Source: Elusimicrobiales bacterium (lineage in GTDB: Bacteria; Elusimicrobiota; Elusimicrobia; Elusimicrobiales; UBA9959). From it: a DNA stretch of 64,000 bases. The notes beneath the pieces were generated by a model. The model was not told the DNA's origin, made no database searches, and worked only from the letters and a program-made list of their open reading frames with translations. Position 1 is the first letter of the stretch; each line of letters begins with the position of its first letter. This document shows, in pieces, positions 1 to 64,000 of this stretch. The stretch is from contig JBFXJL010000002.1 of the NCBI GenBank assembly GCA_050174915.1, forward strand, positions 195,626 through 259,625, given 5' to 3'. The position numbers and the translations under genes were made by a program.

Positions 1-870
1 ATGAAGGTCACCGAGAGGCTCAAGACCGGCGGGAAGGTCTATTCCTTCGAGTTCTACCCGCCCAAGACGGCGGAGGACACGGCCAAGCTTTTTAACACGG
101 CGCTGGAGCTCAAGGCCCTGTCGCCGGATTTCGTCTCGGTAACCAATTCCTCCAGCGGCGTCATGCCTTACCGCACCGTGGCGCTGTGCGGCGTGCTCAA
201 GTCGCAGTTCGGTTTGGAAGTGGTGGCCCACCTGACCTGCCTGGCGCACACGCGCGCCGAGATAGCCGAGATCTGCTCGGGGCTGAAAAAGATGGATATA
301 GTCAACGTGCTGGCGCTGCGCGGCGATCCGCATAACGTCGCCGAGGATGCGCACCGCCGGGATTACAGCTACGCGTCCCAGCTGACTACGGACCTGGTGC
401 GGGACGGCGGCTTCGACGTGGGCGGCGCCTGCTATCCGGAGAAGCACCCTGAATCCCCGTCGCCGGAGGCCGACATCGCCCGGCTGAAGGAAAAGGCGGA
501 GGCCGGCGCCGGCTACCTGATCACGCAGCTTTTCTTCGACAACGATTTTTACTTCCGCTTCCTGGACCGGGCGGCCGCGGCCGGGATAAACCTGCCGGTG
601 CTGCCGGGCCTGATGCCGCTGACCGGCTACCGGCAGATGCAGAACTTCACCCAGATGATGAAGGTCACCATCCCGGAGCGGCTCAGGACCGGCATAGAGC
701 GCTGGGAGGGAGACAAGGACGGCATGTTCAAGTTCAGCGTGGACTACGCCTCGCGGCAGGCCGAGGGTTTGTTGAAGGGCGGCGCGCCGGGGCTGCACCT
801 GTACACGCTCAACCGCAGCCGGGCGGCGATGGCTATTTTTAAGAACCTGAAGGGAGCGGCCCGGCCTTAG
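1..870 (+). CDS. metF: 5,10-methylenetetrahydrofolate reductase
   Basis: 289-aa ORF. The YSFEFYPPKT N-terminus and the LRGDP and ITQLFFD segments are typical MetF/MTHFR motifs. The ATG is at window position 1, so upstream context is unseen. Confidence 0.85.
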   Translation: MKVTERLKTGGKVYSFEFYPPKTAEDTAKLFNTALELKALSPDFVSVTNSSSGVMPYRTVALCGVLKSQFGLEVVAHLTCLAHTRAEIAEICSGLKKMDIVNVLALRGDPHNVAEDAHRRDYSYASQLTTDLVRDGGFDVGGACYPEKHPESPSPEADIARLKEKAEAGAGYLITQLFFDNDFYFRFLDRAAAAGINLPVLPGLMPLTGYRQMQNFTQMMKVTIPERLRTGIERWEGDKDGMFKFSVDYASRQAEGLLKGGAPGLHLYTLNRSRAAMAIFKNLKGAARP

Positions 871-886
871 GCCGGCCGGGGGGACA

Positions 887-1636
887 ATGGAAACTATACA
901 TACCGTGGAGGCCAGGGCGCTGGTCGAACTGCAGAAACGCGACACCGCCCTGGACGCCCTGCGGGCCAGGGCCGCCGACATCCCGCGCAAGATCAAGGCC
1001 GCCGAGGCCGCCTTCGCCGGCAAGAAGGCCGAGATGCTGGGCGCGCGCGAGGCCTACCTGGCGCTGCAGTCGCGCAAGAAGGACCTGGAGCTCAGGATAG
1101 CCGAGGCCGAGGAAGGCATACGCAAGCACCAGGTACAGCTCAACCAGGTGAAGGACAACAGCGCCTTCAAAGCGCTGCTCGCCGAGATCGAGACCGACAA
1201 GGCGGCCAAGGACGAGCTGGAGACCGGCGTGCTGACGCTGCTCGAAGAGATCGACCGGGCCTCCGGGCAGGACAAGGCGCTGCAGGCCGAGGTGAAGAAA
1301 GTGGAAGAGGCCAAGAACGCCGAAGTGGCCGCGCTGCAGGCCGCCGCCGCCGCCGTGGCCGCCGAGCTGGCCGCCGCCGAGGACGTGCGCGCTGCGGCCG
1401 CCGCCGCGATCACCCCGGAGCTGGTGGAGCGCTACGAGGCGGTGCGGGCCAACCGCGCCGGCCTGGCCGTGGTGGCCGTGCACGAGGAGCCGTCCACGGG
1501 CAAGCTGTCCTGCGGGGGCTGCCACATGGCGGTCACGCCGCAGAAGGCGGTGGACGTGAAAAAGCCGGACACGCTCACTTACTGCCCCGACTGCCGCCGG
1601 CTGCTGTACAGCGAAAAGACGCTTTTCGGGCAATGA
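887..1636 (+). CDS. coiled-coil protein with C-terminal C4 zinc ribbon (COG1579/DUF164-like)
   Basis: 249 aa. A long A/E/K-rich coiled coil is followed by CGGCHM...YCPDCRRLL (CxxC-N-CxxC). A GGGGGA RBS lies just upstream of the ATG. Confidence 0.7.
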   Translation: METIHTVEARALVELQKRDTALDALRARAADIPRKIKAAEAAFAGKKAEMLGAREAYLALQSRKKDLELRIAEAEEGIRKHQVQLNQVKDNSAFKALLAEIETDKAAKDELETGVLTLLEEIDRASGQDKALQAEVKKVEEAKNAEVAALQAAAAAVAAELAAAEDVRAAAAAAITPELVERYEAVRANRAGLAVVAVHEEPSTGKLSCGGCHMAVTPQKAVDVKKPDTLTYCPDCRRLLYSEKTLFGQ

Positions 1637-1833
1637 GATTTACACGCCGGGCAGCTTCTGATGAAGCTGCCCCCGCGCATAGCGCGGGCGCCGGAGGCGC
1701 GGCATACACCCTTTCGGACATCGCGCATAGCGCTTGTCCTTAGGGTAATGCCCATGCCGCATCAAGAGCTATGCTCTTCAAGCGGCCAACCCGCTAAAGC
1801 GGGGAACCCTGCAAGCAGGGTTCGGGATATTTT

Positions 1834-2215
1834 AGACCGCGGACGGAGGGCCGCTCTTCCCGCAAGGGGAGGGAGGAACTTCCGAACTTCACAGGGCAAG
1901 GTGCCGGTTCAAACTTCGCAGCATTATATGAGCGGAGCATAGGCCGGGAGGCGGGGGCTATATCCCCCGTCGACGGAGAGCGCCACAGAGAACATACCGC
2001 CCGCAAGGGTAAGGGTGAAAAGGTGCGGTAAGAGCGCACCGCGTCCGCAGAGATGCGAACGGCAATGCAAGCCCCTCCTGAAGCAAGGCCAAAGTTGCGC
2101 GATGGACTGCCCGTCCGCCCCCTCCGGGGGGCAGCGCAGAGTGGGCCGCAATAGATAAATGGTCCTCCAGGCGCCGCAAGGCGCCGGACAGAATTCGGGG
2201 TACAGTCCGCGGTCT
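1834..2215 (+). ncRNA. rnpB: RNase P RNA, bacterial type A
   Basis: P1 pairs AGACCGCGGAC (1834-1844) with GTCCGCGGTCT (2205-2215). GGTAAGGGTGAAAAGGTGCGGTAAGAGCGCACCG (2008-2041) and ACAGAATTCGGGGTA (2188-2202) match the conserved RNase P core when read against E. coli M1 RNA from memory. The overlapping track ORFs (1661..1942, 1924..2340, 2159.. N-terminal part) are therefore discarded. Confidence 0.88.
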
Positions 2216-2251
2216 AATAAATTTGGACTACCCGGGAAAAAGGGGAAACTT

Positions 2252-2524
2252 ATGGACTCACTTGGGCAGAAGATACCGGAGATCAAGTTTTCGTCGGACG
2301 CCAACGAGATCCCCTGGGACAAGGCGGTGGTGTGGACCATGATGCCGCGGGTGGGGCCGCGCGTCTACGAGTGGATAGACGCCGAGCATATACGCTACGT
2401 CTCCTGGAGCAACGGCATCGTCAATATCATGCCCGAGCATACCTCCATCCTCAGCTCGCATTGCCAGTGCATAGTGCTGCCCTCGGCTTTCATCTGGATA
2501 GGCAAGGACGTGAAGGTGTCCTAG
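2252..2524 (+). CDS. hypothetical small protein (90 aa)
   Basis: Internal ATG of track ORF 2159..2524, chosen because the ORF's 5' part overlaps rnpB. An AAAAGGGGA RBS precedes ATG 2252. No family recognised. Confidence 0.4.
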   Translation: MDSLGQKIPEIKFSSDANEIPWDKAVVWTMMPRVGPRVYEWIDAEHIRYVSWSNGIVNIMPEHTSILSSHCQCIVLPSAFIWIGKDVKVS

Positions 2525-2613
2525 GCCCGGCCGCACTTACCGGCCGGTAATATTTGATAAAATATAGGCATATCCCTTTGAGTGGAACGGGGGGGAATAC
2601 GGAGGAAACAGTA

Positions 2614-3570
2614 ATGAAGAAAGCAATATTCGCGGCGCTCGTGATAACGGGCTTTGTCGCCGCGGCCAGCGCCCAGGTGAATTTTAACAAGGGCGTAGAC
2701 GTGCAGGACTTTGTCTCCCAGGCTGTCAATTCGGACCTGGTGATCCCGGCCGCGCCGGCGCCCAAGATCGGCCACTACAGCCGCGACTGCGCCCGCTTCT
2801 CTTTCGGCCCCAGCGACAAAGAGCTGGTCAGCGAGAGGGTGTACCTGCGCAGCACCGAGTACGAGACCGTCTGCCACACGCAGATGGTGCAGCAGTGCCA
2901 CACCGTCATGGTGCCCGGCCCCAACGGCACGCAGGTGGCCCAGCAGAAGTGCCACATGGTGCCGCAGCAGTACTGCTACGAGCGCCCCGGCATGACCTGG
3001 ACCCAGGCCGGCCAGATAAAGGTCAACCCCCGCAAACTGCTCCCCTGGGAGCGCGAGAGCTTCGAGATCTGCCTGCAGGGCCCCTGGATGGACCTGTATA
3101 TCAACGCCGCGGCCTATAAGTACACCGCCCGCCGCGAGGGCAACTACGACACGCTCTTCGAGCTGGCCCCCCAGTACAAGGTGGCCATGAAGGCCGACGA
3201 GAACGGCCTCAACTACGGCGACTTCTCCTACGCGGGCGGCAAGTTCACCTTCAAGGTCAACGACCGCTGGGCCAAGGAATACGCCGGCGAGAAGGTCTCC
3301 ATAAAGATCGACCTCTGGCGCGACGGCGCCTGGATCTTCAACGGCTACAAGGGCTCCAAGGAATTCACTTTCGACGCGGCCGAGGGCTACACGATGACCT
3401 TCGACGAGAAGGACCTCGAGAAGGCCGCCGCCGAGGACGACGCCTACCGCGCCGGCGACGACCGCGGCGCCAAGAAGTACTTCCTGAAATGGGGCTTCAA
3501 GCGCGTGGGCGCCATCTCCAGGGACAACTTCGTCAAGAAGGACAAGACCCCCACCATCGAAGCCAAGTAA
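2614..3570 (+). CDS. secreted hypothetical protein
   Basis: The MKKAIFAALVITGFVAAASAQ signal peptide begins at the internal ATG 2614 of ORF 2554..3570. A GGAGGAAACAG RBS is present. The protein contains several cysteines. No family recognised. Confidence 0.6.
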   Translation: MKKAIFAALVITGFVAAASAQVNFNKGVDVQDFVSQAVNSDLVIPAAPAPKIGHYSRDCARFSFGPSDKELVSERVYLRSTEYETVCHTQMVQQCHTVMVPGPNGTQVAQQKCHMVPQQYCYERPGMTWTQAGQIKVNPRKLLPWERESFEICLQGPWMDLYINAAAYKYTARREGNYDTLFELAPQYKVAMKADENGLNYGDFSYAGGKFTFKVNDRWAKEYAGEKVSIKIDLWRDGAWIFNGYKGSKEFTFDAAEGYTMTFDEKDLEKAAAEDDAYRAGDDRGAKKYFLKWGFKRVGAISRDNFVKKDKTPTIEAK

Positions 3571-3589
3571 GCTTCGCCCGTGGCAAGAA

Positions 3590-3619
3590 ATACCCGCCCT
3601 CACCGGCGGGTATTTTTTT
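3590..3619 (+). terminator. intrinsic terminator
   Basis: ATACCCGCC / GGCGGGTAT stem with a 6-nt loop, followed by T7. It separates the 2614 gene from the RHS operon. Confidence 0.65.
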
Positions 3620-3704
3620 GTTAATGCTGCCCGGGCGCTTGAAGTACTGGCATGTATTTCGTACCATTAAAACGTTGATTACGACGGGTTAACTGCAGGG
3701 GATA

Positions 3705-4829
3705 ATGAAAAACAGCTTTGGTATACTTCTTTGCGCGGTGGTGTTCTGCGCTACAAGTACGTATGCCGCCTCCGATAAAACCCTGCTTTCAGCCCGTGAA
3801 TCCATACTTTCCGGTTCAGTCTCACCGCGGGACGTTCTTCTTAAGTATTCAGAAGCCGTAAAGAAGACCAACGCGGCCCCCGTACTCGGCGAATACGCCT
3901 ATGCCCTCGCTTACGCCGGGCTCGGCGAGGCCGCCCTGACTTCCATAGACCGCGCCCTGATAGCCGAACCTCTCCACCCGGAAATACGCTTCTACCTTTC
4001 AGAGATCTTCAACGCCGCCGGCCTGGAGGCAGCCTCCGAAGAGATATCCGCTACGGCCCCGTCCTGGCTTAAGGGAAGACAGGTAAAACTTCCGAAGCTC
4101 GACGTGGCCGCCCCTGCCGGGGACTTTGAGGCCGCCTCGGTTTCGCTTAATATGCTGATGGCCCAGAGGCGCTACGCGCAGGCCGCGGTGCAATACGACC
4201 GGCTATGCAAAGCCAACCAGGCTGAGCCGCGCTGCCATGTGGGCTACGCGCTGGCCCTGGAGCGCCTCGGCGCCTACAAGGCCGCGTCGGCCGAGGCTTC
4301 AAAGAACCTCGCTCTCTACAAGGACCCGGAACCGCAGGCTATAACCAGGGCTTTCATCGATGATCTGAACAAGCGGCCCCCGTTGAAACTGTCCTCCGAA
4401 GATAAACCGACACTGAAAGGCCGTTATCTGCTCTTCACCGGCGGCAGCCTGAACCGGGCCGACGACCGCACCCTGTATTCTTTCAGCACCCGCGTGGGCA
4501 AGTTCCTGAGCGAGCGCATCGACGTCTCCGCCAACGCTGCCATCAACGGCGGCAACGCTGTGTCCGACTACAACGGCCTCACGCTGGGCGCGGTGGGGCG
4601 CTACAATATCCCTCTGTCCTTCTTGCCGCTCAATCTTACGCTGGCCGCCAAAGGCGAGCGCGTCCCGGCGCCGGAGAAGAACTTCACCTTCCTGCTATCG
4701 CCGGGTCTTAGCTATTTCATCAAGGACAGTTCTGTAGACCTTTTCTTCGACTTGGCCCTGAACGGGCCTTATAGCGGCAGCGTCACCATGTCGCTGGGCT
4801 ACACTATTTACTTCGGGGTGGGTAAATGA
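3705..4829 (+). CDS. secreted protein, helical TPR-like N-terminal half and beta-rich C-terminal half (putative outer-membrane protein)
   Basis: 374 aa. Signal peptide MKNSFGILLCAVVFCATSTYAAS. The N-terminal half is Ala/Leu-rich repeat helices. The last ~150 aa show alternating-hydrophobic beta-strand patterns ending ...SLGYTIYFGVGK. The stop overlaps the next ATG (ATGA). Confidence 0.6.
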   Translation: MKNSFGILLCAVVFCATSTYAASDKTLLSARESILSGSVSPRDVLLKYSEAVKKTNAAPVLGEYAYALAYAGLGEAALTSIDRALIAEPLHPEIRFYLSEIFNAAGLEAASEEISATAPSWLKGRQVKLPKLDVAAPAGDFEAASVSLNMLMAQRRYAQAAVQYDRLCKANQAEPRCHVGYALALERLGAYKAASAEASKNLALYKDPEPQAITRAFIDDLNKRPPLKLSSEDKPTLKGRYLLFTGGSLNRADDRTLYSFSTRVGKFLSERIDVSANAAINGGNAVSDYNGLTLGAVGRYNIPLSFLPLNLTLAAKGERVPAPEKNFTFLLSPGLSYFIKDSSVDLFFDLALNGPYSGSVTMSLGYTIYFGVGK

Positions 4830-5542
4830 AGCCGCTGATCGCCGCTTTGCTGCTGCTCCCGGCAGTTTGCCGGGGCGGGTCCCTGCCCGCGCAGTTCGAG
4901 GGCTCGGCGGAGAACGCAGCCGGCACCACTATCCTGAAGGCGGCTAAAGCCTATACATCCACGCAGCCTATGGCCCGCCCGGAGTTGGTTGCGCAGGCCG
5001 CCGCTGCTTTGCCCCTGCCTCCGGAGAAACCTTTCTCGGTGGAATGGCCCGGCGGGGGAGAGCTTTGGGCCATGAAAGACGGCCAGCCAGTAAAACTGGA
5101 CTCCTGGTCCGACCGCTCGCTGCCGCTGAGTCCCAAATCCTCCAGGAAGGGTCACTGGTTCGGCACTTTTGGCATACAGAGCATGGGCGGCGGCGACTAT
5201 CCCGCCTCGTCGATCAACCTGCGGGTCGGTTCGACGTTGTTTAAGAACCAGTACGACCTAGCCTGGACCTACGATTACTATAAACCAGCTGAATCCGAAA
5301 CCTACCGCGCTGCCATGGGCCTGATGGGCCGCAAGCTGATGCCGCTCAGCCCGCATGGCGGCTGGAACGTCGGGGCGCAGCTGTCGATGCTGAACAATTA
5401 CGGCGAGCGCAGTGGCACGCTGGGGCTGGTGACCGGCCTGAATATTTACTTACCGCGCGGCAGTTTCGACATAACCCTGCTGCTGCAGGACGAGGGCGCT
5501 TACGGCCTGCTTGCCGGCTATACCGTACATCTGACCAGATGA
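4826..5542 (+). CDS. secreted beta-rich protein (putative small outer-membrane barrel)
   Basis: 238 aa. Signal peptide MKPLIAALLLLPAVCRG. The C-terminal ~130 aa have amphipathic beta-strand periodicity (…GLNIYLPRGSFDITLLLQDEGAYGLLAGYTVHLTR). ATGA overlaps occur with both neighbours. Confidence 0.55.
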   Translation: MKPLIAALLLLPAVCRGGSLPAQFEGSAENAAGTTILKAAKAYTSTQPMARPELVAQAAAALPLPPEKPFSVEWPGGGELWAMKDGQPVKLDSWSDRSLPLSPKSSRKGHWFGTFGIQSMGGGDYPASSINLRVGSTLFKNQYDLAWTYDYYKPAESETYRAAMGLMGRKLMPLSPHGGWNVGAQLSMLNNYGERSGTLGLVTGLNIYLPRGSFDITLLLQDEGAYGLLAGYTVHLTR

Positions 5543-8500
5543 AGAGACTATTCGCCATATTCCTGATCGCTGGCGCGCTCCTGGGCGCGGGCAGGGAAGC
5601 GCTGGCACAGTCGGTGGATTGCGCCGGAACGCTGATGTCCTGGAGTTTTTCTTACCCTTGGTACGCGCAGCATTGCCATTGTGTAAGCAGCGACCAGATG
5701 CCGGTCTGTGATACCGCCGGCGGGTCCGGGGGCGAAGAGAAATTCGGAAATTTTAATTTCGGTCGCTTTGTGTGGCTCGGCCCCGAGAGCGGCGAGGCCC
5801 GCTACACACGCCACTACGGCGATAGTTTCGCCGGCTACGAGCTGGAGACCAGGCTGCGCTGGCAGATCAGGGCGTGGCTGATAGCCCGCGGCGAGTATCC
5901 CTCGGAAGGAAGCCTTGGCGCGCGCCTGGTGGAGTGGTTCTATAAGCGGCTGTCCGGCAAAACGGCCGCGGGCGGTATTTCCGCTCTGGACGGCGAGCCA
6001 CTCAGCGGGCCTGCCGGGGATTTTGAAAGCCTGCTTTACCGGCTGCGCGGCGAGGTTCCCCGTGACCTGCTTGGCAATTCTCCGGATCCCTTGGCGGAAA
6101 ACTTTGTGTGCGTCGCTGGCGGCGCGCAGGCGGTCAGGTCCATACCGCCCGCCTACGGTATCTTTTACAGGTCAATGTCGGGGCAGGCTGAGATTAACGC
6201 TTTAAGGATAGAGCAATTACCCGACGGCAGGGCCGTGTTTACAGATGAGAATAATGTCCATTGGACCTTCAGACCGTATAAAACCAAGAGTTCCGGCGCT
6301 TATGATTACTACCGCCCGCCGCTGGGCTCGCCCTACCGGCTGGCATTGGGCAAGCGCGGTTTCAGGGTGGAGACGCCGGAAGGCGACTCCATAGATTTCC
6401 TGCCTGCCCCTGAACCCGGCGTCTGGCGGCCAGGCCGCTATAACTCGTCCGACGGTAGTTGGCTTACTTACACTTACGGCCCTAATGGTCTTACCCGCAT
6501 AACGGACATGCATGGGCGTTACTTCGCCTTCGAGCGGGACGCAAGAGGCCTTCCGCTTGTTGTCACGGACGAGCAGGGCAGGAAGACCTCTTTTACATAC
6601 GACCAGCAGGGCCGCGCCACCGGAGTGGCCTACCCTGACGGCGGCAGAAAGGCTTTCGGCTATAACGCGGCCGGCTTCATGTCCTCAGTTAAGAGCGGGG
6701 CGCTGGCCGGCGAGAATTACACCTATGACGCCGCCGGTCGCTTGCTGACCAGCGAGTCCGAAGGGGGCGTGAACCGCCTAGAGCATTACTACAACGACGT
6801 TGCCTCTAAAACGATAATCACTGACGGCCTGGGCAACAGGACCGAATATTCTCATGTCAGCGAGCATGGTCAGAAACTGGTCGCCGGGATAACTGACGCC
6901 TTGGGTGGGAAGACCGCCATGTCTTACGAGGCCAACTTCAATTTGGCCTCAGCCACCGACCAGTTGGGCCGTACCACCAAGTACACTCGCAACGCCAACG
7001 GCGACCCCGAGGCCATCATCGACGCGCTCGGCAGCACGACCACTATCCGCTACCAGATAAAGCGCAATTACCGCGACGACTACGGCGAGCGCACCGACCA
7101 TTATTCCCGGCCCATTACGATAACAGATGTTCTGGGACGGACCACAAAATTAGGGTACGACAGCTACGGCAACCTGGCGAAAACCGAGGACACGTTGGGC
7201 AACAAGACCAGCATGGATTACGACAAGGCCGGCCACCTGCTGGAATTGCGCGATGCTCTGGGCTCTGTCTACAAGTATGAATATGCCAATGGCCTTTCCA
7301 AAACCATAGACCCGATTGGCCGCGTCATCAAGTACGAGCGCGACGCGGACCTGCACGTAACGAAGCTCACTGACCCGCTTGGCCGCAATACAACTTTCAC
7401 CTATGATCTGAGCGGCAATGTCGCCTCGGTCACCAACCCGCAGAACTTCGTCACAAAATTCGCCTATGGCAACGGGGCCTGCCCGTCGTGCGGCGGCTCG
7501 CAGCTTTCGGCACTCACGGACCCCAAGGGCAATACCTGGTCTTTCAATTACGACCAGTACGGCCGGCTGACCGATACTTCCAACCCGCTGGGCCAGAAGA
7601 AAAACTATCAGTACGACAAGATGTCCCGCGTGACCGAAGTAAAGGATCCGACGGGCAGCATTACTACTTTCACTTACGACGCGCTGAACCAGCTGACGAA
7701 GAAAGACATACAGACCCCTGTCGGAGAGCGTTCCGTAACCAACTATACCTACGACGCGGTGGGAAACCTGCTTTCCGCCTCCAATGCCTCAAGCTCGGTG
7801 AGTTTCGTCTACGACGCGCTCGACCGCGTCGTGGAAACTGACCAGGCCTTCGGCGGCAAGTCCTATACGATCGGCTACGCCTACGACGCCGCGGGCAACC
7901 GTATAGCCATGGCCACGCCGTGGGGCAGATACAGCTATACCTACGACGCGCTCGACCGCGTGACCGGGATAGTGAACCCCCAGGGGATAACGATCGCCTT
8001 CGGCTACGACGCCGTAGGCAGGCGCACGAAGAAGTCCGTCTTCAAGAGCGCCCCAGAGCTCCTGGCCGAGACCGCCTACACCTATGACGCGGCGGGCCAG
8101 CTTCTCTCCATTGTGAACAAAGCCGGCGGCAAGGTGGTGGACTTCACCAACTACGAATATGACGCGGCCGGCAACCGTGTTAAGAAGGAAGACCGGGACG
8201 GCACGATAAAATACAGATACGACGCCTCCAATCGTCTTATAACGGCCGAGCCTGTCCCCATGAACATGGCCGAGGCCGAGGTCTTCATCTACGATCGTAA
8301 TGGCAACCGCCGCTATGACCGCGGCGCCTGGGACTACAAATACGACGCGGCTAACCGCCTGCTGGAGAACAGCACCTACACCTACACCCACGACCTCAAC
8401 GGCAATCTGACAAGCCGCGCCAATAAGAACGACAACAGCGCGATAGCCTACGCCTACAACCCAGAGCAGCAGCTATCCGAGGTCACAACCCCGGAGCACA

Positions 8501-9405
8501 AGGTCCACTACCGGTATGACCCCTTAGGTCGCCGCATCGAGAAGGCCGTGGACGGCAACATCCAGCGCTATGTCTACGACAACGAGGACATAATAGCCAT
8601 CCTCGACGGCAGCAACAATCCGACCGAAACCTTCACCCACGGCCCCGGCATCGATGAGCCGCTGGTAATAACCAAAACGTATGGAAAGAACTATTACTAC
8701 CATGCGGATGGACTGGGCTCCATAAAAGCGATTACCGACGATGGCAATCAGACTATTGAAACTTATACCTACAAAGCCTACGGCGCGCCGACGATAAAGG
8801 ATTATACTGGGGTGATTCTCGCGAAATCCGTTGTTGCGAATCCGTATTTCTTCACAGCTAGAGAAATAGACAGCGAGTCCGGGCTGTATTACTTGCGCCA
8901 TAGATATTACGATTGGCGCAGGGGCGCCTTTACGCAGGAAGATCCAATCGCATTTCAGGGACAAGATGTGAATTTATATGGTTACGTTTTAAGTAATCCT
9001 GTCAATTACTCTGATGGTATAGGACTCTTCGTATTCCCTAGTGACCCTTCTGGCTTGGATCAAAATATATGGGAAGAGTACAGCAATGTCCCTGATGGTA
9101 GAAAGGGAGAGTTGAACGGACAGCGATGGTTTAGGAATGGTGAGGGGGAGAGGATTCGATTCGATCCCAATGATAGAAGAGGTCCTTACCCGCACTGGCA
9201 CTGGGAAAATAATCCAGAGGGCAAAGAGAAGTGGTTTAGGCCCGGTAAAGATGCCCCATTGAAGATCCCGCGTGCTGTTATCGTGCCTTGGTGGGAAAAG
9301 ATTCCTACTTTCTGGGGGCCATTTCCGGTAATAATTCTGCCGCCAGACTTCCAGCCTGAGAATATTTACAAAAACACTTTCTGCCCAGATAATTCCGGGG
9401 CATAG
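5539..9405 (+). CDS. RHS/YD-repeat polymorphic toxin with N-terminal Sec signal peptide
   Basis: 1288 aa. Signal peptide MKRLFAIFLIAGALLGAGREALAQS. There are dozens of YD repeats (YxYDxxGRL/GNR-type). The RHS core ends ...YYLRHRYYDWRRGAFTQEDPIAFQG..NPVNYSDGIGL. This is followed by a 125-aa AT-rich C-terminal domain (9028-9402). No PAAR-like sequence was seen. Confidence 0.9.
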   Translation: MKRLFAIFLIAGALLGAGREALAQSVDCAGTLMSWSFSYPWYAQHCHCVSSDQMPVCDTAGGSGGEEKFGNFNFGRFVWLGPESGEARYTRHYGDSFAGYELETRLRWQIRAWLIARGEYPSEGSLGARLVEWFYKRLSGKTAAGGISALDGEPLSGPAGDFESLLYRLRGEVPRDLLGNSPDPLAENFVCVAGGAQAVRSIPPAYGIFYRSMSGQAEINALRIEQLPDGRAVFTDENNVHWTFRPYKTKSSGAYDYYRPPLGSPYRLALGKRGFRVETPEGDSIDFLPAPEPGVWRPGRYNSSDGSWLTYTYGPNGLTRITDMHGRYFAFERDARGLPLVVTDEQGRKTSFTYDQQGRATGVAYPDGGRKAFGYNAAGFMSSVKSGALAGENYTYDAAGRLLTSESEGGVNRLEHYYNDVASKTIITDGLGNRTEYSHVSEHGQKLVAGITDALGGKTAMSYEANFNLASATDQLGRTTKYTRNANGDPEAIIDALGSTTTIRYQIKRNYRDDYGERTDHYSRPITITDVLGRTTKLGYDSYGNLAKTEDTLGNKTSMDYDKAGHLLELRDALGSVYKYEYANGLSKTIDPIGRVIKYERDADLHVTKLTDPLGRNTTFTYDLSGNVASVTNPQNFVTKFAYGNGACPSCGGSQLSALTDPKGNTWSFNYDQYGRLTDTSNPLGQKKNYQYDKMSRVTEVKDPTGSITTFTYDALNQLTKKDIQTPVGERSVTNYTYDAVGNLLSASNASSSVSFVYDALDRVVETDQAFGGKSYTIGYAYDAAGNRIAMATPWGRYSYTYDALDRVTGIVNPQGITIAFGYDAVGRRTKKSVFKSAPELLAETAYTYDAAGQLLSIVNKAGGKVVDFTNYEYDAAGNRVKKEDRDGTIKYRYDASNRLITAEPVPMNMAEAEVFIYDRNGNRRYDRGAWDYKYDAANRLLENSTYTYTHDLNGNLTSRANKNDNSAIAYAYNPEQQLSEVTTPEHKVHYRYDPLGRRIEKAVDGNIQRYVYDNEDIIAILDGSNNPTETFTHGPGIDEPLVITKTYGKNYYYHADGLGSIKAITDDGNQTIETYTYKAYGAPTIKDYTGVILAKSVVANPYFFTAREIDSESGLYYLRHRYYDWRRGAFTQEDPIAFQGQDVNLYGYVLSNPVNYSDGIGLFVFPSDPSGLDQNIWEEYSNVPDGRKGELNGQRWFRNGEGERIRFDPNDRRGPYPHWHWENNPEGKEKWFRPGKDAPLKIPRAVIVPWWEKIPTFWGPFPVIILPPDFQPENIYKNTFCPDNSGA
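7455..8950 (+). repeat. direct repeat copy 1 (RHS core 3' portion), homologous to 9927-11425
   Basis: Nucleotide-level alignment by eye. Homology starts at AAATTCGCCTA(T/C)GGCAACGGGGCCTGCCCGTCGTGCGGCGGCTCGCAGC and decays after ...CAGGAAGA(T/C)CC. The first ~190 nt are almost identical. Confidence 0.85.
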
Positions 9406-9415
9406 GGGTATTGAA

Positions 9416-17126: not shown

Positions 17127-19091
17127 TTAAGCCCCGTCTTCCTTCTTCTCCCCCGGCTTGCCGGGGTTTTTTATGTCCGGATTCCTGGCGAAATCCTGGA
17201 ACTTCGACGTAAGTACGGCCGCGCGCTTGACGGCCTCCACTATCCTGGAAATTTCCTTCTTGATCGGGCTCGAGGCGGGCAGGTCCTCGTCTATCAGCGT
17301 GGCGTAGCCGTTGATGGCGGCCAGCGCGTTGTTGAAGTCGTGCGCCATCGGCCTGGCCACGTTGCTCACGGCCTCGGCCGCGTGCGCGAGGGCCAGCTCG
17401 GTCTCCATGCGCTTGAGGTCGGTGATGTCGCGGGCTATGCCCAGCAGGCCTATGGTCTCGCCGCGCACGTTCTTGAGCGGGGTCTTGATGATGTTCACGT
17501 GCCGGCTGCCGCCGGGGAAAGGGTGGTAATTATACAGCGAGAGAGTCTTGCCTTTCAGCACCACTTCGCTGTCGGTGCGGAACACGCCGGCCGCGGTCTC
17601 GGGCGGGAAATAGTCGGAGTCGGTGCGGCCTATCATGGCCTCCGGCGTGGTGCCCATCATATCCGCGCTGGCCTTGTTGGCCTTCACGTACATGCCGTTC
17701 ATATCCTTGATGAAGATAGCGTCGGCGGCCGTGTCGAAGACCATGCGCATCATGGTCTCGCTTTCCTTGAGCAGGCGCTCCGTCTCCTTCTGGCCGGTCA
17801 CGTCGCGGATAACCCCGGTAATGTAGAGCGGTTTGCCGCTTTCCACCACCACGCCGCTCTTCTGTTCGGCGTAGGCGTAGCTGCCGTCCTTCCTGCGTAT
17901 GCGGTAGGGCAAAATGGGCAGTGTGCGCCCGGTCTTGACCGCGTTGGCCCAGGCTTTCATGATAAAGTCCCTGTCGTCTGGATGGGCGAACTCCAGGATG
18001 GAGCGGCCGATCAGCTCCTCCGGGGTGTAGCCGTAATCGGCGGCTTGCGGGCTGATATAGGTGAGCCGGCCGGTGAGGTCGGCGGTATAAATGGTGTCCT
18101 TGGTCGACGAGATGATGGTCCTGAACCGGGTATCCTCGTCGCGCTGGCGGTCCTCCGCCTCTTTGCGCTGCAGGATCATGGCGTAGACGCGGGCCAGTTT
18201 CTGCGCCGCGTCCAGGTCCTCCGGGGCGAAGTCGCGCTGCGGGTTGGCCAGCGCCAGCATGCCCAGCAACCGGCGCCCGGACAGCGCCGGCACGCCCAGA
18301 AACTTTTCTATCTTCATGTGGCCCTGCGGCAGGCCGGCGGCGCGCTTGTCCGAGGCCGCGGCGTTGGTGAGCAGCGGGCGCTTGCGCTTGAGCACCCAGC
18401 CCCAGAGGCCTCTGAAGTTAGTGAATATCACCGGCTTGTCTTTGACCGGGCATTTGTCCCAGGCGTCCGAGGTGAGCGAGGCCATCGCCATGTTCCCCGA
18501 GGCGTCTATGCAGCCGGCAAAGCCCAGCGAGCTGCCGGTCAAACGGCGGGCTTCGTCGAGCACGGCGCGGGAGATCTCCTCTATGGAGATGCCGGGGAAG
18601 GAGAGATAGAGTTCTTCTATATGTTTGAGCGAGGAGGCCAGGTCCTTTTCCCGGCGCAACTCGGCGTCGCGGGTCTCATTTACCAGGCGGGCGCCTATCA
18701 CCTTGGCGGCCAGCTCCACCAGGGCTGACGCCGCGCGCGGGCAGGGGGGCGGCTTGGTGACCAGCACCGAGATGCTGCCGGCCCGGGCGCTGCCGGCCTT
18801 TATGGCGTGCGAGAAATAAATAGCCTTGCTGCCGTGCGAGGCGGCCTGTGCCATGCGCTCCAGATCGGTCTTACGGCAGGCCGGGCAGACGTTGATCGGC
18901 TGGCGGCCGCGAGCGCCCTTGAGTGTAATGGCTACCTTGGCGCTGTCGCAGATCCCGTCCGGGCCTGACAGCAGGCGGGCTATTTTTTTAAGAAAAGGTT
19001 CCAGGTTGTCCGGGGCCAGCGCCGTCTCCAGCATGAGCGGGAGGGCCTTGCCGAGGGCCTCCATATCCTTGCCGGTGACGGTTTTCTTCAT
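17127..19091 (-). CDS. GAF-GAF-PAS-PAS sensor ending in a HisKA (DHp) domain, with no HATPase_c domain
   Basis: 654 aa. The H-box MAHDFNNALAAINGYATLI is ~70 aa from the C-terminus, and the protein ends right after the DHp helices. No N/G1/G2 ATP-binding boxes are present. Confidence 0.75.
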   Translation of the reverse strand: MKKTVTGKDMEALGKALPLMLETALAPDNLEPFLKKIARLLSGPDGICDSAKVAITLKGARGRQPINVCPACRKTDLERMAQAASHGSKAIYFSHAIKAGSARAGSISVLVTKPPPCPRAASALVELAAKVIGARLVNETRDAELRREKDLASSLKHIEELYLSFPGISIEEISRAVLDEARRLTGSSLGFAGCIDASGNMAMASLTSDAWDKCPVKDKPVIFTNFRGLWGWVLKRKRPLLTNAAASDKRAAGLPQGHMKIEKFLGVPALSGRRLLGMLALANPQRDFAPEDLDAAQKLARVYAMILQRKEAEDRQRDEDTRFRTIISSTKDTIYTADLTGRLTYISPQAADYGYTPEELIGRSILEFAHPDDRDFIMKAWANAVKTGRTLPILPYRIRRKDGSYAYAEQKSGVVVESGKPLYITGVIRDVTGQKETERLLKESETMMRMVFDTAADAIFIKDMNGMYVKANKASADMMGTTPEAMIGRTDSDYFPPETAAGVFRTDSEVVLKGKTLSLYNYHPFPGGSRHVNIIKTPLKNVRGETIGLLGIARDITDLKRMETELALAHAAEAVSNVARPMAHDFNNALAAINGYATLIDEDLPASSPIKKEISRIVEAVKRAAVLTSKFQDFARNPDIKNPGKPGEKKEDGA

Positions 19092-19092
19092 G

Positions 19093-19779
19093 CTATTCGA
19101 ACTTGTAGCCGTGGCCGGGCACGGCTTTGATCCGCTTGCCCAGCGTGCCGATCTTGCGGCGCAGGTTGGAGACGTGGACTTCCACGGTGTGGGGGTCGTT
19201 GTAGTCGGCGGTATTGTAGCCCCAGACCGCCTCGAGCAGGCTATTGAGGCTGAGCACCTTGCCCGGCTTGGAGGCCAGCGTGTGCAGCAGGTCGAATTCC
19301 TTGGAGGTGAGCTTTACCGGCTTGCCCTTAATCTTGATCGTGCGGCCTTCCAGGTTCAGCTCCAGGTCGCCCGCTTTGAACACGGAGGCCTTCTTCTTGC
19401 CGCGGGCGGCCCGGCGCAGCATGGCGCGCACCTTGGCCAGCAGCACCGGGTAGGAGAAGGGCTTTACCACGTAATCGTCGGCGCCGTAGCCGTAGCCGGC
19501 CACCTGGTCGGCTTCGGAGATCTTCTTGCCGGTCATGATGATGACGGGGATGTCGGCTAGCACTTTGTTCTCTTTGACGCGGCGGCACAGCGTGAAGCCG
19601 TCCATGCGGGGCATTTCCACGTCGGTTATGATGATGTCGGGTTTGCCGGCCGGGGCGGCGGCCAGGGCTTCGGCGCCGTTGGCGGCGGAGATCGTCTCGA
19701 GGCCGTGGTTCTCCAGGTATTTCCTGAGGATACCGAGCAGCTCCGTGTCGTCGTCCACTATGAGGGCGCGCTCTTTCAT
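19093..19779 (-). CDS. OmpR-family response regulator
   Basis: The start was moved to MKERALIVDDD (ATG 19779). The receiver domain (DD...D...K) is followed by a winged-helix domain (LTSKEFDLLHTLA...HVSNLRRKI...GYKF). The upstream part of track ORF 19093..19956 overlaps a terminator-like hairpin. Confidence 0.85.
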   Translation of the reverse strand: MKERALIVDDDTELLGILRKYLENHGLETISAANGAEALAAAPAGKPDIIITDVEMPRMDGFTLCRRVKENKVLADIPVIIMTGKKISEADQVAGYGYGADDYVVKPFSYPVLLAKVRAMLRRAARGKKKASVFKAGDLELNLEGRTIKIKGKPVKLTSKEFDLLHTLASKPGKVLSLNSLLEAVWGYNTADYNDPHTVEVHVSNLRRKIGTLGKRIKAVPGHGYKFE

Positions 19780-19793
19780 AAAGTGATTATAAT

Positions 19794-20030
19794 AAAAAAA
19801 AAGAGCCCCGCCGGAACATTCATGGTGAGATACGGTTGCCTTACGAAGGAGTCTTACCTGTTGTCGCCCGGCGGGGCTTAATTTAGCCAGCGCTGCAGGT
19901 GCTAGAGCACGGGGCCGAAGCCCTGTGTCTTGGGGGTTTGGGTTAGGGGGGCGCACCGTACAGCGCTGGGGATCGTTGTGCCGCTAGGACTTGCCTTCGC
20001 GGACCTTTGTAAAGAGCTGGTTGCTACACT
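19794..20030 (-). ncRNA. candidate structured sRNA, copy 1 (RR-proximal)
   Basis: All evidence is on the minus strand. TTGAGC (20065-20060)-N17-TCATAT (20042-20037). The conserved core is CCAGCGCUG...CAGCGCUGG, enclosing GGUGC/GCACC, a C(UUCG)G-capped hairpin, and a single-stranded CCCCCCUAACCCAAACCCCC. It ends with a 10-bp GCCCCGCCGG/CCGGCGGGGC stem (19877-19805) followed by U9. Confidence 0.4.
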
Positions 20031-20088
20031 AGAAGTATATGAAAAGCCGTTCAAGAAGCGCTCAAATCTGTCTCAAGAGCCGCTCAAC

Positions 20089-20318
20089 AAAAAAAGGGCC
20101 CCGCCGGAATATCTGGTCGCCTGACAGGGGCCTTATAGAGGGAGAACACTGTTGCCCGGCGGGGCATTAAAATCAGACCAGCGCTGCAGGTACTAGAGCA
20201 CGGGGCCGAAGCCCTGTGTCTTGGGGGGTTTGGGTTAGGGGGGCGCACCGTACAGCGCTGGAGATCTGTTGCCGTAAACTTGCTGACTACGGCTTGTTTA
20301 AAGAGCTAACCTGACACT
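20089..20318 (-). ncRNA. candidate structured sRNA, copy 2 (distal)
   Basis: TTGAAC (20353-20348)-N17-TATTAT (20330-20325). The core is nearly identical to copy 1 (one substitution, one indel). The same terminator stem (20165-20098) is followed by U7. The flanking hairpins differ in sequence but not in position. Confidence 0.4.
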
Positions 20319-20439
20319 TAAAGTATAATAAAAGCCGTTCAAGAAGCGTTCAAATCCGGCTCAAGAGGCGCTCAATACTTTAAAAGGCCTTTCTCCGACG
20401 GGCGGGGGAATAATATAATAGTGTTTTAGTCCGAATGTC

Positions 20440-22515
20440 ATGACTTCCATACAGTTCCTGAAAGGCGTGGGCCCGAAAAAAGCCGAACTTTTCGGCCGCC
20501 TCGGCATAGAGAGCCTGGACGATCTGCTCTTCTATTTCCCGCGCGGCTGGGAGGACCGGCGTCTGCCCGCCCGGCGCGAGCCGCTGGCCTGCCTGGAACC
20601 CGCCCCTATAATAAAAGGAAAGATAAAGTCAGTGCGGGACCTGTATACCTCCAGCCAGCTGCGCATCTTCAAGACCGTGGTGGAGACGCCCTACGGGGAG
20701 GCCGAGGCCAGCTTCTTCAAGCGGCACAGCCCACGCTTCGACGTCTTCGCCCCGCTGCGCAAGGATCTTAAAGAGGGCCGTGTCGTCTGGATAACCGGTA
20801 CCCCCGAGGACCCGCTTTTCGTCAGCCGCCTGCGGGCCGACGAATATTACGCCGACGACGACGCCCGCGCCCTCAAAATGCACGTGGGGCGTATAGTCCC
20901 GGTCTACCCGCTCACCGAGGGGCTGACGGCCAGGTTCATGCGCGAAGCGGTCTATGAGGCCGTGCAGGCCGGGCACGAGGCCGTGTGGGACTTCCTGCCG
21001 CCGGTCCTGGCCGCCCGCAGAGGGCTTATAATGCGCCCGATGGCCGCCCGCGCCATACATTTCCCGGAGAACAATTTCGAACTGGCCGCCGCCCGCCGCC
21101 GCTTCATCTACGAGGAACTGCTGCTGATGACGCTGGCCTGGGCGCTCAAGAAGCGCCAGACCAGGAGCGTGCTGAAGGGCTTCACCTACGAGATAAAGAA
21201 GACCCTGCTCACGCCTTTCAGGGCCAACCTCGGTTTCCAGTTCACCGCCTCGCAGGCGCACGCCATAAACGAGATCTTTACCGACATGCAGGCCCCCACC
21301 CCCATGGCCCGCCTGCTGGAAGGCGACGTGGGCAGCGGCAAGACCGTGGTGGCCCTGAGCGCCATGCTGCTGGCGGCCGAGAACGGCGGCCAGAGCGTGT
21401 TCGCGGCCCCCACCGAGATCCTGGCCGAACAGCATTACCTCACTTTCGAGCGCTTCCTGAAGGGCCTCGGCCTGCGTTTCGCCCTGCTGACAGGCCGCAT
21501 GAAAGCCGCTGAAAAGAAAAAGATCCTGGCCGACCTGGCCGACGGCAAGATAGATATACTGCTGGGCACCCACGCCGTCATCAGCGACGGGGTGAAGTTC
21601 AGGAACCTGCGGCTGGTGGTCATAGACGAGCAGCACCGCTTCGGCGTGCGCCAGCGCGCCGCCCTGCGCGCCAAGGGCGACCGGGCCGACATGCTCATCA
21701 TGACCGCCACCCCCATACCGCGCACCCTGTTCCTGGCCATGTACGGGGACCTGGACCTCTCCGTGCTGAAGGAGCTGCCGCCGGGCCGCAAGCCCATAAA
21801 GACCACCGAGGCCGACGAGGTGACCGCCTTCGCCGCGGCCAAAGAGGAAGCGGCCAAGGGGCGGCAGGCGTACATCGTCTACCCCGTCATAGAAGAGACC
21901 GTCGAGGCTGACATGAAGTCGGTAAAGGCCGAATTCGAGCGGCTCAAAGTCCTTTTCCGCGGCAAAAAAGTGGACATGCTGCACGGCCGCATGCCCGGGG
22001 AGCTGAAAAAACAGGTGATGGACGATTTCGCCGCCGGCCGCACCGACATTCTGGTGGCCACGCAGGTGATAGAGGTGGGCATAGACGTGCCCAACGCCAC
22101 CCTGATGGTGATAAACAACGCCGAGCGCTACGGCCTGGCCAGCCTGCACCAGCTGCGCGGCCGGGTGGGCCGCGGCCGGCACGATTCCCGCTGCCTGTTG
22201 GTGGCCCACGCCCGCGCCGGCGACGCCGCCGAGCGGCTGCGCGCCATGGTGCAGAGTTCCAACGGCTTCGAGCTCAGCGAGAAGGACATTTACATACGCG
22301 GCGCCGGCGAGATACTTGGCCTTCGGCAGCACGGCGATATGGAATTCAAGATAGCCGACATGTCGCGCGACGGAGACGTGCTGGCCCAGGCCATGGAGGA
22401 CCGCGAGGCCGTTCTGGCCGCCGACCCCGACCTGGCCGCCCCGGAGCACCGAGGCCTGCACAAAAAACTCCGCGACCTCTACGCCGCCCGCTGGAACCTG
22501 ATAGACCTGTCCTGA
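20440..22515 (+). CDS. recG: ATP-dependent DNA helicase RecG
   Basis: 691 aa. Wedge domain followed by an SF2 helicase core (GDVGSGKT Walker A, DEQHRFG, TATPIPRT, QLRGRVGRG). Confidence 0.9.
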   Translation: MTSIQFLKGVGPKKAELFGRLGIESLDDLLFYFPRGWEDRRLPARREPLACLEPAPIIKGKIKSVRDLYTSSQLRIFKTVVETPYGEAEASFFKRHSPRFDVFAPLRKDLKEGRVVWITGTPEDPLFVSRLRADEYYADDDARALKMHVGRIVPVYPLTEGLTARFMREAVYEAVQAGHEAVWDFLPPVLAARRGLIMRPMAARAIHFPENNFELAAARRRFIYEELLLMTLAWALKKRQTRSVLKGFTYEIKKTLLTPFRANLGFQFTASQAHAINEIFTDMQAPTPMARLLEGDVGSGKTVVALSAMLLAAENGGQSVFAAPTEILAEQHYLTFERFLKGLGLRFALLTGRMKAAEKKKILADLADGKIDILLGTHAVISDGVKFRNLRLVVIDEQHRFGVRQRAALRAKGDRADMLIMTATPIPRTLFLAMYGDLDLSVLKELPPGRKPIKTTEADEVTAFAAAKEEAAKGRQAYIVYPVIEETVEADMKSVKAEFERLKVLFRGKKVDMLHGRMPGELKKQVMDDFAAGRTDILVATQVIEVGIDVPNATLMVINNAERYGLASLHQLRGRVGRGRHDSRCLLVAHARAGDAAERLRAMVQSSNGFELSEKDIYIRGAGEILGLRQHGDMEFKIADMSRDGDVLAQAMEDREAVLAADPDLAAPEHRGLHKKLRDLYAARWNLIDLS

Positions 22516-22516
22516 T

Positions 22517-23416
22517 ATGAAAAAAATACTATTGCCGTTATTGATCTTCTGCGCGACTTTCCTTGCCGGCTGCGCCGGGCCGGAGAAGCGCATAAACAAG
22601 ACGCTGGAAGCCGCCTCCGCGGCGGAGAAAAAGAAGGACCTGGCGGCCATGGCCGAACTCTCGGGCGAGATACCGGACTCCTACCTGGCCCCGGAGCGGC
22701 TGGCGGCCTACCCGGAGCCTACGCTGAACCTGCTTTTGAAAACACTGGCGAAGATCTCCTTTTATACCCCCGATAGCGAGGCCAATGCCCTGAAACTGGA
22801 GAGGGCCGTTAACGAAAAGGTGAAGCGCGGAACCTTTGTAACGGACGACATAGAGTCTGTGTATTCGGCGCTGCTGGCCGCGCGGCTTTTCGATAAGGCC
22901 AGGGAGACGCAGGCGCGGTTTCCGGCCATAATCACCGAGAAGCTGCCGGCGATAGTGGTGCCGGAGCCGGCTCCTGCGGGCAACTGGCTGGCCTATGAGC
23001 TTTCGGCGGACGGCAGAACCGCCAGGCTGCGGTCGCTGCGCCTGCACCGCGGGGCGTATATCATAATGGCCATGTCGCCGGGTTGCGGCGTTTCGGCGCG
23101 CGCCGTGCGGGAGATATTGGCGGACCCGGGCCTGGGGCCGATCTTCGGGGCCGGGGCGGTGCTGGTAACCAGGCGTTTCGACGCCGCAGGCGTGCTGGAG
23201 ACCAAAAAAACTACCGGCCTGGACCAGGTTTACATAGCCCATAAATGGGGAGATTTCCCGGGCGTTAATTTTATGACCTCGCCGTGGATCTTCTTCGTTA
23301 AGGACGGTCGGGTGATATCCGACATGCGCGGCTGGGCCGACGAGGGAGAGTATTCGCTGCGCCGGCTGCGCAAGGGCATGGAGAGCATAGGGCTTAAGCC
23401 GGCGCTCTCCAACTAA
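22517..23416 (+). CDS. lipoprotein, function unknown
   Basis: 299 aa. Lipobox LLIFCATFLAGC. A possible thioredoxin-fold remnant (SPGCGVS, CxxS) is not firmly assignable. Confidence 0.6.
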   Translation: MKKILLPLLIFCATFLAGCAGPEKRINKTLEAASAAEKKKDLAAMAELSGEIPDSYLAPERLAAYPEPTLNLLLKTLAKISFYTPDSEANALKLERAVNEKVKRGTFVTDDIESVYSALLAARLFDKARETQARFPAIITEKLPAIVVPEPAPAGNWLAYELSADGRTARLRSLRLHRGAYIIMAMSPGCGVSARAVREILADPGLGPIFGAGAVLVTRRFDAAGVLETKKTTGLDQVYIAHKWGDFPGVNFMTSPWIFFVKDGRVISDMRGWADEGEYSLRRLRKGMESIGLKPALSN

Positions 23417-23438
23417 AAAGGCCCGCCTGTCAGGGCGT

Positions 23439-23474
23439 AAAAAGGCCCCGCGTCGTGCGACGCGGGGCCTTTTT
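23439..23474. terminator. bidirectional intrinsic terminator
   Basis: A5-GGCCCCGCGTCG-TG-CGACGCGGGGCC-T5, lying between convergent genes. Confidence 0.7.
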
Positions 23475-23485
23475 CCTTCCCTCCT

Positions 23486-23965
23486 TTAGAAGGCCGACCA
23501 AGGGGTGGTGATGGTGTCGCTGCCCCGCCCCTTTATGTCTTCATGCGTGCAACTGACCTGGAAGTTGCCCCAGGTGGTGGCGACGTTGGGATCGCCGAAG
23601 TAAGCCCAGCCGCCAACGTCGGAGACAGCGGCGCCGGAGGCCACAAGGACCACGGTGCGGATGTCGGCGTGCGCGGTGCCCGGCAGTTTGGCCACGGGTA
23701 TCTCGGCGATGTACTTGGCCTGGTCCGTAAGACAGCTCAGGACGGACCCGGCCGCCTCAGTGTTGGACGGGAACCAGCCTTCGTTGTCGCCGTAATACAC
23801 CTGTATGGCGCTGCGTACCGAGGAGAGCGCGCCCTTGGTGGCGCCCTCTTTCGACTTGTTGATGAGGTCGGCGAACTTCGGTATGGCTATCGCGGCCAAT
23901 ATACCGATGATCGCTACGACTATCATCAGCTCTATCAGGGTGAACCCCTGCTTCATCTTTTTCAT
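23486..23965 (-). CDS. type IV pilin / pseudopilin (prepilin N-terminal methylation domain)
   Basis: The start was moved to MKKMKQGFTLIELMIVVAIIGILAAIAIP (class III signal, G/F cleavage, E+5). An AGGAGG RBS lies upstream of ATG 23965. Confidence 0.85.
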   Translation of the reverse strand: MKKMKQGFTLIELMIVVAIIGILAAIAIPKFADLINKSKEGATKGALSSVRSAIQVYYGDNEGWFPSNTEAAGSVLSCLTDQAKYIAEIPVAKLPGTAHADIRTVVLVASGAAVSDVGGWAYFGDPNVATTWGNFQVSCTHEDIKGRGSDTITTPWSAF

Positions 23966-24222
23966 AACACTACCTCCTGCGGGGGCGCCCTCCGGGGATA
24001 ATATATAAATGATGCCCCGGCGCATCCTCCGCACTTATATCCTAACCGCTTTTCCCCGGTTTATCTACCGCCTGCCGGTCACATTTGACTATGTATACAA
24101 GTAACCAATAGCCCATTCCGTGTGGGGGCTTAAAACAGGCTTTTGGGGTCGCAAAAGCCGCCGCCCTGATTTTTAAAACCTGTGTCAAATATTATTTTTA
24201 CCAATGAAAAAACATTAAATTC

Positions 24223-24252
24223 TTGCGCCTAAAAACAGATATGGTGTAAAAT
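24223..24252 (+). promoter_or_regulatory. possible sigma70-type promoter of the nrdR-nrdD-nrdG operon
   Basis: TTGCGC-N18-TAAAAT, with TG just upstream of the -10. Supported by pattern only. Confidence 0.3.
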
Positions 24253-24385
24253 ATCCTTGCTACTACTAATAGTGGTGAGGGTGGTACAAAACACAACGTA
24301 TGGTAGTCTGGCGAGTGTCTAGTATAGTATAGTCAAGACACAACGCCCGGGGGCTTTTCGCCCCTCAGGAACAGGGAACAGCACG

Positions 24386-24835
24386 ATGAAATGTCCATTT
24401 TGCGGCGCGGAAGACACCAAGGTCACCGACAGCCGCGACTCGTCCGAAGCCTTCGAAATAAGGCGCCGGCGCGAGTGCGAAAAATGCGCCAAGAGGTTCA
24501 CTACCTATGAGCGCATAGAAGCGCACCCGCTGGTGGTCATAAAGAAGGACGGCCGGCGCGAGAGCTTCCTTAAAGAGAAGCTCATGAACGGTATCATCAA
24601 GTCCTGCCAGAAGCGGGACGTCAGCGTGGAAAAAATGGAGGAGGCGGGCAGGGATATCGAGAGTTCCCTGCGCAACGAGGACACCTACGAGATCCCCAGC
24701 AGCAAGATCGGGGAGTTCGTGGCCAGGAAGTTGAAGGCCCTCGACAAGGTCGCGTATATCCGGTTCGCGTCGATTTACAAGGATTTTGAAGACGTGACGG
24801 ATTTTGAGAAAGAGATAAAATCCATCAAGAAATAA
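24386..24835 (+). CDS. nrdR: transcriptional repressor NrdR
   Basis: 149 aa. MKCPFCG...(zinc ribbon) followed by an ATP-cone. Confidence 0.9.
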   Translation: MKCPFCGAEDTKVTDSRDSSEAFEIRRRRECEKCAKRFTTYERIEAHPLVVIKKDGRRESFLKEKLMNGIIKSCQKRDVSVEKMEEAGRDIESSLRNEDTYEIPSSKIGEFVARKLKALDKVAYIRFASIYKDFEDVTDFEKEIKSIKK

Positions 24836-24859
24836 AAATAAGAGGGGACAAGACATAAA

Positions 24860-27800
24860 ATGAACGAATTTTTTCCGAAAGTGATCAAGAAGCGCGACGG
24901 CAAAGTGGCGCCTTTCAACCTGGAGAAGATAAAAGCCGCCATCTACAAAGCCGCCTACACGCTGGGCGGCCGCGACGAGGAGAAGGCCGTGGAAGTGGCC
25001 AACGACGTGGCCCGCCGCCTTAACACCGAATTCACCCTCAAGAACGCCATCCCCACCGTGGACGATTCTAATGCCATGTGCGTCACCGTGCTGCGCGAGA
25101 AAGGTTTCGACCGCACAGCCGACAAGTTCGAGTTTTACGCCCTGGACCGCAACCGCGTGCGCAAGAGCGGCCTCACCGTCAAGAAGAAGGCCGGCAAGGC
25201 CGACATCACCGACCAGATGCTGCTGGTGGCCAGCATCACCAACGAGACCATAGAGCCCTTCGACCGCAAGAAGCTGGCCGAGGCGTTGGAGAAGGAATAC
25301 GCGCTGACCCCGGACTTGGCCGCCATGATAGCCAAGGAAACCGAGAACAACGCCTACGAGCTCTCCGAGAAGTACGGCACCAAGTCCTACGACACGCAGT
25401 TCCTGCGCCGCATCGCCGAGAGCCACCTCTCGATGATGGGCATCCCGCTCAAGAACTCCGCGCTCGCCATGCCCATCTCCACCGTCGAGGGCCTGGTGAT
25501 CGGCAACAGCAAGGAAAACTCCAACATCACCTCCAATAACCCCGAGGCCGTGAACCTGGGCATAGCCGAGTACGTGCTCAAGCAGTACAACCTGCGCAAG
25601 GTGTTCAGCGAGGAAGTGGCCGCCGCCCACAATAACGGCACCGTGCACGTGCACGACCTGGGCTATCCCCAGCGCGTGTACTGCAGCAGCCACTCCGTCG
25701 AGTACATCAAGAAGTACGGCCTCGACAAGATAGTGTCCAACCTGCAGAACAAGAGCAACCCCGCGAAGTCAGCCATGGTGCTTAACGGCCACATCCAGAC
25801 CTTCCTGGCCTCCATGCAGAGCCGCTATGCCGGCGCCCTGGGCTTCGGCTTCCTTAATATACTGTACGCCCCCATGCTCAACTGCCCCGAAGTGCTGGTC
25901 GAGGGCGAACTGGAGGGCAAGACCGTGCGTATGAAGAAGGACGCGCTCGAGGCCATGGTGGAGGCCGGCTCCGTCTCCTATACCGACGGCACCGCCGTGC
26001 CCTACTTCCGCAAGACCGGCGAAGTGCGCGTGCTCAGCAAGCTCTCCCGCAAGGAGATGCGCCAGATCGCCCAGAACCTCATCTTCTCGGCCAGCCAGAA
26101 CGCGTTCAGCCGCGGCGGCCAGACGCTGTTCATCGACTTCAACATCCACACGGGCGTGCCGCAGTACATGCATAATGTCCCGGCGATGGGCCCCGGCGGC
26201 AAGTACATGATCGAGGACGCGGCCGGCAACATCGAGCTCGTGGACGAGGCCCCCCGCTTCAAGGGCGTCGAGGGCGACTCCCGCAACGGCGACGTGGTGC
26301 ACCCCGCCGACGGCCGCAAATACGTCACCTACGGCGACCCCCGCATGGTGAAGACCTCGCAGGAATTCGCCATCGAGCTGATGAAAGTCTGGGAGGACGG
26401 CGACAAGTACGGCATTCAGTTCGCCTTCCCCAAGTGCGACCTGCACGTAAGCCGCGAAGCCCTCGAGAATCCCGACGAGCGCGAAGTGTACGACTACGGC
26501 TGCAAGCTGGCCACCAAGAACGGGTCGACCTACTTCATGTTCGACCGCGACGGCGCCGGCGCTACCCTGGCCCAGTGCTGCCGCCTCAAGGAGAAGGTCA
26601 CCGATTCTTTCCTGCTCAAGCACCCCGAGCGCATCCGCTTCACCGGCTTCCAGAACGTCACCATCAACCTGCCGCAGGCCGCCTTCAAGGGCAAGACCCT
26701 CGAGGGCACCGTGACCGAGATCGAGAAGGCCATGGACATCGCGATGAAGGCCCACCTGCAGAAGAAGGTCTACACGCAGACCCTGCTGGACACCGACGGC
26801 AGCCCGCTGCGCTCCCTGGGCATCCCTTCCGACGACGGCACGCCGTACGTGGACCTCAACAAGGCCACCTATATCATAGGTCTCATCGGCCTTAACGAGG
26901 TGGTGCAGTACCTGACCGGCAAAGAGCTGCACGACGGCCGCGACGCCTACGAGACCGGCATGCAGATCATAGACCACATGTACCAGAAGGTGGCCAGCCT
27001 GAAGGCTCAGTACGGCCTTAAGATCACGCTGGAGGAGAGCCCCGCCGAGAGCGCCACCCAAAAGATGGCCAAAGGCGACCTGGCCCGCTTCCCCGAGGCT
27101 AAAAAAGTGATCAAGGGTGATCTGACCAAGGCCCCTTATTACACCAACTCTGTGCATCTCAATCCGGGCGCCAACGTGTCCATTCTTGACCGCCTGGAGT
27201 TGCAGAGCAAGTTCCACGAGATGATAGAGTCGGGCGCCATCATCCACGTGTACTGCGGAGAATCCCAGATCCCGCCGGAGTCCATCGCCACGCTGGTGGA
27301 GAAGGCTTACCGCAACACCCGCGCCGCGCAGCTTACCGTCTCACCCGAGTTCACGCACTGCAACGGCTGTCACACCAACTACTTCGGGTTTAAGAAGGCC
27401 TGCGCCAAGTGCGGCAGCGAAGACGTAACGCTGCGCACCAAGATCGTAGGCTACTTCTCCAACCTCTCCGGCTGGAACGACTCCCAGTTGGAGATCAGCA
27501 AGGCCCGCGAGGCGGTGGCGCAGCATTACGCCGACTTCACGCCCCAGGTGCCCTGGCTGCACGAGAAGGACAGTTCCCAGAAGGTGATGGTGTTCGGCAA
27601 GGTAGGCTGCGGTATGTGCGAGGAAGCCAAGCACAGCCTGACCAAGGCCCTGAAGGAAAAGGGCATGGAGATCCCGGTGGAGTTCCATGACCTGTCAACG
27701 CCGGAGGCCAGGCTGGTGGCCGCGCGCTGGAACGTGCCCCTGGACCCCATCCCCACCGTGCTCGTCAAGAACAACGGCACCATGGGCCGCTACGAGCTGG

Positions 27801-27880
27801 AGTTCAAGCGCGGCAAGCCCGTGCACCGCAAAGAAGTGGAATACTATAAGATGGTAGAGGGAGCTTACGCCGTAAAATAA
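24860..27880 (+). CDS. nrdD: anaerobic (class III) ribonucleoside-triphosphate reductase with C-terminal glutaredoxin/NrdH-like domain
   Basis: 1006 aa. N-terminal ATP-cone (VIKRDGKVAPFNLEKI). Zn site HCNGCH...CAKCGS. Glycyl-radical loop RTKIVGYFS (Gly codon 27449-27451). An extra ~100-aa thioredoxin-fold tail follows: KVMVFGKVGCGMCEEAK...IPTVLV (CGMC at 27608-27619). Confidence 0.9.
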   Translation: MNEFFPKVIKKRDGKVAPFNLEKIKAAIYKAAYTLGGRDEEKAVEVANDVARRLNTEFTLKNAIPTVDDSNAMCVTVLREKGFDRTADKFEFYALDRNRVRKSGLTVKKKAGKADITDQMLLVASITNETIEPFDRKKLAEALEKEYALTPDLAAMIAKETENNAYELSEKYGTKSYDTQFLRRIAESHLSMMGIPLKNSALAMPISTVEGLVIGNSKENSNITSNNPEAVNLGIAEYVLKQYNLRKVFSEEVAAAHNNGTVHVHDLGYPQRVYCSSHSVEYIKKYGLDKIVSNLQNKSNPAKSAMVLNGHIQTFLASMQSRYAGALGFGFLNILYAPMLNCPEVLVEGELEGKTVRMKKDALEAMVEAGSVSYTDGTAVPYFRKTGEVRVLSKLSRKEMRQIAQNLIFSASQNAFSRGGQTLFIDFNIHTGVPQYMHNVPAMGPGGKYMIEDAAGNIELVDEAPRFKGVEGDSRNGDVVHPADGRKYVTYGDPRMVKTSQEFAIELMKVWEDGDKYGIQFAFPKCDLHVSREALENPDEREVYDYGCKLATKNGSTYFMFDRDGAGATLAQCCRLKEKVTDSFLLKHPERIRFTGFQNVTINLPQAAFKGKTLEGTVTEIEKAMDIAMKAHLQKKVYTQTLLDTDGSPLRSLGIPSDDGTPYVDLNKATYIIGLIGLNEVVQYLTGKELHDGRDAYETGMQIIDHMYQKVASLKAQYGLKITLEESPAESATQKMAKGDLARFPEAKKVIKGDLTKAPYYTNSVHLNPGANVSILDRLELQSKFHEMIESGAIIHVYCGESQIPPESIATLVEKAYRNTRAAQLTVSPEFTHCNGCHTNYFGFKKACAKCGSEDVTLRTKIVGYFSNLSGWNDSQLEISKAREAVAQHYADFTPQVPWLHEKDSSQKVMVFGKVGCGMCEEAKHSLTKALKEKGMEIPVEFHDLSTPEARLVAARWNVPLDPIPTVLVKNNGTMGRYELEFKRGKPVHRKEVEYYKMVEGAYAVK

Positions 27881-28069
27881 GGCGGCCGCCGCGGGGATTG
27901 GAACGCAAAAACGGGGTCGGCCACACCGTGGCCTCGCTCATCAATCGGGCAAGAAAGTGTCGCTTCGCTCCACGCGGCGAATTAACAAGCCTCGCCCTTA
28001 TGAAGGTTTTGCTAACCCAATCCCCGCGTCACCCGCGGTTTGCTCGTCATCGGCTGGAAAATAATAAAA

Positions 28070-28795
28070 ATGAAAATTGGTGCGGCACTCGGTTTTAACC
28101 TGATAGACTACCCCGGCAAGATAGCCGCCGTGGCTTTTACGCCCGGCTGCAATTATCGTTGCCCGCATTGCCATGCCGCGCCGCTGCTGGCCGACGCCAA
28201 GGACCTGGGGGCCGAGGGGTTCCTGGAGTATCTCGACACGGTGAAGGACTGGGTCAACGGGGTCACCATCTGCGGCGGCGAGCCTACGTTGCAGCCCGGG
28301 CTGCTGCCGTTCATACAGAAACTGCGGAAAAAGGGGTTGGCTGTAAAACTGGACACAAACGGCAGTAACCCTAAGTTGTTGGCGCGGCTGCTGGACGAAG
28401 GCCTGGTGGATTACGTGGCTATGGACGTAAAAGGGCCGCGCTTCCTGTGGCCGGCCACCGCCGGCGTCGAGGGGCACGAGGACGCCATGAGCGAAAGCCT
28501 GCGCCTGGTAGCGCGCTTCCCCGTCTATGAATTCCGCACTACCGTCGCCCCCGTGATACGCGGCGGCGGGGAGATTTCCTTCCTCACCGTGCAGGAGATG
28601 TCGGCCGCGGCCCGCCTGGTGGTGCAGGTCACCGGCAGCGACGCTCACAAGTATTATGTGCAGAAGTTCGTGCCCCGCAAGGGCGGCCTGCTCGACAAGC
28701 GCCTTGAAGAGTTCCCTGAAACCCCGGTGCAGCTGCTGCAGGATATACATAAAGAAGTCCTTAAATATCTTCCCAATACCCAGTTGAGAGGCTGA
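28070..28795 (+). CDS. nrdG: anaerobic RNR activating enzyme (radical SAM)
   Basis: GCNYRCPHCHA CxxxCxxC cluster motif and DYPGKIA N-terminus. The start was taken at MKIG (28070); the track start 28040 is an alternative. Confidence 0.8.
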   Translation: MKIGAALGFNLIDYPGKIAAVAFTPGCNYRCPHCHAAPLLADAKDLGAEGFLEYLDTVKDWVNGVTICGGEPTLQPGLLPFIQKLRKKGLAVKLDTNGSNPKLLARLLDEGLVDYVAMDVKGPRFLWPATAGVEGHEDAMSESLRLVARFPVYEFRTTVAPVIRGGGEISFLTVQEMSAAARLVVQVTGSDAHKYYVQKFVPRKGGLLDKRLEEFPETPVQLLQDIHKEVLKYLPNTQLRG

Positions 28796-28796
28796 A

Positions 28797-29240
28797 ATGT
28801 CAAAGGTTGAGATAGAGATACAGAGAATAAATCCCGAGGCCAGGCTGCCCGCCTACGCCCATCACGGCGACGCCGGCGTGGACCTTTTTTCTACCATAGA
28901 CCACACGCTGCAGCCAGGCGCGCGGGTGCTGGTGCCCACCGGCCTGAAGATGGCCATTCCCGAGGGCTATGAAGGCCAGGTGCGGCCCAAGAGCGGCCTC
29001 GCCCTCAAGCACGGTATCTCCGTGCTCAATACCCCCGGCACCGTGGACGCGCCCTACCGCGGCGAGGTGGGCGTAATACTTATCAACCTCGACCCCAAGA
29101 CGCCCTACGAGATAAAGAAGGGCGAGAAAGTGGCGCAGATGGTTTTTGCCAGGGTGGAGCACGCCGCTTTCGCCGAAACTCCGGAGCTGGCCGCTACCAC
29201 CCGGGGCGAGGGCGGCTTCGGCAGCACCGGCAAACATTGA
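28797..29240 (+). CDS. dut: dUTP diphosphatase
   Basis: 147 aa. The five dUTPase motifs are present (AGVDL, PKSGLAL, GTVDAPYRGEV, RGEGGFGSTG). Confidence 0.9.
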   Translation: MSKVEIEIQRINPEARLPAYAHHGDAGVDLFSTIDHTLQPGARVLVPTGLKMAIPEGYEGQVRPKSGLALKHGISVLNTPGTVDAPYRGEVGVILINLDPKTPYEIKKGEKVAQMVFARVEHAAFAETPELAATTRGEGGFGSTGKH

Positions 29241-29264
29241 TAGCTAACGGGTAAGGAGGGTAAA

Positions 29265-29768
29265 ATGGGAACTCGCGGACGCGAAATTATCGGGATGGAC
29301 GTGGACAAACTGCTGGAAATGCTCAACAAGGCTTTCGCCAGCGAATGGCTGGCTTATTATCAGTACTGGCTGGGCGCCAAGCTGATCAAGGGCCCCATGA
29401 AGGACGCCGTGGCGGCCGAACTGAACCTGCACGCCACTGAAGAACTGAGCCACGCCACCCTGCTGGCCGGCCGCATCATACAGCTGGGCGGCACGCCGGC
29501 CCTGGGCCCGAATGACTGGCTGAAGCTCACCCCCTGCAAGTACGACGCTCCCGAGGATCCTTATGTGGCCGTGCTGCTGGACCAGAATATAGCCGGAGAG
29601 CAGTGCGCCATCAGCACCTACAAAGCCCTGATGGACGCCACCAAGGACAAGGACATGGTCACCTACAACATGGCCCTGACCATCCTCGAGCAGGAAGTGG
29701 AGCACGAGGAAGACCTGCAGAGCCTGCGCGAGGACCTGGACCTGATGGTCAACCGCGGCGCCAAGTAA
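29265..29768 (+). CDS. ferritin-like / Dps-like diiron protein
   Basis: 167 aa. Four-helix ferritin-like pattern with E..H ligand pairs (ATEELSHA, EQEVEHEED). AAGGAGGG RBS. Confidence 0.7.
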   Translation: MGTRGREIIGMDVDKLLEMLNKAFASEWLAYYQYWLGAKLIKGPMKDAVAAELNLHATEELSHATLLAGRIIQLGGTPALGPNDWLKLTPCKYDAPEDPYVAVLLDQNIAGEQCAISTYKALMDATKDKDMVTYNMALTILEQEVEHEEDLQSLREDLDLMVNRGAK

Positions 29769-29785
29769 AGTTCTGGCCGACAACT

Positions 29786-29822
29786 AAAGACCGGAGGGCG
29801 GCCTCCGGTCTTTAGTTTTTTT
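29786..29822 (+). terminator. intrinsic terminator
   Basis: AAAGACCGGAGG-CGG-CCTCCGGTCTTT followed by a T-rich run. Confidence 0.7.
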
Positions 29823-29845
29823 ACCGGAAATTATAGACTCTAAAA

Positions 29846-32032
29846 ATGAATTTCATAGACATGCGCACCGTGCTGCTGGGGTTGGCCGCCACCGATGTGA
29901 TCGGCGCCGTGGTGCTGGGCCTGCTGTACTGGCATAACCGTGGGCGTTATAAAGGGTTGGGCCTGTTTCTGCTGGCCTTCCTGATGCATTCCGCCGGCAT
30001 AACCCTCATGCTGGGCCGCGGCGCCCTGCCCGAAGCTATCGGTATATTCGCGGCCAATATTTCCGCCATGGGCGGCCTTCTATCTCTCTACGCCGGCTTG
30101 TGCAGTTTCTGGGGCAGGGCCTGCGACCTGCGCCCGCCTTTGGCAATGCTGGGGCTTTTCGCGGCGCTGCACGCGTATTTTACCTTCGCCGCGCCCAGCC
30201 TGCACGCGCGCACGATTAACCTTAACGTTTGGCTTGCCGCTTTCTTCTCGCTGTGCGCCTGGGTGGCCCGCGCCGGCGCGCCGCCAGCCCTCCGGCCTTC
30301 GGCTTTATTTAGCACCCTGGTGTTCGTCGCCTTCGCGGCCGTGAGCCTTGCCAGGGTGGGGCTGGGGCTTTTCGTCGGCGTGACCAGCGACTTCTTTCAG
30401 TCCGGGGCGGCCGATACTTCGCTGGTCCTCGTCTTCCAGCTGCTTACGGTATTGCTGGTTTTCGGCCTGTTCCTGATGGTCAACCGCCGACTGCTGGCCG
30501 ACGCCCAGGCCGATTTCGAGGGCCGCGTGCAGGCCGAACGCGCCCTGTCCGGCGCGCTGAAGGTGGCCAGGCTGGGCACCTGGAACTGGGACATAGCCGC
30601 CAACAGGTTCAGCGCTTCGGCGGAGCTGCTGGACATTTTCGGTTTCAAGGAAGGCGAGTTCTCCGGCGGTTTTTCGGAAGTGATGTCGCGCGTGGTGCAT
30701 CCCGGCGACATCGCCCTGCTGGAGGCGGCCAACCGCTCGGTGGCGGAGAACGGCGCGGCCGAGGGCGTGGAATACCGCGTGCTGCGGCCCGGCGGCGAAC
30801 AGCGCTGGGTGTACGGGGTGGCTTTCGACCTGGAGCGCGACGCGCAGGGGCAGCCGCGGGCGCTCAAGGGGTACGCGCAGGACATAACGGAACGAAAGAC
30901 GGCAGAGGCCGCCATGCAGTCCGCCCAGAAACTGGAGTCGCTCGGCGCCCTGGCCGGCGGCATAGCGCACGACTTTAACAATATACTCACCGGCATAACG
31001 GCCAGCCTGTCGCTGCTGCGGGGCAAGGCGCCGGCCGCCGAAGCGCAGGAACTGGTGCACGAGGCCGAAACAGCCTGCCGCTCGGCCAAGGGCCTGGCCG
31101 GCCAGCTGCTCACCTTCGCCTCCGGCGGCCGGCCGGTGCGCAAGCCGCTGGACCTGGGCGCGCTGGCCCGCCAGAGCGCCGAGTTCTCGCTGCGCGGCTC
31201 CGGTGTGGCGGCGGAGTTCTCCATAGACGGAGAGATTTACGCTCTCGCCGACCGCGACCAGGTTTTTCAGGCGGTGCAGAACCTGGTGATGAACGCGGCG
31301 CAGGCCATGGGCGGGGCCGGCTCCATACAGGTGGCGGCGGTCGCCGTTGAGCTGGCTGATGGCGCCGTGCCGGGACTGCCCGCAGGCAAATACGGCGCGC
31401 TTACCGTGCGCGACCGGGGCCCCGGCATCCCGACTCAGGTAAAGGGCCGTCTGTTCGAGCCCTATTTCAGCACCAAGGGCACCGGGCGCGGCCTGGGCCT
31501 GGCCGTCTGCCGTTCCATCGCCGTCAAGCACGGCGGCCAGATAACCATGGAGACCGGCCCGGGCGGCACCGCCTTTACCCTTTACCTGCCGCTCACACAG
31601 GAGCGCCCGGATATTTCCAATCGACACGCAGGAGCCGCCCCGGCCGCGGCCGGCAAGGGTAGGGTGCTGGTGATGGACGACGAAGAGATAATACACCGGG
31701 CGCTGGGCCGTATGCTCAAAGAACTGGGTTACGAGCCCGAGATAGCCACCGACGGCGACCAGGCCCTGGCCGCCTGGAAATCCGCGGCCGAGGCGGGCCG
31801 GCCCTTCGCCGCGGCCATCATGGACCTGACCATCTCGGGCGGCATGGGCGGTGTGGAGGCCGTGCGCCGGTTGAAGGAGTTGTCCCCGTCCGCCCGGGCC
31901 ATAGTGTCCAGCGGCTATGCCGACGACCCGGTGTTGGCCTCTTATAAGGACTACGGCTTCAGCGGAGTGCTGCCCAAGCCCTTCCGCCTGGAAGACCTGT
32001 CCAGGGCTCTAGACGAGAGCGCCGCGGCCTGA
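29846..32032 (+). CDS. hybrid sensor histidine kinase (multi-TM sensor, PAS, HisKA, HATPase_c, receiver)
   Basis: 728 aa with about 6-7 N-terminal TM helices. H-box IAHDFNNILTGI. N/G boxes (NLVMNAAQA, DRGPGIP, GTGRGLGL). C-terminal REC domain (VLVMDDE...DLTISGGMGG...KPF). Confidence 0.85.
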   Translation: MNFIDMRTVLLGLAATDVIGAVVLGLLYWHNRGRYKGLGLFLLAFLMHSAGITLMLGRGALPEAIGIFAANISAMGGLLSLYAGLCSFWGRACDLRPPLAMLGLFAALHAYFTFAAPSLHARTINLNVWLAAFFSLCAWVARAGAPPALRPSALFSTLVFVAFAAVSLARVGLGLFVGVTSDFFQSGAADTSLVLVFQLLTVLLVFGLFLMVNRRLLADAQADFEGRVQAERALSGALKVARLGTWNWDIAANRFSASAELLDIFGFKEGEFSGGFSEVMSRVVHPGDIALLEAANRSVAENGAAEGVEYRVLRPGGEQRWVYGVAFDLERDAQGQPRALKGYAQDITERKTAEAAMQSAQKLESLGALAGGIAHDFNNILTGITASLSLLRGKAPAAEAQELVHEAETACRSAKGLAGQLLTFASGGRPVRKPLDLGALARQSAEFSLRGSGVAAEFSIDGEIYALADRDQVFQAVQNLVMNAAQAMGGAGSIQVAAVAVELADGAVPGLPAGKYGALTVRDRGPGIPTQVKGRLFEPYFSTKGTGRGLGLAVCRSIAVKHGGQITMETGPGGTAFTLYLPLTQERPDISNRHAGAAPAAAGKGRVLVMDDEEIIHRALGRMLKELGYEPEIATDGDQALAAWKSAAEAGRPFAAAIMDLTISGGMGGVEAVRRLKELSPSARAIVSSGYADDPVLASYKDYGFSGVLPKPFRLEDLSRALDESAAA

Positions 32033-32048
32033 GCCTGCCCCGGAAAAG

Positions 32049-32078
32049 GACCGGAGGTGACCCTTCCGGTCTTTTTTT
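32049..32078 (+). terminator. intrinsic terminator
   Basis: GACCGGA...TCCGGTC stem followed by T7. Confidence 0.6.
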
Positions 32079-32152
32079 GTCCTGCCAGTTATGTTGCACT
32101 CTTGTCAGAACAGGCGGCCTGCTGTTCGCCCTGGTATAAGCCCGCGCGGCGC

Positions 32153-32185
32153 AAAAAAACCGGAGGCCTTCCTCCGGTTTTTTTT
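32153..32185. terminator. bidirectional intrinsic terminator
   Basis: A7-CCGGAGG-CCTT-CCTCCGG-T8. It serves pruA on the minus strand. Confidence 0.7.
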
Positions 32186-32218
32186 ATCTATCGAGGCGAA
32201 GCCTCGATAGGCAGGCGG

Positions 32219-33856
32219 CTATTTTTCCAGCATGAACGGGTAGCGGTAGTCGTGCGGCGGGGTGAAGTTCTCCTTTACCGCGCGAGGCGAGGTCCAGCGC
32301 ATCATGTTGATGATGGAGCCGGCCTTGTCGTTGGTGCCGCTGGCGCGGGCGCCGCCGAAAGGCTGCTGGCCTACCACGGCCCCGGTGGGCTTGTCGTTGA
32401 TGTAGAAGTTGCCCGCCGCGTCGCGCAGCGCGTCCTCGGCCTTCAGTATGGCCGCCCTGTCCTGGGCGAAGATGGCCCCGGTCAGCGCGTACGGCGAGGT
32501 CTCGTCGCAGATCTTCAGGGTTTCTTCGAATTTCCCGTCCTCGTAGACGTACACCGTCATCACCGGCCCGAAGATCTCCTCTTCCATCGTTTTGAACTTC
32601 GGGTTGGTCGTTTCTATCAGCGTGGGCTGTATGAAATAGCCCTCGCTGTCGTCGCAGCCGCCGCCGGCCAGTATTTTAGCGTCGGGGGCGGCCTTGGCGA
32701 AGTCTATGTAGCCCTTGATGGTGGCGTAGGCGCCCTTGTCTATGACGGCGTTGACCAGGTTGCTGAAGTCCTCGGCCGGGCCCATCTTTATGCCTTTGAT
32801 CTGGGAGACCAGGTCGTCCTTGATGGCGTTCCAGACCGAGCGCGGGATGTAGGAGCGGCTGGCCGCCGAGCATTTCTGGCCCTGGTACTCGTAGGCGCCG
32901 CGTATCATGGCGCATTTCAGCGCCTCGCGGTCGCAGCTCTCGTGGGCGAAGATGAAGTCCTTGCCCCCTGTTTCACCCACCACGCGCGGGTAGCCGCGGT
33001 ATTTGCTGAAATTGCCGGTGATCGTGGACCACATGCCGTTGAACACGCCGGTGGAGCCCGTAAAGTGCAGGCCCATCAGGTCGCGGCTGGCTATGACGGG
33101 GTTGCCCACCTCGCTCCCCGAGCCGGGCAGCATGTTTATGGCGCCGGCGGGCAGGCCGGCCGCCTCCCAGAGTTTGGCCAGGAAGTAGGCGGAGTAGACG
33201 GCGCTGGAGGCCGGCTTCCAGATGACGGTATTGCCCATGATGGCCGGGGCCGTGGGTAAATTGCCGGCTATGGAGGTGAAGTTGAACGGCGTCACGGCGA
33301 AGACGAAGCCTTCGAGGGGGCGGTAGTCCACGTAGTTCCAGCTGCCCGACGGAGAGAGCGGCTGCTGGTCGTGGATCTGCTCGGCGAACCAGGTGTTGAA
33401 GCGGTAGAAGTCCACCAGCTCGCAGGCCGAGTCTATTTCGGCCTGGTAGGGGTTCTTGCTCTGGCCTATCATGGTGGCGGCGTTGAGGGTCTGCCGCCAG
33501 GTGGTGGCCAGCAGTTCGCCGGCCTTGAGGAAAATGGCGGCGCGGGCGTGCCAGGGCATGCGGCCCCAGGTCTTGCGGGCGTCGGCCGCGGCCTGCACGG
33601 CCATTTCCACTTCTTTAGGGCCGGCTTTATGGTAGCGGCCTATCACTTTTTTGTTTTCGTGCGGTATTACTATGTCGGCGGTGCGGCCGGTGCGCACTTC
33701 TTTGCCGCCGATGATGAGCGGTATGTCTATCACCTGTTCCCGCAATTCGGTTATCTTGGCTTTCAACTCGGCGCGCTCTTTGCTTCCCGGCGCGTAGCCG
33801 AGGATGGGTTCGTTGACCGGTTCGGGTATCTGGAAAATAGTGTTCAGTGTGTTCAT
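32219..33856 (-). CDS. pruA: L-glutamate gamma-semialdehyde (1-pyrroline-5-carboxylate) dehydrogenase
   Basis: 545 aa. Aldehyde dehydrogenase fold (VVGETGGKDF, catalytic Cys in QGQKCSAASR) with the long-form P5CDH N-terminus (FQIPEPVNEPILGYAPGS). Confidence 0.85.
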   Translation of the reverse strand: MNTLNTIFQIPEPVNEPILGYAPGSKERAELKAKITELREQVIDIPLIIGGKEVRTGRTADIVIPHENKKVIGRYHKAGPKEVEMAVQAAADARKTWGRMPWHARAAIFLKAGELLATTWRQTLNAATMIGQSKNPYQAEIDSACELVDFYRFNTWFAEQIHDQQPLSPSGSWNYVDYRPLEGFVFAVTPFNFTSIAGNLPTAPAIMGNTVIWKPASSAVYSAYFLAKLWEAAGLPAGAINMLPGSGSEVGNPVIASRDLMGLHFTGSTGVFNGMWSTITGNFSKYRGYPRVVGETGGKDFIFAHESCDREALKCAMIRGAYEYQGQKCSAASRSYIPRSVWNAIKDDLVSQIKGIKMGPAEDFSNLVNAVIDKGAYATIKGYIDFAKAAPDAKILAGGGCDDSEGYFIQPTLIETTNPKFKTMEEEIFGPVMTVYVYEDGKFEETLKICDETSPYALTGAIFAQDRAAILKAEDALRDAAGNFYINDKPTGAVVGQQPFGGARASGTNDKAGSIINMMRWTSPRAVKENFTPPHDYRYPFMLEK

Positions 33857-33906
33857 GGGGCCTCCCTAAGGTTTCAGATATGTTAGCAAGCCGGAAGTTA
33901 TTAGTA

Positions 33907-33938
33907 TAATTCATAGTGTTCATAGCGATTATGAATTA
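33907..33938. promoter_or_regulatory. candidate LysR-type operator in the pruA / LysR divergent region
   Basis: Perfect 9-bp inverted repeat TAATTCATA-N14-TATGAATTA, with an internal TTCATAG direct repeat, in the 89-bp divergent intergenic region. Confidence 0.4.
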
Positions 33939-33945
33939 AATTTAT

Positions 33946-34845
33946 ATGCCTCTCGACCTCTACCAGCTCAGGGCTTTCTTCGCGGTGGCGCAGACGCTCA
34001 ACTATACCGGGGCGGCGCGGCGCCTCTGTGTCACGCAGCCGGCGGTCAGCCACGCCGTGGCCAAGCTGGAGCGCGGCCTTAAAGAGGAACTGCTGCGCAA
34101 GGAAGGCGGGGCGCTGGCGCTCACCGAGGCCGGCAAGATACTGTACCGGTCCTGCGAGGCGGTCTTCTACGAACTGGAGCGGGCCGAAGAGCGGCTGGCG
34201 GCCGCCGGCCGCGCCGCGGGCGTCATCAGGCTGGGGGCCACGGTGGAGTTCGGCACCACGCTGCTGGTGAAATACCTCAAGGGCTTCATCAACAAAAACC
34301 CGGACGTGCACCTGGACTTCCAGTTCTGCCACGAGCTGCTGGCCCCGCTGCTCCGCGACGAACTGGACGTGATCATAGACTGCCGCAGCCACAAGGCCGA
34401 TGGGCTGGAGAAGACGCCGCTGTTCCGCGAGGACTACGCGGTGATAGCCTCGCCGGACTTCGTGCGCGCCCGGAAGCTGCGCCAGCCGCGCGACCTGGCC
34501 GCCTGCCCGGTGCTGTCCATGGACAAGGCCTGCCTGTGGTGGGGGAATTTCCTCAACGCGCTGCCGGCGGCCGAGCGGCCCGACTTCGCCAGCGTCACCG
34601 AGATGAACCATATCCGCGCCATCATCAACGCGGCGATGGAAGGCCTGGGCGTGGGCTTCGTGCCGCGCTACTGCGTGATGAAAGAACTGAAGGCCAGAAC
34701 CCTGGTCAACGTCTTCCCGCAGCTCAAGCTCCTGGAGGACAATTTTTACGTTTACCAGAAAGCCGGGCGGGAGGGGCTGGAACGCCACCGCGCCCTGCTG
34801 GCTTACCTTAAACAGATAAAGGCCTCCCAACTGGAGCGGGCCTGA
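33946..34845 (+). CDS. LysR-family transcriptional regulator
   Basis: 299 aa. N-terminal wHTH (LRAFFAVAQTLNYTGAARRLCVTQPAVSHAVAKLE) followed by a LysR substrate-binding domain. Confidence 0.85.
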   Translation: MPLDLYQLRAFFAVAQTLNYTGAARRLCVTQPAVSHAVAKLERGLKEELLRKEGGALALTEAGKILYRSCEAVFYELERAEERLAAAGRAAGVIRLGATVEFGTTLLVKYLKGFINKNPDVHLDFQFCHELLAPLLRDELDVIIDCRSHKADGLEKTPLFREDYAVIASPDFVRARKLRQPRDLAACPVLSMDKACLWWGNFLNALPAAERPDFASVTEMNHIRAIINAAMEGLGVGFVPRYCVMKELKARTLVNVFPQLKLLEDNFYVYQKAGREGLERHRALLAYLKQIKASQLERA

Positions 34846-34855
34846 CGGAGGGAAA

Positions 34856-35275
34856 ATGAAAGGACTCATATTGATGGCGGGGCTCGCGGCGGCGCTGCCG
34901 GCCGCGGCGCAGGAAGGGGGCGCGGGACAGCCGGCGGCCAACAGTTTCCGCGAGCGCGGCCCCTCCGTGACATACGCCGTAGAGACCATACCGGTGGAAG
35001 GCGAGGTGGAGAGCCCGGGGCCGGTGGAGCTGGCCGCCCTCCCGCTGCGCGACGCCGCGGTGAAGGAGCCGGTCTGGTTCGACAAGGCCAACGCCGACAC
35101 CGACGGCCCGCAGAAGGGCGTGGTGCTGGAGTGCGACAAGTACGACTCGCTGCTGCAGCATTACTACGACCAGCGCGGCTACGACAAGCGCGGTATTCCC
35201 ACCATGGAAACGCTCAGGAAACTGGGCCTCGAGGCCGAAGCCGCCGCGGCCGCCAAGGTGGCGAGCCTGAACTGA
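34856..35275 (+). CDS. small protein whose C-terminal ~70 aa resemble the C-terminus of aldehyde:ferredoxin oxidoreductase (AOR) family enzymes
   Basis: 139 aa. ...GPQKGVVLECDKYDSLLQHYYDQRGYDKRGIPTMETLRKLGL matches the AOR C-terminal signature (YY..RGWD..GIPT...L..LGL) recalled from archaeal AORs. The N-terminus is signal-peptide-like. The stop overlaps the next ATG. Confidence 0.45.
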   Translation: MKGLILMAGLAAALPAAAQEGGAGQPAANSFRERGPSVTYAVETIPVEGEVESPGPVELAALPLRDAAVKEPVWFDKANADTDGPQKGVVLECDKYDSLLQHYYDQRGYDKRGIPTMETLRKLGLEAEAAAAAKVASLN

Positions 35276-35502
35276 TGACGGTCACCGTAAAGCTGATCGG
35301 CCCGCTGATCTACGAGGGGGGCTTCAGCGAGAAAGTGCTGGAACTCCCCGGGCCGATGACGGCCGGGAAGCTTTCGGCTTTCGTGAAGATAGATAAAAAG
35401 CGGCCCACCATCATGACCCGCAACGGCCGGGCCGTGGCCGCCGCGGAGACCATAGAGGACGGGGACCGCGTGGTGATCTCGCATATTTATTCGGGCGGTT
35501 AG
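35275..35502 (+). CDS. MoaD/ThiS-family ubiquitin-like sulfur carrier
   Basis: 75 aa, from the internal ATG of ORF 35131..35502. Beta-grasp-like sequence ending in ...ISHIYSGG (C-terminal Gly-Gly). Overlaps the upstream gene in a TGATG arrangement. Confidence 0.65.
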   Translation: MTVTVKLIGPLIYEGGFSEKVLELPGPMTAGKLSAFVKIDKKRPTIMTRNGRAVAAAETIEDGDRVVISHIYSGG

Positions 35503-35510
35503 GGGGAGAC

Positions 35511-36937
<1,427 letters not shown>

Positions 36938-36938
<1 letters not shown>

Positions 36939-36964
36939 GGGACGCTGATGACTATATGACTATT
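36938..36964 (+). repeat. solo copy of the REP-like repeat, family 1
   Basis: GGGGACGCTGATGACTATATGACTATT, abutting the pilT TAG stop. The sequence is identical to the inverted repeats flanking the RAYT gene. Confidence 0.8.
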
Positions 36965-36997
36965 CGCTGAGCAGCGGCGCAGAGGTTTATAAAATTG

Positions 36998-37026
36998 AAA
37001 AGCCCCGGGATAGCCCGGGGCTTTTT
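36998..37026. terminator. bidirectional intrinsic terminator
   Basis: AAAA-GCCCCGGG-ATAG-CCCGGGGC-TTTTT, lying between convergent pilT and ppnP. Confidence 0.7.
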
Positions 37027-37055
37027 GTTCCGAAAGGTGGCTGCTACCTTTTAGA

Positions 37056-37340
37056 TCAGTCCACGTACAGGCAGAGGTAGGCGGTGTCTTCGGCCACCTT
37101 CAACTGGAACTTGGACTTGGCGGGCACGGAGAAGGTGCCGCCTTTGGGGAAGTCCATCCAGTCGGCCTCGCCGGGCAGCTTGACCGTGAACTTGCCGCTC
37201 ACCACGGTCATGATCTCCTTCTTGTCGGTGCCGAACTCGTAGTCGCCGGGGGCCATCACGCCCACGGTGGCGGGGCCGCCACCCGCGCTGAAGGCTATGG
37301 ATTTCACTTTCCCCTCGAAGTATTCATTGGTCTTGAATAT
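37056..37340 (-). CDS. ppnP: pyrimidine/purine nucleoside phosphorylase PpnP (DUF1255 cupin)
   Basis: Collinear with E. coli PpnP/YaiE as recalled (NEYF.GKVKSI.F...GVM..GEY.F.T...E.M.V.SG...V.LP....W...). The conserved NEYFEGKV lies upstream of the track start (GTG 37307). The only start-like codon in the open frame is ATA at 37340-37338, so the 5' end is uncertain. Confidence 0.7.
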
Positions 37341-37355
37341 GTATTCCCCTTTATT

Positions 37356-38864
37356 TCAGAAGCCGTACAGGCCCGAGTACTTGGCCTTTATGTAATCCAC
37401 GAAAGGCGCCACGGAGAGCCGCTCGCCTATGGCCTCCTGCAGCAGGTCCTCGGGCAGCAGCGCGCGGCCCTTGGCGTGTATGGTGCGCCGCAGCCAGGCC
37501 AGCACCGGGGCGAAGTCGCCGTGCTCTATGCGGGCGTCCAGGTCGGGCAGGTCCTTCCTGAGCGCGGCGAACAGCTGCGCCGAAATTAAATTGCCGATGG
37601 TGTATGAGGGGAAATAGCCTATCATGCCGAAGCCCCAGTGCACGTCCTGCAGGATGCCCTCGGAGTCTTTGGCGGGTTTGATGCCCAGGTATTCCTGCAT
37701 CTTGGCGTTCCAGAACTCGGGCGCGTCCTTCACCTTGAGGTTGCCGTCGAGCAGGCGGGTCTCTATCTCGTAGCGCAGGGCCACGTGCAGGTTGTAGGTC
37801 ACCTCGTCGGCCTCCACGCGCACCAGCGAAGCCTCGGAGCGGTTGGCGGCGCGGTACAGGTCCTCGGCGGAGTACTTGTCGAACTTGCCGGGGAAATGTT
37901 TGCGGTACAGCGGCAGCGCCCAGGCGGCGAAAGGCCGGCTGCGGCCTATCAGGTTCTCCCAGAAGCGGGACTGCGACTCGTGCACGCCCAGCGACGCGCC
38001 CGAGGCCAGCGGGGTGAAGGCGTACTCGGCGGGAAAGCCCTGCTCGTAGAGGGCGTGGCCGCCCTCGTGCATGGAGCCGTAGACGGAGGCCGGAAGCCAG
38101 TCGCGCTGCGTCCGGGTGGTGATGCGCGCGTCGTGCGGGGCCACTATGCCCGTGCTGAACGGGTGGGCCGACTGGTCCAGGCGGCCGCGGGAGAAATCGT
38201 AGCCCATCGCCTTCAAAATGTCCTCGGACAGGCGCAGCTGGGCGGCCGGGTCGAAATCGCCCTTGAAAGGCTCGTTGGACACCCGGTCGGCCCTTTCGTT
38301 GATGGCCTTTATGACCGGCGTCAGGCCGGCGGCCAGTTCGGCGAAGACCTTGTCCAGCTTCTCGCGGTTGAGGCCGGGGTCGTACATGTCCAGCAGGGCG
38401 TCGTATGGGGACTTGGCGTAGCCCAGGGCCTCGGCCTTGAGGCGGCTCAACTCCAGGATCTTCTCCAGGTGGGGGGCGAAAATAGAATAGTCGGAGGCCT
38501 GCTTGGCCTTATGCCAGGCCTCGAAGGAGGCGGTGGAGGCCAGGGAGAATTCTTTTACCAGCGCGGCGGGGATTTTTACCTCGTGGTCGTAGTCGCGTCT
38601 CACCGCGCGCAGCAAGGCGGCCTCGAAACTCTCCTGGCCCTTGGCCTGGGCCCAGTCGTAAAGCTCTGTTATCAACGCGCCTATTTCGGGGGCGGTGAAC
38701 TTCAGGTGGGCCACCTCGCTGACCACAGACTGCACCTTGCCCCTGGCGGCCGCGCCGCCGGGCGGCATAAAGACGTTTTGGTCCCAGCCCAGCAGGGAGC
38801 CGGCCGCGCCCAGGGCCGCCACTTCCTCGTAACGCTTGCGAAGCTCGTCGAATTTGTTCTGCAT
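37356..38864 (-). CDS. M32 carboxypeptidase (Taq-type metallocarboxypeptidase)
   Basis: 502 aa. HEGGHALYE zinc motif plus HESQSRFWEN and DVHW signatures. Confidence 0.85.
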   Translation of the reverse strand: MQNKFDELRKRYEEVAALGAAGSLLGWDQNVFMPPGGAAARGKVQSVVSEVAHLKFTAPEIGALITELYDWAQAKGQESFEAALLRAVRRDYDHEVKIPAALVKEFSLASTASFEAWHKAKQASDYSIFAPHLEKILELSRLKAEALGYAKSPYDALLDMYDPGLNREKLDKVFAELAAGLTPVIKAINERADRVSNEPFKGDFDPAAQLRLSEDILKAMGYDFSRGRLDQSAHPFSTGIVAPHDARITTRTQRDWLPASVYGSMHEGGHALYEQGFPAEYAFTPLASGASLGVHESQSRFWENLIGRSRPFAAWALPLYRKHFPGKFDKYSAEDLYRAANRSEASLVRVEADEVTYNLHVALRYEIETRLLDGNLKVKDAPEFWNAKMQEYLGIKPAKDSEGILQDVHWGFGMIGYFPSYTIGNLISAQLFAALRKDLPDLDARIEHGDFAPVLAWLRRTIHAKGRALLPEDLLQEAIGERLSVAPFVDYIKAKYSGLYGF

Positions 38865-38876
38865 GTTCCCCCCGGC

Positions 38877-38905
38877 TAAAATAAAAGCGCCGGCAAGGCC
38901 GGCGC
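38877..38905 (-). terminator. intrinsic terminator
   Basis: On the minus strand, GCGCCGGC-CTT-GCCGGCGC followed by TTTTATTTT. Confidence 0.6.
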
Positions 38906-38913
38906 GGGTGTTG

Positions 38914-39099
38914 CTAGTGGCCGCAACAGCCGTTGCACTTGTGGCCGCCCGGGTTGACGGGGCAGCCCTCGCCGGCGGCCGAGCTCTTGTTCAGGCCCGG
39001 CACTTCGTCGGAGATCTTCACCACCTTGCCCAGCTTGGCGTCGTAGACGTACTTGCCGGTCTTGGCTTCGGGTTTCTTGGTCTCTTTCTCTTCGGCCAT
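38914..39099 (-). CDS. small Lys/Glu-rich protein with Cys/His-rich C-terminal tail
   Basis: 61 aa, from MAEEKE (an AGGAGA RBS lies 5 nt upstream). It ends ...GEGCPVNPGGHKCNGCCGH. No family recognised. Confidence 0.4.
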   Translation of the reverse strand: MAEEKETKKPEAKTGKYVYDAKLGKVVKISDEVPGLNKSSAAGEGCPVNPGGHKCNGCCGH

Positions 39100-39110
39100 A
39101 TGGTCTCCTA

Positions 39111-39163
39111 ATAACAAGAAGGCAACGCTGTAAGTTTTTCGTTTCTTACTCTCGTTGCCTTCT
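39111..39163 (-). terminator. long hairpin downstream of tRNA-Arg and in the 5' UTR of the small Cys-rich gene
   Basis: On the minus strand, an 11-bp stem AGAAGGCAACG/CGTTGCCTTCT encloses a second GUAAG/CUUAC helix, followed by UGUUAUUA and then the AGGAGA SD. Confidence 0.4.
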
Positions 39164-39177
39164 CTTCATGCTAAATC

Positions 39178-39252
39178 TGGTGCGCTCGACAGGAATCGAA
39201 CCTGTATAACCGCCTTCGCAGGGCGGGACTCTATCCGTTGAGATACGAGCGC
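39178..39252 (-). tRNA. tRNA-Arg (anticodon GCG), CCA encoded
   Basis: 75 nt. Acceptor stem GCGCTCG/CGAGCGC. Anticodon stem CCGCC/GGCGG with loop CTGCGAA. T arm ACAGG-TTCGATT-CCTGT. 3' ACCA. Confidence 0.85.
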
Positions 39253-39273
39253 TTCAAATACTGCCAGGCCAAT

Positions 39274-39303
39274 ATTTTATGATTTATCGGGGGTGGATAA
39301 CAA
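39274..39303 (-). promoter_or_regulatory. possible promoter of tRNA-Arg
   Basis: On the minus strand, TTGTTA-N18-TAAAAT about 20 nt upstream of the tRNA 5' end. Confidence 0.35.
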
Positions 39304-39310
39304 TACCGCT

Positions 39311-41191
39311 CTACATCCCGAGCAGTTTCTTCCACCAGGACTTCTCTTCCACAGCCGTCTGAGGAGGTTTCTCGAATACCGCCTGGTCCACCTGGCCGGT
39401 GTAGACGGGCATGCCCACCCGGAACGTCGAGCCGCGGCCCGGCTCGCTGTCGAGCAGCAGCTTGCCGCCCTGCAGTACTACCATGGCCTTGGTGATGGCC
39501 AGGCCCAGGCCGGTGCCGCCCACCTTCTCGCCCGAGACGGCCTGCACGAACTTCTCGAAGATCTTGGCCTGGTCCTCTTTCTTGATGCCGCAGCCATTGT
39601 CCTTGACCGAGAAGAACACCGAGCCGCTCATGGCTTCCTTGCCGGCGTCGGCCGACACTTCTATGGCCCCGCCCTGCGGCGTGAACTTGATGGCGTTGGA
39701 GATAAGGTTGATGAGCACCTGCACGGTGCGCCGGCGGTCGGCGTACACCTTGGGCAGGCCCTGCTCCGTCCTGGCCTCCAGCGCTAAGCCCTTGGAAGTG
39801 GCCCAGGCGCGCATGGCGTCCACGGCCTCCTTGGCTATGTCCTCGGGGGATTCTTCCTCCTGGTGGAAGACCAGCTTGCCGGATTGCAGCTTGGAGAAGT
39901 CCAGGATGTCGGTGATGATGGAGTTGAGCCGTTCGGTATTGCGGATGGCGGTGTTGAGCACGCTCTTGCCCGAGGCGCTGGCCTCGGTGTCGAGCTTTAG
40001 CATCTCCAGCGCGGCCTTTATGGAGGTGAGCGGCGAGCGCAGTTCATGCGTCATGTTGGCGATGAAATCCTGCTGCAGCTGCTCGGCCTGTTTCAGCTTG
40101 GCGGCGTCGGTGGGTATGGACACGGTACCGACTATCTTGCCGTCTTCGTTCTGGATGATGGCGGTGGCTTTCTTCACCGTCTCGGCCAGGTCGGCCGAGC
40201 CGGTTTTCGCGACTTCTTTGGAAATGTCGGTCTTGCTGTCGGAGTTGATCTCCTTGGCCAGCGAGACCACCTGGTCCTCTATCTGCGACAGGTCCACGAT
40301 CTTCTTGCCGGACAACTGCGCCAGGGGCTTGCCGGAGATGGCTTCGGCCTGGGGGTTCATCATCAGGATCTTGCCGTCTTTGTCGACTACCACCACACCG
40401 TCGGCCATGCTGGTCATGACGGACTGCGCGCGCACCATGTCGTTCTCTACCTTCTTCTTCTCGCCGCGGAGGCCTTCCAGGGCGCGGTTGACGGTGGTTT
40501 CCATCTCCTGCTTGAACTTGGAGGTGAGTATCTCCATCAGCCGGCGCTGTTCCACCGGGTCCGGCGTTACGCGCGCGACTATGGCCATGAGGGCCGACTC
40601 CAGCCCCAGGTCCAGGATCTTGTCTGAAACTTTCTCGGCGGGCCGCTCGGCCGCCGGGGCCGCCTGCGGAGCGGCGCCGCTGCCGTTGCCCGCGCCCTGG
40701 CCGGGCCCGCCGCCCGCGCCTGCGCCCAGACCCGCGACGGAGAGGCCCGGGGAGGTCTGGGAGGCTACCTTGGCGTAAATGGCTTCGTCGAGCTTTACGC
40801 GGTCTATGCCGCGCTCGGCCAGGAAAGTCTTGGCCTCGCCCTTATAGGCCTGCACTTGGCAGAGGGCCAGCAGGTCGTCGCCGGTGACGCCCGGCTTGAA
40901 CGTGATGGTCTGGATGCGGAACTTTGTGAACAGGTTGCGCAGCGAGTTGGGCAGCTTGTCCGCGGCCAGCAGCGGCGTGCCGTTGATGAGCAGCTTATCG
41001 TTGTCGAGCGTGACCGAGAAGTCGGCCCCGGCGAGCGATTCGGCTATCTGGGCCAGCAGCGCCTGCCCCTCGTCGAGGGCCTGGCGCACCTGGGGGTGGT
41101 CGGGCTTGTAGAGATTTATCTGGGTCAGCGCGCGCGTGAAAATCTTGAGGAAGCTGAACCACAGCATCTTCGGGTCCTGGATTTCGGTCAT
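39311..41191 (-). CDS. PAS-domain sensor histidine kinase
   Basis: 626 aa. H-box MTHELRSPLTSI. N/G boxes (NLISNAIKF, DNGCGI, GGTGLGLAI). A Gly/Ala/Pro-rich linker is present. Confidence 0.85.
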   Translation of the reverse strand: MTEIQDPKMLWFSFLKIFTRALTQINLYKPDHPQVRQALDEGQALLAQIAESLAGADFSVTLDNDKLLINGTPLLAADKLPNSLRNLFTKFRIQTITFKPGVTGDDLLALCQVQAYKGEAKTFLAERGIDRVKLDEAIYAKVASQTSPGLSVAGLGAGAGGGPGQGAGNGSGAAPQAAPAAERPAEKVSDKILDLGLESALMAIVARVTPDPVEQRRLMEILTSKFKQEMETTVNRALEGLRGEKKKVENDMVRAQSVMTSMADGVVVVDKDGKILMMNPQAEAISGKPLAQLSGKKIVDLSQIEDQVVSLAKEINSDSKTDISKEVAKTGSADLAETVKKATAIIQNEDGKIVGTVSIPTDAAKLKQAEQLQQDFIANMTHELRSPLTSIKAALEMLKLDTEASASGKSVLNTAIRNTERLNSIITDILDFSKLQSGKLVFHQEEESPEDIAKEAVDAMRAWATSKGLALEARTEQGLPKVYADRRRTVQVLINLISNAIKFTPQGGAIEVSADAGKEAMSGSVFFSVKDNGCGIKKEDQAKIFEKFVQAVSGEKVGGTGLGLAITKAMVVLQGGKLLLDSEPGRGSTFRVGMPVYTGQVDQAVFEKPPQTAVEEKSWWKKLLGM

Positions 41192-42486
41192 AGGCGGAAC
41201 AGGTTCTTTCCTTTGAGGCCTTTGGTGGCGTTCCTGGTGTCGAAGACTAAGCGGGCCCGTTTTACTATATCGGCGTAATCCAAGCAGGAGTGCGGCGTCA
41301 CTATCATCACGCAGTCGTACTCCTTGATCTTCTTCAGGGCGTCCTTCCTGGAGCGGCGGGTCTCGCCTTCCAGGTCGGTCTCGGAAACATAGGGGTCGTA
41401 GTAGTCGGCCCGCGCGCCGGTCTTCTCGAGCAGGATCAGCACGTCGTGCGCCGGGCTCTCGCGGTGGTCGGCGATGTCGGGCTTGTAGGCCATGCCCACC
41501 ATCAATATCTTGGACTTGCTCAGGGCCTTGCCCTTGGTGTTGAGCAGCTCGCCGAGCCGGGACACCACGTGCCCGGGCATGGAGGAATTGACGGCGCCGG
41601 CCAGCTCTATGAAGCGCGGCTCGAAATTGAGCGTCTTCATCTTCCAGCCGAGGTAATGGGGGTCCAGCGGGATGCAGTGGCCGCCTATGCCGGGGCCCGG
41701 GTAGAAGGGCATGAAGCCGAAAGGCTTGGAGGCGGCGGCGTTGATGACTTCCCAGACGTCGAGGCCCAGCTTATTGCACATAAGGGCCATCTCGTTTATC
41801 ATGCCGATGTTGACGGCGCGGAAGGTGTTCTCGAGGAGTTTTACCAGCTCGGCCGCTTCGGTGCTGGAAACCAGCAGCACCTTGTCTATCACGGCGGCGT
41901 ACAATGCGCCGGCCAAGCGGGTGCAGGCGGGGGTCAGGCCGCCTACCACCTTGGGGGTGTTCTTGACGCCGTACTTGGGATTGCCCGGGTCCACGCGCTC
42001 GGGGGAGAAGGCGAGGTAGAAGTCCTTGCCGGCTTTCAGGCCGCCGGCCTCGAGCATGGGCTTTACCAGTTCCTTGGTGGTGCCGGGGTAGGTGGTGCTC
42101 TCCAGGATGATTAGCTGCCCGCGCTTGAGGTAATTGCGGGCCTCTTTCACCGAGGAGATTATGTAAGAAACGTCGGGGTCCTTGCTCTTGCGCAGGGGGG
42201 TGGGTACGCAGATGATGACGGCGTCCATTTTCTTCAGGAGCGAGAAATCCAGGGTGCCGGTGAGCAGGCCCTGCTTGTTGAGGGCGGCCACTTCCTTGGT
42301 AGGCACGTCGCCTATATAGGAGACGCCGGCCTTGAGGTCGCGCACTTTCTGCGAGTCCACCTCGAAACCGGTGACCGGGAAGCCGCCCTTGGCGAATTCC
42401 ACCGCCAGCGGCAGGCCCACATAGCCCATGCCCACTATGCCGATGCGGGCCTTCCTGTCTTTAATGAGTTTTTCGATATTTTGCAT
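41188..42486 (-). CDS. nucleotide-sugar dehydrogenase (UDP-GlcNAc/ManNAc 6-dehydrogenase-like)
   Basis: 432 aa. Rossmann motif GIVGMGYVGLPLA. Catalytic Cys in GPGIGGHCIPLDP. Confidence 0.85.
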   Translation of the reverse strand: MQNIEKLIKDRKARIGIVGMGYVGLPLAVEFAKGGFPVTGFEVDSQKVRDLKAGVSYIGDVPTKEVAALNKQGLLTGTLDFSLLKKMDAVIICVPTPLRKSKDPDVSYIISSVKEARNYLKRGQLIILESTTYPGTTKELVKPMLEAGGLKAGKDFYLAFSPERVDPGNPKYGVKNTPKVVGGLTPACTRLAGALYAAVIDKVLLVSSTEAAELVKLLENTFRAVNIGMINEMALMCNKLGLDVWEVINAAASKPFGFMPFYPGPGIGGHCIPLDPHYLGWKMKTLNFEPRFIELAGAVNSSMPGHVVSRLGELLNTKGKALSKSKILMVGMAYKPDIADHRESPAHDVLILLEKTGARADYYDPYVSETDLEGETRRSRKDALKKIKEYDCVMIVTPHSCLDYADIVKRARLVFDTRNATKGLKGKNLFRL

Positions 42487-42543
42487 TTAGTTCCGTCCCC
42501 TCAAATCCAGCGGAAATTATACTAAATAGATAAATATATTGTA

Positions 42544-42689
42544 GGGGACGCTGATGACTATATGACTTGTTTTTTTCTGACAGGCGGCTATAATATCCCA
42601 AGGGGTACGACAACTATAATATAAATCGGGCGTCCGCCCCCATATTAGCCATGAACCAATTGAATGGGAATATAGTAATCAGCGTCCCC
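42544..42689. repeat. inverted doublet of the REP-like repeat, family 1 (right arm truncated)
   Basis: GGGGACGCTGATGACTATATGACT (42544-42567) faces ATAGTAATCAGCGTCCCC (42672-42689), with a ~100-bp spacer between them. Confidence 0.7.
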
Positions 42690-42711
42690 CATACACCCAC
42701 GAGGATAAGAA

Positions 42712-43329
42712 ATGCACGTTATTTCCGGAAAACTTACAGACTTTTCAGACAATCCCCTTAATGGAGGTCAAATCATCCTTAAGGGCGATGATTTTGAGGA
42801 CCTTTTAACTGTAGTGACCGATGCCGAAGGGCGCTTCACGCTATCGGCAAAATCAAACACCTATAATGCACTATATGCTGTCAAAGATTATAAGACAAAG
42901 TTTTTGGAGTTCTGGTTCTGGGACCTTCCGCTGAATCGGGATCTTGATCTGCATATAAAAATCGATGGTTTGGAAATCTATGGGATTAAAGCTTGGCGCA
43001 CTTGGCGTGGTGCTCTTGTGTATTTTAGGCCGATGTCATTGAAGCGGTATGTCGCACTTGGAAGGCCGGACAAAACCAAGTTGGCGTTGATATCTCCTCA
43101 ATTACGAATCGAGGATATAAACGTGTCGTTGGATGGCAGGTCTACTCAAGTCTGGGCAATTAACAAAGTACAAGAGAAAGCCGATTCTTCGGAGAACTAC
43201 ATGGACGCTTATTTGATTCATATAGACGACCAAAGATCCACGAAGGGGACGGATTGGCAAATGCTTCGCATAGAACTTTTTGACCGGGAAACTGGAGAAC
43301 ATGGCCAAGGTTGCGCTCCGCTAAAGTAG
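42712..43329 (+). CDS. hypothetical protein with N-terminal carboxypeptidase-regulatory-like (Ig-like) domain
   Basis: 205 aa, AT-rich, with no signal peptide. The N-terminus (SGKLTD..NPL.GGQIILKG.....VVTDAEGRFTL) resembles the CarboxypepD_reg fold. The gene lies between REP-like repeats. Confidence 0.5.
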   Translation: MHVISGKLTDFSDNPLNGGQIILKGDDFEDLLTVVTDAEGRFTLSAKSNTYNALYAVKDYKTKFLEFWFWDLPLNRDLDLHIKIDGLEIYGIKAWRTWRGALVYFRPMSLKRYVALGRPDKTKLALISPQLRIEDINVSLDGRSTQVWAINKVQEKADSSENYMDAYLIHIDDQRSTKGTDWQMLRIELFDRETGEHGQGCAPLK

Positions 43330-43359
43330 CTAAAGTCAGCATCTTCTTAGCCAGGGAGA

Positions 43360-44505
43360 GGGGACGCTGATGACTATATGACTATTTGCAGGTGTTCCGG
43401 GTTTTATTGGCCTTCCTGTTCTAAAAATTTAAAAAACAACAAAATTTACCCCGACAATACGGTGTCGGGGACGTCTGCTATTCTATTCTTACGGGAAGAA
43501 GGGGGGGGATATGCCCAGACAAGCGAGAATAGACGTGCCGGGACAGGTTTATCATGTAATGTCGCGCGGTATAGAGCGCGGCAGTATCTTCCTCAGCGAA
43601 GACGATTATGTGGACTTCCGGGAGCGCATCGGCGTATGGCTTAACAAGTCTGGGGCCAAATGCCTCGCTTGGTGCCTTATGCCGAATCACTTCCACTTCC
43701 TCGTCTTGCGGGGCGAGCGGCCGCTTTCGGAACTGATGCATCATGCTATGACCGGCTATGCCATTAATTTTAACCTAAGGCATCACCGCGCCGGGCACTT
43801 ATTCCAGAATAGGTATAAGGCCATCATCTGTGACCTTGAGGAATACTTCATGGAAGTTGTGCCGTATATACACCTCAATCCGCTGCGCGCGAATCTGGTG
43901 GAAGACCTGGACGGCCTTGCCGCCTACAAATGGTGCGGCCATTGCGCGGCGGTCAGCGGAGTTGAGGATGGAATCCTTAACAGGGACGCGCTTTTATGGC
44001 ACCTTGGGGACAGTGAGGGGGCGGCGGTCGCCAGGTACATGCAGGTTATGCGTGAAAAAGCGGAAGAAATGCGCCAGAAGGATCTCTCCGGAGGCGGACT
44101 ATTGCGCAGCCTGGGCGGGAAAGGCGCCGTTCTGAGGGCTATGCGGGCCGGGGAAAAGGTTTTGTTCGACCAGAGGATACTCGGAGAGGGGGATTTTGTG
44201 GCGGCCGTACTGAGGACCGCCGGCGAAGCCATGCAGAAAGCGAAGAAAAGCCGCGCGGAAGTACTGGGCGAGGTCGCGGCGGCCACCGGCATATCCCGCG
44301 AGGACATTTTAAGGCGTACCCGGGAACGCGGCCCCGCCAGCGCGCGGGCAATTTATTGCTACCTGTGCCGGGAGGCGGCTGGCGGTTCAGCCGTGGAATT
44401 GACTGGTGAATTGGGAATAACGCAGAGCGCCGTCTCAAAGTTGGCGTCCAAAGGGCGTATACTGGCCGAAAGAATGAAAATAGTCATATAGTCATCAGCG
44501 TCCCC
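43360..44505 (+). mobile_element. RAYT-type element: Y1 transposase gene bounded by perfect 28-bp inverted REP-like repeats
   Basis: The left end GGGGACGCTGATGACTATATGACTATTT (43360-43387) is the exact reverse complement of 44478-44505. A subterminal hairpin CCCCGACA/TGTCGGGG (43449-43470) lies inside the left end. Confidence 0.8.
43511..44491 (+). CDS. REP-associated tyrosine (Y1/HUH) transposase, IS200-like fold, with C-terminal DnaA-domain-IV-like HTH
   Basis: 326 aa. YHVMSRG, the HUH motif LMPNHFHFLV, HLFQNRYKA (catalytic Tyr) and PYIHLNPLRA match COG1943/RayT. The C-terminal ARAIYCYLCRE..GGSAVELTGELGITQSAVSKL resembles the DnaA C-terminal HTH. The stop lies inside the right repeat. Confidence 0.8.
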   Translation: MPRQARIDVPGQVYHVMSRGIERGSIFLSEDDYVDFRERIGVWLNKSGAKCLAWCLMPNHFHFLVLRGERPLSELMHHAMTGYAINFNLRHHRAGHLFQNRYKAIICDLEEYFMEVVPYIHLNPLRANLVEDLDGLAAYKWCGHCAAVSGVEDGILNRDALLWHLGDSEGAAVARYMQVMREKAEEMRQKDLSGGGLLRSLGGKGAVLRAMRAGEKVLFDQRILGEGDFVAAVLRTAGEAMQKAKKSRAEVLGEVAAATGISREDILRRTRERGPASARAIYCYLCREAAGGSAVELTGELGITQSAVSKLASKGRILAERMKIVI

Positions 44506-44529
44506 TCCATATTTAATATAATTGAATAT

Positions 44530-45159
44530 ATGGAGTGGATTTTACAGCTTCCGGTGCTGTTTTTTTCGGTCGTTTTCCATGAATTCGCGCACGGCTACAT
44601 GGCCTACAGGCGCGGGGACGACACCGCTTATCTTTCAGGCCGGCTCTCTTTTAACCCCCTGCCGCATATAGACCCCGTGGGGACAATATTGCTGCCGGCG
44701 GCCTGCATTTTCATGAATTTCCCTGCTATAGGCTGGGCTAAGCCGGTGCCGGTGAACCCCTACCGCATGCACAGTCCCAAGAGCGACATGGCCTGGGTGG
44801 CCCTCAGCGGCCCGCTGTCCAATATCACCCTGGCCCTGCTGGCCGCGGTCAGCTTTAAACTGGTGGCGATGTTCATGGGCGGTGACTTGGCCTATACGCT
44901 GCTGCGCATGCTGGGTTTTGCCGTGGTGATAAATCTGCTGCTGGCCGTCTTTAACATGATACCGGTGTTCCCGCTGGATGGCAGCCAAGTGGCTATGGGC
45001 GTGCTGAAGGGCCGGGCCCTTGAAATTTACGAGAAACACCTGCCTTACGGCATGTATATCATAATCGGCCTGGTGGTCACCGGGGCCCTGCAGGTGATAC
45101 TGCGGCCGCTGCTGAACCTGGCCATGCTGGTGTTCGCGCCTATAATGGGAGCCTTCTGA
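44530..45159 (+). CDS. M50 site-2 protease family membrane metalloprotease
   Basis: 209 aa. HEFAHGY zinc motif in TM1, a NxxPxxPLDG motif (NMIPVFPLDG), and multiple TM helices. Confidence 0.75.
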   Translation: MEWILQLPVLFFSVVFHEFAHGYMAYRRGDDTAYLSGRLSFNPLPHIDPVGTILLPAACIFMNFPAIGWAKPVPVNPYRMHSPKSDMAWVALSGPLSNITLALLAAVSFKLVAMFMGGDLAYTLLRMLGFAVVINLLLAVFNMIPVFPLDGSQVAMGVLKGRALEIYEKHLPYGMYIIIGLVVTGALQVILRPLLNLAMLVFAPIMGAF

Positions 45160-45161
45160 CT

Positions 45162-46298
45162 ATGAACGACGAAAAAAAAGCAGTGGTGGTTTCCGGCGCC
45201 AGGCCTACCGGCCGGCTGCACCTGGGCAATTATTGGGGCACCCTCAAGAATTGGGTGGAGCTGCAGAGCAAGTTCAACTGCTATTTCTTCGTGGCCGACT
45301 GGCACGCGCTGACCACCGGCGCCGACAAGAGCGAAAATATTTCCGCCAATACGAAAGAAATGGTGCTGGACTGGATGGCACTGGGTCTGGACCCTGCTAA
45401 ATGTGTCTTTTTTCGCCAGTCCGACGTTAAAGAGCACGCGGAGCTGGCGCTGCTGCTGGGCATGGTGACGCCAATCAGCTGGCTGCTGCGCAATCCCACT
45501 TTCAAGGACCAGCTGCAGGAGCTGCATAAGCAGAAGTACAAAGGCCAGGAAGACAAGATGAAGCAGGCCGAGGGCGTGACCAAGCAGCTCGCCGAGGCCC
45601 ATGGCCACGACGCCGGTGAACTGGCGCTGCATTCCGACATGGCGACGCTCGGCTTCCTGGGTTATCCCGTGCTGCAGGCCGCGGACATCATGCTTTACGA
45701 CGCCAAGTTCGTGCCGATAGGTAAGGACCAGCTACCGCACCTGGAACTGTCCCGCGATATTGCCCGCCGCTTTAACCACATGTTCGGCGCACCGGTGCTG
45801 ACGGAGCCCGAGCCGCTGTTTACCAGCTCGCCGGTAGTGCCTGGGATTGACGGTCGGAAAATGTCCAAGTCCTACGGAAACACTATCTTCCTCGGAGAAG
45901 AGCCCCAGGACCTGGAGGCCAAGATTAAGAAGATGTATACCGACCCGCTCAAGGTGAAGGCGGATTCTCCCGGCCACCCCGAGGGCTGCGTGGTTTGCGC
46001 TTTCCATAAGCTTTACGATAAGCATGACTCTCCGGACTGGGATGCCAGAGTCAGGGACTGCCGCGACGGGAAGTTGGGGTGTGGGCTCTGTAAGAAGCAG
46101 CTGTTGGAGAGGATGGAGTATTATATCGGCGGATTCAGGGTTGCCCGCAAAGCCCTGGCTTCTTCCGTGGATGTAGATAAGATACTTGCTGACGGAGCGC
46201 AGAAGGCGCGCGCCACCGCATCTGCCAAGATGGCCGCGGCTTCGAAAGCTGCAGGATTAATAGATAATCCTTTCCAGGGCCGTGTAATTAGAGACTGA
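45162..46298 (+). CDS. trpS: tryptophan--tRNA ligase
   Basis: 378 aa. HIGH-type PTGRLHLGNYWG, the KMSKS motif, GYPVLQAADI, and an inserted ~45-aa segment. Confidence 0.9.
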   Translation: MNDEKKAVVVSGARPTGRLHLGNYWGTLKNWVELQSKFNCYFFVADWHALTTGADKSENISANTKEMVLDWMALGLDPAKCVFFRQSDVKEHAELALLLGMVTPISWLLRNPTFKDQLQELHKQKYKGQEDKMKQAEGVTKQLAEAHGHDAGELALHSDMATLGFLGYPVLQAADIMLYDAKFVPIGKDQLPHLELSRDIARRFNHMFGAPVLTEPEPLFTSSPVVPGIDGRKMSKSYGNTIFLGEEPQDLEAKIKKMYTDPLKVKADSPGHPEGCVVCAFHKLYDKHDSPDWDARVRDCRDGKLGCGLCKKQLLERMEYYIGGFRVARKALASSVDVDKILADGAQKARATASAKMAAASKAAGLIDNPFQGRVIRD

Positions 46299-46300
46299 TT

Positions 46301-47092
46301 ATGAGCGCCATAGACATACACCTGGAGAATTTCGAAGGTCCGCTGGACCTTCTGATGCACCTCATCAAGAAGAACAATCTTGATATTTACGACATCCCGA
46401 TCTCGCAGATCACGGCCGAGTACCTGCAGTACCTCGAGGTGATGAAGAGCCTCAACCTCGACGTGGCCGGCGATTTTCTGGTGATGGCCGCCACTCTGAT
46501 GCAGATCAAGGCCAAGATGCTGCTGCCCGCGCCCGAAGCGGCCGACGGCGAGAACGGCCCCGACCCGCGCGGCGCGCTGGTGAGCATGCTCGAGGAATAC
46601 CAGCGCTACAAGGAAGCCTCCAAGGAGATGAATACCCGCTTCTCCAAGTTCAAGGACGCCTTCTACCGCGGCTCGCCGGTGTTCACCAGCGAGGAGAAGT
46701 ACCTGGACCTGGATTTCTACGCGCTGATGGACGCGGTCAAGCGCGCCTTCGAACGCGCCGAGCCCAGCCGCGAGGTGGAGGCCGACCAGTTCCCCATCGA
46801 GTCGCGCGTGGCCAAGATCGAGAAGATGCTGGAAGGCCGCGACTGGCTGATCCTCGACGAGATCTTCGCCTCGGAGAAGAAACGCCTGGGCGTGATCACC
46901 TGCTTCATGGCCCTGCTCGAACTCATCAAGCAGCACAAGATCGTGGTGTCGCAGGACGAGGCCTACTCTGAAGTGCGCATTTACCCGGCGCCGGTCTCCG
47001 TGCCCGCTCCCGAGCCCGCCGCGCCGGAGCAGCCCGCCGCCGCCGCGCCGCAGCCGGAGAGCCCGGAGCCGCCGCCCGGTTCCCTGAATTGA
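46301..47092 (+). CDS. scpA: segregation and condensation protein A
   Basis: 263 aa. FEGPLDLLMHLIKKNNLDIYDIPISQIT ScpA N-terminus. Pro/Ala-rich tail. Confidence 0.85.
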   Translation: MSAIDIHLENFEGPLDLLMHLIKKNNLDIYDIPISQITAEYLQYLEVMKSLNLDVAGDFLVMAATLMQIKAKMLLPAPEAADGENGPDPRGALVSMLEEYQRYKEASKEMNTRFSKFKDAFYRGSPVFTSEEKYLDLDFYALMDAVKRAFERAEPSREVEADQFPIESRVAKIEKMLEGRDWLILDEIFASEKKRLGVITCFMALLELIKQHKIVVSQDEAYSEVRIYPAPVSVPAPEPAAPEQPAAAAPQPESPEPPPGSLN

Positions 47093-47114
47093 ATTTTAAC
47101 TTTAGCGAGGTAAT

Positions 47115-48023
47115 ATGGAAGACGTAGAACTGAAAAAAGTGCTCGAGACCCTGCTCTTCATCACCGACGCGCCGCTGCCGGTGACCCGCATCGCCCAGCT
47201 GTGCGAGATCCGCAACAAGGAGCGCCTCGAAGGCGCCCTGCAGGAACTGCGCAAGACCTACGACGACGAGGGCCGCACGCTGCAGGTGATGCAGGTGGCC
47301 GGCGGCTGGCAGCTGGCCACCCGCCCCGAATACGGCATCTGGGTGCGCAAACTCTTCCACAATAAAATGACGGTGCGCCTGACGCAGGCCGCGCTGGAAA
47401 CCCTCTGCATCATCGCCTACAAGCAGCCGCTCACCCGAGGCGACATAGAGGCCATCCGCGGCGTGGAAGTGATAGGCCCGCTGGACACGCTGACGCAGCG
47501 CAGGCTGATCACCGTGGTGGGCCGCCGCGAGAGCATAGGCCGCCCCATCCTTTACGGCACCACCAGCGAATTCCTGCGCCAGTTCGGCCTGAACTCGCTA
47601 GACGACCTGCCCAAACTGGAGAGCTTCAATATCGAGAACATGGCCGCCGCCGCGCAGAGCACCGCCGTGGAACTGATAGAGCAGGATTCCATGCCGGAGC
47701 CGGTGGCCGAAGGCGCGCCCCCGCAGGACCCGGCCCAGGCCGCCCTGGAAGGCGACGCTTTTGCCGCCGAAGAAACCGTGGGTGAAGCCCTGCCCGAATT
47801 GCCCGCCGACGAGGAGACGCCGGCCGAAACCGAAGTTCAGGCTGAAACTGAACCGGTGATCGAGCCCGCGCCTGAAACCGAAGCCGCTCCCGAAACGGCC
47901 CCCGAGCCGTCCGAAGAAATTATGCAGGAGCCGCCCGTAGAAGAGCCGGCGCCCGAAGCCCCCGTGGAGGCCGCCGTGGCCGAGCCCGAGGCCGCCCCGG
48001 AAGAGCCAAAGGACAACCTTTAA
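47115..48023 (+). CDS. scpB: segregation and condensation protein B with long acidic Pro/Glu/Ala-rich tail
   Basis: 302 aa. Tandem wHTH ScpB core (LEALLF-like LETLLFITDAPL; AYKQPLTRGDIEAIRGV) followed by a ~110-aa low-complexity tail. Confidence 0.85.
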   Translation: MEDVELKKVLETLLFITDAPLPVTRIAQLCEIRNKERLEGALQELRKTYDDEGRTLQVMQVAGGWQLATRPEYGIWVRKLFHNKMTVRLTQAALETLCIIAYKQPLTRGDIEAIRGVEVIGPLDTLTQRRLITVVGRRESIGRPILYGTTSEFLRQFGLNSLDDLPKLESFNIENMAAAAQSTAVELIEQDSMPEPVAEGAPPQDPAQAALEGDAFAAEETVGEALPELPADEETPAETEVQAETEPVIEPAPETEAAPETAPEPSEEIMQEPPVEEPAPEAPVEAAVAEPEAAPEEPKDNL

Positions 48024-48029
48024 GCCCTG

Positions 48030-49025
48030 ATGCCAGAAATAAGAAAAGACCCCGTCTTCGGCCGCTGGGTCATCATAGCCTCGGAGCGCGGCCTGCGCCC
48101 CAACGAGTTCCGGCCCGGCGCCGGGCCGGACGGCAAGAGCTATGTCTGCCCGTTCTGCGCCGGCAACGAGGACCTGACCCCGCCTACCATCTATTCCCTG
48201 CCCGACGAGAGGGGTTCCTGGCGTCTGCGCGTGGTGCGCAACAAGTACCCGGCCCTGACGGCCGAGAGCGCCGCCGGCAACCGCCGTGACGGCATCTACG
48301 ACAGCATGGACGGCATGGGCTTCCACGAGGTGGTCATAGAGACCCCCGAGCACGACCGCGTGCTGGAGTCCATGCCCGCGGAGGCCGTGGCCGACGTGGT
48401 GCGCACTTTCGTGCTGCGCCTGCGCGAAATAAAAAAAGACCCGCGCATAAAGTACGTGATGATCTTTAAGAACCACGGCCGCAACGCCGGGGCGAGCCTG
48501 CTGCACCCGCATTCGCAGATCATCGCCATGCCCATGGCGCCGCTGCGCGTGCTGCAGGAGATCGAGGGCGCGGCCGAGTACCACCTCGAGCGCGGCACCT
48601 GCGTGTTCTGCGACATCGTCAAAGAGGAGCAGGCCTTCAAGCGGCGCGTGGTGGCCGAGAACGCCGACTTCCTGGCCGTCACGCCCTACGCCAGCCGCTT
48701 CTCCTTCGAGACCTGGATACTGCCCAAGGCGCATAACAGCCATTTCGAGGACATGCCGGGCGCCCAGGCGCAGCCGCTGGCCGAGATCGTGAAGACCGTG
48801 CTCACCAAGCTCTCGGCCTCGCTGCCCGACCTGTCCTACAACCTGATCGTGCATACCATGCCGCCGCAGGACCCCGCGGCCGGCCATTACCACTGGCACA
48901 TAGAGATCATGCCCAAGCTGACCCACGTGGCCGGCTTCGAATGGGGTACCGGTTTTTATATCAACACGGTGTCCCCGGAGGACGCCGCCGACATTCTGAA
49001 CTCCGGGAAGAGATACAAGGTTTAG
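48030..49025 (+). CDS. galT: galactose-1-phosphate uridylyltransferase family (HIT branch) enzyme
   Basis: 331 aa. Zn site CPFCAGNE and the active-site HPHSQ motif. Confidence 0.8.
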   Translation: MPEIRKDPVFGRWVIIASERGLRPNEFRPGAGPDGKSYVCPFCAGNEDLTPPTIYSLPDERGSWRLRVVRNKYPALTAESAAGNRRDGIYDSMDGMGFHEVVIETPEHDRVLESMPAEAVADVVRTFVLRLREIKKDPRIKYVMIFKNHGRNAGASLLHPHSQIIAMPMAPLRVLQEIEGAAEYHLERGTCVFCDIVKEEQAFKRRVVAENADFLAVTPYASRFSFETWILPKAHNSHFEDMPGAQAQPLAEIVKTVLTKLSASLPDLSYNLIVHTMPPQDPAAGHYHWHIEIMPKLTHVAGFEWGTGFYINTVSPEDAADILNSGKRYKV

Positions 49026-49034
49026 GGAGGCCCC

Positions 49035-50492
49035 ATGAAGATCCTTATCGCCGCCAGCGAAGCGTTCCCGTTCTGCAAGACCGGCGGGCTCGCCGACGTG
49101 ACCGGCGCGCTCGCGCAGGTGTTCGCCCGCACGCCCGACGCCGAGATCGTGCTGTTCCTGCCGCGCTACCGCAACGTGGGCGGGGGGGCTTTCTCGCCCA
49201 AGGCCTGCGGCGGCAGCTTCCTCATCCCGGTGGGCAACCGCGTGGAGACCGCCACCATGAGCCGCGTGCAGTGGGGCAAGGCGGCCGTCTACTTCATCGA
49301 GAACCCCAAGTATTTCGACCGCCCCGGCATGTACCGCACCGCCGCCGGCGACTACGAGGACAACGACGAGCGCTTCCTCTTCTTCTCCCGCGCCGTGCTG
49401 GAAGGCGCCAAGTTCATCGGCTTCAAACCCGACGTCATCCATTGCCACGACTGGCAGACCGGCCTGGTGCCCGCCTACCTGCGCACGCTCTACAAGATAG
49501 ACTCTTTCTTCGCCAAGACGGCCAGCGTGTTCACCATCCATAACATAGCCTACCAGGGCATGTTCCCCAAGGAGACGCTGCTCAAGGCCGGCTTCTCCTG
49601 GCTGGATTTCACGCCGGAGAAACTGGAGTACTACGGCGGCGTGAATTACATGAAGTCCGCTCTGGTCTTCTCCGACCTGATCACCACCGTCAGCCCCACT
49701 TACGCCAGCGAGATCCAGTACCGCCCCGAGTTCGGCCACGGCATGGAGGGCCTGCTCAAGCACCGCACCTCCGACCTGTTCGGCATCCTCAACGGCATCG
49801 ACGAGGAGATCTGGGACCCCGCTACCGACACTTTCCTCGAGCGCGGCTACGAGCTCAAGAGTTTCCAGCGCGGCAAGGCCGCCTGCAAGAAGGCGCTGCA
49901 GAAGGAACTCGGCCTGGAAGAGAACAAGGACATGATCCTGGCCGGCGTGGTCAGCCGCCTGGACCACCAGAAGGGCCTGGACACGCTGCTGCGCGTCGCC
50001 CCTGAATTCACGGACAAGATGCAGTTCGTGGTGCTGGGCGCCGGCGACCCGGGCCTGGCCGACGGTTTCACGGCGCTGGCCGCCGCCAACCCCAAACAGG
50101 TGGCTTTCCGCACCGGCATGGACGAGGCCCTGGCGCACAAGATCTACGGCGCCGCCGACATCTTCGTGATGCCGTCGCGCTTCGAGCCCTGCGGCCTCAG
50201 CCAGATGATCTCTATGCGCTACGGCGCGCTGCCGGTGGTCACCCGCACCGGCGGCCTTAAGGATACCGTCTTCTACAACGGCGAGCCCAAGGATTCCAAC
50301 GGCTTCGCCATCGACCAGGCCGACGAAGGCCAGTTGAAGTCCGTGCTGGGCCACATAGTGTCGCTGTACGGGTGGCGAGAGAACTGGAACCTGATGGTGC
50401 GCAACGCCATGCGCGGCGACTATGCCTGGCACAAGTCGGCCGAGGCCTACATCAAGCTCTTCAACATAGCCGTCCAGCGCCGCCAACTCTGA
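49035..50492 (+). CDS. glgA: glycogen synthase (GT5)
   Basis: 485 aa. MKILIAASEAFPFCKTGGLADV N-terminus and the C-terminal PSRFEPCGLSQM motif. Confidence 0.9.
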   Translation: MKILIAASEAFPFCKTGGLADVTGALAQVFARTPDAEIVLFLPRYRNVGGGAFSPKACGGSFLIPVGNRVETATMSRVQWGKAAVYFIENPKYFDRPGMYRTAAGDYEDNDERFLFFSRAVLEGAKFIGFKPDVIHCHDWQTGLVPAYLRTLYKIDSFFAKTASVFTIHNIAYQGMFPKETLLKAGFSWLDFTPEKLEYYGGVNYMKSALVFSDLITTVSPTYASEIQYRPEFGHGMEGLLKHRTSDLFGILNGIDEEIWDPATDTFLERGYELKSFQRGKAACKKALQKELGLEENKDMILAGVVSRLDHQKGLDTLLRVAPEFTDKMQFVVLGAGDPGLADGFTALAAANPKQVAFRTGMDEALAHKIYGAADIFVMPSRFEPCGLSQMISMRYGALPVVTRTGGLKDTVFYNGEPKDSNGFAIDQADEGQLKSVLGHIVSLYGWRENWNLMVRNAMRGDYAWHKSAEAYIKLFNIAVQRRQL

Positions 50493-50502
50493 CCGAATAA
50501 AG

Positions 50503-50539
50503 GTGACACACAACTTAATTGAATTAAGTTGTGTGTCAC
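50503..50539. repeat. 37-bp perfect palindrome
   Basis: GTGACACACAACTTAATT-G-AATTAAGTTGTGTGTCAC. No U-tract follows on either strand. Confidence 0.8.
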
Positions 50540-50614
50540 TGTAATTGAGGGCCTATTTGCGCCTGGGCCTATGGGCCCTCGCGGCCGTTCGCCGTTTAAG
50601 CGATAATTATATAG

Positions 50615-51811
50615 ATGCGCAAATACATCATGAGTTGCTTCTATGCTCTGCTGCTGGCCCTGCCTTTAGTTAATGCCGGCGCGCAGACCATCCCCTTCTT
50701 CCCGCTCGACGGCGCCCCCGAGGCGCCGGCCGTGCCCGCGCCGCAGATTTCCACAACCGCTTTCATTCCCCTCGAGATCCCCGATTTCGCCTTCTCCGGC
50801 CAGGCCGACATAGAGGCCCTGCTGGAAAGCGCCATCCGCGGTTCTAAAAAATCGGTAGAGGTGGCCCTCTACGGCTTTACCCTGCCCCGCGTGGCGCAGG
50901 CCCTGGTGGACGCCAAAGAGCGCGGCGTGGCCGTGCATGTGCTGGTTAACGAGTCGCATGTTCATACCGCCAGGATCAGCGAGCAGCTGGAGCTCCTGAT
51001 AGATAAAGGCTTGGACGTGCGCACGCTGCGCGGCGTGGGCAACTATGGCATCATGCACAACAAGCTGGGCATCTACGACGGCAAAATGGTGTCGGCCGGC
51101 TCTTTTAACTGGGCCGTTACCGCCAACTTGGCCAACAGCGAGAACATCGTTTTCAGCCGCGACAAGGGCGTGGTGGCCGGCTACCGCAAGTATTTCGCCT
51201 GGATGTGGGGCTACGCCAGGCCGGTCAGCCAGGGCCCGGGCCAGGCCATAAACAGCTACGGCAAGCCGCCGGAAGACCCGGCCAGGACCATTTTCTATAA
51301 CGGCGCGCTGCTGCCGGCCTATTCCTTCTCGCCGGCCGGCCGCACCGAGGCCGACATCCTCAACGCCATCAATTTCACCCGCGAGAGCGCCGACATCGCG
51401 GTCTTCAGTTTCTACTCGCTGGACATTGGCAACGCGGTGGTGAACGCGCACAAGCGCGGCGTGAAGGTGCGGGTGCTGGTGGACAGGGTGCAGGCCAGCC
51501 AGTCCGAAGTGGGGGCGCTGCTGATCAAGAACGGCGTGCCTTTCCGCTGGAGCCAGGGCTACGCCGGCAAGGGCGTAATGCACAACAAGTTCGCCGTGCT
51601 GGACTCTAAGCTGCTGATGACCGGCTCTTTCAACTGGTCGGTGAACGCGCAGCAGAATAATTTCGAGAACATGTTCAATACCGCCGACAAGGCCTATACC
51701 GCGGCCTTCGCCGCGCAGTTCGAGCGGCTCTTCACGGCCGCCGAAACCCCCACTTCAGCCGACCTCGAGAAAGCCCGCCTGCAGTATCAGAGCGCCGTAG
51801 CCGAGAGATAA
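50615..51811 (+). CDS. secreted phospholipase D-family protein (two HKD motifs)
   Basis: 398 aa with a signal peptide. HNKLGIYDG...GSFNW and HNKFAVLDS...GSFNW. Confidence 0.8.
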   Translation: MRKYIMSCFYALLLALPLVNAGAQTIPFFPLDGAPEAPAVPAPQISTTAFIPLEIPDFAFSGQADIEALLESAIRGSKKSVEVALYGFTLPRVAQALVDAKERGVAVHVLVNESHVHTARISEQLELLIDKGLDVRTLRGVGNYGIMHNKLGIYDGKMVSAGSFNWAVTANLANSENIVFSRDKGVVAGYRKYFAWMWGYARPVSQGPGQAINSYGKPPEDPARTIFYNGALLPAYSFSPAGRTEADILNAINFTRESADIAVFSFYSLDIGNAVVNAHKRGVKVRVLVDRVQASQSEVGALLIKNGVPFRWSQGYAGKGVMHNKFAVLDSKLLMTGSFNWSVNAQQNNFENMFNTADKAYTAAFAAQFERLFTAAETPTSADLEKARLQYQSAVAER

Positions 51812-51826
51812 CCCGGCCCGCGCAAT

Positions 51827-51855
51827 AAAAAAGGGAGGCCCTCGCCTCCCTTTTT
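51827..51855. terminator. bidirectional intrinsic terminator
   Basis: A6-GGGAGGC-CCTC-GCCTCCC-T5, lying between the convergent PLD and RND genes. Confidence 0.7.
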
Positions 51856-51870
51856 CATTTGCCTGCCGCG

Positions 51871-54800
51871 CTAGGCGGCGGCTTGTTCCTTCTTTTTGCC
51901 GCCCATGTATTTCTTCCTGAACCAGATCTCGAAGTCGTCCATCAGCGAGTAAGTCACCGGCGTCATCAGCAGCGTGATGAGCAGCGACAGAGTCTGGCCG
52001 CCGATGATGACCATGGCCATGGTGCGGCGCGTGCCCGAGCCGGCGCCCGTGCCGAGCGCCGTGGGTATCATGCCGGCTATCAGCGTCAGCGTGGTCATCA
52101 GGATGGGGCGCAGCCGGGTCTTGTTGGCTTCTATCATGGCTTGGTGGCGCGGCAGGCCCTTGGCCCGCAGGGTGTTGGTGTAGTCCACCTGCAGGATGGA
52201 GTTCTTGGTCACGATGCCGAAGAGCATGAACATGCCCATGATGGAGAACAGCGTGAGGTTCTGCCCGGTGATGAACAGCGAGATGATGGCGAACGGGATG
52301 GTCAGCGGCAGCACCACCATGATCGACACCGGGTAGACGAAGCTCTCGAACTGGCTGGCCAGCACGATGTAGATGAAGATGAAGGCCAGGGCGAAGGCTA
52401 TGCCGAACTCCTTGAGCATGTTGCCCAGCTCCTTGGCGCGGCCGTAGATGCCGGCCCGGTATTCCGGCGGGGCGTTCAGTTCCTTGAAAGCCTTCTCGGC
52501 TTCGGCGATGAGTTTGTTCACCGGGATGCCGTCCACGTTGGCCGTCACCTGCACGTTGCGCTGGCGGTTGTAGCGGGCGATCTGCGTGGGGCCCACGCCT
52601 TCGCTCACGCGTGCCACGCTGTCGAGGCGCGTCACGCGGCCGCCGCTAGCGGGCACCATCAGCGCCTCTATGGCCTCCATGCGGTCGCGGAAACCTTCCT
52701 CGGCGCGCAGGCGCACCTGGTAAAGTTCGTCGCCGTCCTTGAACTTGGTGATGTCCTCCTCGCCGCCCACCAGGGTGCGCAGCGAGGTGGCGATATCTTC
52801 CACTTTAACGCCCAGGTCATGCGCGCGGCTGCGGTCGATCTCCACGCGGTACTCGGGCTTGGCGTAGGAGAAACTGGTGTCCACGTCCACCGCGCCCTTC
52901 ACCTTGCGCACCTTTTCGGCCACGGCGTTGGAATATTCCTCCAGCTTTGCCAGGTCGGGGCCGGAGATGTTGTACATCAGCTCGGCGTCGCCGCCGCCGA
53001 AGCCGCCGGCGGGCATCACGGCCACGCGCAGGCCCTTGTACTTGCTCATCATCTCGCGCGAAGCGAGCAGCAGCTTCTGCATGGGCAGGTCGCGGTCGGC
53101 CAGGTCGTCGAGCTCCACCAGCACGTAGCCCTCGTTGGTGGTAGCCCCGCCGAAGTGCCCGCCCGCGCCCGTGCCGATGGAGGAAAGGATGTTCTTGACG
53201 TGCGGCAGCTGGCGCGTCTCGGTCTCCACCTGGGCGAAGATCTGTTTCATCATGCCCAGGCTGGTGCCTTCGGGGGCGGTGATGGTCACCTGGTAGAGGC
53301 CGGTGTCGTCGGCGGGCATGAAGTCCTTGCCGAGGAACATGAACAGCGGGACCATGGAGATCATTATCAGCAGGCCGTAGACCGCCATGCGCGCGCGGCG
53401 GGCCAGGGCCCATTCCAGCATCACGATATATTTAGCGGCCAGCCATTCGTTGACTCGGTCGGTGAACTGCTCGAGGCGGCTCTTGGCGCCTGGCCTGACC
53501 TTGAGGAACAGCGAGCAGAGCATGGGCGTCAGCGTCAGCGCTACGAAGACGCTGATGGCCACGGCGAAGGCGATGGTGAGGCCGTAGCTCTTAAGGAAGC
53601 GGCCGATGATGCCGCCCATGTACGCCAGCGGCACGAAGATGACCAGCAGCGCGGCCGACATGGCCACCACGGCAAAGCCTATCTCGCGCGAGCCGTCGAG
53701 CGCCGCCTTGAGCGGGCTCATCTTGTGCTCTTCCATGTGGCGGTAGATGTTCTCCAGCATCACGATGGCGTCGTCGACTACGATGCCGACGGCGATGGTG
53801 AGGCCCAGCAGGGTCATAGTGTTGATGGTGAAGCCGGCCATCTGCATGAAGATGAGCGTGCCGATGAGGGAGGTGGGGATGGCCAGCGACGAGATGATGG
53901 TGGAACGGAAGTCGCCCAGGAAGACCAGCACCATCAGCGCGGCGAACACCGCGCCCAGCACCAGGTGCTCGGTCACGGTGTTGACCGAGTCCTTGATGAA
54001 GACGCTCTGGTCGCCGATGATGGTAGTTTCCACGCCGGGCGGGATGGTGCCTTTCAGCTCCTCGATGCGCTCCTTGATGTTCTTCACCACGGCCACCGTA
54101 TTGGTGCCGGACTGTTTTTTCACCACCAGCGTGACCGAGGGCTTGCCGTTGTAGTAGGAGGCCGTGGTCATGCGCTGGCCGGTGTCTTCCACGCGGCCGA
54201 TATCGGAGACGCGCACCTGCGTGCCGTTGATGGTGGCGATGACGATGTCGTTGAAATCCTTGACGCTCCCTATGCGGCCGAGCGTGCGCAGCACGAACTC
54301 TTTTTCCTTCTGCTCCACCTTGCCGCCGGGGATCTCTATGTTCTGCTGGGTGATGGCGTCCTTCACCTGGCGGATGCTCAGGTTCATGGCGGAGAGTTTG
54401 AGCGGGTTGACCACCAGATGTATCTCGCGCTCGCGGCCGCCCACGATGTCGATGGCGCCCACGCCGCTGACGGTCTCTATGTTCTCCTTGATCTGCTTCT
54501 TGGCTATGTGGGTCAGGTCGATGAGGTCCCGGTTGCCGGAGACCACCACGTTGAGCACCGGCAGGGCGCCCATGTCCAGCTTGCCGATCACGGGCGGGTT
54601 GGTGCCCTGCGGCAGCTGGGCCAGCACGGAGTTCACCTTGTCGCGCACTTCCTGCGCGGCGATGTCGCCGTCTTTCTCCAGCGCGAACTTGATCATCACC
54701 AGCGACAGGCCCTCGTAGCTGGTGGAGTTGATGTCCTCGATGCCGGAGATCGTGTTGACGGTTTCCTCTATCTGCTTGGTGACCGAGGATTCCATCTCCT

Positions 54801-54969
54801 CGGGGCCGGCGCCGCGCAGCGTGGTCTGCACCATCACGTACGGGAACTCCACGTTGGGCATGAGGTCTATGCCGAGGCGCAGGTAGGCGAAGGCGCCCAG
54901 CACCACCACGGTGAGTATCATCATCGTGGTAAAGACGGGTTTCTGGATCGAGATCTCTGTGATTTTCAT
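51871..54969 (-). CDS. RND efflux transporter permease (AcrB/HAE1-like)
   Basis: 1032 aa. Twelve-TM architecture with two large periplasmic loops. The N-terminus SIQKPVFTTMMILTVVVLG is typical. The +strand 1038-aa ORF 51859..54975 is its low-complexity shadow. Confidence 0.9.
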   Translation of the reverse strand: MKITEISIQKPVFTTMMILTVVVLGAFAYLRLGIDLMPNVEFPYVMVQTTLRGAGPEEMESSVTKQIEETVNTISGIEDINSTSYEGLSLVMIKFALEKDGDIAAQEVRDKVNSVLAQLPQGTNPPVIGKLDMGALPVLNVVVSGNRDLIDLTHIAKKQIKENIETVSGVGAIDIVGGREREIHLVVNPLKLSAMNLSIRQVKDAITQQNIEIPGGKVEQKEKEFVLRTLGRIGSVKDFNDIVIATINGTQVRVSDIGRVEDTGQRMTTASYYNGKPSVTLVVKKQSGTNTVAVVKNIKERIEELKGTIPPGVETTIIGDQSVFIKDSVNTVTEHLVLGAVFAALMVLVFLGDFRSTIISSLAIPTSLIGTLIFMQMAGFTINTMTLLGLTIAVGIVVDDAIVMLENIYRHMEEHKMSPLKAALDGSREIGFAVVAMSAALLVIFVPLAYMGGIIGRFLKSYGLTIAFAVAISVFVALTLTPMLCSLFLKVRPGAKSRLEQFTDRVNEWLAAKYIVMLEWALARRARMAVYGLLIMISMVPLFMFLGKDFMPADDTGLYQVTITAPEGTSLGMMKQIFAQVETETRQLPHVKNILSSIGTGAGGHFGGATTNEGYVLVELDDLADRDLPMQKLLLASREMMSKYKGLRVAVMPAGGFGGGDAELMYNISGPDLAKLEEYSNAVAEKVRKVKGAVDVDTSFSYAKPEYRVEIDRSRAHDLGVKVEDIATSLRTLVGGEEDITKFKDGDELYQVRLRAEEGFRDRMEAIEALMVPASGGRVTRLDSVARVSEGVGPTQIARYNRQRNVQVTANVDGIPVNKLIAEAEKAFKELNAPPEYRAGIYGRAKELGNMLKEFGIAFALAFIFIYIVLASQFESFVYPVSIMVVLPLTIPFAIISLFITGQNLTLFSIMGMFMLFGIVTKNSILQVDYTNTLRAKGLPRHQAMIEANKTRLRPILMTTLTLIAGMIPTALGTGAGSGTRRTMAMVIIGGQTLSLLITLLMTPVTYSLMDDFEIWFRKKYMGGKKKEQAAA

Positions 54970-55020
54970 GGTTAGCTCTTTATAACGGCGTAAGGAAAGC
55001 CGGCGCTGCCGGCGGCTGCG

Positions 55021-55908
55021 TCAATTCTGCACTTTTATCTTGCTGCCTTCCTTGAGGCCGTAGAGGCCGAAGGTGATGACGTCCGAACCTTCCTTGAGGC
55101 CGCTGACCTGCGTGAACTCGCTGGTCCTGATGCCGGTCTTCACCGGCAGGCGGGCCGCCAGGCCGCCGTCGGCCGGCACGAAGACGAAGTCGCCGCCGTC
55201 CTGGCTGACCACGGCGCCGGCCGGCACGGAGAGGGCCGCGCCGCGCGAGGCGACGATCAGGCGCACCTCGGCGAACATGCCGGATTTAAGGCGGGCGTCG
55301 GCGTTGTCCACCAGCACTTCCACCACGGTATTGCGCGAGCGCGAGTCCACCACGGGGCTCACCCGGTAGACCTTGCCGCTGAAATTGCGGTCGGGGAAGG
55401 CGTCCACTTTTATGACGGCCGCCTGGTCCCTGAAGACCTTGCCGATGTACTTCTCGGGCACGTCCACGGCCACGCGCACCTGGCTCTGGTTGACCACGAG
55501 GGCGATGGGCGTCTGGGGCGTCACGGTGGCGCCCGAATCCTGGTAGACGCGGCCCACCACGCCGGTCAGCGTGGACGGCACCGGGGCGGGCTCGTAGACC
55601 ACGCCGGGCTCGTCGCGCTCCACCAGCGCCACGGCCTCGTCCTTCTTCACCTGGTCGCCCTCCTTGAGCACGTTGCGCAGCAGCTTGCCGGAGATGCGCG
55701 GGTAGAGAGTGGCTTCGTCGAGCGCCTTCACGGAGCCGGTCAGCAGGATATATTCCTGCAGGTTGCGGACGGCGACCTTCTCGGTCTTGACCAGGAAGCG
55801 GTCCTTCTCCACGTTGTTGAGGGCCTCGGCCGCCTTGTTCTTGCAGCCGGCGGCCGGCAGAGCCGCGGCCAGCGTGAGGATGAGTAAGTTGAGTTTCGCG
55901 TTTTTCAT
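55021..55908 (-). CDS. RND efflux periplasmic adaptor (membrane fusion protein), lipoprotein
   Basis: The start was moved to MKNAKLNLLILTLAAALPAAGC (lipobox). HlyD-like barrel-sandwich and beta-barrel segments are present. Confidence 0.85.
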   Translation of the reverse strand: MKNAKLNLLILTLAAALPAAGCKNKAAEALNNVEKDRFLVKTEKVAVRNLQEYILLTGSVKALDEATLYPRISGKLLRNVLKEGDQVKKDEAVALVERDEPGVVYEPAPVPSTLTGVVGRVYQDSGATVTPQTPIALVVNQSQVRVAVDVPEKYIGKVFRDQAAVIKVDAFPDRNFSGKVYRVSPVVDSRSRNTVVEVLVDNADARLKSGMFAEVRLIVASRGAALSVPAGAVVSQDGGDFVFVPADGGLAARLPVKTGIRTSEFTQVSGLKEGSDVITFGLYGLKEGSKIKVQN

Positions 55909-55928
55909 ATATTTTCCTTGAAGTCCGA

Positions 55929-57806
55929 CTATTCGCCGAGCGCCCATTTCAGCTGCGCGTCCGCCGAGCAGGCGTCGTGCTGGGCCTGGTTATAAAGGGT
56001 CTGCGCCCTGGCCAGGGCCAGGGTGGCGTCGTTGAGTTCCAGCTGGCCGGCCAGGCCGTTCTTGAACCGCACCTCGGTGGCCGCCACGGCCTTCCGGGCC
56101 TGTTCCACGGCGGTGCCCTGCGAGCCTAGCCGTTCCGCGGCTTCCTTCAGCGAGAGCCAGGATTTCTTCAGGTCTATCTTCACCCTGCGCTCCATCTCGC
56201 GCAGGTTGTTGTCGGCGATGTTCGCCTGCAGTTTCGCCTGGCTGGTGCGGGAGCTGGTGGAGCCGCCCGCGAACAGCGGCAGCGAGAGGCGCAGCCCGGC
56301 GGTGGTGCTCCAGCTCTGGTCCCCGGAGGAGGGGAAACCGGAGTCGGCCTGCCCCTGGAAAGCCCGGCTGGCGAAGGCGCTCAGGTACGGGAAATGCCCG
56401 GCGCGCTCTATGCTGATCATCTCGCGGTACAGGTCGCGCTGGTATTTCATGTTGCGGTAGTCCGGCCGCGCCGCCAGGCCCGCCTTGTAAAGTTCGTTTA
56501 TGTCGCCGGGGGCGCGCTGGCCGCAGTTGAAGCCGTCCGCAAGGTCTATTTCCGTTTCCGGGTCCAGGCCGATGAGGTTCTTCAGTTCTACCAGGCCTAT
56601 CTCGTAGAGGTTCTGCGCCTGCGTCAGGGCGGGCTGGGTATTGGAGACTTCTACCTGCTGGCGCAGCAGGGCCAGGTCGCTGGCTATGCCCTGCTTATAC
56701 TGCGCCTCTATCGTGGCTAAATGCTGGCGCGCGAGATCCAGGGACTCTTTCTGCACCGCGGTCATGGCCTTGGCCAGCAGCACCGAGTAGTAAACCTGTT
56801 TCACCGAGCGGGCCACGGCTTTCTGCGCCGTCTTCAGCTGCTCCTCGCTGGCGCTGGCGTAGATGTTGGCCATCTTGATGCCGGTGTATACCTTGCCGCC
56901 GGCCCACAGCACCTGGGTGGCGTCGAGCGAGGCCGAGTAGACGTTGTTGAGGCCGGATTTTATCTTGGTGCCCCCGATGAAGAAGGAGGGGGATTCGAGG
57001 TTGCGGGTGTACTGGGCGGACAGGCCGACCTGGGGGAAGACCGTGCCCCAGTACTCGCTCACCTTCTCCTTATATATGCGGCGCGTCTCTTCGGCGGTCA
57101 CCACGGTGGCGTTGTTCTTCAGGGCCGCGCTGACCGCGTCTTCCAGGGTTAGCTGCTGCGGGGCGGCGGCGGCCAGCAGCGGGGAGAGCAGCAGGATGAC
57201 GAGCGCGGTTTTCAGGGACCGGGCGCCGGAAACTATCAGCTTGGCGAGGCGGCCGGGCAGGCCCTTGTCCAGGCTGGCTACGCCGTTCTCGCGGGCTTCC
57301 ATCATGAAGTAGCCTATCACGGCGCTGATCATGTGGATGATGTTCGCGGCGCCCTGGCGGGGGAGCACCTCTTTCTCCAGCATCACGCGAAGGGCCGCCC
57401 GGTTGCGCTGCTTGAGTTCCCTGGCCATGGAGGCGAGCACGCTGTCGGAGGGGGAGGCCATGATCTTCATGGCGCATTTGGGCATATCCGGGTAGCGCCG
57501 TATGAAAGCCAGGTGATTGGAGAAGATCTTCTCCAGGCGCTGTTCCAGCGTCAGGCCCGGCTTGCTGATGCAGTCATGCAGCTCCTGGAAGTGCTTGGTG
57601 CCCTCCAGGAAGGTGGCCTTTATCAGCTCGTCCTTGTTCTTGAAATAGTAGTAGAGCACCGGCTTGGTGATCTTGAGCTTGGCCGAGATCTCCCTCATGG
57701 AGACCGCGTCGGGGCCTTTCTCGGCCATCAGTTCTACCGTCGCGTCCAGTATGCGCTGGCGGGTCTTGTCGCCCTTGGTGATCTTGAGTGCGGGTTGTTT
57801 GGTCAT
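55929..57806 (-). CDS. single ORF fusing a TetR-family regulator (aa ~1-195) to a signal-peptide-bearing TolC-family outer-membrane factor (aa ~198-625)
   Basis: Start at MTKQPALKITKGDKTRQRILDATVELMAEKGPDAVSMREISAKLKITKPVLYYYF (TetR HTH). With no intervening stop, the ORF continues into SLKTALVILLLSPLLAAAAPQQLTLEDAVSAALKNN..., a full-length TolC/OprM-type sequence with its two repeat halves. Confidence 0.7.
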   Translation of the reverse strand: MTKQPALKITKGDKTRQRILDATVELMAEKGPDAVSMREISAKLKITKPVLYYYFKNKDELIKATFLEGTKHFQELHDCISKPGLTLEQRLEKIFSNHLAFIRRYPDMPKCAMKIMASPSDSVLASMARELKQRNRAALRVMLEKEVLPRQGAANIIHMISAVIGYFMMEARENGVASLDKGLPGRLAKLIVSGARSLKTALVILLLSPLLAAAAPQQLTLEDAVSAALKNNATVVTAEETRRIYKEKVSEYWGTVFPQVGLSAQYTRNLESPSFFIGGTKIKSGLNNVYSASLDATQVLWAGGKVYTGIKMANIYASASEEQLKTAQKAVARSVKQVYYSVLLAKAMTAVQKESLDLARQHLATIEAQYKQGIASDLALLRQQVEVSNTQPALTQAQNLYEIGLVELKNLIGLDPETEIDLADGFNCGQRAPGDINELYKAGLAARPDYRNMKYQRDLYREMISIERAGHFPYLSAFASRAFQGQADSGFPSSGDQSWSTTAGLRLSLPLFAGGSTSSRTSQAKLQANIADNNLREMERRVKIDLKKSWLSLKEAAERLGSQGTAVEQARKAVAATEVRFKNGLAGQLELNDATLALARAQTLYNQAQHDACSADAQLKWALGE

Positions 57807-57968
57807 AAGAAACTTACCTACCGGTAAATAAATTATATCAGAGCCGCCCGTGTGTGTCAACCTGCCCAAAAGGCCCAGGCGGGCCTGGGCCTTTTTCTTT
57901 CCGCCGGTTGGGCCCTATGCCTCTATTGTCTTTGGTCAAGGTTGTATAAAATAAAAAGGTAGTCGCAG

Positions 57969-58064
57969 CCCTTGTAATCCCCCGATCAGGCGGGGGAGCA
58001 TCCACCGGCGGGCCTTAACCCGCTGTAACCAGGGGAAACGAACTCCGTTCGTTTCTCTTTTTTT
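57969..58064 (+). promoter_or_regulatory. purine-riboswitch-like three-way-junction aptamer (variant pocket) plus intrinsic terminator
   Basis: P1 is CCCUUG (57969-57974) / CAGGGG (58030-58035). J1/2 is UAAU. P2 is CCCCCG/CGGGGG with loop AUCAGG. J2/3 is AGCAUCCAC. P3 is CGGCGGG/CCCGCUG with loop CCUUAA. J3/1 is UAAC. This is followed by GAAACGAAC-UCC-GUUCGUUUC and U7 (58035-58064), 12 nt before ATG 58076. Confidence 0.45.
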
Positions 58065-58075
58065 ATTTTGGTCGG

Positions 58076-58969
58076 ATGAAAACACGAATGAACAAAACCC
58101 TGCTCTTCTCCCTCCTTTTCCCGGCGCTGGCCGCCGCCGCCGCCGCGCAGGCCGGCCTTTCGGCCGGCGACCCCCTGGCCGGCACCGGCCCCTTCTCGGA
58201 CCCGGCCTTCCAGGACTGCCTGGAAACCTCCGAAGACGGCTACCTGAATTCCAAGAATACGATGAACGTGCGCACCGACTTCCGGGATTTCCGCGACGCC
58301 GTCATCTCCGCCCCCGTAGTGTCCCTCAAGACCCCTCCGCCCGCCGCGGCCGTTCGTCCCCGGCCCGAGGACAGGGCGGGCTTGCCGGTGCTGCCCGCCG
58401 GCCACTACAAGGTTACTTTCGCCGGGGAAAGCGGTCCGGTAGGCTCTTACGTGCGCCCGCTCAACGGAGCCGGCGCCCGCTACGCGAGGGAATATGTGCT
58501 GCTGGGCGTTTCCGTGAAGGGCGACTCCTACGAAAAATTGCTTCCCAGGCTGGAGGCCGTCGGCCTGCGTTTCGCGGGCGAAAAGACCTCTTATTCCGCC
58601 AGGAACAAAAGAACCGTGATCCTGGGCTGGGCCCCTCTCGCCAGCCTGCACCGCATCTCCAAGGTGGAGGGCGTGGCCGGCGTGGTGGTTGAGAAACGCA
58701 GCTCGGGCGTGCCGCTCAAGGCCCGCGTGCGCTTCACGCTTAAAGTGCCCTACCAGAACAAGCCCAACGCTTTCGTCCCGACCTTCCTCAAGCGCCTTAC
58801 CGACGAGGGCGGTTTCGCCGCGGAGAACTGGTTCCGGCTGCCCCAGAAGGGCGCGGATTCCCGCTTCAGCGTGTTCGACGTGACCGGCACGATGCCGGTG
58901 GACATGATAGGCGAGCTCTCCCGCTCCCCGTTCGTGGCCTCCGTGGAATTCAACGACAATTCCCTCTAA
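58076..58969 (+). CDS. secreted hypothetical protein
   Basis: 297 aa. Signal peptide MKTRMNKTLLFSLLFPALAAAAAAQA. No family recognised. The minus-strand ORF 57986..59149 is a shadow. Confidence 0.55.
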   Translation: MKTRMNKTLLFSLLFPALAAAAAAQAGLSAGDPLAGTGPFSDPAFQDCLETSEDGYLNSKNTMNVRTDFRDFRDAVISAPVVSLKTPPPAAAVRPRPEDRAGLPVLPAGHYKVTFAGESGPVGSYVRPLNGAGARYAREYVLLGVSVKGDSYEKLLPRLEAVGLRFAGEKTSYSARNKRTVILGWAPLASLHRISKVEGVAGVVVEKRSSGVPLKARVRFTLKVPYQNKPNAFVPTFLKRLTDEGGFAAENWFRLPQKGADSRFSVFDVTGTMPVDMIGELSRSPFVASVEFNDNSL

Positions 58970-58994
58970 GCCCGGGCGCCAGCCGCGCTCCTGC

Positions 58995-59020
58995 GGGCCG
59001 CTCCGGCGGCCCGTTTTTTT
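58995..59020 (+). terminator. intrinsic terminator
   Basis: GGGCCGC-TCCG-GCGGCCC-G-T7. Confidence 0.7.
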
Positions 59021-59096
59021 GCCCTGCCGATAAAAGTTATAATTAAGCCTCGGGCAGCGCCGGCGCGGTACCGCCGCCGGCCGCCCCGGTGCAATT

Positions 59097-59894
59097 ATGG
59101 ACGAACACAAACATTCAAACGACGCGCGCCGCGCGCACAAGCCGCGCAAGGGCTACCGGGTGGTCTTCCTGCTGGCCTTCTCCGCCGGCCTGCTGGCAGA
59201 AATGCTGTTTTTCCTCCAGGCGCAGATGCGCGAGATAACGACGCTGCTTAAAGAGGATTTCCGCATCGTAGTGGTAAAAGACCAGCGCTCCAAGGAGTCC
59301 CCCGAGACCGTCACCGCCGCCCTCGCCGCCATCAACGGCACCGAGCAGGCCGTTTTCGTCAGCCGCCAGGACCGCCTGGCGCGCCTGAAGGCCGAAGAGC
59401 CCGAGCTGGTGACCGCCGTGCTGCCGCCCGGCACCAACCCCATGCCCGACACCTGGGAAGTGATCATCCGCGAGGAGTCGCTCGGCGACATCAACGCCTG
59501 GACAGACGCCGCCTGGCGCGTGCCGGGCGTGGGCGACATTAAGTATAAGCCGCTCGAGGCCTACGCTATAATGCACTCCGTCTTCTACGGCCACCTGATA
59601 ACCCTGGGCCTGGCGCTCTCTTTCCTGGCCTTCATGATCATGGCCGCGATGACGCTGACGCACGGCCACACCCCGGCCACGCTGGCCGCCGCGCTGGGCG
59701 CGGACCGCAACTGGTACCTCGCCGGGGCCGGCGGCGGCGCGCTCTCCGTGCTGGCCGCCTACGCCGTGGTGTACCCGGTAAAGTACCTTAGCCCGGTCTG
59801 GGTCTGGCCCAACCCTGTGTGGCAGCTCGGGGTGGTCTTCTCCGGCGCCCTGCTCGGCTGGTCCCTCTGCCAGTGGAAGAACGACAAATATTAA
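59097..59894 (+). CDS. ftsX: FtsX-like cell-division permease
   Basis: 265 aa. TM1, a ~100-aa periplasmic domain, then three C-terminal TMs. It lies directly upstream of an EnvC-like gene. No ftsE is adjacent. Confidence 0.65.
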   Translation: MDEHKHSNDARRAHKPRKGYRVVFLLAFSAGLLAEMLFFLQAQMREITTLLKEDFRIVVVKDQRSKESPETVTAALAAINGTEQAVFVSRQDRLARLKAEEPELVTAVLPPGTNPMPDTWEVIIREESLGDINAWTDAAWRVPGVGDIKYKPLEAYAIMHSVFYGHLITLGLALSFLAFMIMAAMTLTHGHTPATLAAALGADRNWYLAGAGGGALSVLAAYAVVYPVKYLSPVWVWPNPVWQLGVVFSGALLGWSLCQWKNDKY

Positions 59895-59898
59895 AAAC

Positions 59899-61086
59899 AT
59901 GAGCACAGCAAAGCGCGTACCGGCCTGGCGCGCCGCCCTCCCGGCGGCCCTGGCCGCTTTGCTGCTGGCCGCCTCGCTCCCGGCGCTGTCCTCCGCGCAG
60001 GCCCAGGTGGACGCCAAAAAGAAGAACCTCGAAGAGATCAACCGCCAGCTCGACGAGAAACGCTCCGAGCTGGAGCGGCTGCGGCTGGAGGAGGAGCGTA
60101 TCGCCACCGAGCTGTCCGGACTGAAGAAAGAGGAGAAGCAGGCCGCCGTCCGGCGCAGGGAGCTGGAGGGCCAGTTGGCCGGCTCCAGGGCCCGCGCGCG
60201 AGAGGCCCGCCTGAGATACGAGTCGCTGGACAAGGCTAAAAAAAATCTCTCAGGCGATATCTCCGGAGAGCTCGTGATGTTCTCCCTGCAGAAGGATTTT
60301 TACTACCCGTATTACGGCGCGCGCGACATTTCCAAAGACATGCTGATGCGCTCGGCCATGTACAGCAAGCGGGCGCTGCTGGCCCGCATGACCGGCGAGA
60401 GCGCCCGCGTCAACAAGGACATCAGTTCGCTGGGCCGCAAGGGCGAGGAGCTGCGGTCGCGGCAGGAAGTGCTGCGGCGTCAGGGCGCGCAGAAGAAGAT
60501 GCTGATGCGGACCAAGCAGGTGGAGCTGGAGCGCGCGAGGCAGCGGCAGGCCAGCCTGAAACGGGAGCTGGAGACACTGCAGAACGCCGCGCTGGGGCTC
60601 AACCGCCTGGTCAAGAAGCTGCAGAAACAGGCCCCGTACCGCAGTACCGATTTTACCGCCGACCTGCCGGTGGCGCCGGGCTCCCTGGCCTGGCCGGCCG
60701 CCGGCCGCGTTATCAGCCGCTTCGGCCGTGAACAGATCCCCGAGCTTAAGACCTGGATAGTCCGGGAGGGCATACGCATAGCCACCGACCCGGCCGCCCC
60801 GGTGAAGCCGGCGCTGTCCGGCAAGGTCATTTACGCCGGGCCCTTCCGTACCTACGGCAACGTGGTGATAGTGGACCATGAGAAGGGCTTTTTCACGATC
60901 TACGGCTTGCTCAGCCGCATAGACGCGGCCAAGGGGCAGGCGGTCACCCCCGCCTCCGCGCTGGGCCTGGCCGGGAACGACACCCAGGCCGTCAGCTCCG
61001 GCTCCAAGGCCCCCGGCAGCGCCGTCTATTTCGAGATCCGCAAGGGCGACCGCGCCATAGACCCCCTGAAGTGGCTGCCAAATTAG
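59899..61086 (+). CDS. envC: EnvC-like murein hydrolase activator (coiled coil + degenerate LytM/M23 domain)
   Basis: 395 aa. Signal peptide, long coiled coils, and a C-terminal M23 fold lacking the catalytic His residues (GIRIATD for HxGxD; TIYGLL for TxYxHL). Confidence 0.75.
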   Translation: MSTAKRVPAWRAALPAALAALLLAASLPALSSAQAQVDAKKKNLEEINRQLDEKRSELERLRLEEERIATELSGLKKEEKQAAVRRRELEGQLAGSRARAREARLRYESLDKAKKNLSGDISGELVMFSLQKDFYYPYYGARDISKDMLMRSAMYSKRALLARMTGESARVNKDISSLGRKGEELRSRQEVLRRQGAQKKMLMRTKQVELERARQRQASLKRELETLQNAALGLNRLVKKLQKQAPYRSTDFTADLPVAPGSLAWPAAGRVISRFGREQIPELKTWIVREGIRIATDPAAPVKPALSGKVIYAGPFRTYGNVVIVDHEKGFFTIYGLLSRIDAAKGQAVTPASALGLAGNDTQAVSSGSKAPGSAVYFEIRKGDRAIDPLKWLPN

Positions 61087-61159
61087 TTATAATAAACTTA
61101 ATATAGATAGCCCGGCCGCGGCGGCCGGACTGTGCTTTGCTATGCTTGCAAGGAGCAAT

Positions 61160-62434
61160 ATGAAGAACGCCAGGAAACTCGTTTTCATCACCCTGTCGGC
61201 GCTGGTCATAGGGGCCGTGTTCCCCTATGTCAACTTCGCCATGGACAAGACCTATTCCCAGCTCAAGGTCATCGTGGACGTGCTGGAGCTCATCAAGGAC
61301 AGCTATGTCGATAAGATCGACCCTCAGCAGCTGGTCTACGGCGCGGCCAAGGGCATGGTGGAAGAGCTCGACGATTTCTCCCAGTTCATGGAACCGGACG
61401 TCTACGAGCGGGTCAAGAGCGACACCGAGGGCGAGTTCGGCGGCATCGGCATCCGCGTGGACACCCGCGAGGGCTGGCTGACCGTGGTGACCCCGCTGCC
61501 CAATACCCCGGCCTGGAAGGCCGAGATGCTGCCCGGCGACAAGATCATCAAGATAGAAGGCGTGTCCACCAAGGACATGATCATCGACGAGGCCATCAAG
61601 AAGCTGCGCGGCAAGCCCGGCACGCCGGTCAAGATCACCACCGCCCGCGAGCCCGCCGACAAGGAAGCCGAGTGGATAACCAAGGACCTGACCCTGGTGC
61701 GCGAGCTTATCAAGTCCGAGAGCGTCAAGTGGCGCATGCTGGACGCCAAGACCGGCTATATCAAGATCGTGGACTTCACCGGCCACGCCACCGAGAATTT
61801 CAACAAGGCGATGGGCGAACTGAAGGGCAAGGGCATGGAGGCCCTGGTGCTGGACCTGCGCTACAACCCGGGCGGCCTGCTCTCGTCGGCCGTGGACATC
61901 TGCAAGCTGTTCATGAACAACAACAAGATGATCGTCTACACCAAGGGCCGCAAGCCCGAGAACTATCAGGAGTTCCGCGCCGGCGGTTCGGCCCCTTTCG
62001 AGATGCTGCCGCTGGTGGTGATCGTCAACCGCTATTCCGCCAGCGCCAGCGAGATCGTGGCCGGCGCCATGCAGGACAACAAGCGCGCCGTCATCGTGGG
62101 CGAGCGCTCGTTCGGCAAGGCCAGCGTGCAGAGCATGATCCCTCTCTCCGACAAGTCGGCCCTGCGCCTGACCATAGCCAAGTATTATACGCCCAGCGGC
62201 AAGTCCATCCAGCGCGACGAGAAGGCCGAGACCGGCGGCATTACGCCCGACATCGAGATCAAGGTGTCCGTCGAGACCGAGAAGAAGCTGCTGCAGCAGG
62301 CCGAGGAGATCTATTTCCCCGGCAAAGACGATAAGGCCGATAAGAAGAAGGACGCCGCGCGCGACGAGATGCTGGAGCGCGCCGTGGAACTGCTCAAAGC
62401 CCGCGAGGTGCTGGGCAACCTGAAGCGCGCTTAA
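61160..62434 (+). CDS. ctpA: carboxyl-terminal processing protease (S41)
   Basis: The start was moved to MKNARK (an AAGGAG RBS lies 4 nt upstream). A PDZ domain (GGIGIRV...GDKIIKIEG) is followed by the S41 core (DLRYNPGGLL, SASASEI, FGKASVQ). Confidence 0.85.
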   Translation: MKNARKLVFITLSALVIGAVFPYVNFAMDKTYSQLKVIVDVLELIKDSYVDKIDPQQLVYGAAKGMVEELDDFSQFMEPDVYERVKSDTEGEFGGIGIRVDTREGWLTVVTPLPNTPAWKAEMLPGDKIIKIEGVSTKDMIIDEAIKKLRGKPGTPVKITTAREPADKEAEWITKDLTLVRELIKSESVKWRMLDAKTGYIKIVDFTGHATENFNKAMGELKGKGMEALVLDLRYNPGGLLSSAVDICKLFMNNNKMIVYTKGRKPENYQEFRAGGSAPFEMLPLVVIVNRYSASASEIVAGAMQDNKRAVIVGERSFGKASVQSMIPLSDKSALRLTIAKYYTPSGKSIQRDEKAETGGITPDIEIKVSVETEKKLLQQAEEIYFPGKDDKADKKKDAARDEMLERAVELLKAREVLGNLKRA

Positions 62435-62442
62435 CTTAAACA

Positions 62443-62521
62443 GGGGTCAGGTCTTTACTTTTGCATGAGTTCAGACCTGAACCCCGGCGCCTTTCCGGCG
62501 CAAAAGTAAAGACCTGACCCC
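62443..62521. repeat. 22-bp perfect inverted repeat with an internal competing segment
   Basis: GGGGTCAGGTCTTTACTTTTGC (62443-62464) pairs with GCAAAAGTAAAGACCTGACCCC (62500-62521). The middle segment AGACCTGAACCCC (62473-62485) can also pair with the left arm. Confidence 0.8.
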
Positions 62522-62523
62522 CG

Positions 62524-63564
62524 ATGAGGATACTGGCTTTCGAGACCACCTGCGACGAGACCTCCGCTGCCGTGCTGGAGGGGGGGCGCCTGCGCTCCAA
62601 CGAGGTGTTCTCTCAGATCAGCCTGCACCGCAAGTACAGCGGCGTCGTGCCCGAGCTGGCCAGCCGCGCCCACCTGGAAAAGATCCCTTTCGTCATCGGC
62701 GGGGCGCTGGCCCGCGCCGGCCTGCGCGCCCCCCTGAAGCGGGGGGCCTTCGACGCCGTGGCCTTCTCTCGCGGGCCCGGCCTGCCCGGCGCGCTGATGG
62801 TGGGCCGCGTGGCCGCCGAGGCCGCCGCCGAGCTGTCCGGCGCGCCGCTGGTGGGCGTCAACCACCTGGAAGGTCATTTACTGGCCTGCGAGTTCGCCGG
62901 CGGCCGCGCCAGCGAACCCCTTAAATTTCCCCTGGTCGCGCTGCTGGTCTCCGGCGGCCATACCGAGCTGTGGCACGCCCGCGGTTACGGCGACTACCGC
63001 GTGCTGGGCCGCACCCGCGACGACGCCGCCGGCGAGGCTTTCGACAAGGTGGCCAAGCTGCTGGGGCTGCCCTACCCGGGCGGCCCGGAGGTGGAGAAGG
63101 CGGCCGCCCGCGCGCGAGGCAAGGCGCCGGACTTCCCGCGTCCGCACATGCCGGGCACCCGCGATTTTTCTTTCAGCGGCCTCAAGACCGCCGTCAGTTA
63201 TTACCTGGCCGGCAGGCTGGGTCAGGATTTCTATAAGCGCGGCCTGCGCCTGCCGCCCGGCGAGAGGGACCGCGTCTGCCGCGCCTTCCAGGACGCCGTG
63301 ACGGAGACGCTGGTGAAAAAGACGGCCGATACCGCCCGCTCGCTGGGGCTCGACCGCATAGCGGTGGGCGGCGGCGTGTCCGCCAACGGGGCGCTGCGCG
63401 CCGCTTTCGCGCGGCTGCAGGGCTTCGAGGTGCGCTTCTCGGAGCGGGCCTACTGCTCCGACAACGCGGCCATGGTGGCGCTCTGCGCCTTGCGCCGGCT
63501 GGAGGCGGGGAAATTCCGCAACAGCCTCAGGGTGGCCCCCGGGCTGGCGGACCCCGGCTGGTAG
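62524..63564 (+). CDS. tsaD: tRNA N6-adenosine threonylcarbamoyltransferase
   Basis: 346 aa. MRILAFETTCDETSAAV N-terminus, VNHLEGH metal-binding motif, ASKHA fold. Confidence 0.9.
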   Translation: MRILAFETTCDETSAAVLEGGRLRSNEVFSQISLHRKYSGVVPELASRAHLEKIPFVIGGALARAGLRAPLKRGAFDAVAFSRGPGLPGALMVGRVAAEAAAELSGAPLVGVNHLEGHLLACEFAGGRASEPLKFPLVALLVSGGHTELWHARGYGDYRVLGRTRDDAAGEAFDKVAKLLGLPYPGGPEVEKAAARARGKAPDFPRPHMPGTRDFSFSGLKTAVSYYLAGRLGQDFYKRGLRLPPGERDRVCRAFQDAVTETLVKKTADTARSLGLDRIAVGGGVSANGALRAAFARLQGFEVRFSERAYCSDNAAMVALCALRRLEAGKFRNSLRVAPGLADPGW

Positions 63565-63676
63565 GGGACGTTCTTAACTATTGGACTATTTAAGGGGGAG
63601 CTATGTTTTGCTGTTATAAAAAAATGTCACTGGAGATAACTAACGGACAAATAGTCCAATAGTTAAGAACGTCCCC
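63564..63676. repeat. inverted doublet of the REP-like repeat, family 2
   Basis: GGGGACGTTCTTAACTATTGGACTATTT (63564-63591) is the exact reverse complement of 63649-63676. It shares the GGGGACG...ACTAT-N3-ACTAT skeleton with family 1. Confidence 0.8.
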
Positions 63677-64000
63677 ATGCTGATCTGGCTGCTTTCGGAT
63701 TACGACCACAGGAAACACCTGGCTTTCAAGAGCCTGCTGGGCCGCTTTTCCGCCGCCTATCCCGAGGTGCGCGCCGAGTTCGCCGTGAAGAGCCGCCGCA
63801 GCATGTGGGAGAGCCTGTTCGCTCACCTGCGCGATCCCAAGCGCAACCCGCTGGCCGACGTGATAGAGCTGCCCCAGAACTGGACCGAGCTGTTCACGCG
63901 CCTCGGCATGCTGGCCGAGCTGAGCGGCGGCATAGACGCGCTGGCCCGCCGGCGCTACCCCGACTTCGTGCTCAAGGAACTGTGCCGCCACGACGAGGCG
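63677..64000 (+). CDS. partial CDS (5' part), solute-binding-protein-like
   Basis: Not in the ORF track because it runs off the window. The ATG at 63677 is followed by an open frame to 64000 with strong GC3 bias (MLIWLLSDYDHRKHLAFKSLLGRFSAAYPEVRAEF...). The minus-strand ORF 63614..63991 is judged a shadow. The family call is weak. Confidence 0.45.
   Translation, partial: MLIWLLSDYDHRKHLAFKSLLGRFSAAYPEVRAEFAVKSRRSMWESLFAHLRDPKRNPLADVIELPQNWTELFTRLGMLAELSGGIDALARRRYPDFVLKELCRHDEA

Follow-up and report, generated by a model that had tools for sequence, protein, structure and literature searches.

Tandem structured RNAs with an exposed C-rich stretch between recG and a response regulator gene: a candidate family of regulatory small RNAs in Elusimicrobia

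In an Elusimicrobiales bacterium, two similar units of about 290 bp lie head to tail on the minus strand, at positions 19794-20376 of the 64-kb stretch of DNA that was analysed (hereafter, the window). On one side they are flanked by the divergent recG gene and on the other by the gene of an OmpR-family response regulator (RR). What do these units encode, how might their expression be controlled, and with which partner would their product interact?

A conserved RNA structure with a nearly invariant loop

The initial annotation of this locus had described a ~290-bp unit occurring twice in direct orientation, with a nearly identical core. Both statements held: the spacing in the direct-repeat families is 288-293 bp, and the core is 91-98% identical between the two copies, with a mean column identity of 86% for the whole ~300-nt unit. 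Only the end of the array had to be moved, from 20353 to about 20376. The 64 kb contain exactly two occurrences of an 18-nt C-rich string, versus an expectation of 0.06, and the family covariance model retrieved from the window the two copies only (128.7 and 121.1 bits); the third-best match, at 22.7 bits, is an unrelated bidirectional terminator. The features of the locus are listed in Table 1.

Table 1. Features of the two RNA units and their neighbours (positions in the window)
Feature	Position	Strand	Details
recG	20440..22515	+	divergent neighbour, conserved synteny anchor
Copy 2 (recG-proximal), promoter	20337..20375	-	four direct TTGARC boxes: 20375-20370, 20364-20359, 20353-20348, 20342-20337
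Copy 2, putative -10 TATACT	20322..20327	-	initially annotated TATTAT: 20325-20330
Copy 2, predicted transcript	20089..20315	-	~227 nt; start placed 7 nt past the -10, end at the U-run
Copy 2, optional 5' hairpin	20271..20293	-	GCCGUA...UACGGC; MFE fold
Copy 2, core domain	20178..20261	-	closing-helix arms 20261-20245 and 20193-20178; UUCG hairpin 20221-20195
Copy 2, C-rich stretch	20223..20243	-	CCCCCCUAACCCAAACCCCCC; unpaired in MFE and centroid folds
Copy 2, terminator domain	20089..20165	-	10-bp clamp GCCCCGCCGG (20165-20156) / CCGGCGGGGC (20107-20098); U7 20095-20089
Copy 1 (RR-proximal), promoter	20049..20087	-	four boxes: 20087-20082, 20076-20071, 20065-20060, 20054-20049
Copy 1, putative -10 TATACT	20034..20039	-	initially annotated TCATAT: 20037-20042
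Copy 1, predicted transcript	19794..20027	-	~234 nt; from promoter and terminator positions
Copy 1, optional 5' hairpin	19979..20005	-	fold
Copy 1, core domain	19887..19969	-	closing-helix arms 19969-19953 and 19902-19887; UUCG hairpin 19930-19904
Copy 1, C-rich stretch	19932..19951	-	CCCCCCUAACCCAAACCCCC; unpaired in fold; nearly invariant in family
Copy 1, terminator domain	19794..19877	-	clamp arms 19877-19868 and 19814-19805; U9 19802-19794
OmpR/PhoB-family RR gene	19093..19791	-	CDS 19779-19093; Pfam Response_reg and Trans_reg_C
Sensor protein	17127..19091	-	GAF-PAS-PAS-HisKA; ends at the phospho-acceptor domain, no HATPase_c

The MFE folds of both copies consist of a 5' hairpin, a closing helix that holds an unpaired C-rich stretch and a UUCG hairpin, and a GC stem followed by a U-run. 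The fold z-scores of the two copies on the minus strand are -2.6 and -2.7, versus -1.8 for the opposite strand. That a helix encloses the UUCG hairpin and the unpaired stretch had been proposed before; however, this helix is not divided into 9 + 5 bp but runs continuously over 16 bp, with one bulged C. Across 79 distinct homologous sequences it is 99.0% paired, compared with 20-50% for slid controls, and 8 of its 16 pairs show changes on both sides (66 cells), which none of 500 shuffles reached. The inner hairpin has the same fold in all 41 of the 41 distinct inner segments. G-U pairs are frequent in the closing helix (U-G in 70/79 sequences at one pair, G-U in 47/79 at another) and would correspond to A-C mismatches in an RNA of the opposite strand, so that they fix the strand of the RNA as minus. 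Thus, the initial proposals of a minus-strand RNA and of selection at the RNA level were supported by the G-U pairs and by the eight compensatory pairs, respectively, and the covariation among homologues that had been named as a check was indeed found. This covariation, strong across the 79 homologues, supports the view that the units represent structured RNAs under RNA-level selection; a structure backed by compensatory substitutions is what characterizes structured RNA families.

The exposed loop, CCCCCUAACCCAA(A/C)CCCCC, is nearly invariant in the 79 distinct sequences, and the conservation of the C-rich stretch is much higher than that of the surrounding helices. The stretch follows the pattern C6-UAA-C3-AAA-C5/6 and comprises 21-23 contiguous nt, including the UAA and AAA spacers. 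An unpaired C-rich motif is one feature of the anti-Shine-Dalgarno small RNAs of the RsaE/RoxS and LhrC class. The 5' segment of the RNA reads GCUCUUUAAAAACA. A coding role of the short minus-strand ORFs was rejected, because 1-nt and 2-nt indels occur in the core among homologues and the ORFs are therefore not conserved.

The 79 distinct homologues stem from about 45 Elusimicrobia genomes, with one to four copies in each. About 45 genomes share the position between recG and the RR gene, and synteny of the RNA and RR genes extends to RR orthologues with 59-98% identity. The array is a frequent breakpoint of assemblies (L019/L046, L030/L047 and L026/L058). Loci L012, L028 and L040 derive from groundwater or sediment. 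A search of Rfam 15, whose families include RsaE, LhrC, 6S, NsiR1 and mmgR, at the gathering threshold yielded no match over the region, and likewise none for the homologous loci, in agreement with the earlier statement that no described family matches. At E values of up to 10, only NsiR1 (20.9 bits versus 39) and mmgR (18.4 versus 41) were returned, both in terminator-only alignments. Four pattern-scan matches in actinomycetes were attributed to chance, as they are C/A-rich low-complexity tracts without a hairpin. We regard the RNA as a previously undescribed family, of a known kind.

Promoters, the adjacent regulator and the terminator domain

Each of the 79 units has its own promoter, with four YTTGARC boxes at an 11-bp period (family consensus cTTGAGCggctTTTGAGCcggaTTTGAGCgattCTTGAAC, TTGA conserved to 90% or more), followed by a conserved TATACT. 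The boxes are 7-mers separated by 4-nt spacers, and the array ends 9 nt before TATACT. The -10 region, TTATACTTT, is likewise conserved to 90% or more in the 79 units, and in most of them TGn directly precedes it, as in an extended -10 element. The initially annotated -35/-10-like pairs are present in both copies, and a promoter scan also returned TTGAAC-17-TATTAT at copy 2. However, the TTGARC hexamers are part of the four-box array with its 11-bp period, and the -10 that is conserved family-wide is TATACT, 3 nt downstream of the hexamer originally chosen. In the 813 kb of sequence examined, 197 of 197 box pairs are followed by a C-rich stretch at most 260 nt downstream, and within the 64-kb window no box pairs were found away from the RNA promoters.

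Promoters controlled by the OmpR/PhoB family are marked by tandem direct repeats, phased at 10-11 bp, which take the place of the -35 element or overlap with it, and the box layout has this form. The PhoP protein of B. subtilis has core sites of four repeats at about -60 to -20. The PhoP sites of Streptomyces are built of 11-nt direct repeat units (PMC2275107). Like PhoB/PhoP-type promoters, those of the Elusimicrobia RNA have direct repeats with an 11-bp period where a -35 element would lie, followed by a good -10; in contrast, the YTTGARC boxes differ from PhoB/PhoP boxes, the RR is no PhoB/PhoP equivalog, and its partner sensor, a soluble GAF-PAS protein, lacks a catalytic domain. In the NCBIfam comparison the RR stayed below every equivalog cut-off. 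In some JGI records, its Elusimicrobia orthologues carry the name ResD.

A separate TATAAT (19791-19786) precedes the ATG of the RR gene by 6 nt, and a Shine-Dalgarno motif is lacking; the RR mRNA is probably leaderless. The configuration TATTATAAT-N5-9-ATG (TATTAT(A)AT) is conserved before the RR gene in most loci, and it is kept even where 1-3 kb of other genes lie between RR and RNAs. Because the RR gene has a promoter of its own, the RNAs appear to be independent genes rather than leaders. In the RR orthologues, the recognition-helix region PHTVEVH(I/V)(S/Y)NLR(R/K)K is almost invariant. Adjacency, co-occurrence, the format of the sites and this conserved helix make the adjacent RR the presumed activator of the RNA promoters. 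The absence of HATPase_c from the sensor recurs in four orthologues from other genomes; this lack of the catalytic domain was counted against a model of activation by the phosphorylated RR. In some genomes (L001), a stand-alone HisKA-HATPase protein of 234 aa is encoded beside the locus.

At the other end of the units, the terminator consists across the family of a 10-bp GC clamp followed by 4-9 U. Clamp and T-run are found in 68 of the 80 complete units, and compensatory changes are rare. The 10-bp stem and U-run had been recognized correctly from the two copies, but the sequences that they enclose, at first thought to be unrelated, are not: the interiors (~55 nt) belong to conserved types with repeated U(A/C)AG(A/G)C motifs, that is, 'UAAGGC..GUCAGGCGACC' in copy 2 (~48 nt) and 'UAAGACUCCUU.GUAAGGC..GUAUCUCACC' in copy 1. 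The family comparison revealed neither a consensus helix inside the terminator interior nor a conserved alternative (antiterminator) pairing. A few upstream copies (L054, L061, L038) are devoid of the terminator and would read into the next copy. The 5' hairpin had also been cited as an argument for selection. It is present in the folds of both copies, but it is absent from about three quarters of the units with a locatable -10; being dispensable in the family, it is weak evidence for selection. Taken as a whole, the units have the generic attributes of small-RNA genes, namely their own promoter and intrinsic terminator and an intergenic location outside the neighbouring mRNA.

Candidate partners of the C-rich stretch

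Several known systems provide a frame for the possible function. OmrA and OmrB of enterobacteria are tandem small RNAs that are activated by EnvZ-OmpR and act through a 5'-end pairing region together with Hfq. The Qrr genes depend on sigma-54 and LuxO, and RsmY/Z sequester a protein via GGA motifs. These systems resemble the Elusimicrobia RNA in having adjacent duplicated genes with their own promoters and a two-component RR (which is presumed here), but neither sequence nor fold is common to them and the Elusimicrobia family. In modules of this type, the RR may directly control mainly, or even exclusively, the small-RNA genes, and in the present case the box arrays occur only at the RNA promoters. 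In Listeria monocytogenes, LhrC1-5 are multicopy RNAs under LisRK control, in which unpaired UCCC motifs bind G-rich ribosome-binding sites (PMC4132741). Several near-identical genes, an OmpR-family RR (its control of the RNA being presumed here) and an unpaired C-rich motif are features in common. However, there is no sequence or structural homology to LhrC (no Rfam match), and the Elusimicrobia RNA is about twice as long, carries one long C-rich stretch in a clamp-closed internal loop instead of three short motifs, and lies directly beside its presumed regulator, unlike LhrC. For RsaE/RoxS of Staphylococcus and Bacillus, pairing of C-rich regions with G-rich Shine-Dalgarno sequences has been proposed or demonstrated, and the promoter has a binding site for the OmpR-family RR ResD/SrrA (PMC4409812). 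The Elusimicrobia RNA differs from RsaE (RF01820) in architecture, phylum and genomic context, with no Rfam match at E values of up to 10 beyond the terminator-only alignments.

The initial annotation had suggested that the exposed C-runs could pair with G-rich Shine-Dalgarno sequences. In the window, binding of the C-rich stretch to translation initiation regions (TIRs) was no better than to internal mRNA segments (p = 0.63), in what is a weak test, based on crude longest-ORF starts. Ribosome-binding sites that are G-rich form a minority there, with GGGG in 8 of the 49 crude TIRs, versus 7% of the internal 20-mers. The best duplex in the window involves GGUUAGGGGG at 35497, the only exact 10-mer there outside the small-RNA genes, which covers the ribosome-binding site of a gene for a T2SSE ATPase. 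This candidate was rejected as a chance match, since the site is missing in a 96%-identical orthologue and in more distant ones in a metagenome scan. In all sequence examined, 9-mer complements of the C-rich stretch comprised self-matches and scattered G-runs only. In addition, UAACCCAA is complementary to UUGGGUUA, which we take, from the E. coli sequence, to be a universal segment of 16S rRNA; this complementarity extends over only 8 nt, as expected by chance, and 16S rRNA was dismissed as a partner. The 21-23 contiguous invariant nt exceed what simple masking of Shine-Dalgarno motifs needs; they would fit a protein or one specific RNA partner equally well.

The C-rich sequence also recurs, over 18-24 nt, as the loop of covarying 10-11-bp hairpins in five viral or phage-like contigs. 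These hairpins are unrelated to the helices of the RNA unit, and only the 18-24-nt loop sequence is common to both. The phage element comprises a pair of hairpins over ~110 nt. The same loop hairpin is present in one Elusimicrobiota contig, where it adjoins a Prim-Pol gene. Neither the homologues of two phage proteins, which bore no organism names, nor locus L042, which has no genes in common with the phage loci, pointed to a host of the viral contigs. One viral match (L150) was ascribed to chance. The recurrence in viral hairpins would mark the C-rich stretch as a portable recognition module.

A proposed mechanism and its alternatives

The reading that we favor, with somewhat more confidence than doubt, is that the units encode RR-activated small RNAs that act in trans and whose C-rich loop recognizes a G-rich partner, likely ribosome-binding sites. 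Each unit would be an independent gene for a regulatory small RNA of about 230 nt. The phosphorylated RR would bind the four YTTGARC boxes as tandem dimers (from about -60 to -22), in place of a -35 element, and thereby activate the extended -10 promoter (TGnTATACT). According to the covariation, the RNA folds into two clamp domains: the 16-bp helix holds the large loop open, with the C-rich stretch on its 5' side and the small stable hairpin beside it, and the 10-bp GC clamp plus U-run would serve as an intrinsic terminator. The exposed stretch would then act in trans on its G-rich partner; the likeliest partners would be the G-rich ribosome-binding sites of several mRNAs, whose translation would be blocked as in the case of LhrC and RsaE/RoxS. 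Masking of Shine-Dalgarno motifs is what we infer from the analogy with these RNAs. The gene dosage of one to four tandem copies may scale the output of the two-component system.

Instead of masking ribosome-binding sites, an RR-controlled RNA might sequester or recruit a protein, or a single specific partner other than an mRNA. Its binding sites would be the C-rich stretch and perhaps also the U(A/C)AG(A/G)C repeats, and the phage hairpins would compete for the same factor. The length of the contiguous conserved stretch with its UAA and AAA spacers, the short motifs that recur inside the 3' clamp, in a mostly unstructured region, the lack of TIR enrichment in the window and of a target conserved among the T2SSE ATPase orthologues, and the occurrence of the same sequence as a plain hairpin loop in phage-like contigs all agree with this idea. 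Yet no candidate protein has emerged so far, each RNA offers one C-rich site, unlike CsrB, RsmZ and other classical sponges with their many sites, and long invariant pairing regions are also known from multi-target base-pairing small RNAs, e.g. Qrr. We consider a protein or non-mRNA partner rather unlikely. A related proposal, which we judge to be speculative and unlikely, is that the loop is a specific module for one conserved host partner, protein or G-rich RNA, and not a generic anti-Shine-Dalgarno element; the RNA would then be the dedicated output of an unusual pair, the RR and the sensor without a catalytic domain, and phages of these bacteria would have taken the loop over into a minimal hairpin in order to mimic or out-compete the host RNA during infection.

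Two further explanations dispense with a trans-acting RNA. The units could act in cis on the RR-sensor operon, as its leader or attenuator, the box promoter being the autoregulated operon promoter and the terminator a site of conditional read-through. Two-component operons are commonly autoregulated, in most genomes only ~15-170 nt separate the end of the last copy from the RR start, and a few upstream copies have no terminator of their own. Nevertheless, we find this very unlikely: a separate conserved -10, placed for a leaderless mRNA, precedes the RR gene even where the RNAs are distant, the full set of promoter and terminator is repeated in every tandem copy, the GC clamp and U-run are strong, and neither a helix in the terminator interior nor an antiterminator pairing is conserved. 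A leader or riboswitch would be a 5' UTR with mutually exclusive terminator and antiterminator, and with the RR promoter located as it is, the units do not have this form. Finally, the tandem layout, the variable copy number and the assemblies that break at the array could be those of a repeat, of a miniature mobile element or of a local duplication that is neutral and has no function, and the initial annotation had allowed for fragments of a known repeat or mobile element. Such elements would be dispersed at variable locations and in mobile DNA. The units, however, have a fixed position between recG and RR, the window contains just the two copies, the full units have no match in a plasmid collection or in the INPHARED phage collection, and the compensatory changes and the invariant loop indicate purifying selection at the RNA level. 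Synteny and the absence of matches effectively refute this explanation, to which we attach hardly any weight.

For RR-activated small RNAs, the locus would represent a readable circuit, composed of a sensor, an RR, a four-box promoter and one to four small-RNA genes. A literature search for regulatory small RNAs in Elusimicrobia yielded no report, and because there is also no corresponding Rfam 15 family, the RNA appears to be the first well-supported regulatory small-RNA candidate in this phylum. The family provides a clean covariance model for annotation, and it may be a defined entry point for work on post-transcriptional regulation and signal transduction in a lineage that is mostly uncultured. 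The viral copies of the loop suggest that this recognition step is also used by phages. Should that be confirmed, phages would mimic a host small RNA, an unusual finding and one in a phylum that has hardly been studied, and the loop would offer a new sequence signal for the assignment of phages to their hosts.

A tandem pair of structured small RNAs

The gap between recG and the response-regulator (RR) gene contains two head-to-tail units, which the initial annotation had described as a tandem pair of structured minus-strand RNAs. The arrangement was borne out by direct-repeat families with a spacing of 288–293 bp and a core identity of 91–98%, as well as by the 18-nt string CCCCTAACCCAAACCCCC, which occurs exactly twice in 64 kb (0.06 expected). 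The mean column identity between the aligned units is 86%. The proposed folding was reproduced for both units on the minus strand (MFE −80.0 and −84.6 kcal/mol; z = −2.6 and −2.7), and the plus-strand fold of the unit region had a z-score of −1.8. The earlier statement that no described family matches also held: Rfam 15 at gathering score yielded no family over the unit region, and a search at E up to 10 retrieved only sub-threshold matches, aligned to the terminator. A family covariance model scored the two copies at 128.7 and 121.1 bits and found no other credible match across the window; a weak, spurious one is a hairpin that resembles a bidirectional terminator (table). The tandem-pair observation is confirmed, with corrections, and the evidence supports reading the two units as a pair of novel, structured small RNAs.

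The core was analyzed in an alignment of 79 distinct sequences, from which RNAalifold predicted a single 16-bp helix with a bulged C and with changes on both sides at eight pairs (e.g., A-U to G-C, C-G to U-A, and G-C to A-U). In an explicit count, 99.0% of the cells were paired and 66 cells carried double changes, values matched by none of 500 shuffles, whereas partners slid by 1–3 columns were paired in 20–50% of cases; selection at the RNA level, as initially proposed, is thereby upheld. The G-U pairs common in this helix (U-G in 70 and G-U in 47 of the 79 sequences) mark the minus strand as that of the RNA. The inner hairpin folds identically in all 41 distinct inner segments and falls into two classes, GGGGC(C)-UUCG-(G)GCCCC and GGUC-UYUAAC-GACC. 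The exposed C-rich stretch, CCCCCUAACCCAA(A/C)CCCCC, is nearly invariant, and its conservation is far above that of the helices. The 5' hairpin folds in both window copies, as described before; it is, however, an optional insertion missing from about three quarters of the units with a locatable −10 element.

Of the 80 complete units, 68 have at the 3' end a 10-bp GC clamp followed by T4–9, in which compensatory changes are rare; some upstream copies, in the related loci L054, L061, and L038, have no terminator of their own. The clamp interior (about 55 nt) showed no consensus helix across the aligned units. The motif U(A/C)AG(A/G)C (UAAGAC, GUAAGGC, GUAACUC, or GUCAGGCG) is repeated two to three times in it, next to a CUCCUU segment, and the interiors sort into conserved, recognizable types. 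Therefore, the two window interiors, previously considered unrelated, represent different types. The interior may be a second functional site. Some loci (L021, L025, L035, and L044, apparently also L011 and L026) have a GC-rich structured insert of about 140 nt between core and clamp, which forms several hairpins in upstream copies, e.g., GAAUCCUGCG-AAAG-CAGGAUUC and CCCCGCUAUGCGGGG; an Rfam search of L021, L035, and L044 gave no match.

Coordinates of the features in the window and in related loci
Feature	Location	Strand	Remarks
Two units, about 290 bp each	window 19794-20376	minus	direct repeats
Clamp interiors	window 19805-19877 and 20098-20165	minus	unit alignment
RR −10-like TATTATAAT	window 19777-19794	minus	5–9 nt before ATG; equivalent in most related loci
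RR, OmpR-family	window 19779-19093	minus	
Sensor, GAF-PAS-PAS-HisKA	window 17127-19091	minus	
recG	window 20440-22515	plus	divergent from units
GC-rich palindromic hairpin	window 23423-23490		flanking T-runs, both strands; lies where two genes converge
GGTTAGGGGG	window 35497-35506	plus	perfect 10-nt complement of C-rich stretch
T2SSE ATPase gene	window 35511-36938		secretion/pilus ATPase
326-aa ORF	window 43511-44491	plus	IS200-like Y1 transposase domain and DnaA C-terminal helix-turn-helix domain
RNase P RNA class A	window 1835-2218	plus	Rfam, 193 bits
tRNA	window 39181-39252	minus	Rfam
2dG-II purine riboswitch aptamer	window 57967-58037	plus	Rfam, 74.5 bits
Viral C-rich hairpin	L143:6942-7053	minus	
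Viral C-rich hairpin	L145:1516-1627	plus	
Viral C-rich hairpin	L151:1227-1338	plus	
Viral C-rich hairpin	L152 around 6136	plus	
Viral C-rich hairpin	L153:8972-9083	minus	
Diverged viral form	L146:139-250	plus	
L042 hairpin	L042:4385-4500	minus	family model 31 bits
Insert, about 140 nt	L021 about 1290-1430; L025 about 1760-1900; L035 about 4180-4320; L044 about 3025-3160		
Sensor orthologues lacking HATPase_c	L003:4714-6672; L004:4707-7409; L007:4710-7022; L009:4783-6834		

Genomic setting and promoters

One Elusimicrobiales MAG encodes a protein 100% identical to the RR, and orthologues reach down to about 60% identity; all matches bearing an organism name are from Elusimicrobia. The RR is a generic OmpR/PhoB-family member that scores below every NCBIfam equivalog cut-off. 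The orthologue contigs share the order recG, a gap of 400–1400 bp, RR, and sensor, followed by a convergent gene of the CCA/poly(A)-polymerase family. In BLAST searches with the two units, the gap held two copies in L003, L005, and L006, four in L004, and one each in L007, L008, and L009; most loci have one or two. By tblastn, copies were found between recG and RR on every contig carrying both, at RR identities to the window protein of 59% to 98%. A scan with the pattern CCCCCTAACCCAAMCCCCCMA over one genome per GTDB species returned 53 stretches, 49 of which came from Elusimicrobia or from MAGs without a name; the other four, from actinomycetes, were rejected as C/A-rich low-complexity tracts with no hairpin and no profile match. 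The plasmid collection and the INPHARED phage collection contained no match to the units. The RNAs and the RR lie 1–3 kb apart in L028, L039, L049, and L057, and loci of the L001 type have extra signalling genes immediately upstream of the RR. The sensor stops at its HisKA phospho-acceptor domain and lacks a catalytic HATPase_c domain, and the same is true of four orthologues of 652–900 aa; in some genomes (L001), a stand-alone HisKA-HATPase protein of 234 aa is encoded near the locus.

Upstream of the 79 units, the consensus cTTGAGCggctTTTGAGCcggaTTTGAGCgattCTTGAACggcttTTGTTATACTTTaagTGTAGCA...GCTCTTTAAAAACAGATCYCCAG comprises four YTTGARC 7-mers separated by 4-nt gaps, that is, with an 11-bp period, the last of which ends 9 nt upstream of a conserved TATACT. 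This −10 element is preceded by TGn (extended −10) in most units, and the consensus has no proper −35. The array has the format of an OmpR/PhoB-family site: the core sites of Bacillus subtilis PhoP likewise have four repeats. The 11-bp period is paralleled by Streptomyces PhoP sites, which are built of 11-nt direct repeat units (PMC2275107). The box-pair pattern occurs in the window solely at the two small-RNA promoters, and in 813 kb of collected sequence each of the 197 box pairs has the C-rich stretch no more than 260 nt downstream. The small RNA is exclusively associated with this array and the RR gene, and the RR would activate the adjacent promoters. The recognition-helix segment of the RR hardly varies between orthologues, which fits the constant box sequence but does not prove binding. 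The RR gene itself has a conserved TATTAT(A)AT 5–9 nt 5' of the ATG and no Shine-Dalgarno motif, which implies a promoter of its own and a leaderless mRNA. Because this arrangement is kept even where RR and RNAs are apart, the RNAs, with their own promoter and terminator signals, are separate genes rather than operon leaders.

The C-rich stretch on viral DNA

IMG/VR scans revealed the C-rich sequence on four viral contigs (L143, L151, L152, and L153), and a homologue-guided look-up added a phage-like contig, L145; a diverged version is present in L146–L148. In all five, CCCCCUAACCCAAACCCC(C/U)A forms the loop of about 22 nt of a 10–11-bp hairpin, the stems of which vary with compensating changes (GCCGGGGGCG with (U/C)GCCCCCGGC, AGCCGGCGGGC with GCCCGCCGGCU, and UGCCGGGGCCC with GGGUCCCGGCA). 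Identity to the Elusimicrobia small RNA, up to 26/27 and 22/22 nt, is confined to this stretch, with 18–24 nt identical. Most of these contigs have a small GCUUCGGC hairpin 5' of the C-rich one. In L143 and L145, a long conserved noncoding region precedes recombination genes (exonuclease VIII-like, SbcC-like ATPase, and RecT, plus RtcB in L145) and contains the C-rich hairpin on its coding strand. Rfam and tRNA searches of the viral hairpin regions gave no match. L042, an Elusimicrobiota MAG contig (ELA399), has the same C-rich sequence, 23 nt long, within a different hairpin (GGGCCGCG...CGCGGUCC), a single instance with a non-significant fold z-score, a Prim-Pol gene 1.2 kb downstream, and neither recG nor RR adjoining. 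Its recurrence in such hairpins speaks for the C-rich stretch as a self-contained recognition module that works in trans; the viral hairpin may also represent phage mimicry of the small RNA.

Possible partners and significance

The C-rich stretch would act in trans on a G-rich partner, and an anti-Shine-Dalgarno mechanism is a reasonable inference from the closest working models: the multicopy, LisR-dependent LhrC1-5, which uses its UCCC motifs to bind lapB at the G-rich ribosome-binding site (PMC4132741), and RsaE/RoxS, whose C-rich regions pair with Shine-Dalgarno sequences and whose promoter contains a ResD/SrrA site (PMC4409812). Within the window, translation-initiation regions showed no advantage over internal segments in pairing with the stretch (p = 0.63). 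One striking candidate, GGUUAGGGGG, spans the ribosome-binding site of the T2SSE ATPase gene, where GGTTAGGGGG also overlaps the stop codon of another gene; orthologues do not have the site, so that it is probably a chance match. A protein or a single RNA as the partner is a serious rival, kept in play by the length of the invariant stretch.

Taken together, these RNAs form a new family, although their kind is familiar: small RNAs that are duplicated in tandem, expose a C-rich recognition stretch, and appear to be driven by the response regulator of a two-component system. Interest in the family is raised by the loop, which is invariant across genomes with RR proteins only about 60% identical, and which is found in phage hairpins as well.

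Follow-up and report, generated by a model that had tools for sequence, protein, structure and literature searches.

A probable TIRtron in Elusimicrobia: a RAYT-like gene with a DnaA-type HTH domain between terminal inverted repeats that are dispersed as solos and doublets

The window, i.e., the whole stretch of 64,000 nucleotides of an Elusimicrobiales bacterium that was analysed, most probably contains a TIRtron: a TIRYT gene located between its own 28-29-bp terminal inverted repeats (TIRs), with repeats of the same kind also dispersed as solo copies and inverted doublets. The anatomy of the element, the dispersal of its repeats, the match between protein variant and repeat family, the intact catalytic residues and the breakpoints at TIR ends were all observed directly. 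The protein fits TnpAY1 subclass 2.1.2, i.e., a RAYT-like HUH/Y1 nuclease with a DnaA-domain-IV-type HTH. Elements of this kind have been published. According to the main text of the 2013 paper in which they were named, TIRYTs and TIRtrons are RAYT-like genes flanked by long GGGG-initiated TIRs, with dispersed singles and dimers (Di Nocera, De Gregorio & Rocco, BMC Genomics 14:522, PMC3733652), and the DnaA_C-fused TnpAY1 subclass 2.1.2 described in 2018 was equated with TIRYTs (Quentin, Siguier, Chandler & Fichant, BMC Genomics 19:475, PMC6006769). The original prediction was a live REP/REPIN-RAYT system in a lineage where none was known. The dispersal of the repeats, their link to the gene and their turnover stood up; the strict REP/REPIN assignment did not (no palindrome, no GTAG, 63.8 bits vs. 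a cutoff of 80). As for novelty, only the lineage appears to be undescribed for TIRYTs and TIRtrons, Elusimicrobia being absent from the main text of either paper. The features discussed below are, in window coordinates:

36938-36965, plus strand: solo family A copy with one mismatch (sequence match)
42544-42689, no strand: family A inverted doublet of 146 nt, arms at 42544-42571 (plus) and 42662-42689 (minus), 90-nt spacer
42690-43359, plus strand: low-GC cassette, 44.6% GC vs. 61% for the window, with a 205-aa CarboxypepD_reg-like ORF at 42712-43329
43360-43387, plus strand: left TIR, family A, exact sequence match to GGGGACGCTGATGACTATATGACTATTT
43421-43448, plus strand: A-rich tract 5' of the palindrome, kept in most orthologs
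43449-43470, no strand: palindrome CCCCGACA-N6-TGTCGGGG, -9.1 kcal/mol, z -3.4, also at seven further orthologous loci
43476-43484, plus strand: extended -10-like motif TGCTATTCT (TGnTATnCT), kept in all eight TIRYT loci compared
43511-44491, plus strand: TIRYT gene, 326 aa (ORF, domain, homolog and fold searches)
44478-44505, minus strand: right TIR, family A, exact reverse complement of GGGGACGCTGATGACTATATGACTATTT, with the stop codon of the gene inside
63564-63676, no strand: family B inverted doublet of 113 nt, both arms perfect GGGGACGTTCTTAACTATTGGACTATTT, 57-nt spacer

From TIR to TIR the element measures 1146 bp and holds one transposase-like ORF. As predicted, its 28-bp TIRs are perfect and the stop codon (TAG, 44489-44491) lies inside the right one; the inverted repeat stretches to 33 nt with one mismatch. 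GGGGACGCTGATGACTATATGACTATTT was matched four times in the window and never in shuffled sequence. The left TIR of family A consists of GGGGACG, a 4-nt variable block and the tandem 8-mer TGACTATA TGACTATT. The direct repeat is ATGACTAT twice over, and the single 28-mer has no secondary structure (MFE 0 kcal/mol), which agrees with the earlier description of an 8-nt-phased direct pair in place of an internal palindrome. The spacing given in that description has to be corrected: a pattern search with GGGGACG-N7-ACTAT-N3-ACTAT returned nothing, and the skeleton common to families A and B is GGGGACG-N6-ACTAT-N3-ACTAT. The left TIR is missing at the matching position in a 98%-identical relative (L002/L109).

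Several traits of this arrangement are shared with the TIRtrons of the main text of PMC3733652, namely a RAYT-like HUH/Y1 gene with long TIRs in place of REP hairpins, a 3' end of the gene that may run into the right TIR, additional genomic TIR copies present singly, as dimers or in groups, and a G-rich outer end. In that text the motif GGGGWSAS is given for the TIRs of many, not all, TIRYT members, and dispersed singles or dimers for some. The family A end, GGGGACGC, agrees with it at 7 of 8 positions, the seventh base being G and not A, and the family B end, GGGGACGT, at 6 of 8. The corresponding GGGG[AT][CG]A[CG] was noted as not being a DnaA box (PMC6006769). By inspection the TIR was likewise ruled out as a DnaA box, the best agreement with TTATCCACA being 5 of 9 positions.

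The 326-aa protein comprises an N-terminal Y1/HUH domain, a disordered linker at about 190-245 and a C-terminal DnaA-domain-IV-like HTH at about 245-322, and Pfam, PDB profile and fold matches agree in bearing out the prediction of such a protein. In Pfam, Y1_Tnp scored 36.3 bits (cutoff 23) and Bac_DnaA_C 29 bits (E 1e-6), just under its gathering cutoff of 31.5. DnaA was matched by a profile search of the PDB (E 4e-4), and a fold search matched the DNA-binding domain of Mycobacterium tuberculosis DnaA (3pvp, TM 0.65). Across 26 homologs (49-98% identity) H60, H62 and Y102 do not vary; invariance of the HUH histidines and the catalytic tyrosine across the family argues that catalysis is still under selection. 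The family is large, with 635 clusters at 50% identity that score E<=1e-30 against this protein. The length of about 320 aa, the class-2 Y1 core, the C-terminal Bac_DnaA_C-like domain and the lack of classical REPs nearby are traits of subclass 2.1.2 (PMC6006769). Two differences from that description are seen. The "serine next to the tyrosine" is not evident, because the residue following Y102-K103 is Ala, with Ser in a few homologs, and no dispersed repeats were reported there, whereas dispersal is extensive here.

The best NCBIfam match was REP_Tyr_transpos, and no IS200-type transposase family was among the NCBIfam matches. Likewise the best fold match was the E. coli RAYT 4er8 (E 3e-6, TM 0.73), ahead of the TnpA structures of IS200, IS608 and ISDra2 (TM 0.55-0.63). 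PDB sequence searches with the Y1 domain gave no match, 4er8 included, and both RAYT and IS200-type TnpA were recovered by the fold search only. These results support a RAYT-related Y1/HUH enzyme and not an ordinary IS200/IS605 TnpA; grouping with the latter, which would have spoken against the original prediction, was seen in neither the NCBIfam nor the fold search. IS200/IS605 elements have subterminal hairpins at both ends and no TIRs, are multicopy and often carry tnpB. The HUH/Y1 fold and catalytic motifs are shared with their TnpA (IS608, ISDra2), but the solved TnpA structures have 125-152 residues as opposed to 326 aa with an HTH, and the listed IS200/IS605 traits, tnpB among them, were not seen at the present locus, which has TIRs, a palindrome on the left side only and a single syntenic context per variant.

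The region upstream of the gene is also conserved. The predicted subterminal hairpin is present as the palindrome at 43449-43470, in which the stem sequence is kept and the loop varies among orthologs of 60-100% identity; it is a candidate operator or hairpin. The third, degenerate repeat copy predicted at 43467 is better read as palindrome plus promoter-like motif, because this architecture is kept in all eight TIRYT loci compared and GGGGACG is found there only in the closest relatives. Its conservation suggests that the TGCTATTCT motif, which is followed by a G-rich Shine-Dalgarno sequence at 43501-43508, could act as a promoter; a strict sigma-70 consensus scan did not call it. The A-rich tract at 43421-43448 may be an UP-element, and on the minus strand it looks like the T-tail of a terminator-like hairpin. 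An Rfam search of the element and the doublets returned no known RNA.

Outside the element three predicted repeat loci in the window were recovered. The solo copy is real and begins with the final G of the TAG codon that ends a PilT/PilU-family gene (35511-36938); the copy is missing from the orthologous site in two relatives. The doublet at 42544-42689 is also real, although it carries the same sequence only loosely, both arms being degenerate with 2 and 5 mismatches to the reference. It folds at -25.9 kcal/mol (z -4.05) and its spacer is kept in the relatives L109 and L096. The sister-version doublet, with its two perfect arms, occupies the interval from the tsaD stop to the ATG at 63677, shares its first G with the tsaD stop codon and folds at -29.3 kcal/mol (z -8.5); the orthologous site is likewise occupied by a doublet in two other species. 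Family B repeats thus occur in the window, though no family B TIRYT does. The low-GC cassette is bounded by the GGGG end of the doublet on one side and the GGGG end of the left TIR on the other, and relatives have unrelated cassettes or none in this slot. For its 205-aa ORF 56 homologs were found, one of which (56% identical) lies in an AbiE-containing island without TIRs. No further copies of three cassette proteins were seen in any fetched locus, and no systematic link was found between cassette genes moving and TIRs.

The repeats are widely dispersed, as the original prediction required. In a scan of 185,579 species genomes with the skeleton, 98 of the at least 110 matches listed fall in 20 Elusimicrobia MAGs; about 17 matches would be expected by chance by our own arithmetic. 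A search for phage-borne repeats in the IMG/VR viral collection gave only four single matches. Viewed as 8-kb slices, these 20 MAGs together with the window provided at least 188 copies and at least 64 doublets, inverted doublets making up most of the repeats in the listed slices and solos being few. The GGGG ends point outward in all 64 listed short pairs and inward in none, and no heterotypic pair occurs among them, including in genomes with two families. The lengths of the doublets are periodic at about 10.5 bp (43 non-redundant doublets, R 0.48, Rayleigh p about 5e-5), a strength that none of 5000 jittered sets reached; two modes (83 and 93 nt) account for most of this signal, which could go back to two founder lengths. 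More than half of the listed copies (54%, vs. 11% of random positions) follow the stop codon of an ORF of 100 codons or more at a distance of no more than 60 nt, and 14 listed copies share their first G with a TAG stop (0.2% for random positions). For TIRYT genes of 60-98% identity, the flanking repeats belong in each case to the family scattered through the same genome. As in the window, long TIRs take the place of REP stem-loops around orthologs of 60-94% identity. Tandem 8-mer cores, strictly outward homotypic doublets, helical phasing, family switching at orthologous sites and a cassette slot were not found described for TIRtrons in the main text of PMC3733652, which does not mention Elusimicrobia.

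Among the alternatives a canonical REP/REPIN-RAYT system, in which GTAG-tagged REP hairpins are mobilised as REPIN doublets via hairpin-guided ssDNA cleavage, fares best, yet it is very unlikely. For such systems the E. coli TnpAREP/RAYT with REP/BIME (4er8) and the Pseudomonas REPIN-RAYT systems (Bertels et al., 2017, PMC5581495) served as comparison. The closest solved fold for the catalytic domain is the E. coli RAYT bound to a REP hairpin and the best NCBIfam match has already been named, the gene appears to be single-copy and vertically inherited and is flanked by inverted copies of a cognate dispersed extragenic repeat, and doublets that fold into long hairpins predominate 3' of genes. 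On the other hand the unit repeat lacks a hairpin, and no palindromic unit of 20-40 nt with GTAG (or CGTC) at its foot was found. The (G)TAG that had been put forward as a feature of the repeats did not hold up: of the 7 copies in the window 3 have TAG directly before them and 2 have GTAG, and among the 188 listed copies GTA precedes GGGG in only 13 and TA in 60, the only conserved base being A at position -1 (145 of 188). The protein scored 63.8 bits against NF047646 (REP-associated tyrosine transposase, equivalog), under the cutoff of 80. It has only about 16% identity to 4er8 with no match at the sequence level, and carries an extra HTH that is not found on the 165-residue 4er8 chain, which aligns to the N-terminal domain only. 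No REPs were found around subclass 2.1 genes (PMC6006769), and copying of the arms did not extend to the doublet spacers, which are unique.

The TIRtron interpretation also has to be weighed against a conventional autonomous IS, of which the doublets would be MITE derivatives formed by internal deletion. Perfect TIRs around a single transposase-like ORF of IS size would fit, as would the genome CAYSYJ (L060), where nothing but the two TIRs, 98 nt from each other, is present at the same chromosomal site, as internal deletion would leave it, and short Logan contigs (about 1141 nt) that end exactly at the TIR ends. The contigs were rejected as proof of multiple copies, since we infer that a 30-nt inverted repeat alone breaks a k=31 assembly graph and such ends are to be expected. 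A conventional IS is highly improbable. In four species TIRYT occupies one and the same locus, and its divergence parallels that of the neighbouring genes (98.2% and 94.5% aa identity vs. 97.2% and 93.8% for the neighbouring dehydrogenase), for each variant a single genomic context was recovered, and of the TIR-bearing slices retrieved for JACRER and MGTZ, 14 per genome, just one per genome contained the gene. In these 8-kb slices of MAGs it appears to be single-copy and vertically inherited. Furthermore, no target-site duplication was seen among the 188 listed copies, TA being rejected as one as position -2 is T in only 38%, and in the listed doublets the interiors are unrelated to the element interior and to each other.

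The spacers and breakpoints bear witness to turnover. Almost all spacers are unique, which does not sit easily with simple copy-and-paste of entire doublets; when the fetched DNA was searched for their source, the only matches were orthologs and two within-genome duplicates. One of the spacers, 89 nt long, proved to be a common intergenic module that is terminator-plus-promoter-like. At orthologous sites the doublets carry each genome's own family in the arms with spacers that cannot be aligned, and family A and family B have switched at the same site between species. In the genome pair MGTZ and JACRER, identity of about 80% was seen for two spacers and no relationship for two others. Every structural polymorphism found breaks at the outer GGGG end. 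The repeat system is real and evolutionarily active, with turnover between related species. A further alternative, that the TIRYT has become mainly a protein that binds specific DNA sequences, with little or no cleavage, and that the TIR pairs are phased operators, architectural sites or 3'-UTR hairpins or terminators under host selection, draws on the DnaA-type HTH, the conserved palindrome over the promoter-like region, the phasing between arms, the strong bias to sites just after stop codons and doublet arms that are 100% identical at orthologous sites with flanks of 76-88% identity (a conservation that could reflect host function and not transposition), but it is highly improbable given the invariant catalytic residues and the family switching, spacer replacement, solo gain in the window lineage and cassette swaps exactly at GGGG ends, which need DNA breakage and joining.

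For the TIRtron a mode of binding, a cleavage site, a directionality and a form of regulation can be proposed. The HTH domain would read the tandem 8-bp repeats (TGACTWTW twice) of each TIR as duplex DNA, and this binding would bring the HUH/Tyr102 active site to (A)GGGGACG, the G-rich outer end, for strand cutting and rejoining. The working unit would be two inverted TIRs in helical phase. Over evolutionary time TIR pairs would be installed or replaced as homotypic pairs, mostly just 3' of stop codons, and there would be exchange of the DNA next to the GGGG ends, the slot beside the TIRYT gene being part of it. The gene itself would not multiply like an IS but be passed on vertically as a resident, possibly a domesticated one, and the palindrome over its promoter-like region probably serves autoregulation.

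To our knowledge, HUH/Y1 enzymes examined to date act by cutting single-stranded DNA that a hairpin presents. As a single TIR cannot fold, recognition may therefore need the folded doublet and not duplex DNA. The specific proposal that the TIRYT is targeted by its DnaA-type HTH to helically phased duplex TIR pairs and exchanges DNA at or between their GGGG ends is a tentative one and rather unlikely. If true, it would be a new mode for a Y1 transposase, unlike the hairpin-guided "peel and paste" on single-stranded DNA and unlike every characterised relative. Paired sites across the genome would be kept uniform by replacement, which would explain both concerted evolution and family switching, and the slot beside the gene would be integron-like, capturing different low-GC foreign genes in sister species. 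Across sister species the home locus takes several forms: it has one of three unrelated cassettes, it lacks a cassette, or the gene itself is missing.

The literature searched yielded no experiments on TIRYTs (TnpAY1 subclass 2.1). The Elusimicrobia set is an unusually clean natural experiment for such work, as related species have distinct repeat families, each with its own protein variant, and share orthologous doublet sites and a polymorphic home locus. The hypotheses it offers are that the tandem 8-mer is the HTH binding site, that cleavage takes place at the (A)GGGG end, and that the helically phased TIR pair is the unit. There is also a consequence for annotation, in that genes of this kind are labelled "transposase" or "RayT" though they are without REPs and unlike multiplying ISs. 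A Desulfuromonadales homolog of 36-47% identity has TIRs that also begin with GGGGACGT.

The repeats and the gene between them are of a known kind, the TIRYT/TIRtron, which is new for Elusimicrobia. In the main text of Di Nocera et al. (2013; PMC3733652) TIR-associated tyrosine transposases (TIRYTs) are described as RAYT-like genes with long terminal inverted repeats (TIRs) in place of REPs, gene and TIRs together forming a TIRtron. According to the same text GGGGWSAS is common to many TIRs, some genomes carry dispersed TIR singles, dimers and groups, and variable spacers had already been noted in REP dimers (Di Nocera et al., 2013). TIRYTs were equated with TnpAY1 subclass 2.1.2, which has a Bac_DnaA_C-like C-terminus and no REPs nearby, and the GGGG motif was found to be no DnaA box (Quentin et al., 2018; PMC6006769). 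The TIRs beside the TIRYT gene of the window start GGGGACGC and match GGGGWSAS at seven of eight positions. Elusimicrobia are not mentioned in the main text of either paper, and no later paper on the TIRYT class was found. The original prediction of a REP/REPIN-RAYT system was right about a RAYT-related protein; the REP/REPIN-RAYT label itself fails on three defining features that were tested. As a finding, the system is real, lies well above chance and makes biological sense, and the Elusimicrobia provide an unusually informative comparative set.

Repeats in the window (28-bp TIRs; outer end GGGG)
36938: solo family-A copy, 1 mismatch
42544/42689: inverted doublet with degenerate arms
43360-43387, plus strand: left TIR (family A), GGGGACGCTGATGACTATATGACTATTT
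44478-44505, minus strand: right TIR (family A), exact reverse complement of GGGGACGCTGATGACTATATGACTATTT
63564/63676: perfect doublet of the sister family (family B), GGGGACGTTCTTAACTATTGGACTATTT

The flanking inverted repeats are exact, as predicted, and reach 33 nt when one mismatch is allowed; with up to three mismatches GGGGACGCTGATGACTATATGACTATTT has four matches in the window against none across 100 shuffles. The 326-aa ORF between them (43511-44491) does end with a TAG inside the right TIR, and every further copy claimed for the window was found. The proposed skeleton needs correction, as its spacing is N6 instead of N7 and what was taken for a direct ACTAT pair is the 8-mer ATGACTAT twice in tandem. 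The solo copy shares its first G with the TAG stop of a PilT/PilU-family gene, and the sister doublet shares its own with the tsaD stop. A single TIR does not fold (MFE 0); the window doublets fold up as long hairpins, one at -25.9 kcal/mol (z -4.05) and the other at -29.3 kcal/mol (z -8.5).

In the 326-aa protein Pfam finds Y1_Tnp above cutoff (residues 13-121) and Bac_DnaA_C slightly under cutoff (residues 251-308, 29 bits), and the top NCBIfam match is REP_Tyr_transpos (63.8 bits, below the cutoff of 80). Invariant among 26 homologs of 49-98% identity are the HUH histidines H60 and H62, Y102, a YIHLNP motif and a C-terminal ARAxYC motif. The AlphaFold model has a mean pLDDT of 77, with 80-93 for the two domains and a disordered linker from about residue 190 to 245. 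The top fold match is 4er8, the E. coli REP-associated tyrosine transposase with REP hairpin (E 3e-6, TM 0.73), ahead of the TnpA structures of IS200, ISDra2 and IS608 (TM 0.55-0.63), and the C-terminal domain matches 3pvp, the M. tuberculosis DnaA DNA-binding domain on box DNA (TM 0.65). A PDB profile search gave DnaA domain IV as sole match for residues ~238-313 (2z4r, E 4e-4) and no sequence-level match for the catalytic domain. Family matches, invariant residues and folds thus identify a RAYT-like protein with an added DnaA-type HTH, as originally proposed, rather than an ordinary IS200/IS605 TnpA. This family is large, with 635 matches at E<=1e-30 and 12,059 at E<=1e-10 among protein clusters at 50% identity. 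All named close homologs are from Elusimicrobia, the nearest (98% identity) from Elusimicrobia bacterium HGW-Elusimicrobia-3, and the contig with the 98% protein is syntenic to the window at ~91% nucleotide identity.

A scan of 185,579 species, one genome each, for GGGGACG-N6-ACTNT-N3-ACTATT returned at least 110 stretches, 98 among the 110 listed coming from 20 Elusimicrobia MAGs; the number of specified bases predicts roughly 17 chance matches across all the genomes scanned. Of the 12 listed matches outside Elusimicrobia at least two are non-random, as they adjoin TIRYT homologs in Desulfobacterota MAGs, and a viral collection gave four single matches only. Since the repeats occur in other Elusimicrobia MAGs and not only in the window, their dispersal is real. 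One or two repeat families, differing at few positions, dominate in each genome, and identical 28-mers are shared between different species. TIRYT genes at 94%, 69%, 67.5%, 63% and 60% identity to the window protein are each flanked by the dispersed family of their own genome; in the MAG JACRER these flanks are family B, and the gene of the MAG CALMZU likewise has its own family. The TIRs of a homolog from a Desulfuromonadales MAG (36-47% identity) also start GGGGACGT. In a Desulfuromonadales MAG (L029 108-1396) a truncated TIRYT fragment adjoins a full TIRYT gene, and a GGGGACGT(T/C)CTT... repeat precedes both, ~46 nt 5' of the ATG. TTGACT and TATCCT hexamers lie within or beside this repeat, so that a promoter may lie inside the TIR in that relative.

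Allowing up to three mismatches in the tail, the Elusimicrobia slices compared and the window hold 188 copies, 128 of which form 64 short doublets. The GGGG ends point outward in all 64, and no inward-facing short pair occurs among the 188 copies. The arms are homotypic in 64/64, even where two families are comparably numerous (8/8 in MGTZ and 7/7 in MGUK, two further MAGs), and identical in 25. Spacers span 19-90 nt in the doublets listed and are nearly all unique, with few within-genome duplicates. Many doublets are 83 or 93 nt long and further ones measure 104, 113, 126, 146 and 158 nt, and 43 non-redundant doublets show a periodicity peak at 10.5-10.7 bp (R 0.48, Rayleigh p ~5e-5, R reached by 0/5000 jittered sets); this is suggestive of helical phasing of the arms, with the reservation that the lengths have two dominant modes. 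An A precedes GGGG in 145 of the 188 copies, TA in 60 and GTA in only 13, so the GTAG reported earlier is no feature of these repeats. An ORF of at least 100 codons ends within 60 nt before the GGGG end in 54% of copies against 11% of random positions, and the first G is that of a TAG stop in 14 copies (7.4%) against 0.2%. In the spacer of one doublet (L082 5191-5279) a conserved TTTTGTAGAATATGAATATCGGGAAGGGG motif comes after a terminator hairpin (GAACCGCCGGGG...CCGGCGGTTTTGTTTTG). This module recurs intergenically in many Elusimicrobia MAGs (L008, L042, L058, L077, L102 and others) and looks like a common terminator-plus-promoter unit.

Orthologous sites reveal turnover. The tsaD-proximal doublet site is occupied in the window, JACRER and JAMPXK, with arms of each genome's own family (in JAMPXK the same three substitutions are in both arms); the spacers (57, 30 and 37 nt) are not alignable, while the intergenic DNA outside the doublet still is between JACRER and JAMPXK. 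Where the flanks of orthologous doublets match at 70% or more, several sites have family A in one species and B in another. Between MGTZ and JACRER two spacers are ~80% identical and two are unrelated despite identical or near-identical arms, a pattern of replacement and not of neutral decay. The solo at 36938 was gained, being absent from the orthologous site in an HGW-Elusimicrobia-3-like (HGW-3) contig and in the MAG MGUI. A lipoprotein-like gene of 299 aa without Pfam match (22517-23416) separates recG from a pilin-like gene in the window; HGW-3 has only an 82-nt family-A doublet there (L089 7054-7135), whose end supplies the recG TAG stop. In all turnover cases homology breaks off where a TIR has its outer GGGG end. 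At 63677 the ATG of a downstream ORF follows directly on the right arm of the family-B doublet, and as JACRER and JAMPXK retain 40-70 nt of alignable upstream DNA at the matching site, the window has apparently lost the upstream region of this gene.

The TIRYT gene has a UDP-glucose/GDP-mannose dehydrogenase-family gene on one side and an M50 protease gene on the other, and five species show five different states of this home locus.

States of the home locus and ORFs of the cassettes
MGUI: simple TIRtron, without cassette
CAYSYJ (another Elusimicrobia MAG): two TIRs only, 98 nt apart, without gene or cassette
Window: doublet, 670-nt cassette (42690-43359) with a 205-aa CarboxypepD_reg-like ORF, TIRtron
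MGTZ: doublet, 1574-nt unrelated cassette with a 463-aa ORF (L096 3589-5155), TIRtron
HGW-3: doublet, 585-nt unrelated cassette with a 177-aa ORF (HGW-3-like contig L002 9359-9935), TIRtron

The three mutually unrelated cassettes, encoding hypothetical proteins, lie between the doublet and the left end of the TIRtron and have 45-48% GC against 61% for the window; a second breakpoint is the foot of a palindrome at 43449. Four species have the gene at this locus; its amino acid identities (98.2% and 94.5%) follow those of the adjacent dehydrogenase (97.2% and 93.8%), and in more distant species it is found at other loci. Each TIRYT variant examined has one genomic context. For variant P0017 the 8 places shown from 21 contigs share one neighbourhood as far as the contigs reach, except that in L006 (3.8 kb) a different gene call lies immediately beyond the right TIR. 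The TIRYT gene thus behaves as a resident rather than as a multiplying IS.

Simple copy-and-paste of doublets fails to explain the pattern, since spacers are almost never copied with the arms. The protein has intact catalytic residues and an HTH, its variants match the repeat families, the pair behaves as a unit and breakpoints fall at GGGG ends. The HTH probably recognises the tandem 8-mers as duplex, either in ordinary double-stranded DNA or in the folded doublet stem, which is the same duplex, and such binding would bring the HUH/Tyr site to the (A)GGGG boundary. A phased, inverted pair of TIRs is probably handled jointly, pairs being installed or replaced as homotypic units, preferentially directly after stop codons, and the DNA adjoining the cut ends would be exchangeable.

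Eight TIRYT loci (orthologs of at least 60% identity, window included) all have the order left TIR, palindrome, TGCTATnCT, G-rich ribosome-binding site and ATG, most with an A-rich tract between left TIR and palindrome. The palindrome, (C)CCGACA-N6-TGTCGGG, has a conserved stem sequence and a variable loop, and TGCTATnCT resembles an extended -10 element. The presumed third degenerate copy at 43467 turned out to be the right half of the palindrome plus this -10-like motif, its GGGGACG being retained in the closest relatives only. Judged from sequence, the region is a candidate promoter with operator; a strict promoter scan did not call the -10-like region, and on the minus strand the palindrome and a T-run score terminator-like. 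The HGW-3-like contigs (L002 9925-9960, L109 1225-1262) have a longer palindrome, GACGTCCCCGACA-ATACGG-TGTCGGGGACGTC, made of two inward-facing GGGGACGTC motifs, and lack the outer left TIR; it may be a remnant junction.

Two further differences from L002 were observed. Synteny breaks at window 35070 (L002 1785), upstream of which the neighbours differ and L002 has an aldehyde:ferredoxin oxidoreductase gene, and L002 has a longer GC-rich intergenic insert (16982-17125, window 50489-50542). The window also holds three RNA features above the Rfam gathering score.

1835-2218: bacterial RNase P class A RNA
39181-39252, minus strand: tRNA
57967-58037: 2dG-II purine riboswitch aptamer
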